The notes: generated by a model not told the origin, from the sequence alone. Shown: positions 1 to 64,000, numbered from the stretch's first letter. The stretch is 64,000 bases of DNA from Mobula birostris (GCF_030028105.1 NC_092395.1:37230424-37294423); one strand, 5' to 3'. Translations and numbers: made by a program.

Positions 1-50
1 GCATTTTGTGTGTGTTGCTTGAATTTCCAGCATCTGCAGATTTCCCCATG
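1..50. repeat. Fragment of the abundant Penelope-like terminal repeat (distal end)
   Basis: gcattttgtgtgtgttgcttgaatttccagcatctgcagatttcc recurs in related form at ~8490, 42400, 45020 and 52620. Confidence 0.55.
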
Positions 51-59
51 TTTACACTT

Positions 60-850
60 AAATCAACACTACCTAGGACAGAAGGAGAAAGAGGAGTAAC
101 AGACATAAACATTGTACACAACAGTCAGACAAAAATTCTATGGATATATTTTCATCAGCGAAAACAGGATTCAGCACTCCACGCGAGCGCATGCAATTCT
201 GATAAGGAGTACACACCACTAAACTTAAATGAAAGCACAACCCAGAAAAATGAAGAAATTATCACCACAGAAGAAAAAGTTAGCAAATGGAAGAGCCTGA
301 CCCTCCATGGAAGACATCGCCAGCATCTGAGCAGACGAGATGTTGGCAACGAAGTGTTGAATGCCTGGCTCAGAGATGCGACCTCTTCCCGGAAACAGAG
401 ATCCTTGTGGCAATACAAGACCAGGTGGTTACCATGAAAAAAATATCAAAAATACATAATAAAAGACCAATGAATTCAAGATGATAAATGCAGCAAATGC
501 CAAGAGAAACCAGAAACAATCTAACAAATTACAAAATATGCAGCAATTTAACTCAATCTGATTACTTATACAGACTGAATCAAGTGGCAAACATCATTCA
601 TCAAAAGTTTGAGTTAAAATACAAATTCATAAATGAAATCACACTTTACTATAAATATAAGCCTGACCCAGTTTTAGAGTTAGCCCTACAAATTATATTA
701 TGACTGATCCATTATTACAGATAGGATAATCCATAAAATCTGTCCAGATGTTATATTACAGAATAAACAAGCAAGAACAACTTACTTAATAGACATAGCC
801 ATTCCAAACACACATAGCATACAAAATCAGTAAGTGAAAAACACTAGAAA
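60..850 (+). mobile_element. Decayed R4/Dong-clade non-LTR retrotransposon fragment (post-RT, CCHC and restriction-like endonuclease region); boundaries approximate
   Basis: Frameshifted peptides WKSLTLHGRH, LFPETE-LVAIQDQVV, KCSKCQEKPETI, NQVANIIHQK, YKYKPDPVLE, PDVIL..., LIDIAIPNT match the R4/Dong C-terminal motif order. Confidence 0.7.
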
Positions 851-854
851 TATT

Positions 855-1490
855 CCGAATTAAAAGAGGAAATACAAATGCAAACATCAAACAAGTCAAC
901 AAATTCAGATATCTTGGCAGCCTAATAACAAGTAATAGCAGGTGCGACACAGATATCAAATACAGAATAGCAATGGCGAAAGAAGCATTCCAAAAAATGA
1001 AGACCATATTAACAGACAGAAAGTTGAGCACGTACACTAAAAACAGAATACTGCAGTGCTACGTTTATTTTATCCTGACTTACGGAAGTGAATGCTGGAC
1101 CATTTCCCCAGCAATGGAAAAGAGACTAGAAGCAGCTGAATTATGGTTCTACAGGAGAAAGTTAAAAATATCATGGACCACACACACATCAAATGAAGAA
1201 GTTCTCAGAAGAGCCCAAGCAGTTAGATCACTCACATCAACAATAAGAGAAAGACAACTCAGATTCCTAGGACACATCATGCGGAAAGATGAACTAGAAA
1301 AACTCACGCTCTCTGGAAAGATTGAGGGGAGCAAACCTAGAGGAAGACCTCAGCTTATGTACATCAAAAGCATAGCCAGGTGGTTACACATCGAGGAAAT
1401 GGAAGTCATCCAAAGAATGAAGGATAGATCTATATGGAAAACCATGGTCACCAAAGTCCGCATCGGATATGGTACCTAGACAGACAGATA
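855..1490 (+). mobile_element. RTE-clade LINE 3' fragment
   Basis: KQVNKFRYLGS, RIAMAKEAF, ILTYGSECWT, RQLRFLGHIMR, GKIEGSKPRGRP in and just upstream of ORF 973-1479; (GACA)n tail at 1478-1489. Confidence 0.85.
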
Positions 1491-1749
1491 AAAGAGGAAA
1501 ATAAAAGACTATGGAACATGGACAAGGTATACTTTGTCACAATAGTAATATCTACAACTGGCATCATCCCAAAGTCATTACACAACTGCATTAAATAATT
1601 AGGCCTGCACAGCAATATTTATGTAGATCTTCAGAAAGCCACAATACTAAACACCACTAGAATAGTCCAAAAGTTCATAGCAATTGAGAAATGAGTGTGC
1701 TTGGCTATGCCTGCACCTCAGGTTTTACCAGCTTGAGCTGAGAAAAAAT

Positions 1750-2790
1750 AAAAATAATAATATATAAATAATAACTGTCAAGAACATGAGATGAAGAGCG
1801 AATCAATAGGTTGTGTGATCAGTTTGGTGATGGTGCGAGTGAAGTTATCCTCTCTGGTTCAAGAGCCTGATGGTTGCGGGGTAGTAACTGTTCCTGAATT
1901 TGGTGGTGTGGGTCCAGGGGCTCCTGTACCTTCTTCCTGATGGCAGCAGTAAGGAGAGAGTAGGACTGGATAGTGGACATTGAATCCTTGGACACTCCTT
2001 TTTCAACATATAGTATTTGTTTTTTGCACGATTTTTAATTGATTCAATAAATGTATACTGCATAAAGTATACTGAATGAGATTTACTTTTTATTATTATT
2101 ATATATTTTTTCTTCTATATTATGTATTGCATTGAACTGCTGCTGTTAAGTTAACAAATTTCACATCACATGCCGGTGATAATAAACCTGATTCTGATTC
2201 TGATGGACTGGGCTGTATCCATTACATTTTGTAAGCATTCCCGTTCAAGGGCATTGGTGTTTCCATACCAGACCATGATGCAATCAGTCAATATACTAAC
2301 CCCTGCAGATCTATAGAAATTAGATAACAAGCCAAATCTTTGCAAACTTTTAAGAAAGTAGAGGCACTGCAGGGCTTTCTTCGTAATGGCACTTACGTGC
2401 TGGACCAAGGACAGATCCTCTGAAATGATAACACTGAGGAATTTAAAGTTGCTGATCCTCTCCACCTCTCATTTCCCAAAGAGGACTGGCTCATGGGTTT
2501 CCTTCATCTGAAGCCAATAATCAGCTCCTCTGTCTTGCTGACATTGAGTGAGAGGGTGTTCTTGTGGCACCGCTCAGCCAGAATTTCCATCTCCCTCCCA
2601 TCCGCTGATTCATCACCCTCTTTGATTTGGCCTATGACAGTGGTGTCGAGAGCAAACTTAAATATGGCATTGGAGCTGTGCGTAGCCTCAGTCATAAGTA
2701 TAAAGTGAGTAGAGCAGGGGCTAAGCACACAGCCTTGTGGTGCAACTGTGCTAATGGAAAGTATGAAGGAGACCAGAGATGATAAGGGCT
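1750..2790 (-). mobile_element. Rex1/Babar-like LINE fragments (two adjacent decayed pieces); boundaries approximate
   Basis: Minus-strand peptides APQGCVLSP, LSLNVSKTEELII, SILTDCIMVWYGN, LLPSGRRYRS; (TCTGAT)n tail near 2188-2203. Confidence 0.8.
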
Positions 2791-3934
2791 GGTGCCCATG
2801 CACGCCCCCCCCCCCCCGGGTCAGTGAGTCATAGGTGGATTCCGGGGCTGGAGTTCTGTGTAGGCTGGAGACACAAGGGCCATTGACCCCCTAGGTATCC
2901 AAATCAATGAGAAGAATAACGTCAATCTCTGGGATCCCTTAAGCCTGGAACAATTATAATCAATCTCTTACAGAACGTGTCCTTTCCAAAGCCTTCACTT
3001 AGCTCCTGTAGGCCTGAAGAAATTAAAAATCTGCAAAACAACTGGTTGGACCAAGTCAAAGGCACTGGACGAATAGACACAACAAATGACTGTTCTTATG
3101 ACCATCATCTTATGAACTCATTCTCCGAATTAACTCTTTCTGGAGGGAAGTAAGTGCCAGAGAATATAATTAAGGCTTTGGTGATAACAGCTAACTCTGA
3201 GATCGTTTCCAGGTAAGAAGTTATTTGTGGGTGCTCTTTGATAAGGTTGAAGAATCAATGCAGGTTTATAAGAAGAGTACACTTTGTTTCTAAAGTGAAA
3301 TAACCTGACCCCAGAGTCTGACTTGAACTGGCTGTAACTGGTTTGAAATAGGCTGATTCAGGACAAAAAAAAACAAAGAAATGACACAGGAGACATATCC
3401 TTATTTGGTAGAAGAGCAATGGGATAATGGTAACTGTAGTTATGGGCTAGAGCCAATGTAAAGTGGTCACAGGCTAGCCAGATAAAACTAGAACTAATGG
3501 AATCAGACCCTTCCCTTCATCTAAGACACTACCTCATTACTTGTCTTCAAAATTATTGATTTATTTTTGTAATTTGTAGTAATTTTTACACCTTGCACTG
3601 GGCTGCTGCCACAAAACTCAAGTGTCATGATATATGTCAGCAATCATAAACCTGATTCTGATAATGGTTCAGAACTGAGAAACAAAAAAAAGATAAAGAA
3701 TTTCAGAGGTAGAGCACGGAGAGCTCTGGAGACTAATTATCGCAAGGAAGACAGCCATGCCTGTGGCAGGGAGATGGCTAATCTTTGGCCAATAGGAGAT
3801 CCCCAATTTCAGTGGTAAGTGAGAAATAGACTAGGTAAGTACTGGTACTGAAGGAGCAATAGCATTCAGAAATTGTTGACTTGGGGTCAACATGATTTAC
3901 ATGGACATTTGCATTGTTATCATAAAGTTGACAC

Positions 3935-4222
3935 TGTAGCGGTGTGCTACACACAGCGCTAGAATAACCACACGGAGCCGGTGAGTTAGAGTTGCGATGA
4001 AAGAGATTTATTCAAACTTCGCGGCCTGCTTTAAAGCCTTCCCGTTCCCGCCCTCCCTGGGACGGGACTGCTGTGGGGAATGCATATTCCCAGACCCTTT
4101 CCGCGCGCGGGACTTTCCCCCTGCTGGTAAAGATGGCCTGGCGCCATTTTTGGGGCCGGCCCTCTGCCTGCGTGCGCTGTTTTGTGAGCCGGTTCGTGTG
4201 TGCTAGAAAGTGGGTCGCCACA
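3935..4222 (-). repeat. Gypsy 3' LTR (288 bp)
   Basis: Direct repeat of 7976-8261; preceded on the minus strand by a polypurine tract GGGCGGGAGGGGGG (+ strand 4226-4239); AATAAA on the minus strand. Confidence 0.95.
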
Positions 4223-4297
4223 TAACCCCCCTCCCGCCCAAGAACCGGCGATACCTCCCCCAATGTCCACAGTCTGGATCGGCCTCTGTTTGGGAGG

Positions 4298-6760
4298 TCA
4301 GCCCCTGCGCCGCAGTGCCTGAGCCTGGACCGGCTGCGCCAAGTCCACATGGGCCGGTTCGAGTTGGTCCACCGTGAAAACCTCCTCTCTCCCCCCAATG
4401 TCCAGCACGGACGTGGACCCGTTGTTCCTGATCACCTTAAACGGCCCCTCGGAGGGCCGCTGCAGTGGTGCCCGGTGTCCGCCCCGCCGTACAAAAAGAA
4501 ACTTACAGTTCTGCAGGTCTTTGGGTATGCAGGTCGGGCTCTGTCCGTGCTGTGAAGTGGGGATGGGGGCCAGGTTACCGAGCCTCTCACGTAGTCTGTC
4601 CAGGACTGCTGTGGGTTCTTCCTCTTGCCCCCTTGGGGCTGGTATGAACTCTCCTGGGACTACCAGGGGTGCGCTGTACACCAACTCGGCCGGCGAGGTG
4701 TGCAGATCCCCCTTGGGCACCGTGCGGATTCCGAGCAGGACCCAGGGAAGCTCGTCCACCCAGTTAGGCCCCTCCAGGCGGGCCATGAGAGCCGATTTCA
4801 GGTGACGGTGGAAACGCTCCACTAGTCCGTTCGACTGTGGGTGGTAGGCAGTTGTATGGTGTAGCTGAGATCCTAAAAGGTTGGCCATAGCTGACCACAG
4901 GCTGGAGGTGAACTGGGCGCCCCTGTCGGAGGTAATGTGGGCTGGTACCCCGAAGCGGGCTACCCAGGTTGCGATCAGTGCTCAGGCGCAGGATTCGGAG
5001 GTGGTGTCGGTGAGCGGGACTGCCTCTGGCCATCTGGTGAACCAGTCTACGATAGTTAGGAGGTACCGCGCTCCTCATGACACTAGCAGGGGCCCCACGA
5101 TATCCACATGGATGTGGTCGAACCTCTGGGGGGTGGGTTTGAACTGCTGCGGCGGAGCCTTGGCGTGCCGCTGCACCTTGGCCGTTTGGCACTGCATGCA
5201 CGTTTTGGCCCATTCACTGACCTGCTTACGCAGCCCATGCCACACGAACCTGTTGGCGACCAGCCGGACAGTTGTCCTGAAGGAGGGGTGCACTAAGTTG
5301 TGAATGGACTCGAAAACCCGCCGGCACCAGGCTGCTGGGACGACGGGGCGGGGTTGGCCGGTAGCTACGTCACATAGTGGGGTCCTCTCACCTGGGCCTA
5401 CGGGGAGGTCTTGGAGCTGCAAACCGGAGACCACAGTCCTGTAACTGGGGATCTCAGCGTCTGCCTGCTGTGCCTCTGCCAGCGCTTCATAGTCCACCCC
5501 CTGGGACAAGGCCTGTATGGTAGGTCTGGATAGTGCGTCCGCCACGACGTTGTCCTTTCCAGAGACATGCCGGATGTCCGTCGTGTACTCGGAGATGTAG
5601 GACAGATGTCGCTGCTGGCAGGACGACCAGGGGTCGGACACCTTCATGAACGCAAAGGTAAGCGGTTTGTGGTCTGTGAACGCGGTGAAGGGCCTACCTT
5701 CTAAGAAGTATCTGAAATGCCGGATTGCCAGGTATAGTGCCAATAGCTCCCGGTCGAAAGCACTGTATTTGAGTTTAGGTGGTCGTAGATGTTTGCTAAA
5801 GAACGCCAGGGGCTGCCAGCGACCCTCAATGAATTGTTCCAGCACTCCACCGACTGCTGTGTTGGATGTGTCCACCGTGAGGGCAGTAGGAACGTCCGTT
5901 CTGGGGTGCACTAGCACCGCGGCGTTTGCCAAGGCTTCTTTGGTTTTAACAAAAGCCGTTGCGGCCTCTTCATCCCAGGTACTGTCCTTGCCCTTACCCG
6001 ACATTAGAGTGAACAGGAGTCGCATGGTTCGGGCTGCTGAGGGGAGGAAACGGTGGTAGAAATTCACCATACCCATGAATTCCTGCAGGCCTTTGATTGT
6101 GTTGGGTCGGGGGAAGTTGCGGACCGTGTCTACCTTGGCGGGCAGCGGGGTTGCCCCGTCTTTAGTAATCCTGTGGCCCAGGAAGTCGATGGTGTCGAGT
6201 CCGAACTGGCATTTGGCTGGGTTGATTGTAAGGCCGAATTCGCTCAGGCGGGAGTAGAGCTGGCGGAGGTGGGACAGATGCTCCTGCCGACTACTGCTGG
6301 CTGTGAGGATGTCGTCCAAATAGATGAATGCAAAGTCCAGGTCACATCCCACCGCGTCCATTAGCCGCTGGAAAGTCTGTGCGGCATTCTTTAGACCAAA
6401 AGGCATTCGGAGGAATTCGAAAAGTCCGAACGGTGTGATAAGTGCTGTTTTGGGGATGTCGTCCGGATGTACAGGGATTTGATGGTATCCCCGGACGAGG
6501 TCTACCTTGGAAAAGATCCTTGCGCCTTGTAGGCTTGCTGCGAAGTCTTGAATGTGCGGTACAGGGTAGCGGTCTGGCGTTGTAGCCTCGTTCAGTCTGC
6601 GGTAGTCACCGCATGGTCTCCAGCCCCCCATTGCCTTGGGCACCATGTGAAGGGGGGGAGGCCCATGGGCTGTCGGACTATCATATGATCCCCAATTCCT
6701 CCACCTTCTTGAACTCCTCCTTCGCCAGTCGGAGTTTGTCCGGGGGAAGCCTTCAAGCAC
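4298..6760 (-). pseudogene. Gypsy pol (RT, RNase H, integrase), broken by frameshifts
   Basis: ORF 5075-6760 ([42 protein letters not shown]) and ORF 4298-4888 (integrase core, GPF/GPY-like end) are separated by a frameshifted stretch. Confidence 0.9.
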
Positions 6761-6963
6761 GGCCGTGGAGGGGTGGTCCCTGGGTTGGGATGTGGTGCTG
6801 TACTCCGTGTCTGGGCATGGCTGCCGTGAACTGTGGTGTCAGTACTGATGGGAAATCCGCCAGGACCCTGTGAATTCGTCGTCGGACAGCGTGATGGAGT
6901 CCAGGTGTGAGGCTGGCAACTGTCCTTCACCCAGGGAGAACGTTTGAAAAGTCTTGGGGTGGA

Positions 6964-7935
6964 CTAATCGCTTCCCTTGCAGGTCGACCAGCAGGCTGTG
7001 GGCTCGTAGAAAATCCGCCCCCAGGAGTGGTTGGCCACGGCGGCCAGTGTGAAGTCCCACGTGAACCGGCTGGAGCTGAACTGTAGCTGCACCGTGCGGG
7101 TGCCGTAGGTTCGTATTGTGCTGCCATTTGCGGCCCTCAGGGTGGGTCCCGGTTCTCTGTTGCGGGTATCATAACTCGTTGGAGGTAAGACGCTGATCTC
7201 CGCTCTGGTGTCGACCAAAAAGCAGCGTCCCGACTGCTTGTCCCAGACATACAGGAGGCTGCCCTGGCGTTTCCCGGGAATTTGCAGGGTGGTCTGCAGC
7301 GGCGGGCCTCTGTGCCCCACCGCTGGTAGTAGAAGCTCCTCACTCCCGTCGCCGGGTTTTGTAGGCTCTGCTGCCGGGCCTGGTCTGGTCTGTCGTTGGG
7401 CACGCGGCTTGGTGATCTGTGCGACGGACGCCCCTCTCTCTTTCCTGGCATTCCACAGCACACCTGCTCGGGCCACCACCTCCCGGGGGTCGCTGAAATC
7501 TGCGTCGGACAGCAGCAGGCATATGTCCTCGGGCAGTTGCTCTAGGAACGCCTGCTCAAACATGAGGCAGGGTTTGTGTCCTTCAGCCAGGGCCAGCATC
7601 TCGTTCATTAATGCTGACGGCGGCCTGTCTCCCAAACCATCCAGGAGCATTAAGCGGCGTGCTCGCTTGTGCCGTGAGAGACCGGAAGTCCTTATGAGCA
7701 GGGCTTTGAATGCTGTGTATTTGCCGTCCTCCGGGGGCGACTGTATAAACTCCTCAACTTGTGCAGCTGTCTCCTGGTCAAGTGAGCTCAGCACATAGTA
7801 GTAGCGAGTGGACTCCGAGGTTATCTGCCGAATGTGGAATTGAGCTTCTGCTTGTTCGAACCATAAATGGGGTCGCAGCGTCCAGAAGCTTGACAGTTTT
7901 AACAAAACTGCATGAACAGATGCAGCGTCGGTCAT
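6964..7935 (-). pseudogene. Gypsy gag and protease, decayed
   Basis: MTDAASVHAVLLKLSSFW...; zinc-knuckle remnant YYQRWGTEARRCRPPC in another frame; protease catalytic DTG mutated to DTR. Confidence 0.85.
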
Positions 7936-7959
7936 CTCTGGTCCAAATATCGTTTGGGC

Positions 7960-7973
7960 CGTCGGGATCACCA
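7960..7973 (-). other. Primer-binding site complementary to the tRNA-Trp 3' end
   Basis: Minus strand TGGTGATCCCGACG just inside the 5' LTR; one mismatch to the known Trp PBS TGGTGACCCCGACG. Confidence 0.8.
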
Positions 7974-7975
7974 AA

Positions 7976-8261
7976 TGTAGTGGTGTGCTACACACAGCGC
8001 TAGAATAACCACACAGAGTCGGTGAGTTAGAGTTGCGATGAAAGAGATTTATTCAAACTTCACGGCCTGCTTTAAAGCCTTCCCGTTCCCACCCTCCCTG
8101 GGGCGGGACTGCTGTGGGGAATGCATATTCCCAGACCCTTTCCGCGCGCGGGATTCTCCCCCTGCTGGTGAAGATGGTCTGGCGCCCTTTTTGGGGCCGG
8201 CCCTCTGCCTGCGCGCGCTGTTGTGAGCCGGTTCGTGGGTGCCAGAAAGTGGGTCGCCACA
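7976..8261 (-). repeat. Gypsy 5' LTR (286 bp)
   Basis: About 14 substitutions and one 2-nt indel relative to the 3' LTR (counted by eye), many at CpG. Confidence 0.95.
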
Positions 8262-8399
8262 ACACAATCAAGTTGCAAGTTTTTTGGATTAATTATAAAG
8301 TTTGTAGGATTCATGTAGTCATTTACTTAAGTTAGATGACCAAGGTAAGGGTCAAAACTCCTAAACTGAGATACAAATACAAGACAGAAGTCTGACCCC

Positions 8400-8512
8400 T
8401 TCCCTTTCTAGTCCTGATGAACGGTCTCAGCCCAAAATGATGACTGTTTGCACTTTTCTACAGATGTTGCCTGGCTTGCTGAGCTCCCCCAGCATTTTGT
8501 AGGTGTTGCTTC
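8400..8512 (+). repeat. Penelope-like terminal repeat with decayed minimal hammerhead motif
   Basis: tagtc-CTGATGA-acggtctcagccc-aAAA-tgat-gactg followed by gatgttgcctggcttgctgagctcccccagcattttgt. Confidence 0.65.
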
Positions 8513-8540
8513 TAAATTCTGTTGCCCAGAATTAAACAGT

Positions 8541-8872
8541 TGGGCAACAAGGTAGTATACTGGTTAACACAATCACTTTACAGCACCAGTGATTACCTAT
8601 TGGGGTTCGATTCCTGTCACTATCAGTAGTGACTTTGGACATTCTCACCAAAACCATGTGGGTTTCCTCCAGGGTATCTGGTTTCCTCCCACATTCCAAA
8701 GATGTACAGTTAGAGTTACTGAGTTGTGGGAATGCTACACTGGCACTGGAAGAACGGCAACTCTTACGGGCTACCACCAGCGCAAATTTCAGACTGTGTT
8801 GGTCGTTGATGCAAATTGACACACTTCACTGTATGTTTTGATGTTTCCATGCACAAATAAAGCTAAATCTTT
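8541..8872 (+). mobile_element. tRNA-derived V-SINE (HE1-like)
   Basis: A-box-like 5' end, B-box GGTTCGATTCC near 8604, V-domain core gggtttcctccagggtatctggtttcctcccacattccaaaga, AATAAAGCT tail. Confidence 0.75.
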
Positions 8873-9036
8873 AAAACTAGTAAAATATAACATAAAATAT
8901 GGCTCCAGGCCTTTTGCTTTGTACTTACCCAATATCCCCATGCCTTGACACCTCCATTCTGGCTCTTACCATCATACCCCCAGCCTAACACCATGTTAAA
9001 CTGACATAACAATTAAAAACAGGGGTTTTTAAGGAA

Positions 9037-12000
9037 GATGGATGAGGTCCTGAAGTGTGAGTTTCAGGAACTAGGCAGAAGGCTGAAGAACAGGACCTCA
9101 GGGGCGGCGTTCTCAGGATTGCTGCCAGTGCTACATGACAGTGATGGTAAGAATTGGAGGAAATGGCAGTTGAATGCGTGGCTGTGGAGTTGGTGCAGGG
9201 AGCAGGGCTTTAGATTTTTGGATCATTGGGATCTCTTCTGGGGAAGGTGGGACCTGTACAGATTGGATGGGTTGCACCTGAACTTGAGGGGGAGCAATAA
9301 TCATAGTCATAGTCATACCTTATTGATCCCGGGGGAGATTGGTTTTTATCACAGTTGCACTATAAATAATTAAATAGTAATAAAACCATAAATAGTTAAA
9401 TAGTAATATGTAAATTATGCCAGTAAATTATGAAATGTCCAGGACCAGCCTATTGGCTCAGGGTGTCTGACCCTCCAAGGGAGGAGTTGTTAAGTTTGAT
9501 GGTCACAGGCAGGAATGACTTCCTATGATGCTCTGTGTTGCATCTCAGTGGAATGAGTCTCTGGCTGAATATACTCCTGTGCCCAACCAGTACATCATGC
9601 AGTGGATGGGAGTCATTATTCAAGATGGCAATATCCTTGCAGGTAGGTTTGCTAGCATGGTTCAGGAGGGTTTAAACTAATTTGCAAGGGGGATGGGACC
9701 GAGAGCAATAGAGCAGTGAAAGAAGTGCATGGAGTAAAGCCAGATCTAACATCCATAGAGAGGCTTTGAGGAAAGAGAAGCAGAATAAACTGTGTAAAGG
9801 CAGTAAGGTAGAAGGGCTGAAGTGTGTGTACCTCAATGCAAGAAGCATCAGGAACAAAGGTGATGAACTGAGAGCTTGGATACATACGTGGAATTATGAT
9901 GTAGTCGCCATTACAGAGACTTGGCTGGCACCAGGGCAGGAATGGATTTTCAATATTCCTGGATTTCAGTGCTTTAAAAGGGATAGACAGGGGGGAAAAG
10001 GGGAGGAGGGGTGGCATTGCTGGTCAGGGATACTATTACAGCTACAGAAAGGGTGGGTAATGTAGCAGGATCCTCTTTTGAGTCAGTATACTCTATTGGG
10101 GGTATTCTATAGGTCCCCTGGTAGCAGGAGAGATACAGAGGAGCAGATTGGGAGGCAGATTTTGGAAAGGTGCAAAAATAACAGGGTTGTTATCATGGGT
10201 GACTTTAACTTCCCTAATATTGATTGGCACCTGATTAGTTCCAAGGGTTTAGATGGGGCAGAGTTTGTTAAGTGTGTCCAGGACGGATTCCTGTCACAGT
10301 ATGTGGACAGGCCGACCAGGGGGAATGCCATACTAGATCTAGTACTAGGTAATGAACTGGGTCAGGTCACAGATCTCTCAGTGGGTGAGCATCTGGGGGA
10401 CAGTGACCACCGCTCCCTGGCCTTTAGCATTATCATGGAAAAGGATAGAATCAGAGAGGACAGGAAAATATTTAATTGAGGAAAGGCAAATTATGAGGCT
10501 ATAAAGCTAGAACTTGCGGGTGTGAATTGGGATGATGTTTTTGCAGCGAAATGTACTATGGACATGTGGTCGATGTTTAGAGATCTCTTGCAGGAGGTTA
10601 GGGATAAATTTGTCCCGGTGAGGAAGATAAAGAATGGTAGGGTGAAGGAACCATGGGTGACAAGTGAGGTGGAAAATCTAGTCAGGTGGAAGAAGGCAGC
10701 ACACATGAGGTTTAGGAAGCAAGGATCAGATGGGTCTATTGAGACATATAGGGAACCAAGAAAGGAGCTTCAGAAGGGGCTGAGAAGAGCAAGAAGGGGG
10801 CATGAGAAGGCTTTGGTGAGTAGGATAAAGGAAAACCCCAAGGAATTCTTCAATTATGTGAAGAACGAAAGGATGACAGGAGTGAAGGTAGGACCAATTA
10901 GAGATAAGGGTGGGAAGAAGTGCGTGGAGGCTGTGGAAGTGAGCGAGGTCCTCAATGAATACTTCTCTTCAGTATTCACCAATAAGAGGGAACTTGATGA
11001 TGGTGAGGACAATATGAGTGAGGTTGATGTTCTGGAGCATGTTAATATTAAGGGAGAGGAGGTGTTGGAGTTGTTAAAATACATTAGGACGGATAAGTCG
11101 CCGGGTCCTGACAGAATATTCCCCAGGCTGCTCCATGAGGTGAGTGAAGAGATTGCTGAGCCTCTGGCTAGGAGCTTTATGTCCTCGTCGTCCACAGGAA
11201 TGGTACCGGAGGATTGGAGGGAGGCAAATGTTGTCCCCTTGTTCGAAAAAGGTAGTAGGGATAGTCCGGGTAATTATAGACCAGTGAGCCTTACGTCTGT
11301 GGTGGGATAGCTGTTGGAAAAGATTCTTAGAGATAGGATCCATGGGCATTTAGAGAATCATGGTCTGATCAGGGACAGTCAGCATGGCTTTGTGAAGGGC
11401 AGATCATGTCTAACAAGCCTGATAGAGTTCTTTGAGGAGGTGACCAGGCATATAGATGAGGGTAGTGCAGTGGATGTGATCTATATGGATTTTAGTAAGG
11501 CATTTGACAAGGTTCCACACGGTAGACTTATTCAGAAAGTCAGAAGGCATGGAATCCAGGGAAGTTTGGCCAGGTGGATTCAGAATTGGCTTGCCTGCAG
11601 AAGGCAGAGGGTCATGGTGGAGGGAGTACATTCTGATTGGAGGATTGTGACTAGTGGTGTCCCACGAGGATCTGTTCTGGGACCTCTACTTTTCATGATT
11701 TTTACTAACGACGTGGATGTGGGGGTAGGGGGGTGGGATGGCAAGTTTGCAGACGACACAAAGGTTGGTGGTGTTGTAGATAGTGTAGAGGATTGTCGAA
11801 GATGCAGAGAGACATTGATAGGATGCAGAGGTGGGCTGAGAAGTGGCAGATGGAGTTCAACCTGGAGAAGTGTGAGGTGGTACACTTTGGAAGGACAAAC
11901 TCCAAGGCAGAGTACAAAGTAAATGGCAGGATACTTGGTAGTGTGGAGGAGCAGAGGGATCTGGGGGTACATGTCCACCGACCCTAAAAGTTGCTTCACA

Positions 12001-12639
12001 GGTAGATAGGGTAGTTAAGAAAGCTTATGGGGTGTTAGCTTTCATAAGTTGAGAGATAGAGTTTAAGAGTCGCGATGTAATGATGCAGCTGAATAAAACT
12101 CTGGTTAGGCCACAATTGGAGTACTGTGTCCAGTTCTGGTCGCCTCACTATAGGAAGGATGTGGAAGCATTGGAAAGGGTACAGAGGAGATTTACCAGGA
12201 TGCTGCCTGGTTTAGAGAGTATACATTATGATCAGAGATTAAGGGAGCTAGGGCTTTACTCTTTGGAGAGGAGGAGGATGAGAGGAGACATGATAGAAGT
12301 GTACAAGATAATAAGAGGAATAGATAGAGTGAATAGCCAGCGCCTCTTCCCCAGGGCACCACTGCTCAATACAAGAGGACATGGCTTTAAGATAAGGGGT
12401 GGGAAGTTCAAGGGGGATATTAGAGGAAGGTTTTTTTTAAAACTCAGAGAGTGGTTGGTGCATGGAATGCACTGCCTGAGTCAGTGGTGGAGACAGATAC
12501 ACTAGTGAAGTTTAAGAGACTACTAGATGGGTATATGGAGGAATTTAAGGTGGGGGATTATATGGGAGGCAGGGTTTGAGGGTCAGCACAACATTGTGGG
12601 CCAAGGGGCCTGTAATGTGCTGTACTATTCTATGTTCTT
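9037..12639 (+). mobile_element. 5'-truncated CR1 LINE (end of ORF1 esterase plus nearly complete ORF2 APE-RT), decayed
   Basis: ORF1 SGNH-type FLDHWDLFWGRWDLYRLDGLHLN; ORF2 [57 protein letters not shown]; ttctatgttct tail. Confidence 0.95.
9300..9627 (-). mobile_element. Short LINE 3' end (Rex1-like) nested in CR1 ORF1, with 6-bp TSD GCAATA
   Basis: GCAATA at 9294-9299 and 9628-9633; removing the insert restores GSNILAGRFA; (TCATAG)n tail. Confidence 0.8.
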
Positions 12640-14887
12640 AATAGGTTGGTGCAACAAGGGTTAAAACGTTGTGGAATGGAAAGGATCTTACAGAGATTAC
12701 ACCTTTTAGCATGCTATTATGAATGATTACAAAAGCGTGAATCGTTGGTGGACATTGGACCATTGCACAATAATTTATGATGCAAACCTCATTGATCTAC
12801 CTTCCATCTTTGCTGATGTGACACCAACATCCCTGCTAATCAACTCACCGTGGGAGGGTAACAGGAGAAGTAACAAAGGTACTGAAATCCATGAGCTCAC
12901 ATGCCACATCCACAGATAAAGCCATTAGTGAGTCAGCTGTATCAAAGTTCATAGGACCTTCTTCCATCTCTCTCCTTGTACTGATGCCTGTGTGGAAATA
13001 AACCTGTTATTAATTACATAGACTTCAGTATTCATTCCATCTAGGCTGGCCTTAGAACAGCCATATTTGGTCCATAGTTTGTCATTTGCCTTAATGACTT
13101 CATAGGTGAATCACATCAGGTTCTGTTTGATACCACTCCTGTGAAAATCCCTTGGGACATTATTGATATGAGCAATATATATAGACAGAGACAATAGGGG
13201 CTCAAGATTATTCTCCAAAAATAAAAAGATAATGCTATTGAAAGTTTGTTTAATCCAGAGTAGAGATTCAACATAGTGTTACCAAGGTAAACCCTAATAC
13301 TGATACTTTTACAAAAAGCATTATAGTGTTCCTCACTAATGGTTTAATATCAAACAAGTTGGTATGGTATAAAACCAGAGCTTTTTCACTATTGCTGGGG
13401 ATCACAGGGATGGGAGATCTCAGTCAACAAAGCAGGAACTATTCTTATTTGATATTTCCTCGTTTTTAGGATTTGAGTTATATGAATAATATTGCACTCA
13501 TAATTATTTAACTGTAAGAAAAGCCAATGAAGACTGGAATGACAATCATTCTTCATACGTCAGAGCAACTTCCATTATTTAACTCTGCGAGGGCTGTCTG
13601 CTGAAACAATCTATGGAGGTACAGTGTGAGATTTCATTTTGAGATGCCTGCTTTGATGTGTAGTTCAGCAAGCAGAAAGTGTGCGGAAGTCAAAACATTT
13701 TCCAAGTAAGAAATAAGTAACAGCCCATAGAAACCATAGGTGAAAACTAGACATAACGGTAAATGTAAGTTAGTTTCTGAGTTTTGTTAATACATTGAAT
13801 TTAGTATCTCAGTATGGACAATGTCTATATCCTTTTATCTTCTATATTAATTTCACATCATAGACTGAAACACAATCAAAACAATTGTCTGTTTGCTAAA
13901 GCAATATAATGAATGCCATCTCAGCATGTTAATAGGGGCCTGATGAATTGCTTATCATGAAATCACAGAATTATAATGCACAGCGTCTTATCAGCCCATC
14001 ATTTCTGCGCAAGCAAGGTGAGCTGCCTCAATGACTATTGAACCTTAGCACTTACATCTACTGTAATGAAGTGCTTCAAGAGGATGGTTATGGTTAGAAT
14101 TCACTGCTGCCTCTGTCAACCTGGGAAATCTAGGTCCAGTGGTACAAACAAGCAACACAAACTGGGGTCTTCCTTGGTTGTAGTGGATGACCATGAAGTC
14201 TTCTGTGCCTGGTCATGCCCTTCGCTCTCCACAGAGCATTGCAGTGTCGCCTCCTGGACATTGGATCTCACTGTAGATCTCATCTGCCCAGTTTGCCAGA
14301 GCTGACTTTGCATGCTGGGATAGACATGTCCCTAACTCACTGGGTGTAAAGCAGCTGGCTACCCTCACCTGGTCTGGCCCACCTGGCGAAGCAGTGTACC
14401 AGGTGTGGCTGCTAATGCATGCGAACAGCTACTTGAAGTCACAGGTGAGAGCTGAGTGTACAGTGGGGACCAAAGGTGAGAGAGCTTCCCCACAATGGAA
14501 ATGACAAACCCCTTCGCCAGAGGTGCTATCCCTCCCTATACAACCCACGTCTCCTAGACTTCAGTCTAAGTCATGGACAATGCACAATGAAAAGCAATGG
14601 ACAAGTACAAAGGTCAGGGAAATCCCCATGGAAACTGCCTTCCAGTCACAAACTACATCATGACCTTTGCCCTCTGCTTCCTGTCACAGAGCACTTTTTC
14701 TTGAATCCTGCAGCAGGGAAGGAGCTATACACAGTTAAATATGACAACCATCTCATTTGTGGCAACCACCAACAGCAAGTCCGTGATCAACAGTTTGTAG
14801 GTCAATGTAATACTACAGTATGTTTCAACACTCTGGTATCATGTGAATTTAAAGGATAAATTAAATGCTTCCATAGAGCTGAAGGTA

Positions 14888-15401
14888 CACTCAGCGGCCA
14901 TTTTATTAGGTGCAGGAGTAGAACCCTATGAGGTCTTCTGCTGTTGTAGCCCATCCACTTCAATGTTCAACGAGAGATGCTTTTCCACACACCACTGTTG
15001 TAACAACTGGTTATTTGAGTTCTGTCAGTTTGAACCAGTCTGACCATTCTCCTCTGACCTTTCCCATTACCAAGGCATTTTTGCCCACAGAACTGCCACT
15101 CACCGGTTGTTTCTTTAATTTTTCACACCATTCTCTGTAAACTCTAGACACTGTTTTGCATGAAAATCCCAGGAGATCAGCAGTTTCTGAAATACTCAAA
15201 CAACCCCGTCTGGCATCAACAATCATCCCATGGTCAAAGTCATTTAGATCACATTTCTTCCCCATTCTGATGTTTAGTCTGAACAACTAAACCTCTTGAC
15301 AATGTCTGCATGCTTTTATGCATTGACGTGCTACCACATGATTGGCTGATCAGATATTTGCATTAATGAGCAGCTGTACCTAATAAAGTGACCACCAAGT
15401 C
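14888..15401 (-). mobile_element. Non-autonomous Tc1-like DNA transposon (internal deletion derivative)
   Basis: Imperfect TIRs cactcagcggccattttattagg / cctaataaagtgaccaccaagtc flanked by TA; minus-strand paired-like HTH remnant MGKKCDLNDFDHGMIVDARR...ETADLLGFS. Confidence 0.85.
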
Positions 15402-16039
15402 TACAATAAATATACTCACATTAAGAAAATCTGGAAATTCTGAGCTTTTCACAAAAGCTGAGCTTATTCAAACATGTCTGTTGGACTGATGAAGAGAAAA
15501 TTTGTAGCAATCCAATTTTTTGCCAAACCAATGCAAGTGATATTCTTTGCCAAACACTAAGAGAACTTTAAGATCTCCAAAACAGATGAAGGTTATGACA
15601 GATGAAGGTAAATGATCCTGGCCACCATGGATTTAAGGTGGCGTGAGAAATAATAAGACTTCAATATATATCCGAGGCTGAAACTATAATGCCTTGTTTG
15701 TATCCAGACATTATTCTGAGTTACTATGCTTTAATAAATGCATGTAAATGACCCAAAGTCACTAATCACATAATAATTGGATAATTATGAAGAAAAAGAG
15801 TAGCAGGAGTTGCCAGGAACTCTTGAACAAGATTACTGCAATGAAACCAGACGACGTTTATCATCATAGAACATAGCAATACAGAACAGTACAGTACAGG
15901 AACAGGCCTGTTGGCCCAAGATATTGTGCAGATCTCATTAAGCTAGCAATTAAATGCCTAACTAAACTAGTCCCTTCTACCTACACAATTATGTTTCATC
16001 AGTTAACAGTTATTCATAAAAAAGAGCTCACCTTACTTT

Positions 16040-16990
16040 TTGAATTGGAATTAGAATTGGTTGAACTTGGTTTATTATAGTCCCATGTACCGAGATACTG
16101 TGAAAAGCCCCTCTTACATATGGTTCAAGCAGATCAAATCTTTACACTGTGCATTTTGATATTGTACAAGGTGAACAATAAGGCAGGCAAATAATAAGGT
16201 ACAAAATCATAATCAGAGAAATTATGAAGTCAGGAATCCATCTTATATATTAGAGAACCATTCAATGAGCTTATAACAGTGGGATAGAAGCTATCCTTGA
16301 GCCCAGTAGTATGTGCTTTCAAGCTTTTATTTATCTTCTGCCCAATGGAAGAAGAGAGAAGAGGATGTCTGGGGTGGGTGAGGTCATGAGAAATATAGAC
16401 CAAGTCCATGGAGCGGAGGCTGGCTTCTATGACTTGCTGTGCTGTATCCACAAATCCCTGCAGTTTCTTATAGTCACGTGCACAGCTGTTGCCATACCAA
16501 CCTTTACGCATCCGGATAGGTTGCTGTCTATGGTGCGTTGCTAAAATGCCTAATGGTCAACAGGAGCATGCTACATTTCTTTGCTTCCAAAGAAATAGAG
16601 GCATTGGCAAATGTTCATGGCTGTGGTAGGACCAGGGCAGGCTGTTGCTGATGTTCTCTCATAATAACTTGAAGCTCTCAGCTGTCTCAACCTCAACACT
16701 ATTGATGTAGACTGGAGCACATACATCACTTCCCCCCCACCCCCCCGGCCTTCCAGAAGTAAACAAGCAGCTTTTTTGTTTGGTTAAAATAAGGGAAAAG
16801 TTGTTGTCAAGTCACCATGCTATTATCTCCTTTCTGTACTCTAACATCATTATTTGTGATATGGGCCACTATGGTGGTATCACCTGCAAACTTTTAGATG
16901 GAGTTAGTGACTCTGGCCACACAGTCATGAGTGTATACAGAGTAGAGTAGGGGGCTGACAACACAACCTTGTAGAGTACCAGTGTCTAGA
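16040..16990 (-). mobile_element. Decayed Rex1-like LINE 3' part; boundaries approximate
   Basis: WYGNSCARDYKKLQ, KDSFYP on the minus strand; (AATTGG/AATTAG) tail. Confidence 0.7.
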
Positions 16991-17573
16991 ATAGTCTTAA
17001 TTAATTGGTTAGGTACTAACTACCCACTTTTTTATTATTGATATACCGAATGCGGGTATGATATAATTTAATGGACTACGAGGAGAAGCCAGGGAACAAC
17101 ATACACACGAGCATAGATCAGTGGTGGGAAAGTTAGATACCGAGAACCAGGATTTATCTTTATATGGGAAAGCAAGAACTGTTTAACCATAGTCAGCATG
17201 GTTTTCTTAGTGGAAGATCAAGTTTCTCAGATTTTTGAGATGGTGGTGTTTACCATTCCCTCAGTCAACCAACTTATGTTAGGTAGATGACCACCCAAAT
17301 CTTAATTCATTCAAAACTCGGTCTTTATTTATCAACAGAAATATTCCACTTACAAGTAGGTTAATTGGTCATTGTAAATTGTCCTGTGATTAGGAACAAC
17401 TGCCTTAGGATGGTGGTGTCCATCATTAAGGATTCTCACCACCCAGGACATGCCCTCTTCTCTTTGTTACAGTCAGGAAGGAGGAACAAAAGCCTGAAAG
17501 AACATACTCAGCAAATCAGGAACAACTTCTTCCTCCCTGCCATCTGATTTCTGAATGAAGATTAAACTAAACT

Positions 17574-17576
<3 letters not shown>

Positions 17577-17620
<44 letters not shown>
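17577..17620. repeat. (AT)17 (AC)5 microsatellite in a Rex1-like 3' UTR
   Basis: Read directly from the sequence. Confidence 0.95.
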
Positions 17621-18059
17621 TTAATGCATCTCAGTAATTTTGTTTCTCTACATTTATTTATCAGGTATCTCATTGTACTGCTGCCATAACGTTAACAAAT
17701 AGAACATATGCTGCTGATATTAAATCTGATTCTAATTAGGTAAACCAGGGCTGTGGGGATGCTGAGGAGTGTGGCTCAGAGACCTACTCCATGCTGTATC
17801 ACTAAAGAAAGTATTTAAATATTTAATTGACTTTAGGTCAATAACTCAGTTTCCTGAATGCTACTGATTCTTCTGTACTAAAACACACCCAGTCCCTTGC
17901 TCCAACTCCTCCAACAGGAATTCCTTGCTGGCCAAATGATTGGTGTTTCTATTAGGATCAATCCTGGCTTAAGGCTCTTCCTTCTTATAGTTAGTCTTTG
18001 GAGATCTCGCTGCTCATTTTTATTTTATTTCTATCCGTTTTGAACCATGAAATTTTGAT

Positions 18060-21000
18060 TTTGTTGGTTCTGGCTTTCCTTGCTAGGCTGTCTCCACTTT
18101 TCACTGGCTCTGGCCCAAGTAAACATCTGCCCATGATATCACTTGTTTGCTTTTCCCTGAATCAAGCCACTTCAAACCAGTGACAGCCAGTTCAAATTAG
18201 ACACTGGGCTCAAGTTATTTCAGTTTGCAGACACAGATTACTCTTCTTATTAGCCTTTTACCTTATCAAAGAGCATCCCAAAAGTAATACATATTTGAAA
18301 ATTATCTCTAATTTAGCAGATTAACTGCAGAGCAATCATTATGTCCACTTTCAATGACTTTAATCTAGCAAGCGTTATTATAAAAGACCATTGAACATGT
18401 CCATGGACAGGAAAGGGTTTAGAGGGATATTGACCAAACAGAGGCAAATGGGATTAGCATAGACTGGCATGCTGGCTGTGAACAAATTGGGCCAAAGGGT
18501 TTGTTTCCATGCTCTACAACTCATGAATCTATTAATGAGTTACTCTGTCGATTGCATTGTTAATTGTAACAAAATTTGGCTCAGTATGTTGCACTTACAA
18601 ACATTTGTACTTTCAGTACTTTACATTGGCAAGAAAGATTTCTGAATATTAAGCAGAAACTGATAATTGAGAGTCTGCTGCTGAATATATGTGTTTACAG
18701 TTTTGAGATTATTTTTAGGTTCATGAAGGTCAAACTTTCATTCCCAATTTTCTGACTAATCCTTTTTCTAGAACCACAAAATAAAGGAAAAAAGCAGGGA
18801 TTGTTGTCTTGACCGGATATTGACTACTTTAAGTAGTAAACTTTTGTACATGAAGTTCAGCTAATAAAGTCTGAACTTCATGCACAAAAGTTTTATGATA
18901 CTCTCAAACATTTTAGATTGAAAATAAAGTTAGATAAAGAACAAAATTGTGCATCCTATAGTTCGCTCCTCAGATGTTCAAATGCTGTGACTGACACTGT
19001 GCTTTCTGACGAATCAAAATGCTCCAACTCCAAAGTCAATGAAAATCAAAGAGAAAATGCATAAAGATAAAGAAAGTTAATAGTACAGGTCAAAGAAGCA
19101 CAATCTGTAAAATTGTCAGAAATGTGTTTCCAACATTTTTATTTTCTTTTTTTCCTCAACTCTGTTGTCTTTGGACTAAGTTTCCTCTTTGCTGTGCTGC
19201 GTCAGCAAGTAAAAGTGCCTGGACAGATTTCAATAAACTGAAACAGAACGTTCCTATACACAAGTAAAGAAACTATCTAATGAACTGTCCCTGACCAAAA
19301 AAGAACCTTCTTTACAATAAAGGCTGGTGTAGCTCCAAATTTGCAATCTTTCCAATTCATTTAATCATGATGTGTCCAACTTATTGATGCTAAGACATCT
19401 AACAGAGTAACAAAGCCCACATCTGTTCTGTGTCAACAATGTTGTTTTCAAATTCCACCTTACTAGAGAAATTTATTTATTTTGAGAGAAATGTGCCATC
19501 CATCTAAATAGAAAGATTAGAAGTTGCTCAGGGTAATTGCTAACGCTGCAGCTTTTAACTCAAAACAAAAAATTCAGGTTATTGGTTCTATTTGTTGCAT
19601 GAAAATGCACATGAAATGACAACAATACGTCAGTCTTCTGTGTGGAGAAACAACTTGTGACAACTGTTCATTCCATTGATAGCTCTCTTGTGTCAGATAA
19701 AATTATTTGATGGTGCTGCTTTACTCTATATTGAATTGAGAAACTTGCTTTTAATAAAGTGTAAACAGTTTGTGTCTAAGTGCTGATGAAGACTGTAAAC
19801 TGCTTAATATGAACCAGAATTCTCTCTGAAGCAATGCAACTGACCTCCTTTGTAATGGGCTTACAGAGTCATACAGCAGGGGAAAAAGCCCTTCAGCCCA
19901 TTGTGTCAGTACTAATCATCAAACATCCATTCACTTTAGTTCCACATTAATCCATACTCTGTATTAGATTATGTGCTGGCCAGTAGTGTAGTGGTATCTT
20001 GAGTTCGAATGTGGCTGGCTCCTTGCTCGCTTTCCATCCGTGCTGGGCTGAGTGTCCAGTTAGCAACTCCGCCTCATAAAAAACAGACAAATGTGTTAAA
20101 GAAACAGCAATGTTGGTGCCCGATGTGTACAAGGTACAGAAAGGGATAACAACAACTATATTTGATTATCTTGCTATTATTGCATAGAAGAGAACTGAAC
20201 TTGGTTCAGACAAATCCTGAGGGTCGTTTGGAAGTGAAGTTGCTGAGAAAAAAAATAATGACTCAAGCTTCAGTGAGAAACATTTGTGGGTTAACACACC
20301 TGACAAATCTGTTGAGAAATGTTGTATTTCAGCAACTGTTGAAGTATGAAATACAAAAGGATATGAGCAAAGATAGAATGAGAGGTGTACCTATAAACTA
20401 GTTAATTCCTGAGAAAGATTTGCAAATAAAATTAGTCACAGAATAATTTTTCACAAAAAGATTTGGAAAAGTAACACCAAGTTACACTCAAGTAGGTGAA
20501 CACGTATCAAATTCTTCAGGTTACAAGGTGCAGATTGAAAATCTGTTTGAACGGTGCCACAACAACAACCCCTCACTCAATGTCAGCAAAACCCAAAGAG
20601 CTGATTATTGATGACAGGAAGAAGAAACCAGAGATCTATGAGCCAGGCCTCATTAGGGGATCAGAGGTGGAGAGGTTTCATAACTGAATTCCTTGTTATC
20701 ATTTCATATCCTAGGGCCAGCAGGTAAGTGCCATCAAAAAGAAGGCATACAAATGTTTCTACTGTCTTAGATCTTTACATAGATTTGGCAAGTCATCTAA
20801 AACTTTGACAAAATTGTATAGATGCACAGTGTATCCTGTCTCATTACAGCCTGGTATGGAAATACCTATGCCCATCAATGGAAATGCCTACACTAAGAGG
20901 TGGGCACAGCCCAGTGCATCCACAGGTAAAGTCCTCTCCACTATGGAGCACATCTACAAGATCCAGTGCCCCCCCCCCCCACCATTCAGAACATGCTCCC

Positions 21001-21240
21001 TTCTCAGTGCTGCCTTTGCGAAGGAGTATAGAGCCTTGGGTTCTACACCACCAGGTTCGAGAACAGTTATTACCTTCAACCATCTGACTCCTGACTCACC
21101 CCAACTCTGAATGGATTCTGCAATCTGTTGACTCACTTTCAAGGACTCTACAACTAATGTTCTCTGTAATATTTATTCACTTATTTATTTATCTTTATTA
21201 TTTCCACACTTCATTTTCTTCTGCACAGTGGTTGTTTGTC
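18060..21240 (+). repeat. Local segmental duplication, copy A; boundaries approximate
   Basis: Colinear with 24500-27690 at an offset of ~6.44-6.45 kb; shares unique sequence, a SINE and a Rex1 fragment. Confidence 0.92.
19975..20156 (+). mobile_element. tRNA-derived SINE with (AAC)n tail; paralogous copy at ~26424-26605
   Basis: tagtgtagtgg A-box and gagttcgaat B-box-like motifs; aacaacaac end. Confidence 0.6.
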
Positions 21241-21939
21241 AGTATTCACAGAAACATAGAAAACCTATAGCACAATACAGGCCCTTCAGCCCACAATGCT
21301 GTGCCAAACATGCACCAACTGACCAATCTGGCAGCTTACTTTCAGCTTCACCTGGTTTTATTCTGAGTCTGTTCTTCTCCAATCCTCACTTGGCGCTTGG
21401 GTTGGTTTTGCAGCTTTGTAAAGAAAGTCATGCCGTGACTTGAAGATATATAATGTTGCTGTGGAATTCAATCTACTGTTTGCCCACTTTTCCCTACACA
21501 GGGCCAATTCTAAACTGGTGTAGCTATTCAAATCCTTTGCCGTGTATTGTTGTACTAGGGTCATCAATCACAGTGTGAAGACTGGGCTTAGTATCCATAT
21601 TGATGATGTTTTGTCATGTTCATCAATGTCCTCATGGGTTAATGCACCAAGAATGGGTGGAATGGAAAAGTTGAGGCCAAGCAGATCATCCTTTGCTGCC
21701 TTCTACAAGCTAAATTGGACGGGTAATATTTTTCACATTCATGAAATGCTGGGAAGACCTCAAGTGCTTCACAGTCAGTCAGTGTTTTTGATGTGTAAAC
21801 ACTATTAGACATGTGGGGAATTTGACAGCAAAGTATCACAGATAATGAAGTAAATGATCAGATATTCTGCCTGGAGTTGGGTGAGAGCCAGAATTAGGCT
21901 CTCCTGCAGGCTTTGCCAGTGAAAGGCAACATCTCTGTC

Positions 21940-22315
21940 AGCAACACACTCAAAATGTTGGGAAAAACTCAGCAGGGAAGGCAGCAACTATGGAAACGAA
22001 TAAACAGTCGACGCTTAGGGACGAGACGCTTCTTCAGGACTGGAGAGGAAAGAAAAAGATGTCAGAATAAAAAGGCAGGGGAGGCGAGGTCAGAGCGTGG
22101 GAAAGATAAACAGTGGAGAAGACAGAATGTGATAGGATTGGGGAGTGGACCAAGGGAGAAAGGGAAGAAGGAGAGGCACCAGGGGAAGGTTATTGGCAGG
22201 TGATGAGAAGCGGAAGAGGCCAAGAGGGGAATAGAAGAGGAGGGAAGGGGGATGGGGAAATTGCCAAAAGGAGAAATCAATGTTCATGCCATTAGGTTGG
22301 AGACTACCTAGATAG
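21940..22315 (-). mobile_element. Penelope-like element terminal fragment with decayed hammerhead motif
   Basis: caacacactcaaaatgttgggaaaaactcagc... repeat; minus strand cagtc-CTGAAGA-agcgtctcgtccc-tAAg-cGTC-gactg at 22005-22042; purine-rich tract follows. Confidence 0.65.
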
Positions 22316-22449
22316 AGAAAATCATTTTGTTACTGCACTAGAAATTCAGCTTTAACCGAGGGGCTGAGTGGCCTGCTCCTTCTCCTATGCTTGTACAAAG
22401 AAGAAATACCATGTTAATTGAACAGGAAAAAGATAGGTGAGAAGAGGAT

Positions 22450-24480
22450 TAGAAACATAGAAAAACTACAGCACAATACAGGCCCTTTGCTCACAATGCT
22501 GTGCCAAACATGTACTTACTTTAGAAATTACCTAGGTTTACCGATAACCCTCTATTTTTCTACCCTCCATATACCTATCCAGAAGTCTCTTAAAAGACCC
22601 CATCATAGCCGCCTCCATCGCCATCGCCGGCAGCCCATTCCACGCACTCACTCTGCCTAGAAAGCTTACCCCTAACATCTCCTCTGTACCTATTTCAAAG
22701 CACCTTAAATTCCATCTGCCATTAATCAACCCATTTTTCAAGCTGGTCCATGATAGCCTTCCTCCTCTCCACTACACCCCAGTCTTGGTGTAATCCACAA
22801 ATTTGCTGATCATGTTTATCACATTATCATCCAGATCATTGATATAGATGACAAACAACAATGGGCCCAGCACCAATCCCTGCTGCACTCCACTAGTCAC
22901 AGGCCTCCAGCCAAAGAGACAACCACTCTGGCTTCTCCCATAAAGCCAATGTCTACTCCAATTTACTACCTCATCTCGAATGCCAAGTGACTGACCCTTT
23001 TTGACCAACCTCCCATGCAAGACCTTGTCAAAGACTAAAGTCCATGTGGATAACATCCACTGCATTGCCTTCATGCACTTTCTTGGTAACTTCCTCAAAA
23101 ACTCTATAACATTGTGTGTGATAGATCATATCTAACCAGAGACATGCTGCTTATCCTTAATCAATCCATGTCTATCCAAATAAGTATATATCCAGTCCCC
23201 TAAAACACCTTCCAATAACTTTCCCACTACTGATGTCAGCTTCACCAGCTACAATTTCCTGGTTTATTTTTAGAGCCTTTCTTAAACAGTGGAAAAACAT
23301 TGGCTATCATCCAATCCTCTGATATCTCGCGAGTCATTAAGGATGATTTAAATATCACCGCTGGGGCCCCGGTAATTTTTCACTTGCCTCCCGCAGAGTC
23401 CAAGGGCACACCTTGTTAGGCCCTGGGGACTTATTGACCTTAATTTGCTTCAGGACAGCTAACACCTCCTCTGTAATCAGTATAGGGTTCTTGAAGTTGA
23501 TGCCACCTTGTCTCAGTACAAAAAAAAAATCATTTAAGATCTCTCCCATCTCTTTTGGCTCCACACATTTATTACCATCTGATCCTCCAGAGGACCAATT
23601 TTGTCCCTTGCTATCCTTTTGCCCTTATGATAATCTATAGAATCTCTCGGGCTTCTCTTTCAGCTTGTCTGCTATGGCAACATCATGCCTTCTTTCAGTC
23701 CTTCTGATTTCTTTCTTATGTGTTCTCTTGCATTCTTATACTCCATAAGTACCCCATTTGTTCCACCTTGCCTATATCCACTATGTACCTCCTTTTTCCC
23801 CCCCCCCTTTACCATGTCCTCAATATCTCTTGAAAACCAAGGTTCCCTATACCTGTTTTCTTTACCTTTTATTCTGACAGGCACATAAAGGTTTTATTCT
23901 CTCAAAATTTCACTTTTGAAGGCTTCCCACTTATCAAGTACAGCTTTGCTAGAAAACAGCCTGTCCCAATCTACACCTACCAGATCCTTACTGGTGCCAT
24001 CAAAATTGGCCTTTCTCCAATTTAGAATCTCAACCCCCAGACCAGACCAAACTTTTTGCATATTTACTTTGAAACAAATGGCATTGTAATCACTAAATGC
24101 AAAGAGTTCCACTGCACAAACCTCTGTCACCTGCCCGGACTCATTCCCTAATAGCAGATCAAGTATTGCACACTCTCATTGGGACTTCTACGTACTGATT
24201 AAGGGATCTTTTCTGAACACATTCAACAAATTCTATCCCATCTACCGCTTTTACAGTATCAGAGTCCTAGTCAGTATATGTAAAGTTAAAATCACCTACT
24301 GTAATAACCTCATGCTTTTTGCAACAGTCTGCAATCTCTCTACAAATGTGTAGAATCCCTCAGATTTTGGGTGTTCTATAATATAGCCCCATTCAAACAG
24401 TCATCTCTTTCTTATTTCTCAGTTCCACCCGTAACACCTCACTAGACAAGTTCTCCCATCCTGACTGAGCATTGCCTTGC
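22450..24480 (-). mobile_element. CR1 LINE fragments (a short 3' end plus an older ORF2 body); boundaries approximate
   Basis: Minus-strand peptides VFDKVLHGRL, VTSGVQQGLVLGPLLF, NKSPGP, LNWRKANF; tail ttctatgtttct. Confidence 0.85.
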
Positions 24481-24499
24481 CATTATACCATTCTTAGAT

Positions 24500-27400
24500 T
24501 TCGTTGGTTCTGGTTTTTCTGGTTAGGCTATTTCCACTTTTCGTTGGCTCTGGCCCAAGTAAACATTTGCCTCTGATATCATTTGTTTGCTTTTTTCCTG
24601 AATCAAGTCATTTCAAACCAGTGACAGCCAGTTCACATCAGACACTGGGCTCAGTTTATTTCACTTAGCAGACACAGATTACTCCTACTAGCCTGCATTG
24701 ATTCTTCTACATTCTCAAAGAGCAACCCACAAATAACTTCTTTTTGGAAATGACCTCTAATTCAACAGATTATCGGTAGGGCCTTCATTATGTCCACTTT
24801 CAATTACTTTAATCTACTAAGAGGTATTATAAAAGATCATTGAATATGTCCATGGACAGGAAAAGGTTTAGAGGGATATTGGCTAAACAGAGGCAAATGG
24901 GATTAGCACAGACTGGCATGCTGGCTGTGAACGAGTTGGGCCAAAGGGCTTGTTTCCATGCTCTACAACTCATGAACCTATTAATGAGTTACTCTGTCAA
25001 TTGCATTGTTAATTGTAACAAAAATTGTCTCAGTTGTTGCATTTACTTTCATTACAAGTAGTACATTGGCAGGAAAGATCGTTGAATATTGAGCAGCAAC
25101 TGATAATTGTGAGTCTGCTGATGAATATATGTGTTTACAGTTTTGGAATTATTTTTAGGTTCATTAAGATCAGATTTTCATTTCCAATTTTCTGACTAAT
25201 CCTTTTTCTAGAATTACAACATAAAGGAAACAACATAGGGATCATTGCCATGACCAGATATTGATTACTTCAAGCGTCAATTCATTAGTAAAGTGTACAG
25301 GCAATAAGATCTGAACTTCATGTATAAAAGGCTTATAGTACTTTCAAACATTTAACTAAAGTTTAAAATTGTGCATCCTTCAGTTCGCTCCTCAGACGTT
25401 CAACACTGTGACTGACACGGTACTTTCTGATGAATCAAAATTCTCCAACTTAGCAGTCAATGAAAATCAAAGAAAAACTGCAAAAAGATAAAGTTAATGG
25501 TACAGGTCAAAGAAAAAATTTGTAAGATTTTCAGAAACATGTGATTCTAGCATTTCCTGTTCTTTTTTTTTTTCTTTTTTTCTCTCAACTCGATTGACTG
25601 TGGATTAAGTTTCTACTTTGCTGTGCTACATCCGCAAGAAAATGTGCCTGTAGAGTTCAATAAACAGAAACAGAAACTTCCAATCCACAAGTAAAGAATC
25701 TATCTACCTAATGAACTGTCCTTGAGCAAAAAGAACCTTCTTCACAATAAAGGCTGGTGTAGCTCCTAATCTGCAAGTTTTCTAATTCACTTAATCATGA
25801 TGTGTCCAATTTATCAATGCCAAGACGTCTAACAGAGTAACAAAGCCCACATCTGTTCTGTGTTATCAATGTTGTTTTCAAATTCCACCTTACTGGAGAA
25901 ATTTATTTATTTTGAGAGAAATGTACCATCTATCTAAATAGAAAGATTAGAAATTGATCAGGGAAATTGCTAATGCTGCATCTTTTAACTCAAACAAAAG
26001 GTCAGGTTACTGGTTCTATTTGTTGCATGAAAATGCACATGGAACTATAACAATACGTCAGTCTTCTGTGTGGAGAAACAACTCATGTGACAGCTGTTCA
26101 TTCCATTGATAGCTCTCTCGTGTTAAATAAAATCATTTGATGGTGCTGCTTTAGAAAAACTTTGAAATGTGGAACTTGTTTTTACTAAAATGTAAACAGT
26201 TTATATGTGTCTATAGTGCTGATGAAGACTGTAGACTGATTAAGCATCAATGTTACTATGAACTAGAATTCTCTCTGAACCAAAACAGCTGACCTCCTTT
26301 GCAATAGGTTTAGAGTCATATAGCAGGAAAAAAAAGCCCTTCAGCCCATTGTGTTCATACTAATCATTGAAAATCCATTCACTTTAACTCCACATTAATC
26401 CCATACTCTATATTAGATTATGTGCTGGCCAGTAGTGTAGTGGTATCTTGAGTTCAAATGTGGCTGGCTCCTTGCTCGCTTTCCATCTGTGCTGGGCTGA
26501 GTGTTGAGTTAGCAACTCGGCCTCATAAAAAACAGACAAATGTGTTAAAGAAACAGCAAGGTTGGTGCCCGATGTGCACAAGGTACGGAAAGGGATAACA
26601 ACAACTATATTTGATTATCTTGCTATTATTGCATAGAAGAGAACTGAACTTGGTTCAGATAAATCCTGAGAGTCGTGTGGAAGGGAAGTTGCTGAGAAAA
26701 AAAATAATGACTCAAGCTTCAGGGAGAAACATTTGTGTGTTAACACATCTGACAAATGTGCTATTGAGAAACGTTATATTTCAGCAACCGTTGAAGTATG
26801 AAATACAAACGATATGAGCAAAGGTAGAAATAGAGGTGTACCTATAAACTAGTTAATTCCTGAGGAAGATTTGCAAGTAAAATTAGTTACAGGATAATTT
26901 TTCAACAAAAGATTTGGAAAATTAACACCAAGTTACACTCAGGTGAGTGAAGATGTATCAAATTCTTCAGGTTATGAAGTGAAGATTGAAAATCTGTTTG
27001 AATGGTGCCACAACACGAGCCTCTCACTCAACGTCAGCAAACCCAAAAAGCTGATTGTTGACAGGAAGAGGTAGTCAGAGATCCATGAGCCAGGCCTCCC
27101 CAGAGGATCAGAAGCGGAGAGGGTTCATAACTAAATTCCTTGGCATTATATCATATCCTAACACCAGCACATAAATGCCATTGTAAAGAAAGCATGAAAA
27201 CGTTTCTACTGTCTTAGATGTTTATGCAGATTCAGCAAGTCATCTGTAACTTTGACAAACATGTATAGATGCACAGTGAGGAGTGTCCTTGCTTGCATCA
27301 CAGGCTGGTACGAAAATACCAATGCCCAACAATGGAATAGTCGGTGGGGAGGGGGGGGGAAATAATAAATCGGTGGACACAGCCCAGTACATCCACAGGT

Positions 27401-27690
27401 AAAGCCCTCCCCGCATGGAGCACATCTACAAGGAGCAGTGTCACAAAAAATCAGCCACCCCCCCCCCCCCCAACCACGCTCCAGGACCTGCTACTTTCCA
27501 CAACTCCCCCCCACCCCGCCCCCCCGCTGCTGCCATCAGGAAGGAGGTACAGAAGTCTATGAACGGATTCTACAACCTATTTTCAAGCACTGTCAAAGAC
27601 TCTACAACTAATGTTCTTAGTATTATTTATTTACTCCTTTTATTTGCAGTTTGCCTTCTTTTGCATATTGGTTGTTCGTCTATCTTTATT
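24500..27690 (+). repeat. Local segmental duplication, copy B; boundaries approximate
   Basis: Colinear with 18060-21240; for example ORFs 20162 and 26611 are paralogous. Confidence 0.92.
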
Positions 27691-29344
27691 TGTGTGTGGT
27701 TTTTCATTGATTCTACTGTGAGTGGCTGTAATAAACAATCTCAAGGTAGTATACAGTGACATAAATAGTACATACATTGATAAAAATTTACTTTGAACTT
27801 TGAATATAGTACTAATGACTGTCCCCTTAATTGATTAACAGAAACTTGGGAAAATAGTAGAGAGGTTAAATCTGAAAATATTGCGGGGAATCAGAGTGGT
27901 TAATGTGATCAGGCAATGTTTGTGCATGGGGCACATGGAAGTTGACTATATATGTGGAGTGGAATAAATAAGGTGCATTTGTTTAAGCAACCATTCTTGA
28001 TTTGGTGATTCATTATAATCCTGGTACCATATGCAGTTAAGATAAAAAACCCATGCATTCATTACAAATAGCTCTTACTTATTTCAGTTGTATTTCCATC
28101 TCGCAGCGCTGCAGAGTTTCAGACAGGTTGGGGAAATTAGGAAACGCCTGATCTGAGAAGGACAATCAGCAGGGCCTGACTAAAGAGCAGCATAATCCTG
28201 ACCTGTTCAAACTAATTTACTTATTCTTCCTCCCATGGCAACGGTCTTTAATAAAGGCAATTGGAGCACATTGGTAAGTAGTGATTCATTGAAATACTTG
28301 CATGCTTTCTTGTAGGTGCTGTGTTTTATTAAGAATCTGCTGAGCATATACTACACTTCAAACCTGATTAACTTCAACTCAGCTAAAGCATTTTGCCTGG
28401 CTGTAAGTGAATGGTTTTGTCAAACAGAAACAGATAAACCTCTGTAATCAGCGCTATCAGTTCTTACAACGAGCAGCTTCAGTGGTAAACAATGCAGGAT
28501 ATCATCACTGCCAGCAGATCCGCATATGGAAATAATGCTCGTCAGGCGTCAGCACTATCAGACACAGAGAAACAACAAAATTAGTTTTCCCTAAATTAAA
28601 ATTATGCCACCTGTCTCAAACCAAGAGGATTCCAGTACATGATAATCTGCTGACATAGAAGACTTATTGACAAGGAAACAGATAGGATGGAAGTTATTTT
28701 AGAAGACAACGGGATAATATGAGAACACTAAAGTGACCATACCCAAAAGACAGAACCTCCAACCCTCAGAATTTCATGGTCAATCCAGGCTTATATAGTC
28801 AATCTCGGAAGTGGGATTTGATATCCTACTTTCTGTCTCAGATGCAAAGGTCAAAAGAATTGCTTCTCCCCTGCACGATCTGTGGGGTTATAATAACCAT
28901 CCAACAACATAATAATCGATTTACGGTGCTTTAATTTTAACCAAAAATGTTTCATTTAAGCCATTACCCTAGAAATGCTTATTATCCTTGATTCTAATGC
29001 ATTTCCTAAGTTGCAGTTTTAATATTCATTACTAATATTTATACTCAGTAATTCATTGCTTATGCATGTTGTAAAATGATTAAGCCTTATTTGGTACAAA
29101 TAAAATTAAGTTACAAACATCATAGCCAGTGTTCTTCTACAATTGGGAGATGTATTACCTCATTATACTCTGTATAGAAACAGCAAATGGTGGAGAGCCG
29201 CACTATTGAGTATGTGCTTCTACCTTGTCAGGTTTCACTTGTGTTTTTTACCTTCACTTTTTCCTCAGGATGCCCCCTCTTATACCCCTTATCAATCTAT
29301 GAGGTTCTGTCAAATCAGTTAAAGAAACGAAAAATTCCCTGACC

Positions 29345-29843
29345 ACTACTATCAGGCTGCATCACTGTTTGGTATGGGGGGAGCTACTGCACAGGACTGA
29401 AAGAAGCTGCAGAGGGTTATAAATTTAGTCGGCTCCATCTTGGGTACTAGCCTACAAAGTACCCAGGACATCTTCAAGGAGCGATGTCTCTGAAAGGTAG
29501 CGTCTATTATTAAGGACCTCCAGCACCCAGTGCATGCCCTTTTCTCACTGTTACCATCAGGTAGGAGGTGCAGAAGCCTGAAGGCACACACTCAGCAATT
29601 CAGGAACAGCTTCTTCTCCTCTGCCATCCAATTCCTAAATGGACATTGAAGCTTTGGACACTACCTCACTTTTTTTTTTTAAATATACATTATTTCTGTT
29701 TTTTGCACGATTTTTAATCTACTGAAAATACACTATAATTGATTTATTTATTTTTTTCTTCCGTAGTATGTATTGCATTGAACTGCTGCTGCTAGGTTAA
29801 CAAATTTTACAACACATGCTAGCGATAATAAATCTGATTCTGA
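29345..29843 (+). mobile_element. Rex1-like LINE 3' end
   Basis: GCITVWYG, LFSLLPSGRR, FRNSFF; ends aataaatctgattctga. Confidence 0.8.
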
Positions 29844-31861
29844 ATTACATTCCCTTATGCTCCCTACTCCAATCATCATAAGAGAGAACACAAGAGTGCG
29901 TGGCCAAAAGGCTCATACTAAATAGAATCACACAAATATTTACAGATCGTTAACTGGCAGATCATGGAAGAACAGATCAGAATATTTCTAGATCTCCATT
30001 ATTTTGCTTTCCAAGGCAAAATCAGGAATGAGCTAGAGGTCAGATGCTTGTACATCAGGCCAGATGCATCTGCATAGTGTTTTGTATTTACCTAGTGCTC
30101 CAGTGCTCAACTCAACTGTATGTCCAAGGTCACAGCACAAACATCCTAGGCTATGAGGAGAAGGATTCACTTTGCACCTGGCTCTTCACCAGGTACATAC
30201 CAAAAACCCTACAGATTTGAACAGGGATGCCAACATTGATTCAGAAGTTAAGTGCACAGGAGTTGTTTGCTTTCTTTTCATTTTACTTTATGTTTTTTGG
30301 TGCTTAAAAGATGCTTCAAGTTATTTCAGAATGGATCAACCGATCACATTGTGTAAGACAAATAAGTGCAACTATCAACACAAAAGTGCAACTATCAATT
30401 GCAGCTCAGCTACCTGATTTGTAACCATATGACTGACCACTTCATCAGCACATAATGTAGAACTTTGCTCACACTATCCTATATCTACGTGCCTAATTAC
30501 ATGACCAAGCATTTTTAAACACTGGTTCCCATTGTCATATGAACTAAATAGTGTATCTTTTATATTTGGTCCTTAGTGTGGCTGTAAACACAACAGAAAA
30601 ACTTAAAGGCATAGTACAAATCATTAACTTGCTTTATGAAACTAAAATCAAAAATACAGATCCAATCATGAGGAGATTATTTGGTTTGGTTGATAGAACT
30701 TGTACTCACATTAAGATATAAACACACATTATGTTTTATCAAATTAGTGCTATGGCCTTTGACTTAAATAAACTAAAGTTCAAAGTTCAACGTAAATTTA
30801 TTATGAGATTCATTTTCTTAAGCATAATCAATAACTCCATATAGAATAATAATATCAATGAAACACATCAATTTGGCCATTCAAAAGACAACAAACTTTG
30901 CAAATACAAAAGAAATAAAAGAAATAATAAATAAGTATCGCAAATATGAAATGAGGAGTCCTTGAAAGTGAGTCCATGGATTGTGAGACATTTCAATGAT
31001 TTTAAGTGATTGAAGTTATCCCGTTTGATTCAAGAGTCTGATGGTTGCGGGGTAATTACTGTTCCAGAGCCTGGTGGTGAGAGTCCCGAAGCTCCTGTAC
31101 TTCACCCCAATGGCAGCAGCGAGAAGACAGCATGATCTAGGTGGTAGGGATCCCTGGTGAGGAATGCTGCTTTCCTGTGACAATGCTCCATCATCAGGAC
31201 TTCAGTCCCTACCTCAGCCTATGGACAGGATACTGTCTGGAATAATGTCCTGTTCCAATACTTTCAAGGCTAATGGAATAAGATCTGAGACAATAGCTAC
31301 CTAAGGTGCTTGTGAGTCCTGTTTGATGTTTCCCCTCTGAACTGTAGGTACAGTAATGTTTTTTTTAAGCTGGTCTTAGTAATCAGGAGACTCCTCACCT
31401 ACAAATGAAGTTATTGCTTCAGGATACTCAGTAGGCAATCTGTATTTGGATAGCGGCAAACATAAAAGGGAAAAGAGAAAAGCCCGCACTTGCTCACACA
31501 CACTCACAAAATTGAGGCAGTGACCTATTGCTCTGGGTTTTACTGCTTAAAACTACATAAAGGATATAATTCAAGTAATTTAGAAGTTACTTTATTAAAA
31601 GTTGGGCATATGGCCCAGTCCGTCATGAGTAAAGCCCTCCCCACCATTGAGCTCTTGGGATCTCAGCAGCTCACAAGCCTCTCCACCATGACAAGGTGTT
31701 GGTCCTTGGGGAAGGACCCTGGTGCAGAAGAAAGTATTTGTTCTGCCTTCATGGTTCTGCCATGCAAAACAGAGCACTCCACTTCCCATTCTTGGTCTGT
31801 AACTTGTGGCTCATACAAGTTATTTTGCCAGAGAGACCAGATACAATCTATTTCATTTCAG

Positions 31862-34143
31862 TAAACCTAGAAAATAGGTGCAGGAGTAGGTCATTCAGCC
31901 CTTTGAACCTGCATCGCCATTCAGTATGATCATGGCTGATCATCCAACTCAGAACCCTGTACCTGCCTTCTCTCCATACCCCTTGATCCCTTTAGCCACA
32001 AGGGCTATATCTAACTCCCTCTTAAATATACCCAATGAACTGGCCTCAACTGTTTCCTGTGGCAGAGAATTCCACAGATTCACCACTCTCTGTGTGAAGA
32101 AGTTTTTCCTAATCTCAGTCCTAAAAGGCTTCCCCTCTATCCTCAAACTGTGGCCTCTTGTTCTGGACTTCCCCAACATCGGGAACAATCTTCCTGCATC
32201 TAGCCTGTCCAATCCCTTTAGGATTTTATACGTTTCAATCAGATCCCCACTCAATCTTCTAAATTCCAGTGAGTATAAGCCTAGTCAATCCAGCCTTTCA
32301 TCACATGAAAGTCCTGCCATCCCAGGAGTCAATCTGGTGAACCTTCTTTGTATTCCCTCTATGGCAAGAATGTCTTTCCTCAGATTAGGGGACCAAAACT
32401 GCACACAATACTCCAGGTGTGGTCTCACCAAGGCCTTGTACAACTGTAGTAGTACCTCCCTGCTCCTGTACTCAAATCCTCTTGCTATGAATGCCAGCAT
32501 ACCATTTGCCTTTTTCACCGCCTGCTGTACCTGCATGCCCACTTTCAATGACTGGTGTATAATGACACTCAGGTCTCGTTGCACCTCCCCTTTTCCTAAT
32601 CGGCCACCATTCAGATAGTAATCTGTTTTCCTGTTTTTGCCACCAAAGTGGATAACCTCATATTTATCCACATTAAATTGCATCTGCCATGAATTTGCCC
32701 ACTCACCTAACCTATCCAAGACACCCTGCATCGTCCTCACAGCTAACACTGCTGTCCAGCTTCGTGTCATCCGCAAACTTGGAGATGCTGCATTTAATTC
32801 CCTCATCTAAGTCATTAATATATATTGTAAACAACTGGGGTCCCAGCACTGAGCCTTGCGGTACCCCACTAGTCACTGCCTGCCACTCTGAAAAGGTCCC
32901 GTTTATTCCCACTCTTTGCTTCCTGTCTACTAACCAATTCTCTATCCACATCAATACCTTACCCCCAATACCATGTGCTTTAAGTTTGCACACTAATCTC
33001 CTGTGTGGGACCTTGTCAAAAGCCTTTTGAAAATCCAAATATACCAAATCCACTAGTTCTCCCCTATCCACTCTACTAGTTACATCCTCAAAAAATTCTA
33101 TGAGATGCCTCAGATATGATTTTCCTTTCACAAATCCATGCTGACTTTGTCTGATGATTTCACCGCTTTCCAAATGTGCTGTTGTCACATCTTTGATAAC
33201 TGACTCCACCATTTTCCCCACCACCGATGTCAGGCTAACCGGTCTATAATTCCCCGGTTTCTTTCTCCCTCCTTTTTTAAAAGCTAGGTTACATTAGCCA
33301 CCCTCCAATCCTCAGGAACTAGTCCAGAACCTAAAGAGTTTTGAAAAATTATCACTAATCCATCCACTATTTCTTGGGCTACTTCCTTAAGCACTCTAGG
33401 ATGCAGACCATCTGGCCTGGGGATCTATCTGCCTTTAATCCCTTCAATTTACCTAACACCACTTCCCTACTAACATGTATTTCGCTCAGTTCCTCCATCT
33501 CACTGGACCCTCTGTCCCATACTATTTCCAGAAGATTATTTATGTCCTCCTTAGTGAAGGCAGAACCAAAGTAGTTATTCAATTGGTCTGCCATGTCCTT
33601 GTTCCCCATAATCAATTCACCTGTTTCTGTCTGTAAGGGACCTACATTTGTCTTAACCAATCTTTTTCTTTTCACATATCTATAAAAGCTTTTACAGTCA
33701 GTTTTTATGTTCCCTGCCAGTTTTCTCTCAATCTTTTTTCCCTTTCCTAATTAAGCCCTTTGTCCTCCTCTGCTGGACTCTGAATTTCTCCCAGTCCTCA
33801 GGTGAGCCATTTTTTCTGGCTAATTTGTGTGTTTCTTCTTTGGAATTGGTACTATCCCTAATTGCCCTTGTCAGCCACAGGTGCACTACCTTCCCTGATT
33901 TATTCTTTTGCCAAACTGGGATGAACAATTGTTGTAGTTCATCCATGCGATCTTTAAATGCTTGCCATTGCATATCCACCGTCAACCCTTTAAGTATCAT
34001 TTGCCAGTCTATCTTAGCTAATTCACGTCTCATACCTTCAAAGTTACCCTTCTTTAAGTTCAGAACCTTTGTTTCTGAATTAACTATGTCACTCTCCATC
34101 TTAATGAAGAATTCTGCCATATTATGGTCACTCTTACCCAAGA
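31862..34143 (-). mobile_element. 5'-truncated CR1 LINE ORF2, relatively young
   Basis: Minus-strand ORFs 33728-34240, 33379-33675, 32712-33224 ([26 protein letters not shown]), 32285-32806 and 31949-32254. Confidence 0.95.
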
Positions 34144-34604
34144 GTAACTTATCTTTACTCTTGTACTTGCATCCTCTTGTGATAAAATACAACTTCAAGT
34201 TGCAAGGTGCAAATTTCGCACTAAACTTGACCTTCTTCATCCTACAAATTCTTTGCCCATCGAGGAATAATGGAGCTTCTTCAGTTTAACTGCACTCAGG
34301 AATTCATTTCCAAACTTTGTCTGCTACAGGATAGCATACAATCCTCCATTCAAACCAATAGATCTACTACAGAGTGCAAACTAATGTCAAGCAAGGCTGT
34401 GTCATTACTCCAATCTATATCTTCCTCATTGAATATTGCTCATCTCAAATAAGCTTCCCTTTGGAATGAAGTTAAAACACAGGAAGCATAGTACCTTGTT
34501 CTAAAACCAAGGTCACTCCTCCCTCAGTCATTAAGCTGTAGTACGCTTGTTGAAGGTTGAGCTCTCAATCCTTACCAACTCATTCACTGAAACATACGAG
34601 AGAA

Positions 34605-35125
34605 TTAGAATTAGAATATTATTTCGTACCTCCATCCTACAGCAGGAGGGAGTAAAAATCTTTATGTTGTGTCTGTCACTCTGTACAAGCAATAAGGAAG
34701 GGAAACCTGGAAGGATATTGCCCAAACACTAAGATTGTATACATAATTGTTTTGTATACATGTACAGTCAGATACAATATACAGTCAGATGTGCAATCAG
34801 ATCACAATATATTGATAAATCCGACGGCCTGATGAACGAAGCTGTCCTGGAGCCTGTTGGTTCTGGCCTTAATGCTGCAGTACTAATTGCCAGATGGAAG
34901 CAGATTGTGGTTGGGCGGCTGGAGTCCCTGATGATCCTCCCGGCCCTTTTTACGTACCTGCTGCTGTAAATGTCCTGAACAGTGGGAGGTTCACATCCAC
35001 AGATGCGCTGGGCTGTCCACATCAATCTCTGCAGAGCCAGGTGATTGAGGGTTGTTCCCATACCAGACGGCGACACAGTCTCGATAGTACCCCTGAAGAA
35101 AGTCCTGAGGATGGGTCTAATCATT
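34605..35125 (-). mobile_element. Rex1-like LINE 3' end
   Basis: ILRTFFRGTIETV, QRLMWTAQRICG; (AATTAG)n tail. Confidence 0.75.
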
Positions 35126-36049
35126 AACATTCACAAAACAGATGTCTGCTACCAACTTGCTTCCATTGAACACAACATCCCCCATGACAGCAGAGTTCCT
35201 CACTGAGACTCTGGAATACATGGGGCACTTTCCACATCTCGGGAGCAGTACATTGCAATATATGTTAATTAAAAAACTATAAATTACAATAAGTATATAT
35301 TAAAAAAAATAAATTACACAAGTAATGCAGAAAGAGAGAAAAACAAAATGGTGAAGTATTGTTCATGGATTCATTGTCCATTCATAAATCTGATGGCAGG
35401 GGGAAGAAGCTGGTCCTGAAATGTGGAGTGTGTCTTCAGTCTCCTGTACCTCCTCTGCAAGGGTAGCAATGAAAAGAGGGCATATCCAGCATTGTAGGAC
35501 ATTATGAATTAACTTACTGCAATGAACTCTTCGGGTTTGAGAGCTCAACTTTCAACAAAGAACTAAAGTTGAAAAGGGAAAAGTTATAATTTTATGATGA
35601 ATTTTCCCCAATGGGTGGAAGTTTAAGTTTTTAACCCAAGACAAAATTGCACTGCCATGTGTGGCAGGTTGAGAAGTTGGATTAAAATATTGGACAATAA
35701 ATAAACACTAGCAGACACTTAAAGTAAAGTTACCAAATCAAAGAAATTAGGGAGAGTGGTAAAAATTAAAGAGAAGGCTCACAAAGTTCTGAAGCATAAC
35801 AGGAGATTAGAGAATATGAAGAATTCTGGAAAATAGCAGGTGATGACTAAAAAAGAGCGAAAAGAGAGGAAGTAAAATATAAGACATGAAAAAGCAGTCT
35901 TTGGAAAGAGTAGCAAGAGTGGTAATTCTTAAAAACTGAAGGAGGCAAATAAATGATACGGAATAAGAAAATGGAAAATATAATAAATCAATGTTTGTAT
36001 TTGTATTTATAGCAAAAAAGTAAATAATCATAAAACAAAAGAAACTGAA

Positions 36050-37640
36050 GAACATAATGCAATTCTCACTGAAGGAATAATGGACTCTGCATAGAGTCAA
36101 CCCCCATAAGGCTGCCGGGCTAAACAACATCCCAGGCCGAGTACTCAGGAAGAATGTGCACATCAGCTCACTGTCGTCTTTATGAACATCTTCAATACTT
36201 CACTCATCCAGACTGCTGTGTCCACATGCTTCAAATCAGTCACCGTCATCCCTGTACCAAAGAACTCTACGCCTGACCAGTGACACTGATGCCAATCATC
36301 ATGAAGTGCTTTGAATGGCTGGTAACTGTACACATTAAAAACTCCACTCCTATAATACCGGACACTCGCCAAGATGACTATTGAAAAAACACTTCATGAC
36401 AAATACCATCGTCATGCACTTGGCTCTGATACACCTAAAAAACAAGGATACTTCTGTCAGAAAGTTGTTTCTGGATTTCTGTTGAGTATTCAACATCATT
36501 GTCCCACAGACCTTGGTGAACACACTCCTACTCCTTAGTTAAGTACACCACTGTGCATCTAGGTGTTGAACTTCCTAACCAACAGCCCTCAGGATGCACA
36601 ACTGCTACTCCCTCTCCATCTCCCCCAACACAGGAGCCCCCCGCCAGAGTTGTCCACTCTGCTCACACAAGACTGTATAGCCAAACACCCAATTAACCAC
36701 TTTGTCAAGTTTACTGATGACCAGACATTGGTGGTTCTCATCACCAACAAGACTGAGAAGGCCTACAGAGAGGAGGTGGAAGAGCTCAAGGCCTGCTGCC
36801 AGGCAAATAATCTCTTCCTCAGTGTCAACAAGGCAAAAGAGATGACTTTAGACTTTGCAAAACTTGTACCACTCACACCATTCTTTACATCAGTGGCACA
36901 GTAACAGAAACTATGAGCAGTTTCAAACTCTTGGGAGTGCTATCTCACACAACCTCTCATGGTCCCAAAACACAATCCAGAAACCTCACTAAGTCCTCTA
37001 CATTCTGAGGAAGCCAAAGCGAGCTGGACTCTGCATATCAATACTCACAACCTTCTACAGATGCCAGTAGAGAGCATCCTAGCTTGCTGCCACACTACAT
37101 AGTGCCAAAATTGCACTGCGGCAGACGTGAAGGCATTATAATGGGTAGTCAAAACTGCCCAGTACATCACCAGCACCGTGTATATGCCATCAAGAACATA
37201 TATAGAGAAAGGTGTCAGAAAAAGGCCAGCAATATCGTGAAGAATACCATCCACCTTGCTCATGTACTGTTTATCCCACTCCCCTCAGGGAGGAGGCTAC
37301 ATAGCAGCTATGCCAGGACCATCAGACTCAAAAAACAGTTACTTACCAAAGCAGTAAGGCTGATCAACACCTCCACCCACTAACCCACCCTACCACCCCA
37401 CCACTAATTTTTCATTTCCTGTCAGAGACACCTGATGTATAGACACTCCTGGCCTAGTGTCACTTTATGTACATATAATTAATCTGTGTACAGAAGCTAT
37501 TTTAATGTATAGTTATTGTTTTTTTTATTATTGCGCTCTTTACATTAGTGTTATTTTTATACTGTGCATCAAATGCAGGGTAACAATTATTTTGTTCTCC
37601 TTTATAATTCTCCTGGAAATAACATTAAACTATCATGAAT
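36050..37640 (+). mobile_element. Decayed Rex1-like LINE (RT region to 3' end); boundaries approximate
   Basis: VNPHKAAG, IIMKCFEWLV, VKFTDDQTLVVLI, AYREEVEELKACCQANNLFLSVNKAKEM, PLPSGRRL. Confidence 0.85.
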
Positions 37641-38399
37641 TCTCTGAATTCTTTGAATTCTCTAAAAAGAATCATCAAACTAATAATTCAGAGGGTTAAC
37701 AGTCTCCTTGCCTGATGGCCTGCATCCTGAAATTTAAATTGTAGTGACTACAATAGCAGTAGATGCATTGGCAAGTATTTTCAAAAACTGGTGAGATTCT
37801 GGAAAGATCCTACTGGATCAGAAAGCAGCAAATGTACTTCTGTTCTTCAACAGAGTAGGGTGAAATAGGGAACTGAAGACTAATAACCCAGTGACAAGCA
37901 GCCGGAAAACACTGGAATATACTGGAAATACTGGGACATTTTTAAACATTGTTATTCCAGGACTTGGAAAGGCATAATGTGATCAGATGCAGTCTACATT
38001 ACTTAATAACCCTTTGTAACTCAACAAATTCAACTGAAGGGATGAAGGTAGTAAAAGATTGCAAAAACTACAGACCCCTTCAATTCAGAAACCAACCTGT
38101 TTAGAAGACTTAACATTCCTTCACTGTTGCTAGGTCAGAACCCTTAAAGTCTATGCTATTAGCCCTGTAGCAATACTTTCAACAGACATACTGGAGTGGT
38201 TTATAAGGACAACTCACCACCACTTGCTCAAATTTTAATAGGAGCAGCCAATATTTTGCTTATCATCCATGAATCAATAAAAATACACAGTTTGTTCACA
38301 GACTTCCACAACTTACATTTTTTATAAATTCCTCATCACAGGCTTAAAATACTTTGTAGTATCATAACTGTCTCCTTTGCATTTATTTACCCTTAGTTC

Positions 38400-38581
38400 T
38401 GATTGGAATGGTCCTTGAGCAACTCAAGTGTGATTAGAATCCTACCTCTAATTGTTACAACCTTGGCTGATAAAAGTGATTGGTTGATTTTGTTAGTTTC
38501 TATTGGTTTGATTTAAAACAGGTGCTGCTATTTTGTTGTTATATAAGTGTATTGCATATGCTACTGATAGACTTGTAGAGG
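38400..38581 (+). promoter_or_regulatory. Putative promoter and short non-coding exon 1 of the divergent perilipin gene
   Basis: Inverted CCAAT (ATTGG) at 38402, 38479 and 38502; E-box CAGGTG at 38519; TATATAAG at 38540; donor AGG|GTAAGG after 38581, ~200 nt before the acceptor at 38783. Same layout as the neighbouring PLIN3-like gene. Confidence 0.55.
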
Positions 38582-38798
38582 GTAAGGAATAGATTAATGG
38601 TAGTTATGTGTGGTCACAATTGCATAGTGATTTTGTTTAATTTGTATTGTAGACTGCACATAGTTCAATATTCAATTTTGTTTGAGTTAATGGGTAAAGT
38701 TCTGGTGTCCATTGTGTAGACTTTCTTTATTGGGAATGATTAATTATCTTCAGTTTAAGTTAATTTTCTGATCTGTTGAATAGGGTATTTAATTCAAC

Positions 38799-38855
38799 AT
38801 GGCATCAATTAACCAAGCATCTGATACTACAGAGGCTCCAGATAGGAACCAAAAG
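38799..38855 (+). CDS. Divergent perilipin coding exon 1 (MASINQASDTTEAPDRNQK)
   Basis: Acceptor ttgaatag at 38783, ATG in aacATGG context, donor AAG|gtaact, phase 0; parallels exon 59228-59299. Confidence 0.8.
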
Positions 38856-41800
38856 GTAACTTGAAACTTATACTTAAGTAATTTCTTTAGTGTTTTCTCT
38901 AAATCTTGACAAATTGGATGTGCCTCTTAAAAATCTCTAACTGTAGATTTCTTCTAATCAATATCCCATAGTACTTAATGGTGTCTATGTTCCTTTTTGC
39001 TGAAGAAAATTAACTCCACATTAGCATTTGGCTAGGGGAAAAGAGTAATTTGCTGAAGTGGAAGTGTGATTGTGTATAAAAGCAAAAATTTGTAAATATT
39101 ACTATGCATATTTAGTTTTTAATACTCATAATTGAAAATGTTTTTTCATTACCAACAGTATAAATCCTGACTACTGTTCCAATCTAGCCTTTTGGTAGGA
39201 ACTGTGGGATGAGGTATTGAAATGAAGTGGCTGAAGTTAACATATTGTCATGGGTACTGAGTGGAAAAATTTGTTTTGTATACAGTCCATACAAATCATC
39301 TTGTTACAATGTGTATTGAGGTAGTAAAAGACTTCAAAAACTACAGAATAGTGTTAAGAGTACCACTGACAAAAATTCCCTAAACACTAGGGGATGTTGT
39401 CTAGTAGTTGACCAACAGTTCTTTCACTCAACATTGCATAATACTGTCTTGAATGTTTGGTATATACAAATTGACTGCTGTTAATTTATTCCTTGGATAA
39501 CAAGTTACACACAAGTGCTAGTTGGTGTATCTTTCAAGGTTCCTACTTGTGGAAGTTCTGTGTTGCCTTCACAGGACTATTTTAAGAATAGAATACTTCA
39601 GACTTTTTGTATGATGACTTGTAATAATGGTGATGTAAGATTTTGTGCTTTGGCAATAGTTTAATCCTGAATTTAGGGTTTTTATCTGAATAGGCTTCTA
39701 GGTGCCCTAGTCTATCTCCCATATGTAAGCCATGGTAGTTAGTACTGTATGTTAATTTAATGAATATCCTGTAGTTTAGATGAATGGTAGAATGCTCTAG
39801 GATTAAAACAGTTGGGGGGGGGGGGGTTGTTGGTGTAGAAGGATGCTTGATTTTTTTTCTTGTAAACATAATGGCTAAAGGGCCTGATTCTATGTTGTTA
39901 GCCTCTAATTACTTCATGTGACTTTAAATTTAAGCATGAAGAATTGGCTTTAATCTAGGAAGTATATTTTGAATCCTGTAACTGATTATGTATGCTTGAG
40001 TACTGTTCTTCCTTCCTTGTCCTCTAAAAGGAGCCTTGCTTCTGATGCACCTCAAAAACATGCTAAACTTGAGTAATTTTGAGATTTGTGTGAGTGGCTA
40101 CAAATCACTGATCAGTAATTAAAAACCTGGCTCTTAATTTCAGGATGTGCCTGTGGCAGCTACTCCCCCTTGTGAAAATGTTACTTGTGCCCAGGCACTG
40201 GCTGAGCAGACCAGTGCTAAGGAGAACATTCCTGAGAAAAGTATTTGCAATGTGATGGAGCAAGGACAGGAAACACCTTCATCAATGGTTAACAAAAGTG
40301 CTGAGTCAAACAAGGAGAAGCCAGGGCCTCAATGTAAGCTGAATAGCTGAAGTTTTGTACTGGAATCTCAATATTAACTGAACTGTTTTAAAGGGTGATG
40401 AAGAAATGTAGTGCAGCACAGTGGAAGTATTGATAAGTACCCAAACCAATGAACTGTCCCTGTTTAAATTTCTAATCTGCTTCATCTGCAATCTTTGTCT
40501 AATGCTATGTACTTACTATAATGGCTTTACTCTAATGGCATTCCATCCTGACATATAACCATGCATTTCCACCTTTACTGTCTACACAGGATATACCAGA
40601 GTGAAAATCTATGGATTGAAGGGTGTAAACTAGTGAAGGCAGTGAATTTGTAACTGGAACAGCCTTATCTTTCCAACCATTGTGCATACTAAAGCTCTTC
40701 CTTTCTTCTTCCCCCTGCCCCCCACCAAAAAAACAACTTGGACCATATTTGATCCTATCCTTGCCACACTTTAAGACTTTTTCTTGTATTTGTACTACCC
40801 ATTTGGAACTTTGGATTTGAAACAATTCAAATATTACAAAATGAAGATTCTCTGCAGTGACTTAGATTCACTGACCCTCAATGAACAGACGAGGTCTTAA
40901 TTTTGTTTTGCATTTAGTTGCAGAAACTAAAGATGAAGGGGTGGACAAAGCCCCTATACTTCATCCTACTGAACAGGTTGGTGGGACTTTAATGGATTCT
41001 TCCTTGAACCGAGATGATTCTCTAGGGGGCAATGCTCCAGATCCTTCTCTGCCCAATTCTACTTTCTAGCCATGAGTGTTGGTGTATTGCAGGTAGTACA
41101 GCTGTCCTCATTCCAGACATTTGTCAGGAGTCTACACTCCTGTGTTCCCCAGATGCTCTGGATTCTCCCTACATCCTAAACATGTGCAGATGTATTAATC
41201 AGCTGCTTTAACTTGGTGTAGGAAGAAGTGGTATTTATGGACACAAGGATTGATTATATGAAGCAAATTAAATATCAAATTGCTCAAAGATAAGAATTTT
41301 CTGGTCCAAAAGCTAAATGGATATCAATGAAACAAACTATAGGCTTCTGATGCTAATAATATCTCTAGCCCTGAAATTGCACTGCTATCTGACAGTTGGG
41401 TATGCTTCCTACCAACACAAAGCAGTGAGGAATCTAGATCAGTAGTATTAAAACTGTTAATATAACCAATTATTTTTAAAGCTTGGCTAATCTAGTCACT
41501 GTGCTGAATTGGCATACCGAGTAACAAATTGTCAAACAGTAGCCTGCGCACACCTTGATTTACCCTGAATCCTAGGGCCATAGTTGTAAAACTTGACTGA
41601 AAACTAACCTGGTTAATTAAAATCTTCCCACCTTTTACTGTCTGATCATAAACTTGTTTGCCAAACTGTGCAAGAATTGCTATTGGCTGAATCGATGCAG
41701 TTGATCTCCCTGTCCCATGTGTTCTAGGACCAGGGTCATGGAGGTAAGCTGGTGTCCTGGATGACTGATGTGAAAGACAAACCAGCTGGCATTGTGAAAA

Positions 41801-44800
41801 TAGCAGCAACCTTTGTTCAAGGCAACCTGGAGCAAATTAAAACTGTAGCTGAAGGTTCCAATACTGCGGTCCAGCCAGTGGCTACCAGCTCAGAGATTAA
41901 AATGCTAACAGCTGCAGATCTGTGCCTTCCAATGACCAAAATAAAACCAGGTAATCAGATATGCTTCTCTAAATTTTTTTCTAAATCTTTCTCACAATCA
42001 CTTTTGCACTTGAGCTAATGTGCTTGTACTGTAATATTGGCCTCTAAATTCCATCCTGCTACACTCTAGGAGGAAGGAGAATCCATTATGTAGTTAAAAA
42101 TGTGTGATGCAGCATCTCAAAATTCCCACATGGTAGGAAGTTGAGTGCTGAATCACCAGTGGGAGAACCCTCCCTTCCCCCCCCCCCCCACTAGAAACAT
42201 TACCTCTTTCAGTTCTCCAAAATGGCAAAGGTTGAAGTTGATCAAGGATGTTAACCTCTGTATTCTGTTAACTTAGAGGGCTGACAAACTGCTTCAGCCT
42301 TTCTGCTTGCTCTGGAAACATAGCATTGAAAAGCTTTTCTGCACTCTAAAACTGACATCCTGCAGCTACCCATTGTATCAAGTAAGGATGAGATACTGCA
42401 GATGCTGGAAATCCGAGAGCAATACACAAAGTGCTGGAGGAGCTCAGCAAGTCGGGCAGCATCCCTGGATGGGAATAAAGTTGACCTTTCAGGCTCAGAC
42501 CCTGCATCAGGAAGGGTCAACAGTTTATTCCTATCCATAGATGCTGCCTGACCTGCTGAGCTGCTCAAGCACATTGTACATCTCTAGTAGGGAGTACTAC
42601 ACAAGATGTAAGAGCAGAATTGGAGCATTTGGCCCATTGAGTCTGCTCTGCCATTTCATGATTGGAGCTGAGAGGAAAATAGATTAATCTCCCAATGACT
42701 TGGCCTCCATGCTGATTGTGGCAATGAATTCTAATTGTCCTATGGACATTGTCATGAGGACCATAGAGAAAGTACAAAGGCCTTAGACCCTGAGTCCATA
42801 AATACCTGTCTGCTTGAGTATTGCTCAACCTTCAGTCTTGTCCTGGACTGAGATCTCATGTAACCTGCAAGGAATGGATACTTGGCTTACAGCAGCTGAG
42901 GTCAGCTTGCTTCCTGTCTGCTGCTGTTACACTTTTCAGTTTCTTGCTACATTTGGGGATGTGCATGTTGCTTTGTTCTGAGACTTGTAGTCAAGTGTCC
43001 TATGGCAATGTGCCATAAAGAATGCATATCATTAAAGCCTTTCATGTACTCCCTGTATCTCCTTGAGACTCCCCTAATGACTTCCCAGGAATGTCTTCTA
43101 GAAAGCCTAGCATTAACAGTGGAATACAGCACAAATGCACCTGGCAGTAACATTTTCTACTAGCCTGAGTTCTTGCTCATTCAGGAGCATTATACCTAGA
43201 AGCTATGTGTAGCTCCCTTCAAAAGCAATTTCAGTTGCAGCAGTGGTGCCTTCCAGAAATTCATTACATTATATCTTGGCAGGACACAAACAGTCTGGAT
43301 GGCATCTCTTAAAGAGCAACTACCTCCCAGTGCCAGAGACTAGGTTCATTCTGACCTGGATTGCTGTCTGGTGGTGAAACCTATGCTGTGGTTACCTAAA
43401 AGTAAATGACCACACCTTAATTCATTATTGTAACAATGTATATAAGCATGTTGATCCCAGGTTAGTGACATGTTGTTTATTTTGTATTTGGGGCACTAAA
43501 ATAAGGAATCTTGTATTGGCTAACAAATTATCTTTGCAGGATCAGGCTTGGTTCTTCCTTATTGTTTCCAGAGTTCTAATTACATACAAAATCCTACATA
43601 TCCTATAGTTAAGGTGTTATCAATCCTGAATTCCATTGCTTCTAGCTGACCTCTATTCATTTTTCATTGGTTCTGTGCCCAAGGCTACAAGTAGCATCTC
43701 ACTGCTCTTATCCCTAGTAAAATATGCCTATCTTTTCCTTTTCACTGAATCGGGCCATTTCGGAAGTGTTAATAGTGATGTTTCAGAATTTGTTGAAAAC
43801 TACTCTGGAGGACTGAAAATCACAAATTCCCCTGAAATCGAAGGTAGGAAGCAAAAGGCAGGAAATAATGGGCCAGTTAGCCCATGCCCATTATTAAGGA
43901 TGAGATCTGGGTACTTGGAGGCACACAACTTTAAAATAGGCTAAAATCAGCATTGTTCCCTTGGGCAAAGATCTTGCCTGACAAATCCATGGGAATTTAA
44001 GTAACAGGCTGGATGGTCAATGGATGTTCACTTGGATTTTTCCGAAGGCCTTTTAAAAGGTGCTGCACAAGGCTACCAAACAAGATAGAAGCCTTTAGGA
44101 TTACAGGAATGGTAGTAGCATGGCTAAATAGCTGACTAGCAGATGAGGAGTAAGAATAAAAGGGCCCTTGTCTGACAGTGTCTTGTGTGGAATAGAGGTC
44201 AGTGTGTCTGCTGCTTTTCATGTATCATTGAAATTGGCTTTGTAGCCAAAATTGCAGATTATACAAAGATGGGTGGAGGGGCAGGCAGTATTAACCATGG
44301 AGTCTGCAGAAGGACTTGGGCAGGTTAGAAGTGGCATATGGAATAAGAGGTGTTTGGTTATGCACTGTGGTGGAAGAAAAAGACTATTCTCTAAATAGGG
44401 GAGAATTCGGGAATCAAAATGTACAGGGACTTGAGCCCTAGAGTAAAATTCCCTGAAGGTTAACTTGCAGGTTGCATTTGCCTGCCTTATTCCAATGATG
44501 TTAACATCCATTTTTGTGAGAACTGGAATATAAGGGCAAGGATGTAATGCTGAGACTTCAGGTGGTATTGCAGACAGTTTGGGGCCCCAGATCTAAGGAT
44601 GGATATGCTGGAGAGGGTCCAGAGAAGATCTAAGAACCCCCAGGATCAATGTACAAGGAGCATTTGATAGCTTGGGGGGGGGGGGGGGGGTTCTAATGTA
44701 GTTTAGAAGGATATGGGTAGTGGATTTGGAGAGGATGTTTTCAATAGTGAGTTTAGGCCAAAGGGCATATCCTTTACAACAGATGAGGAATTCCTTTAGC

Positions 44801-47058
44801 CAGAGTATGGTAAATCTGTGGAGTTCATTGCTACAGACTGCCATGGAGGCCAAGTCACTGGATACTTCTACAGCAGAGGTTGAGTTCTTGTTTGGCTATA
44901 GGGTGAAGGCAGGAGACTCTGCCATGATATGGCAGAGCAGATTTGATGGGCTGCATGGCCTAATTCTGCTCGTGTCTTGTGGTCTAAACCAGTCTAAAGT
45001 CAGACATGCAAACACGAGGAAATCTGCAGATGCTGGAAATTCAAGCAACATACAAAATGCTGCTGGAACGCAGCAGGCCAGGAAGCATCTATAGGAAGAG
45101 GTACAGTCGACATTTTGGGCTGAGACCCTTCATCAGGACAGACATGGCTCAGTTATCTTTCTTCATGGACATGGTATTTGTAAGCTTATTCTACTTTAAA
45201 GTACCCACAAATAACTTGGTTGGAAATTACTGATTCTAGCATATTTTTATAGGGCCTTTTATGTTCACTTTAAAATACTTCAATCCAGCAAGTATTTAGA
45301 AATTTGCACCACAAATGATCACAAGAGCAATCTCTCAAAACAATAGTCTCCACTTCCACCACATGGCATAAACAAAGACATTTGTTTTGTCTACTTGTCC
45401 ACTGTCCATGTTCTAGTTAGCTTATCTTGCGAATTTTTAATTTCTTCAGGCCAATTGTGTAATTTGCATATCTCCAACTGGATTTCTCTGGGTACTTTGG
45501 TTTCATGTGATACAAGTTATCTACTATACATTGCCCTTATTAAGGGAATGGTAGAATGTATGAGCACTACTTGGGAAGATAAAGGTAAAGAGTTTGATAG
45601 CTCAAATTTTGTAGGATGAGGGGCCTATTTCCCTGCTGTATTCCTGACTAGTGGGAAAGTGCTTCTAAACAGTTAATTCTGAAACTTGACTTTACAGCTA
45701 AAGTGCCAGTTCCCATTGGAGGGTCTGTAATGGGACAAGAGCCGAGTTTCTATGTGCATTCCGGATATTTGACATCAAAGCCTCACAATGATGGACCTCG
45801 GTATTCTGTGGCTAAGATGCAACAAGACACACAGGATGGTCAAGAGATTCTTTCCTTCTTGAATAAGCTTCTGGATCTGGTAAGGAAACAATTCCATTAT
45901 ACTTGTAAGCTTTTGCAACTTACAAATGTTACACTTGTGCTGCACTGAAGTTACTTGCACCATATTTTTAATGGGGGAAAAAGCCAACTTAGTTTGTTCA
46001 CCTTGAGCCAAGTAAATCTAATTCTAACCACCTCATCTTCAAAAGCAAACCAAATGCTACCAATGTATGGCTACTTCAAATTAATAACTTGGTTTTGGAG
46101 CTAAGCCACTCTATTTATTTTAGATCAATGTAGGAAAGAGGGGAACTGAATCAACACGCCTTGAAGTTGATGAGCATTTGAATCAGGTCCTGCTTGACTG
46201 GAGAGAGCACCAATCAAAGAAACAAGAGGAAGAGTTGCTATTGGAAAAACCTGAAGTAAGAAATTGATCTCTTGGCACTTGTAACCAAGTGTTAAATTAA
46301 GCCACTTAATATGCTGCACACAGTGGTGCTAATTTATCTCTCTAGAATGGCCTACTACCTTTAAAGGTGCATACAATTACATGGTCTCCTTCCTCTCTGT
46401 TTCTGTAATCTTGGCAACAGAAGTTAAACTATTTTTGAAAGGCCTAATTTGACAATATTCTTGCATAGCACTGGTTTTTTTTTATAAAAAAAAAAATTAA
46501 CATTTGCCTACCTGATGAAACTAAATTTTTCTCGTGTGCATTAGGTGTTTAGGAGTGGTGTATATGAGCCAAGGATGAAATGGGTGAATCAGGGTAAAGG
46601 TGAAAAATGCTTGCATGCCTGAAGCCAATTTCCAAAGGAGCAAATCAAAATTGTCTCAGAACAATGTGAACAGAGTGGGTTAACATTTCCCCTATATATT
46701 TCAGCAGGCTGAATCTCGATCACTGGCCATGACTCATAAACTTTCCAACCAACTACAAGCCATCTGTCAAAACTTGGCTTCAAGTGTCCATGGATTGCCT
46801 CAGCACATTGAAGGACAAGTACAGCACTTCTGCAAATGGACAGCAGAGATCTCCAGCACCCTGTCCTTGGCCACCTCTTTTCAGGACCTGTCTGCACAAT
46901 TCCTGGCACAGACCAGAGAGAAACTGATGAAGATTGGTGATGGAATGGATCAAGTGATGGACCATGTGCTTAATGATGCAGAGGTTGACTGGTTGATGGG
47001 GCCCATTAGTCCACACCTAAATGAAGGTTGGGAACCCAGGAATCCCACAACTAAATGA
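38799..47058 (+). CDS. Divergent perilipin-family protein (PLIN3/PLIN2-related), 7 coding exons, 398 aa; join(38799-38855,40144-40333,40918-40976,41728-41950,45698-45879,46124-46255,46705-47058)
   Basis: Exons sum to 1197 nt with no internal stop; all introns GT-AG with phases 0,1,0,1,0,0; motifs KEN.P..K..C.V.EQG, GVDK..PIL.PTE, LPMT, PSFYV, ESRSLAM, SFQDLS, WLMGP follow perilipin order. Confidence 0.9.
40144..40333 (+). CDS. Divergent perilipin coding exon 2 (degenerate PAT domain)
   Basis: tttcag|GAT...CAA T|gtaagc; 190 nt vs 196 nt for the paralog exon; aligns to it through KEN.P, K..C.V.EQG and K..PQ. Confidence 0.88.
40918..40976 (+). CDS. Divergent perilipin coding exon 3 (FAETKDEGVDKAPILHPTEQ)
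   Basis: catttag| ... CAG|gttggt; corresponds to the perilipin GLDKLEE.LPIL.QPTE segment. Confidence 0.85.
41728..41950 (+). CDS. Divergent perilipin coding exon 4 (shortened amphipathic repeat region)
   Basis: ttctag|GAC...CCA G|gtaatc; ends ADLCLPMT like perilipin D..LP.T; in frame with ORF 41752. Confidence 0.85.
42390..42580. repeat. Inverted pair of Penelope-like terminal repeats in intron
   Basis: 42427-42490 is the approximate reverse complement of 42512-42577; a hammerhead-like core lies between them on the minus strand. Confidence 0.7.
43780..44995 (+). mobile_element. Old, heavily decayed CR1 in intron of the divergent perilipin; boundaries approximate
   Basis: Remnants ggatttttccgaaggcctttt, MRNSFSQSMVNLWSSL.Q.AMEAKSL, CR1-type 3' tail tcttgtggtct. 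Confidence 0.75.
45008..45139 (-). repeat. Penelope-like terminal repeat with decayed minimal hammerhead
   Basis: Minus strand gtc-CTGATGA-agggtctcagccc-aAAA-tGTC-gactg at 45104-45139. Confidence 0.7.
45698..45879 (+). CDS. Divergent perilipin coding exon 5
   Basis: tttacag|CT...CTG|gtaagg; QEPSFYVHSGYLTSK resembles perilipin PSYYVRLGSLS.K. Confidence 0.9.
46124..46255 (+). CDS. Divergent perilipin coding exon 6 (INVGKRG...LLDW...EKPE)
   Basis: tattttag|ATC...GAA|gtaaga; 132 nt, open, phase 0; conserved Trp and terminal KPE. Confidence 0.85.
46705..47058 (+). CDS. Divergent perilipin terminal exon (four-helix-bundle C-terminus)
   Basis: QAESRSLAMTHKLSNQLQAIC..SSVHGLP..SFQDLS..MDQVMDHV..WLMGPISP; NAGNAG acceptor at 46702-46707; stop TGA. 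Confidence 0.95.
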   Translation, partial: QAESRSLAMTHKLSNQLQAICQNLASSVHGLPQHIEGQVQHFCKWTAEISSTLSLATSFQDLSAQFLAQTREKLMKIGDGMDQVMDHVLNDAEVDWLMGPISPHLNEGWEPRNPTTK

Positions 47059-47258
47059 AGACTGGTGTCAATGTAGAAGAAATCTAGAAAATGGATGTGA
47101 GCTTAATTGAGTATTTCAATTGTTTCTATTTTCAAACTTCATGAAGATTTGACTGTCCAGATAAGAATTGCTACTTTGTTTTGGGTTTAAATTTGTCCAG
47201 TCTAACTAGATTTGGATTTTTATTTGGTAATCACTAAACTCCCCTGTAATGGGCTTGT

Positions 47259-47264
47259 AATAAA
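47259..47264 (+). terminator. Polyadenylation signal of the divergent perilipin gene
   Basis: First AATAAA ~200 nt after the stop codon, followed by GT/T-rich sequence. Confidence 0.65.
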
Positions 47265-49939
47265 AATGCATACAAATAGAATTAGTGTGAGGTTTTAATT
47301 TGACACTAACCAGTTGTATATGTATACCAGGTGCTTGCTTGAAGTTTGAACTTTTCAATGTTGTTCCCTGTCAAGACCTTTCCATGAGTTGGCCTTCACT
47401 GTTCACTATCAATTTCTGATTTGCTCCTACATCCTTGAATTCAAAGTATCCAACAGGCCCATGCTGTCAGTGGTGTACTAGAAGTATTTACTATCTGGGG
47501 ATTGATTTATTATCACATGAAGTGAGATGGTCAGAAGCTGTTTTGCAAGCAATTTCAAAGTGAGTTACATAAAATAGTTAGACAAGATAACTGGATCTTG
47601 TACTCAGTATGTGAGATTGAACTTCTGTAGTGTTCAAGAGTTTAATAGTGGGAATAGAAGCTGTTATGGGCCTGTTTTCAAGCTTCTGTGCCTGAAGGAA
47701 AGAGACTGGAGAATGCCTGGGGTGAGAGGATTTTAATGCTATAATCACTGACCAGCTAATCCAAGAAGTCAAGGCAATTCTAGTCCTCTATTGCACCTCA
47801 ATTTGTCTAGCCTGTTTTTGGTCCCTGATACTGCAGATACATCTTCAAATTTGAATGTAGTTGCTAAAGTAATTGAGAACAAATGCTGCATGTGATTTAT
47901 GGTGTAGTAGGAGAATATATGCCCTAGAGTGAGGCAAGATCTTTTGAGAAGCAAATGATTTTGATTCGGTATGATTGATGACAAATGTCAAACAGTTAAC
48001 ATCAAATTTAGAATTGGCTTCAGTTGAATGTTTTTGGTACTGTCTGCATTTGGCTTAAATCTTGTCATTGGACTCCATTCAGCCCAGCCAGCTGCTCATT
48101 CCATGCACCATTCAACATCCAATTTGATTTGCACTTGCTTGGCATAATAGCACAATATTATGATTTCTGTATCTTTGACAGTTGTCATCCTTTAAACTTT
48201 GTTCTCTAGTAAGAGCTAACTAATGGGAATAAGTGTCAACTCTAAATCTTGTTACTTCTATAGACCTTTCAACAGAGACTTCACTTCCAACATCTCAATA
48301 CTGAAGGCCCACATTTTTTAATTTCATGGTAAAATTCATGTCTGCATTTGGATAAATGCATCTCTAAAGTCTTCCATAATTGTGTGCAATTATCCAGTTG
48401 AAGCCTCTCCACTAATTTAAGGTTGGAGCATGTTTTATTTGCAATTTGATTAAGTTTTTAGCCGTATTGTCAATTTACCTAAAGGGACATCTTGGCTTTT
48501 AATCCATCATGTTAGGGTAGCTCAAAGTGGCTTCATGTCTCCCAATGAGCCACAACTCCAAGCCTCAGATTATTTTATCATCCCTTCTAAACAAGCAAAC
48601 CCCACTACTTAGTGTTTCCTTACCACAAATTAAAAGCTTGCTTCCAACACAAGCCCAGGCCACTTGGAACACTTGAGTAACAAATCAGAACAATTTGGGA
48701 GCTTTGTATGTTGGATTGCTTGGTGATCAGTAACATAGGAAATGCCAGCCTTTGCTATCATCGAGGCAGTTTCCTGTCCACACTGCCTTTTAACATTATA
48801 ATTGAGTTTTAACATTAAGATTTAAATCCTTGTTTAATTTCTCACTAACCAATGTGTTCCCAAATTGTTTTCCAATTTTCCCTGATGCTGCTGCATAGAG
48901 GGTCTGTTGTGTGTATCCTGATTATCTAAACTATAAAATCATCAGAACATGAAATTCTGCAAATGTGGAAATTCTAAAGTTGTAATTTTAACTAATTCTC
49001 CTGTCTAATTCTTCATGAGAATCAATTCCTCTTTCTCCCCCTCCCCCTCCCCCTCCCCCCCCACATGGGAAGTCTTCCATCTGGGCTGCATATTTAGATA
49101 TTTAGTAGTTCTCAATGTTTTTGCATTTTAAATTTAAATATAATTGTCATTCAATCATTCATAAATACAACCAAACAAGACAGTGTTACTACAGGGCCAG
49201 GGTCAAGATGCTAAAACAAGAACACAAACACAGAATAAAAGACCCAATGCACATGCACTGCCCCCCTCCCCGATAAAAGTCAACAACTGCAGAATATCCA
49301 GGCCCCCTCATCCCACTGACACCTGCTATGTGATAACTGTCTCAGAGGCCCAGTCCTCAATATACAGGCACATATAGAATATTATTTTATATAAAAAGTT
49401 TTTAATTATCCAGAACCCCTCAGTCCAAATGAAATAACTGACTATACCTGCACTGCACTGCCCCAGTAGAGCATGAAGGCTTGCCCATCATGAATTTTCT
49501 TCCACAACTATCCCATTATTTTCCTGTAGCACAAAATAGCCACAATGTTTTCTACATGTCTTCTATCTCTAACTTTCTCATTAAATGGGGTAGACATATA
49601 CACTTCACTGTAACATCTTTTAGGTTCAATTTAGTGTGGACTTTTATTTCTCAACATTTTATTTAATATTTCTTTGCCTCCCACTTCAACTTTTTGAAAT
49701 CCTCTCATTATCTTGTTAATTTTTCTGATGTCAATTAAATCTCAATCCTGGCATTTGCTATGCTATTAGTTCAGTTTTATTTCAACTTGTTTCCTTGGTC
49801 ATTCAGAGTGCATTAGTTGTGCTTTCTGTGCCTTTTATCTCTTCCCTGAATGTCATCTAAATTGCATTCACTATTTGTTAGATCACCAAAATTAGTTTTT
49901 GCATTTTATCCTCAACATATTCAATAATTAAAGGGAGAA

Positions 49940-50402
49940 GCCACAGAAAATGGTGGGCACAGCCTAGTTCATTGCAAGAAACATCCCCACTGTGGAATAC
50001 ACTTACAAGGAGTACTGCCAAAACAAACCAGCATCCATCAATGACACCTCACAACTGCCATTGGGAAGTAGGTACAGAAGCCTTAAGTTTCATACAGCCA
50101 GGTTCAGGAACAGTTATTACGTACAACCATCAGACACCTGAACCAGTGTGGATAACGTCAATCACACTAAACTGATTCTATAACTTACAGGCTTGTGTTC
50201 CAGGATTCTTTACAACTCCAGTTCTCAGTACTTTTTATTTTATACAGTTTGCCTCCTTTTGCTCATTGGTTGCTTGTCAGTCTTACTATGACTAGTTTTT
50301 TTCCTGGAATTTCCATTTCTTTAGATACCTGATAGAAAATTAATCTCAAGGTAGAATATGGTGATATTTGTTCTTGGATAATAAATTTACTTTGAACTTT
50401 GA
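49940..50402 (+). mobile_element. Rex1-like LINE 3' end, decayed
   Basis: gggcacagcctagttcat..., ccaggttcaggaacagttatta, tail aataaatttactttgaactttga shared with 27780-27803. Confidence 0.65.
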
Positions 50403-50865
50403 TTCCATTCCTACATCCAAATGCAAGACTTATTTCTTCCTAATGGTTTTGCATATAAAAATGTGTACATATTGATTGATGATGTCTCTCCCCAATTCCT
50501 GCCCAGCTTGCTGAATATTTCCAGCATTTATTGTTAAACTGCTCTGTCCTTTGTGTCACTGCATACACTTGGTAAAGAAATTATTGCTCATGTATCAGGA
50601 ATGAATGAAGGAGAGAATGTGCTTGGAGGTGAGGACAGAGTCAAGGTCATAGCAGAATACTTGCACAGATATTCACTAAAGAGACAGGAAAGCAGTGTAG
50701 GATATGCTAATATGTCAGGGCACTTGGAGATAAAGACAGGTACTGGTGGGTTTGCTGAACATAAATCTCCAGTGTCCGATGGAATATACCCCAGGTTATT
50801 GAGGTAAGAGAACAGTGCTGAGACTTTAACCGTGAACTGTGTCCTCTGGAGCTATAAGCAAGATT

Positions 50866-51471
50866 AGACCATAAGACAAAGGAGCAGAAGTAGGCCATTT
50901 GGCCCATTGAGTCTGCTCTGCCATTTTATCATGAGCTGATCCATTCTCCCATTTAGTCCTACTCCCCTGCCTTCTCACCATAACCTTTGATGCCCTGGCT
51001 ACTCAGATACCTATCAATCTCTGCCTTAAATACACCCAATGACTTGGCCTCCACTGCTGCCCGTGGCAACAAATTCCATAGATTCACCACCCTCTGACTA
51101 AAAAAATTTCTTCGCATTTCTGTTCTGAATGGGTGCCCTTCAATCATGCCCTCTTATACTAGACTCCCCCATCATGGGAAACAACTTTGCCACATCCACT
51201 CTGTCCATGCCTTTCAACATTCAAAATGTTTCTGAGGTCTCCCCTCATTCTTCTAAACTCCAAAGAATACAGTCCAAGAGCGGACAAATGTTCCTCACAT
51301 GTTAACCCTCTCATTCCCAGAATCATTCTAGTGAATCTTCTCTGAACCCTCTCCAACGTCAGCACATCCTTTCTTAAATAAGGAGCCTAAAACTGCACAC
51401 AGTACTCCAAGTGAGGTCTCACCAGTGCCTTATAGAGCCTCAACATTACATCCCTGCTCCTATACTCTATT
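50866..51471 (-). mobile_element. Young CR1 3' fragment inserted in an older + strand CR1 (~50560-52050)
   Basis: LTLERVQRRFTRM, RNFFSQRVVNLWNLLP; nearly the same sequence as 53286-54045. Confidence 0.9.
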
Positions 51472-52704
51472 ATGGAGGACTGCTGTAGCTGGAAGGAAGG
51501 AAGCAATCCTGTAGATTATACTGGTGAGTCTCATAACTGAGAGGGAAGCTACCAGGAAGGATTCTTGGGGAGCATTTGAAAAACATATCCTATTTGGTGA
51601 CTGTCAGCATAGCTTTATGCAGAGCAGGTCATGTCTTTTTAATCTGAGTTTTTCCAAGGAGGTGATAAAGCAGTAGATGTTGTCCACGTGGATTTTAGTA
51701 AGATACGCAAGGTTCCTCGGTTAGTCCAGAAGATAAAGATGCATAGTGACTTGGTTGTTTGGATTCAGAATTGCTTTGCCCATAGAAGGCAAGAGGGTAG
51801 TAGGCGATAGGTAACTAGTGGTGTTCTGCAAGGATCTCTTCTGGAATATATACAGTATGACTTGGATTAAAATGTGAATGGATGATTTAGGAAGCTAGCT
51901 GACTATAAAGATTTGTGGCATTGTGGATAGTATAGAAGTTTGCCAAAAGAATAGTAGGATATAGATCAGTTGCAGAAGTGGGTGAAGAAATAGTAGGTGC
52001 ACTCTGTACTTGCAGTACAGCTTGGAGAAGACAAACGTCAGAGTTAAAATTAACTTCTGCAATTGTATTGCTGACATTTTAAACCCTGGCTTTACTCAAT
52101 TATTTCATTTGATTTCCCACCCCCTTGGTCTTAGTCCAAGAAAGCCATGTAGAAATATTACAAGCTTGTCTCATGTTCTAATAACTAGGCCAGAAATTAC
52201 CAATAATAGAAGATTAGGTTTGAACACCTGTAACTGGCCTTCCTTTGTTTCAATTATATTAATTACATTCTTTTACAAGTATTAACTACTCTACTAAATT
52301 CTGTCACCAGCTCTAAGTGCATCAAGCATTTAAAATACATAATAGGTTGATCAGTGCTGGGGAAAATTAAAACCAGATTAAATTTGGGCATAATCCTGCA
52401 ATAAAGTTCAGTGGGATTTGGTCTTTTCTCCCTCTAGAGAACTGCTGAAAAATTAACATTAGTTATTTGAAGCAACCACTTAAGCTTTTCCCTGAATGTG
52501 TAATCACAGTAATGGGCTGCACTAAGATTAGAACTGAAGCACAAATTGTCTGAGAGAAGTGCACAATTGTTCAATATTATACACACATTGTGATGGCTGT
52601 CTCAAACAAAAAATATGTAGATGCTGGAAATCCAAAACAACACACACAAAATGCTGGAGGAACTCAGCAGGCCAAGCAATATCTATGGAAAAGAGCAAAC
52701 AGTC

Positions 52705-53285
52705 AATTGAATTGACTTTATTTCTTACATCCTTCACATACATGAGTGAATATCTTTGTTACGTCTCCATCTGAATGTGCAATCATAGTAATTTATAATA
52801 AATAGAACAGTCAATGTAATATAGAGTATACACAAATCAGCGTGAGTTCATCAGTCTGCTGGCCTAGTGGAAAAGCTGTCCTGGATCTTGCTGGTCCTGG
52901 CTTTTATGCTGTGGTACCACTTCCTGGATGGTAGTAGCTGGAATAGATTGTGGTTAGGGTGACTCGGGTCCCCAATGATCCTTTGGGCCCTTTTTACACA
53001 CTTGTCTTTGTAAATGTCCTGAATCATGGGAAATTCGCAACTACAGATGCACTGGGCTGTCCGCACCACTCTCTGCAGGGTCCTGTGATTAAGGGAGGTA
53101 CAGTTCCCATATTAGACAATGATGCAGTCAATCAGGATGCTCTCAATTGTGCCCCTGTAAAAAGTTCTTAGGATTTGGGGGCCTATACCAAACTTCAACC
53201 GTCTGAGGCAAAAGAGGTGCTGTTGTGCCTTTTTCACCACATAGCTGGTGTGTACAGAGCACGTGAGGTCTTCAATGATGTGGAT
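52705..53285 (-). mobile_element. Rex1-like LINE 3' end (adjacent to a Penelope terminal repeat at ~52600-52705)
   Basis: VVKKAQQHLFCLRRL, ILRTFYRGTIESIL, FQLLPSRKWY. Confidence 0.8.
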
Positions 53286-54045
53286 ACCGTAAGACAAAGG
53301 AGCAGAAGTCAGCCATTCAGCCCATCGAGTCTTCTCTGCCATTTTATCATGAGCTGATCCATTCTCCCATCTAGTCCCACTCCCCTGCCTTCTCACCATA
53401 ACCTTTGATGTCCTGGCTACTCAGGTACCTATCAATCTCTGCCTTAAATACACCCAATGACTTGGCCTCCACTGCTGCCCGTGGCAACAAATTCCATAGA
53501 TTCACCACCCTCTGACTAAAAAAATTTCTTCGCATTTCTGTTCTGAATGGGCGCCCTTCAATCCTTAACTTATGCCCTCTCGTACTAGACTCCCCCATTA
53601 TGGGAAACAACTTTGCCACATCCACTCTGTCCATGTGTTTCAACATTCGGAATGTTTCTATGAGGTCTCCCCTCATTCTTCTAAATTCCAAGGAATACAG
53701 TCCAAGAGCGGACAAACGTTCCTCATATGTTAACCCTCTCATTCCCGGAAGCATTCTAGTGAATCTTCTCTGTACCCTCTCCAACGTCAGCACATCTTTT
53801 CTTAAATAAGGAAACCAAAACTGCCCACAGTACTCCAAGTGAGGTCTCACCAGCGCCTTATAGAGCCTCAACATCACATCCCTGCTCCTATACTCTATTC
53901 CTCTAGAAATGAGTGCCAACATTGCATTCGCCTTCTTCACTACTGACTCAACCTGGAGGTTAACTTTAAGGGTATCCTGTACGAGGACTCCCAAGTCCCG
54001 TTGCATCTCAGAACTTTGAATTCTTTCCCCATTTAAATAATAGTC
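53286..54045 (-). mobile_element. Young CR1 3' fragment
   Basis: Uninterrupted ORF 53371-54006 (QRDLGVLV...LVRPHLEYC...GYGEKAGEW). Confidence 0.93.
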
Positions 54046-54049
54046 TTGT

Positions 54050-54325
54050 CTAGCCTACTGGTAATTTTCTCAAATGACAGGGTGGAAAGAGGTATAGTCT
54101 AGGTTGCTGTGAGAATCAGTGGGTTTATGAAAGATATCAGTAGATAGACTGTCTCCAGAGATGGATACAGAAAGATCGAGAAAGAGGAAGGAGGTGTCGG
54201 AGATGGACCAAATGAATTTAAGGGTAGGGTGGAAGTTGGAGCAAAGTTGATGAAGTCGATGAACTCAGCATGGGTGCAGGAAGCAGCACTGATGCAATCA
54301 TTGATGTAGCACAGGAAGAGTTGCA
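54050..54325 (-). mobile_element. Penelope-like element reverse transcriptase fragment
   Basis: Minus strand LFLCYINDCI (degenerate RYIDD), NFHPTLKFIW, LFLDLSV, TDIFHKPTDSHSNLDYTSFHP - PLE RT/thumb signature. Confidence 0.8.
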
Positions 54326-55149
54326 GAACTATCTACTTAGATTAATGCATCCAGTTATACTTCAGGCTTCTAAATTTCTCTTTGCTTTCAAGTGAATTAC
54401 AGAAGAAAATATTCTGGGCTGTCGAGCTCTCATGGACTCCAAAACTCTCAAAATAAAATCTGAAATTCAAGTATCTTCATAAAACTATGGAATTCTTTTA
54501 GAAAATGAGTGTGATATCATTAAAACTCCATCTTCCTTCGCATTTAAACCAACCAATATGGAAAACTAAACTTCCACACTTTATGTTTTACTGACGCGGA
54601 AGTTTTGATTTTTTTTACATAGAAATCAAATAAAAAGTACTTACTATCTTTGGATATCAAATGATAGAATACCAACACATCCTCATCTTAACTTACCTCA
54701 AGCCTGTATCCATTACACTCATAGTCTGACTCCTTGTTTCTGTGACTTATTAAATTGTCTTCGCTGTCAACTTCTGTCACTTCTCCAGGATGGCTAGCGT
54801 AGACTGCTCGAGTCTGTTCTGCTGCTATGACTGGACCAAAAACAAGACACCGATGAACCTATTAAATCTACTACCTCAAAGCTCTAGTGAGATGGGGTCG
54901 TTTCTGACTTCCAGTGCTGTCCCTATGGAATTGTCAAGTTCTCCCTTGACTGTGTGTGTGTTCCTCCGGAGGCCCCAATTCCCCATCCAAAGGTGTGTAG
55001 GTTAACTGTTCTGTAGCTGAGTGGTAAAATCTGGGGGGATTTGATGGGAATGTGGGAACATAAGATGGTTAATAGTTGTTTGATAGCTGATGTAGACTCA
55101 GTGGTCCAGATTAGTAAAATATACAAATTAGTAAAACATACAGTTTAAA

Positions 55150-55590
55150 GACCATAAGACAAAGAAGTAGAATTAGGCCATTTGGCCCATCGAGCCTGCT
55201 CCACCATTCAATCATGGCTGATCCTTTTATTCCCCTCCTCAGTCCCACTCCCTGGCCTTCTCCCCATAACCTTTGATGCCATGGTGAGAAAATCCAAAAA
55301 TCTGAGATGCAAAGGGACTTGGGAGTCCTTGTGCAGAACACCCTAAAAGTTAACTTGTAGGTTGAGTCAGTGGTGAGGAATGTTAGCATTCATTTCGATA
55401 ATATAAGAGCAGGGTTGTGATGCTGAGGTTCTACAAGATACTGGTGAGGCCTCGCCTTGAGTATTGTGAACAGTTTCAGGCTCCTTATATAAGAAAAGAT
55501 GTGCTGGCATTGGAAAGGCTGGCACAAGGATGATTCCAGGAATGAAAGGGTTATCATATGAGGGACGTTGATGGCTCTGGGCCTGTACTC
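55150..55590. mobile_element. CR1 3' end (minus) joined to an inverted upstream CR1 segment (plus)
   Basis: 55150-55283 is a minus-strand 3' end; 55284-55590 reads GEKIQKSEMQRDLGVLVQ...LGLYS on the plus strand. Confidence 0.75.
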
Positions 55591-55667
55591 ACAAGAACCC
55601 AACTTTACTATAAAGCAAGGATATGGCTGATCATCTGCCTCAACTCTATTTCCCTACTCTATGCTCA

Positions 55668-56530
55668 AAGTTCAAAGTATGTACATTATGAAATACTACA
55701 TTGAGACTCATTTTCTTCCAGACATTTATAAGAAAAATAAAGAAACACAATAGAATTTATGAAAAAACTATACATAAACAATTCTGACTAACAACCAATA
55801 TGTAAAAAAAGTCAAATTGCAAATAAGAAAATAATACTGAGAATGAGTTGTAAAGAGTCCTTGAAGGTGAGTCTGTACGTCATAAAGTCAGTTCCGTGTT
55901 GAGGTGAGTGAAGCTATCCACTCTGGTTCAGGATAATGATGGTTGTAGGGTGATAACTATTCCTGAACCTGGTCACTTTGGACCAAAGGTTTCCATAATG
56001 CCGCTCGATGGTAGTAGCGAGAAGGGAGCATTGATTTCTTGTGGCAGTGCTCGATGTAAGTGTAATCAATAGTGGGGAGGGCCTTGCATGTGATGGGTTT
56101 AGCTGTATCCACCACTTTCTGTAGTTTTTTCCCCCACTTTCTGTCATTTCCCCCACTCCGCCCCAGTTCCTGGGCATTGGTGTTTCCATACCAAGCTATG
56201 GTGCAACCAGTTCAAAGTTTTAGATTACATGCTGAGTCTACACAAACTTCAAGAAATTAGAGGTGTTGCTGTGCCTTTTTGTGATGGATTTACATGCTGG
56301 TCCCAGGACAAATCCTGTGATATGTTAACGCCAAGGAATTTAATACGATTGACCCTCCCATCCTCCAATCCCCTAATGAGGACTGGCTCCAGCTCCTGCC
56401 TCCTGTGGTCAATAATCAGCTCTTTGGTTTTGTTGACGTTGAGTGAGAGGTTACTATGGCACCACTCAGCCTGACTTTCAAGCTCCCTCATATGTGCCAA
56501 TTCATCACCACCTTTGACTTGGCCAGAAAG
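55668..56530 (-). mobile_element. Rex1-like LINE 3' part; boundaries approximate
   Basis: EWCHSNLSLNVNKTKELIID, IKFLGVNISQDLSW, RFRNSY; (TCAAAGT)n tail. Confidence 0.8.
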
Positions 56531-56639
56531 AGTGGTGCTGTAAGCAATCTTAATTCTGTTATTCTACCCCCTTTCACCCCCAACTTCAGCCTCTTAATCA
56601 TCTCACGCTTTTTTAAAAAAATCCACAGATATTTCCACA

Positions 56640-56870
56640 TTTTTTTGTTTATTTTAGACATGCAACACAGTAACAGACCCAATGAGCCCACGCTACCCAA
56701 TTACACCCATGTGACCAAATAACTTACTGACCCATGCGTCTTTGGAACGTGGGAGGAAACCAGAGAAACGTGGTCATGGGAGAAAGTGCAAACTCCTGAC
56801 CAACTGCTGTGAGATTGACCCCATGTCTCTGGCATTGTAATGGTATTATATAATAATACCATGCCATTCC
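56640..56870 (-). mobile_element. V-SINE (HE1-like), decayed
   Basis: tctttggaacgtgggaggaaaccagag is the reverse complement of the V-domain core. Confidence 0.65.
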
Positions 56871-57544
56871 CTTTTTGGATCTGCTTGTAATTTTATGTCC
56901 ATAGATTCATGGAGTTGCAAAACACAAAATAGGCTCTTTGGCCCAACTCATCCAAGATGTCTACATCTCTCCAAACCTTTCTCATCCACACACATGCCCA
57001 AATGTCTTTTGATGTGGTAACTGTACCCAGCTCCCCTAGCAGCTTGTTCAATATATTCACTATATACTTGCCTGTTAGATTTCATTTAAATCTCTCCCCT
57101 CTCATCTAAACCTATGCCTGCTAGTTTTAGACTTCCCTATCCTGGGAAAATAAGTGTGAATGTCTATGTTCCAGCCTATCCAAGGATCTTTATATAACTC
57201 AATTCTCTCCAGTTCAGGAAACATTCCTGTGAATCTTTTTTGCACTCTCTCTAACTTAATCACATCCAAAGTACAGTGTGGAAATCTGAAATGCACACAA
57301 TACTCCAAGTGCCATCTAACCAACACCTTGCACAACTGTGATGTGACAGCCCAATCTTTATCCACACAATGAAGGCAAGCATACCTAATCTGACCAGCCA
57401 GGTCCTTCACTCTAGCAGGAATATCCTGGCCCTGATCATCCTGGGCATTGGTACGATTGTTATCCTTTCAAAGGAAACTTCTGACTGCAGCAATGAGAGA
57501 TTGAAGATGTCTTTGAACTCCCCAATCAGTTGGCACAGGTTTTC

Positions 57545-58007
57545 AGAGGGTTAACATATGAGGAACGTTTGTCCGCTCTTGGACTGTATTCCTTGGAGTT
57601 TAGAAGAGTGAGGGGAGACCTCATAGAAACATTTCGAATGTTAAAAGGCATGGACAGAGTGGATGTGGCAAAGTTGTTTCCAATGATGGGGAGTCTAGTA
57701 CAAGAGGGCATGACTTAAGGATTGAAGGGCGCCCATTCAGAACAGAAATGCGAAGAAATTTTTTTAGTCAGAGGATGGTGAATCTATGGAATTTGTTGCC
57801 ACGGGCAGCAGTGGAGGCCAAGTCATTGGGTGTATTTAAGGCAGAGATTGATAGGTATCTCAGGAGCCAGGGCATCAAAGGTTATAGTTAGAAGGCAGGG
57901 GAGTGGGACTAAATGGGAGAATGGATCAGCTCATGATAAAATGGCAGAGCAGACTCGATGGGCCGAATGGCCTACTTCTGCTCCTTTGTCTTATGGTCTA
58001 TGGTCTT
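57545..58007 (+). mobile_element. Young CR1 3' fragment, same subfamily as 50866-51471 and 53286-54045
   Basis: RGLTYEERLSALGLYSLEFRR...; tail tcttatggtctatggtctt. Confidence 0.9.
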
Positions 58008-58689
58008 AACCGGGTAGTCCATTGGGACCTATCGCCTAGCAAGGTTCACCTTCTTGAAAAACAGCCCGACGCCACCCTCCGGGACAGAGACCACAGGGAC
58101 ACCGGGTGCTACAGATATCCTCACAACTGTAGTTCTGTTCTCCCCAAAGACTAGCAAATTTCTTCAGATGTACCGCGGAGAGCATTCTAACTGGTTGCAT
58201 CACTGTCTGACATGGAGAGAGAAAGACCAAGGCACAGGATCAAAACAAGCTGTAGTAGACGGTTATAAACTCAGCCAGCCTCATCACGGGCACTAGTCTC
58301 CATATCATAGGAAGACGTCTTCAGAAGGCGATGCCTCAAAAAGGCGGCCTCCACCATGAAGGCCCCCGCCACCCAGGGCAAGCCCTCTTCTCACAGAGAA
58401 GATACAGGAGCCTGGGGGGACACATTCGACGTTTTAAGAGCAGCTTTCTGAACAGTTCATGAATACTACCTCACTATTTTTACTCTTTCTGCACTACTTC
58501 TTACACACACCTTTATATGTATATAGTCTTATTTTACTTCGTAGTCTATTTATGTATTGCACTGTACCGCTGCCACAAAACAAATTTCATTTGTCAGCGA
58601 TAATAAGCCTGATTTTGACACTTCCTCTCACCACAGACAAATACACTGCCATACTATCAGAACAGCTCGAATGCTGCAAGTTTCTGACT

Positions 58690-58938
58690 TCAGAGTCACG
58701 CTGAATGACTCAAATGGCTTCTTGTGACTGAACAGTGTATTTGCAGAGTTTCTTGCGCCATTCTTTCAGCCTAACTCAATGACTGACTCGGAGGATTCGC
58801 ATTGGTCAGTGGCACTGTCAATTATTTAGTGGGCCCCACCCGGATAACGTCATCTAAGGTTCTTAAAACCCTTGCCCCCAGACCGGGAATATATTCTGGA
58901 GCATACAAAGAACTGAGTGCGTAGTTTTGAGACAGTTG
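58690..58938 (+). promoter_or_regulatory. Putative promoter and non-coding exon 1 of the PLIN3-like gene
   Basis: CpG-retaining region; TGACTCA at 58706, ATTGG at 58801, CCCCACCC at 58834, ACGTCA at 58847; strong donor TTG|GTAAGT after 58938; acceptor at 59209. Confidence 0.65.
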
Positions 58939-59227
58939 GTAAGTGTAAGCACCGTTTATTTATTCCAGGGTATCTTCTCTTGTAGGTTACACGTTCGCCT
59001 TTGTTCAAAAATGTTAAAAGTAACTTTTAAGATAACACAAATCGTAATTTTTCGAATATTTTATCTTTTTACCCTCGATAGTTAGAAACTTTTGTGGAAG
59101 TCTTAACTCTCGAGATTATAAACTTCCTTTACCTGTGAGAGTTGTTTGTGATTTTGAGCCGGGGGAAAGACATTAACTGCCTTATTCGATCCTGGTTTCT
59201 GTTCATTAGATTCAGAAGATTTTCGCT

Positions 59228-59299
59228 ATGGCCTCAGAAGCGGATAGAAACGTTGAACTTGCCAACAATGGCGAGCACCAGGACGACGGGGAACAGCAG
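59228..59299 (+). CDS. PLIN3: Perilipin-3-like, coding exon 1 (MASEADRNVELANNGEHQDDGEQQ)
   Basis: gctATGG start, CAG|gt phase 0, joins in frame to the PAT exon. A ~24-aa leader ending QQ fits PLIN3 better than the ~10-aa PLIN2 leader; orthology not proven. Confidence 0.8.
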
Positions 59300-61636
59300 G
59301 TACCCTTCACTAGTTATTGTCCCTCAACTCCGACTAAACGTGAGCACTGCAGCGTCTCGGGCAATCTTACCCCGCCCTTGTGCAAGGCGACGATGATTTC
59401 AGCACGAATTCGGGTCAAGAGTCTTGAGAGTGCTTTCGGTTCTGCTGGAAATTGTTACTCTCTGACTCAGCCTGCATGTGTTGCGACTTTTGACCTACTT
59501 CTGCAATTTGGCTGTAATTGTCACTGCTTGATAAACGTTACAAAGTTTGCGTAGATTACAGTGTAATTGTTGGAGAAAAAACTTCTTGGCTGTTAATTTG
59601 ACTTTTTTATCTTTCTACTTATTCAATTATTTGATAACTTGGATTTTTTTGTTATGTAGAGATTTTTAAAATCTTATTGCTGTCTATATTTCGATCTACT
59701 TTGTTAAAATTGCATTTTAATGTTGTTCAAGTCTGTGTTGCAATTCTTCAAAATGGCTACTTTCCTTTTTGAGAACATAGAGGCTAAAATCCAGCTGAAC
59801 GCTCGTTCACAATCTAAAGAGCATACTGATGAGGATTTGAGGGCCATTCTTTTGGAGATGATTGTACATTTGTAGTTGTGTGAGTAATTGTTGAGACAGC
59901 TTGTTTCTGGATAAAATTTATATTCTGAATGAAATCTTGTGGATAATCAAAAGCCCTTTTGTCTTGGGTTCAAACCCAACAGGCCTTGGAACTTGTTCTC
60001 TAAAGACTACTCTTTGTAGTTTGCATTGCATCTGTTCAGAAGTGTAGTTGAAGTAACTGCATGTCCTGCAATTGTTTTGCCTGGAAATAAATCCCACTGT
60101 GTGTCTGCTAATGTCAGATGCTGAGTCTTGATGGTTTTTAAGGTCTTGGAAAATAGTGTATGGGTTTTGGTTGAGGATCAGAAACAATGTAAGATTTACT
60201 GCTGTGGAAGCGAATGCAACAGTAACTAGGAACATTAGTTTGAGGGTAACTTTATTACATAGAGCTGTAGAGTGAAATTGTTTCAGTGGAAGTGCAGTAA
60301 AACTCCAATAATCCACTTTTGGGAATCATGATGGTTTGGGATCAGGCTTGCCAAGAAATGTTTGTTGAATTCAAAAAGGAGCACATCTTTTGATATTTAT
60401 CATAACTGTAACATCTAAACTGAATTTAATTTTCCTAATAACACCCAAGAGTCCAGAAAATCTACAAGTCCAGCATCATTAATTGTAAATGCGCTAGTTA
60501 ATAGTTTTAATGTAATCTGGTTCATAGAAATGCAAATTTGATTACAAATCTGCATTCCATATGAAAGACAAGAAGGGATATATAAGGGATAGGAACAGGT
60601 TCAGAGTGAGGAATTGATGGAAGTTGTGGGTTGGACCTGCCAGTATACTTGTGCTTTGGAAGATCCTGCTATTTGAGATGGATTCTGGTGTGTATACATA
60701 ACTCCATCTTTTGTTAAAAGAGAAGAATGAATCTTCAGACTAGTTAACCCAATGCACGTGGAGATGGTCCTAACTTCCAAAGAAAGGGTACATAGTGGGT
60801 TTTGATGTTGACATGCATTGTATAGCAAGTAATAGCTTTCAGGTTGTAACTAGCAGAGTAGAAGGAATCCAGACAATGTACAATGTTAGGATTTTCCAAA
60901 AACTTTGGGTGCAAATGGTCATTTGCATATGTTGTTTTGTGAGGTTGGAAAAGTAATATTTGCCATAATATGGAATGAGAATGACTTTCAAAATGATAGG
61001 ACTTGATACAGTCACTTGCTGTAGGAAATGGTGCTGGGGACCCAACTGTTCTTAAGAGGACTTACAAGTTTGCTGGTACCAAGCTAGGTGACTGTGGATG
61101 TCATGTGGAATCTTTGAGGATATGGGCAAAGACTTGGCAGTTGGAATATGATCTGGTCCTTTGATCCAAGGATATAACTGAGCAGAGAGATTACCACAAA
61201 TGTTGATCCCTTATGTGGAAGTTCTCCCAAAGTAACAGCTTGTGCCCATATTGTGAAGTTTAGATTGAGGTGATGTTACTTCAGTATATCCAGTGATTCC
61301 TTTGTGCTGTCCAGAACCAAAGGAGACTGAGCTTGGTCATTCAATTATCTGTAGGTTATTGAGTGCGTTGTGTTCTGTTTTCTGTGCATATTCAAATGTT
61401 GTTTTACTTTCTGTCTGGACATGAGGGACATTTAAGAAACCCTAGGATGGGCACGTGGATGAAAGGAGAACGGAGGGATATATGGAAGAGAAGGATTGAT
61501 CTTGGAATAGATTAAAGGGTCAGCTCAACATAGTGGGCCAAAGGCGCAGTTCTGTTCTATGTCTATGTGGATGGTGCTGAAGTAAAGGATCTACCACAAT
61601 GAATGCTGGCATGAGGTTACAGAGCTGAATGGCCTA

Positions 61637-63161
61637 TAGTACTGTGCAAAAGTCTTGCCACTCTTATCTAAAGCAAAATGTGTATTAAAAATGTTATTTC
61701 TCTGCTGCATTAGTATGTCAGTGTAAAAGAGCAAATTTTAGATTTCCCAACATTCAGTTTCCAAAATATTAAATGTTAGTGACTTTGTTTTATATTTCAT
61801 TAAAGAAAGTAATATGTTAAGTAATGGACCATTCTTCAAATTAAAAACTTGATTACTTTGTAGGTATCTAGCCCAGTGCATGGCTAAACAGATAATAGGA
61901 TGCTAATGATCAGTGACATAATGAGTGAATGAATTAAACTGAAACAAGGTGTATAGAAGGAATCAAGCTGGGTGACGGGCAGCCAAACTAAAAGGTGAGG
62001 GTGTGGCAGATGTGACAGTTTAACCTACAAAGTATCAATTATTACACTGTGGCAAAAGTGAGCATAGCAGCAAGACACAAGGTGGTCATGTGCATCAGCA
62101 AGGTCTCTTCCAAGCAGAAGTTTCATGGCAGAGGAGTTTCAAGATACCACGTCCAAGCTTTTCTGAAGAAGCACGGAGACCTGAAATGCAGTGGTCAGCC
62201 ACAGAAACTGAATGTAGCAGATGAGAGGTACATCAAACAGACTCCCTTCTAAATCGGAAGAAGTCCAGCATTGCTATCAGTTCTGAACTCATAGAAACTG
62301 CAGAACCCAAGTACACCCCACTACAGTCTGGAGAAGTCTTGTCAGAAGTGGCCTTCATGGAAGAGTTGCCACCAAAAAGTCATTCCTGCGAAGTGGAAAC
62401 AAAGCCAAGAGACTCGCCTATGCTCAAAAACACAATGATTGGGGTGCTGAACAATGGCAGCAAGTGCTGTGGACTGACAAGTCAAAATTTGACATTTTTG
62501 GCTCAAACAGCAGGCAGTTTGTGCACAGAAGAGCTGGAGATCGCTACATGGGTAAGCACCTGCAGCAAACAGTGAAGCACAGCAGAGGCTCCCTGCAAGT
62601 GCGTAGCTGCATTTCTGCAAATTGAGTTGGTAATCTGATCAGAATTTATGGAATCCTCAATGCTGAGAAGTACAAGCAGATTCTCAACAATCACGCAATA
62701 CCATCAAGGAGGTTTCTGATCAGAATGAACTTCATTTTGCAGCAACACAATGACCCCAAGTACATGGCCAAGGTCATAAACTATCTTCAGTAAAAAGAAC
62801 AAGGAGTTCTGCAGCAGATGGTAAGACCGCGACAGAGCTCTGATCTCAACATCAACAAGGCTGTCTGCGATTTCCTGGAGAGAAAGAAGCAAGCCAAAGT
62901 ATGCAGAAGAACAGTGGCAAGTTCTCCCAGATGCTTGGAACAACCTACCAGTCAAGGTTTCTTATAAAACTGGATGACAGTGTATCTAAGAGAATTGATG
63001 CAGTTTTAAAGGCAAAGGGTACTCACACCAAATATTGATTTAGTGTTTTACTGGTTACTGCTCTTTATAGTAGTCTTTTGTTTTTGCAGATTTAGAAACT
63101 TATTGAAAGCATTTTTGTTACAGATGTTTTTACATGAGCCCAAGACTTTTGTCCAGTACTA
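61637..63161 (+). mobile_element. Full-length but decayed Tc1-family DNA transposon in PLIN3-like intron
   Basis: TIRs tagtactgtgcaaaagtcttg / caagacttttgtccagtacta; broken transposase ~62049-63040 with VLWTDKSKF, TVKH, ILQQHNDPK, SSDLN. Confidence 0.9.
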
Positions 63162-63268
63162 TGCTGTTCATTTCACTTGCTGGTAACACGAGTTGTGAGG
63201 TGACAGACCTCTGTAGAATTTCTATTGGGTGTGTGTCAATGGAATAAGTGTCATGATTTTTGTTTCAG

Positions 63269-63464
63269 AATGTGGTGAACAGGGTCACTAACCTGCCGCT
63301 TGTGAGCTCTGCCTATGATATGGTGTCGGCTGCATACAACAACACCAAGGAGAACCATCCATATGTCAAGACGGTCTGTGACGTTGCTGAACAGGGAGTG
63401 AAGGCCATCTCTGCTGTGGCTGCCAGTGGTGCCAAGCCCATTATGAACAAGCTGGAACCACAAA
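63269..63464 (+). CDS. PLIN3: Perilipin-3-like, coding exon 2 (PAT domain); gene continues beyond the window
   Basis: tttcag|AAT...CAA A|gtaaga; [44 protein letters not shown]...PIMNKLEPQ is the canonical PAT signature. PLIN3 favoured, PLIN2 not excluded. Confidence 0.93.
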
Positions 63465-64000
63465 GTAAGATTAATGTCCAGCAGAAACGTGGAAGTCATT
63501 GTATTTCGATATATGACTTAATTGTAATAAAGTGGTACAGCAGCCTTGTTGGGCCAAATGGCCAACTTCTGCATCTGTCTTGTGGTCTTGTTACCTCAGT
63601 CACAATCAGGTTTTTATGTGCTGTCACCGTGTTATCTGACTGTTGGGTGACAGAACATCAAGATGTTATTGAGATTGAGCTCTTTTTGACTACCATTTGG
63701 CCCCACTGAGTGAGGAAGTTACAAGGGCCTGAAGTAACTTCAGTTTCACTGTCTGGTCTTAGTGAAGTACTTGATAACTGGGCATCCGTACAAAGAGCAG
63801 GCTATAAGACTTAACCTGATGAGTGTTTGACTCTGGGCCTGTACTCACTGGGGTTTAGAAGAATGACAGGAGGTGCGATGTCTCATTGAAAAGCCTATGT
63901 GGAGAGGATGATTTCAATAGTGGGGGAATCTAGAAACAGAGGGCACAGCCTCAGACTACAAGGATGTCCCTTCAGAACAGACATGGAGAAATTTCCTTTC

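Follow-up and report, generated by a model that had tools for sequence, protein, structure and literature searches.

A perilipin gene of manta rays and stingrays with an eroded PAT domain and a retained helix bundle

Is the upstream of two tandem perilipin genes in Mobula birostris a working gene, where did it come from, and what could a perilipin do whose N-terminal half has shed most of the family's conserved residues? The pair lies in a stretch of 64,000 nucleotides (GCF_030028105.1 NC_092395.1:37230424-37294423; hereafter the window, with positions counted from its first letter). An earlier note on this DNA had described a spliced 398-aa open reading frame with perilipin exon phases beside a canonical PLIN3-like gene, and had taken it for a remodelled copy of that neighbour. 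Its description of the gene was sound. Seven coding exons on the plus strand (38799-47058) encode 398 aa without stops, every intron is GT-AG, and the encoded protein matches the NCBI model XP_072100601.1 ('perilipin-3-like isoform X1 [Mobula birostris]') residue for residue; the peptides quoted in the note all occur where it placed them. The phases (0,1,0,1,0,0) are those of the 439-aa neighbour, a canonical gene of what we call clade A below, whose coding exons 1 and 2 (59228-59299 and 63269-63464, plus strand) fall in the window and whose end lies about 4.1 kb past it. All differences in coding-exon length between the two genes are multiples of 3, as the earlier claim of frame-preserving indels had it.

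Exons 2, 4, 5, 6 and 7 resemble their counterparts in the neighbour as protein (z 6.2, 3.8, 13.1, 7.1 and 26.0 against shuffles); exons 1 and 3 rise above shuffles as DNA only (z 3.0 and 5.9; protein z 0.8 and 1.4). Exon 1 (38799-38855, aa 1-19) and exon 3 (40918-40976, aa 83-102), the latter holding the eroded end of the PAT region and 8 codons shorter than the neighbour's, were placed by exon comparison and spliced contigs. The eroded PAT domain itself occupies exon 2 (40144-40333, aa 20-82), placed by its homology to the neighbour's exon 2 and by spliced contigs. In exon 4 (41728-41950) the 11-mer region is shortened, a single amphipathic stretch persisting at aa 124-145 (manta), and the alpha part of the alpha/beta subdomain is eroded as well; exon 5 (45698-45879) carries an eroded strand of that subdomain and then bundle helix 1; exon 6 (46124-46255) bundle helix 2; and exon 7 (46705-47058) the remaining bundle helices, an altered WL-GP motif and the stop codon, all on the plus strand. 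Exon 7, delimited by contig joints, is still clearly perilipin, as the note had held, with 93 bits against PF03036 and the TIP47 fold. An alternative exon 7 acceptor at 46708 (397 aa) was set aside, as the contig joints give 46705; for other rays, the NCBI models include both types of acceptor. A further exon considered at 43540-43843 was also discarded, having in-frame stops and being skipped by all contig joints. Two NCBI isoform models (P0001 and P0005) leave out exon 6 and so drop a bundle helix. Such skipping also occurs in canonical shark gene models and in chicken PLIN2 and, going by these models, is not special to the ray gene.

At the 5' end, the sequence of 38540-38581 (+) contains a TATA-like box (38540-38546) and a probable short non-coding first exon, which would end at 38581 and be joined to 38784. 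A weak indication of this joint comes from one contig of sequencing run X5, in which 9 loose letters matching 38572-38580 precede 38783, and a contig of run X2 continues unspliced from 38680 instead of joining the putative exon. At the other end, the AATAAA at 47259-47264 (+) is a probable polyadenylation signal, and a contig of run X1 ends at 47270.

Transcription, which the earlier note had left to be checked, is supported by public sequencing runs. In six of the seven runs (four organisms, five studies), contigs skip introns at the predicted edges; that the runs are RNA is a guess, and the evidence for mRNA is these intron-exact joints. All six introns are bridged in X2 and in X4, five of six in X1, and the first three in X5, X6 and X7, for which the region covered was 38550-42050 only; contigs of run X3 contain the last exon alone, with no joint listed. 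Contig depth was about 2900 in X2 and 8.5 in X4, two runs from one organism and study (about 340-fold), and 10 in X6 versus 497 in X7. This spread hints at restriction to certain tissues, contig depth being a poor expression measure.

The neighbour proved to be the wrong yardstick for this gene. Its last exon, used as query, led to a 785-aa model from Scyliorhinus canicula whose second half is a separate perilipin without PAT exons; in this NCBI model (P0011), it seems, a canonical clade-A gene and a PAT-less gene downstream of it have been run together. Searches with that half and with the ray proteins (best 120 of 790 matches listed) defined what we call clade B. Among the matches listed, it includes eleven shark proteins of 412-427 aa with an intact PAT region (B1; ten are in the alignment) and seven shark models of about 323-338 aa from six species (B2), in which, as read from automatic gene models, exon 1 is joined directly to exon 4 and exons 2-3 are absent. 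The B2 species are Heptranchias, Heterodontus, Cetorhinus, Mustelus (twice) and two Scyliorhinus, with the S. canicula half counted among the seven. The chimaera clade-B protein, XP_007899323.1, has an intact PAT domain, and its accession is adjacent to that of the chimaera clade-A gene on the same scaffold. Annotation of three further rays includes intact orthologs of the gene: Mobula hypostoma, Hemitrygon akajei (85%) and Hypanus sabinus (84%). For skates and the electric ray, the matches listed included clade-A genes but no clade-B protein. In an exhaustive search (138 matches), no cluster at 50% identity stood on its own between the ray protein and those of shark clade B, allowing that relatives could sit inside these clusters.

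In four trees, each of 27-37 chosen proteins with PAT columns excluded and no PLIN6 sequence, the ray genes were nested in elasmobranch clade B (100, 100/99, 100/100 and 100/99) on a stem branch of 0.71-0.83 substitutions per site. Shark clade B and the chimaera protein are the direct relatives of the ray gene (100/99 and 99/94), and the tetrapod PLIN3, PLIN4-like and named PLIN5 proteins fall outside a single clade (99/99 and 100/99) that unites clades A and B of cartilaginous fishes. Derivation of the ray gene from the neighbouring batoid clade-A gene was rejected (AU p=2e-6), as was a union of clade B with a crocodile protein annotated as perilipin-5 and that protein's turtle relative (p=6e-6); a first tree, which included no clade B and left the ray genes on a long branch, is superseded. 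Judged by these trees, clade B is a second perilipin lineage, confined to cartilaginous fishes and situated at the PLIN3/4/5 locus, and the ray gene belongs to it. The idea of a remodelled copy of the adjacent gene is thereby discarded, and so is that of a lineage-new paralog, the duplication being common to chimaera and sharks. Within clade B, a grouping of the ray gene with B2 received 99 SH-aLRT when six of the seven B2 models were joined and 92/82 for exons 4-6 with six of six, two further trees gave no resolution, and neither constrained grouping was rejected (with B1, p=0.059; with B2, p=0.27). Paralogs from one shark species often fall together in the trees, a pattern suggestive of gene conversion.

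The surroundings of the pair suggest the PLIN4/5 site. On its contig (C30), a semaphorin domain (37.04 Mb, +) comes first, then the perilipin pair (+), then a LEDGF-type domain (37.365 Mb, -) and a PUB domain (37.498 Mb, +), with TRIF and SRA domains on the same contig 5.3 Mb away. We take this order to match the surroundings of human PLIN4-PLIN5 (semaphorin; HDGFL2/UBXN6-type genes). The window itself also contains what are presumably a GC-rich LTR-retrotransposon-like element (4200-8100, -), whose frames, resembling gag, protease, reverse transcriptase and integrase, are interrupted by frameshifts, a damaged piece of a Tc1/mariner-like transposase within the canonical gene's first coding intron (62100-63000, +) and, elsewhere, many LINE fragments. 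No third perilipin copy or remnant was found in 264 kb around the pair. Searches of the genome with PF03036 and coelacanth PLIN2 (best candidates scored) matched only this pair and one locus on contig C3, and found no PLIN2 gene. Where shark or ray proteins bearing the name perilipin-2-like were included in trees, they grouped within the PLIN3/4/5 clade, and PLIN2 may have been lost in cartilaginous fishes. The C3 locus (15959885-15966753, -) encodes a highly diverged perilipin with recognisable PAT exon, exon 3 and exon 4 and about 30% identity to all perilipins compared; it lies about 0.6 Mb from semaphorin genes and is PLIN1- or PLIN6-like. Sea turtles have perilipin-3-like copies of about 315 aa (P0232-P0244) that keep the PAT domain and miss the alpha part and part of the bundle, and the coelacanth has many near-identical perilipin copies on one contig. 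The PLIN3/4/5 locus thus tends to produce lineage-specific copies, which lowers the surprise of finding another. Before tetrapods it has been treated as one PLIN3/4/5 gene (excerpts of PMC5342826).

Measured against the family, the ray protein has eroded over far more than its PAT domain. The columns conserved across the family that all three tested ray orthologs still share number 9/37 in the PAT domain, 3/10 in the 11-mer region, 6/25 and 4/8 in the alpha/beta subdomain's N- and C-parts (10/33 overall), and 26/33 in the bundle, that is, 22/80 for the first three modules together versus 26/33 for the bundle (Fisher p=7e-7). The earlier claim of an eroded PAT domain and a kept helix bundle is borne out, and the erosion, which that note had described for the PAT domain, extends to the 11-mer region and the alpha/beta subdomain. 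Identity between rays and shark B1 is 30-36% in the PAT region and 55-57% in the bundle, as against 82% and 60% between B1 and clade A; by this comparison, the usual conservation gradient is inverted in the ray gene. Large hydrophobic residues make up 16-17% of the PAT region in ray proteins versus 28-38% in 10 intact controls, and a PAT profile gives ray proteins 4.5-20 bits versus a median of 161 over 274 proteins. Exon 2 of the ray gene has no Pfam match, and the neighbour's exon 2 scores 114 bits against PF03036. The whole ray protein nevertheless reaches 144.9 bits (cut-off 33), and the stingray orthologs 127 and 122.

We modelled the ray protein and a shark B1 control with AlphaFold, using the same 23 sequences for both. 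The ray model is coil over residues 1-208, where neither helix nor strand is predicted, and a confident bundle over 209-379 (predicted helices 209-242, 246-266, 283-308, 314-336 and 345-371), and it is devoid of beta strands throughout, whereas the control has helices across 15-195 and both beta strands. Because pLDDT in the control is <50 over 1-176 and 186-210, the discrimination comes from predicted secondary structure, not from confidence. The disordered N-terminus proposed earlier accords with this, as the N-terminal half is predicted to be non-helical. Foldseek matched the ray model best to TIP47 (1SZI, E 5.8e-7), the sole match under 0.001, and phmmer against TIP47 gave E 4.5e-34. By PF03036, exon frame, tree placement and four-helix bundle, the ray gene is a perilipin by descent; by the domain tests and the predicted structure, its product is not a canonical droplet-coat perilipin, the PAT domain being no longer intact and the alpha/beta subdomain lost.

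What such a protein might do can be approached through published dissections of perilipin modules, cited here from excerpts of the papers. Droplet binding has been assigned to the PAT domain (DAG sensing), the 11-mer helices, and the bundle cleft or alpha/beta base (PMC13753571; PMC13382019; PMC4807253). Deprived of its alpha/beta part, the human PLIN3 bundle keeps its fold, yet it no longer binds liposomes and its binding to droplets is mostly gone, and the preprint reporting this proposes protein-protein roles for the bundle, naming its function beyond droplets as an open question (bioRxiv 10.64898/2026.08.15.745046). Isolated PLIN2/3 bundle fragments are cytosolic in yeast (PMC4807253); against a bundle that stays off droplets, PLIN2/4/5 bundles bind PE-rich droplets (PMC13382019). 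Given the resemblance of the ray protein to the alpha/beta-deleted PLIN3 mutant, with the PAT domain lost besides, we tentatively favour, among several readings, an intact, spliced clade-B gene with decayed PAT, 11-mer and alpha/beta modules, whose product would be a mostly soluble four-helix-bundle protein acting via protein contacts, with weak droplet binding at most. The canonical neighbour would still coat droplets, and all that selection preserved would be the bundle, serving as a protein-contact module on a flexible, acidic arm. Its contacts could be, to give examples only, the canonical coat or lipase cofactors; arrival at droplets would be feeble or mediated by other proteins, and the protein would probably work in a limited range of tissues. 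We rank this reading first, followed by a weak exchangeable coat, a decaying duplicate and a role in uterine milk.

It is possible, if less probable, that the protein is still a droplet coat of low affinity, exchangeable, held by the residual amphipathic stretch of exon 4 and the bundle cleft, and deprived only of the DAG-sensing PAT step. The proline-free stretch at aa 124-145 persists (moment 0.41 in the two mantas and 0.29 in Hemitrygon), the cleft motif keeps its tryptophan, in a segment with 12/13 residues identical among rays, the WL-GP core is kept, and exon-4 hydrophobic moment does not separate rays from shark B1. Excerpts of two sources add that 11-mer regions alone suffice for targeting (PMC4807253) and that, in oleate-fed yeast, PLIN3 bundle mutants without alpha/beta parts are still at droplets (bioRxiv 10.64898/2026.08.15.745046). 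Against such a coat stand the losses of conserved columns in the 11-mer region and the N-part of the alpha/beta subdomain, the count of proline-free amphipathic 22-mers (0-8 in rays versus 16-45 in three controls), and exon 4 itself, which is among the fastest-changing exons (55-56/72 identical).

The rates of change bear both on the reading that we favour, in which selection kept the bundle, and on the unlikely case of a gene copy in slow decay, one that is still translated although dispensable and is turning into a pseudogene. Between manta and Hemitrygon, the ray protein differs by about 15% and the neighbour by 2.5% (p=5e-11). Exons 1, 2 and 4, compared with organism D, show 22.5 nonsynonymous to 7.5 synonymous listed variants (pN/pS 0.87-1.14), a near-neutral rate that speaks for loss of constraint, not for the neofunctionalisation once proposed. 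Exons 5-7, compared with organism B, show 4 to 5 (pN/pS 0.22-0.31; 9 variants), although exon 6 alone has 3 to 0. The counts cover the variants listed, 17 coding ones for X2 and, for X7, 30 of the roughly 48 that fall in exons 1-4, and the estimate of selection on exons 5-7 (p 0.03 to 0.08) loses significance under strong transition bias. Small counts and partial lists as they are, they fit a relaxed N-terminal spacer and a constrained bundle. The absence of skate and electric-ray clade-B proteins among the matches listed would suit decay as well. It is harder to square with the lack of any stop or frameshift in the four annotated ray species (4/4) despite the stem of 0.7-0.8 substitutions per site, with indels that are all in frame, with splicing of all introns, and with a bundle 88-95% identical among rays. 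A young pseudogene, the outcome that the earlier note had set against its own reading, is thus not what we find.

Co-option in stingrays and mantas for lipid secretion into uterine milk, in the manner of the PLIN2 C-terminal bundle in mammalian milk fat, strikes us as improbable. The eroded form was found, among the matches listed, only in myliobatiform rays, which nourish their embryos with lipid- and protein-rich histotroph (excerpts of PMC10127299); the PLIN2 bundle is credited with a role in milk lipid secretion (excerpts of the review PMC6232911); no PLIN2 was found in the genome; and the roughly 340-fold difference in depth between X2 and X4 could reflect a specialised tissue. Against this, such depth is a poor expression measure, other rays are thinly sampled, PLIN2 in milk secretion also has droplet anchors, and white sharks reportedly produce lipid histotroph too. 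A broader scenario is just as hard to credit, in which the spare perilipin was repeatedly made PAT-less in cartilaginous fishes, by exon loss in sharks and erosion in rays, and in stingrays and mantas left droplets entirely as a bundle-only factor, possibly for uterine-milk lipid, parallel to PLIN2 in lactation. Last, an ordinary PLIN5 or PLIN6 ortholog with normal function, for which the semaphorin and HDGFL2/UBXN6-type flanks, in the order and orientation of human PLIN5-PLIN4, might speak, is very improbable, since trees that join clade B to the named PLIN5 of marsupials and rodents were rejected (AU p=1.3e-6), clades A and B of cartilaginous fishes form their own clade, the protein is without the C-terminal extension shared by two named PLIN5 proteins, and PLIN6, represented by no sequence in the trees, is placed in another paralogon (Hsa1) than the PLIN4/5 site (excerpts of PMC5342826).

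The literature searched, with most subscription journals outside its coverage, held no description of the ray gene or of elasmobranch perilipin paralogs beyond automatic annotation, and in the sole family-history paper found (PMC5342826) the words 'shark' and 'cartilaginous' have 0 occurrences. The gene adds a cartilaginous-fish branch to the history of the family, and with its relatives it supplies a natural deletion series, from clade A and B1 (all modules) through the shark B2 models (no PAT) to the ray protein (bundle only), which would offer a direct test of the cooperative-domain model and a natural test of the role of the bundle alone. The nearest known systems each share part of its features. 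PLIN3/TIP47 (1SZI, PF03036) and the pre-tetrapod PLIN3/4/5 gene have the same locus, seven-exon frame and four-helix bundle, but in the ray gene, which stems from a duplication restricted to cartilaginous fishes, the PAT domain, 11-mer helices and alpha/beta subdomain are eroded. Shark B2 likewise has no PAT domain; its models drop the PAT exons and keep the alpha/beta subdomain (87-92% identical to B1), whereas in the ray gene these exons persist as a decayed spacer and the subdomain is gone. The clade-B entries of sharks and chimaera all come from automatic annotation. PLIN6 of ray-finned fishes is likewise a paralog that took on a new use within a restricted tissue, but, according to excerpts of PMC5342826, it keeps the PAT domain, diverges elsewhere and arose by genome duplication at another locus. 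Mammalian PLIN4, in the accounts excerpted from PMC13753571 and bioRxiv 10.64898/2026.08.15.745046, is devoid of a PAT domain, and its bundle forms no stable alpha/beta subdomain; it compensates with a hugely expanded amphipathic repeat, whereas the repeat of the ray protein is shortened and eroded (exon 4 measures 74 aa, versus 79 in B1 and 88 in the neighbour), and the two proteins arose independently. The gene is accordingly a new form within the known perilipin family, partly prefigured by PLIN4, and not the undescribed system that had been proposed. PLIN4 has already lost the PAT domain and the alpha/beta part, but the expanded repeats by which PLIN4 compensates are missing in the ray protein.
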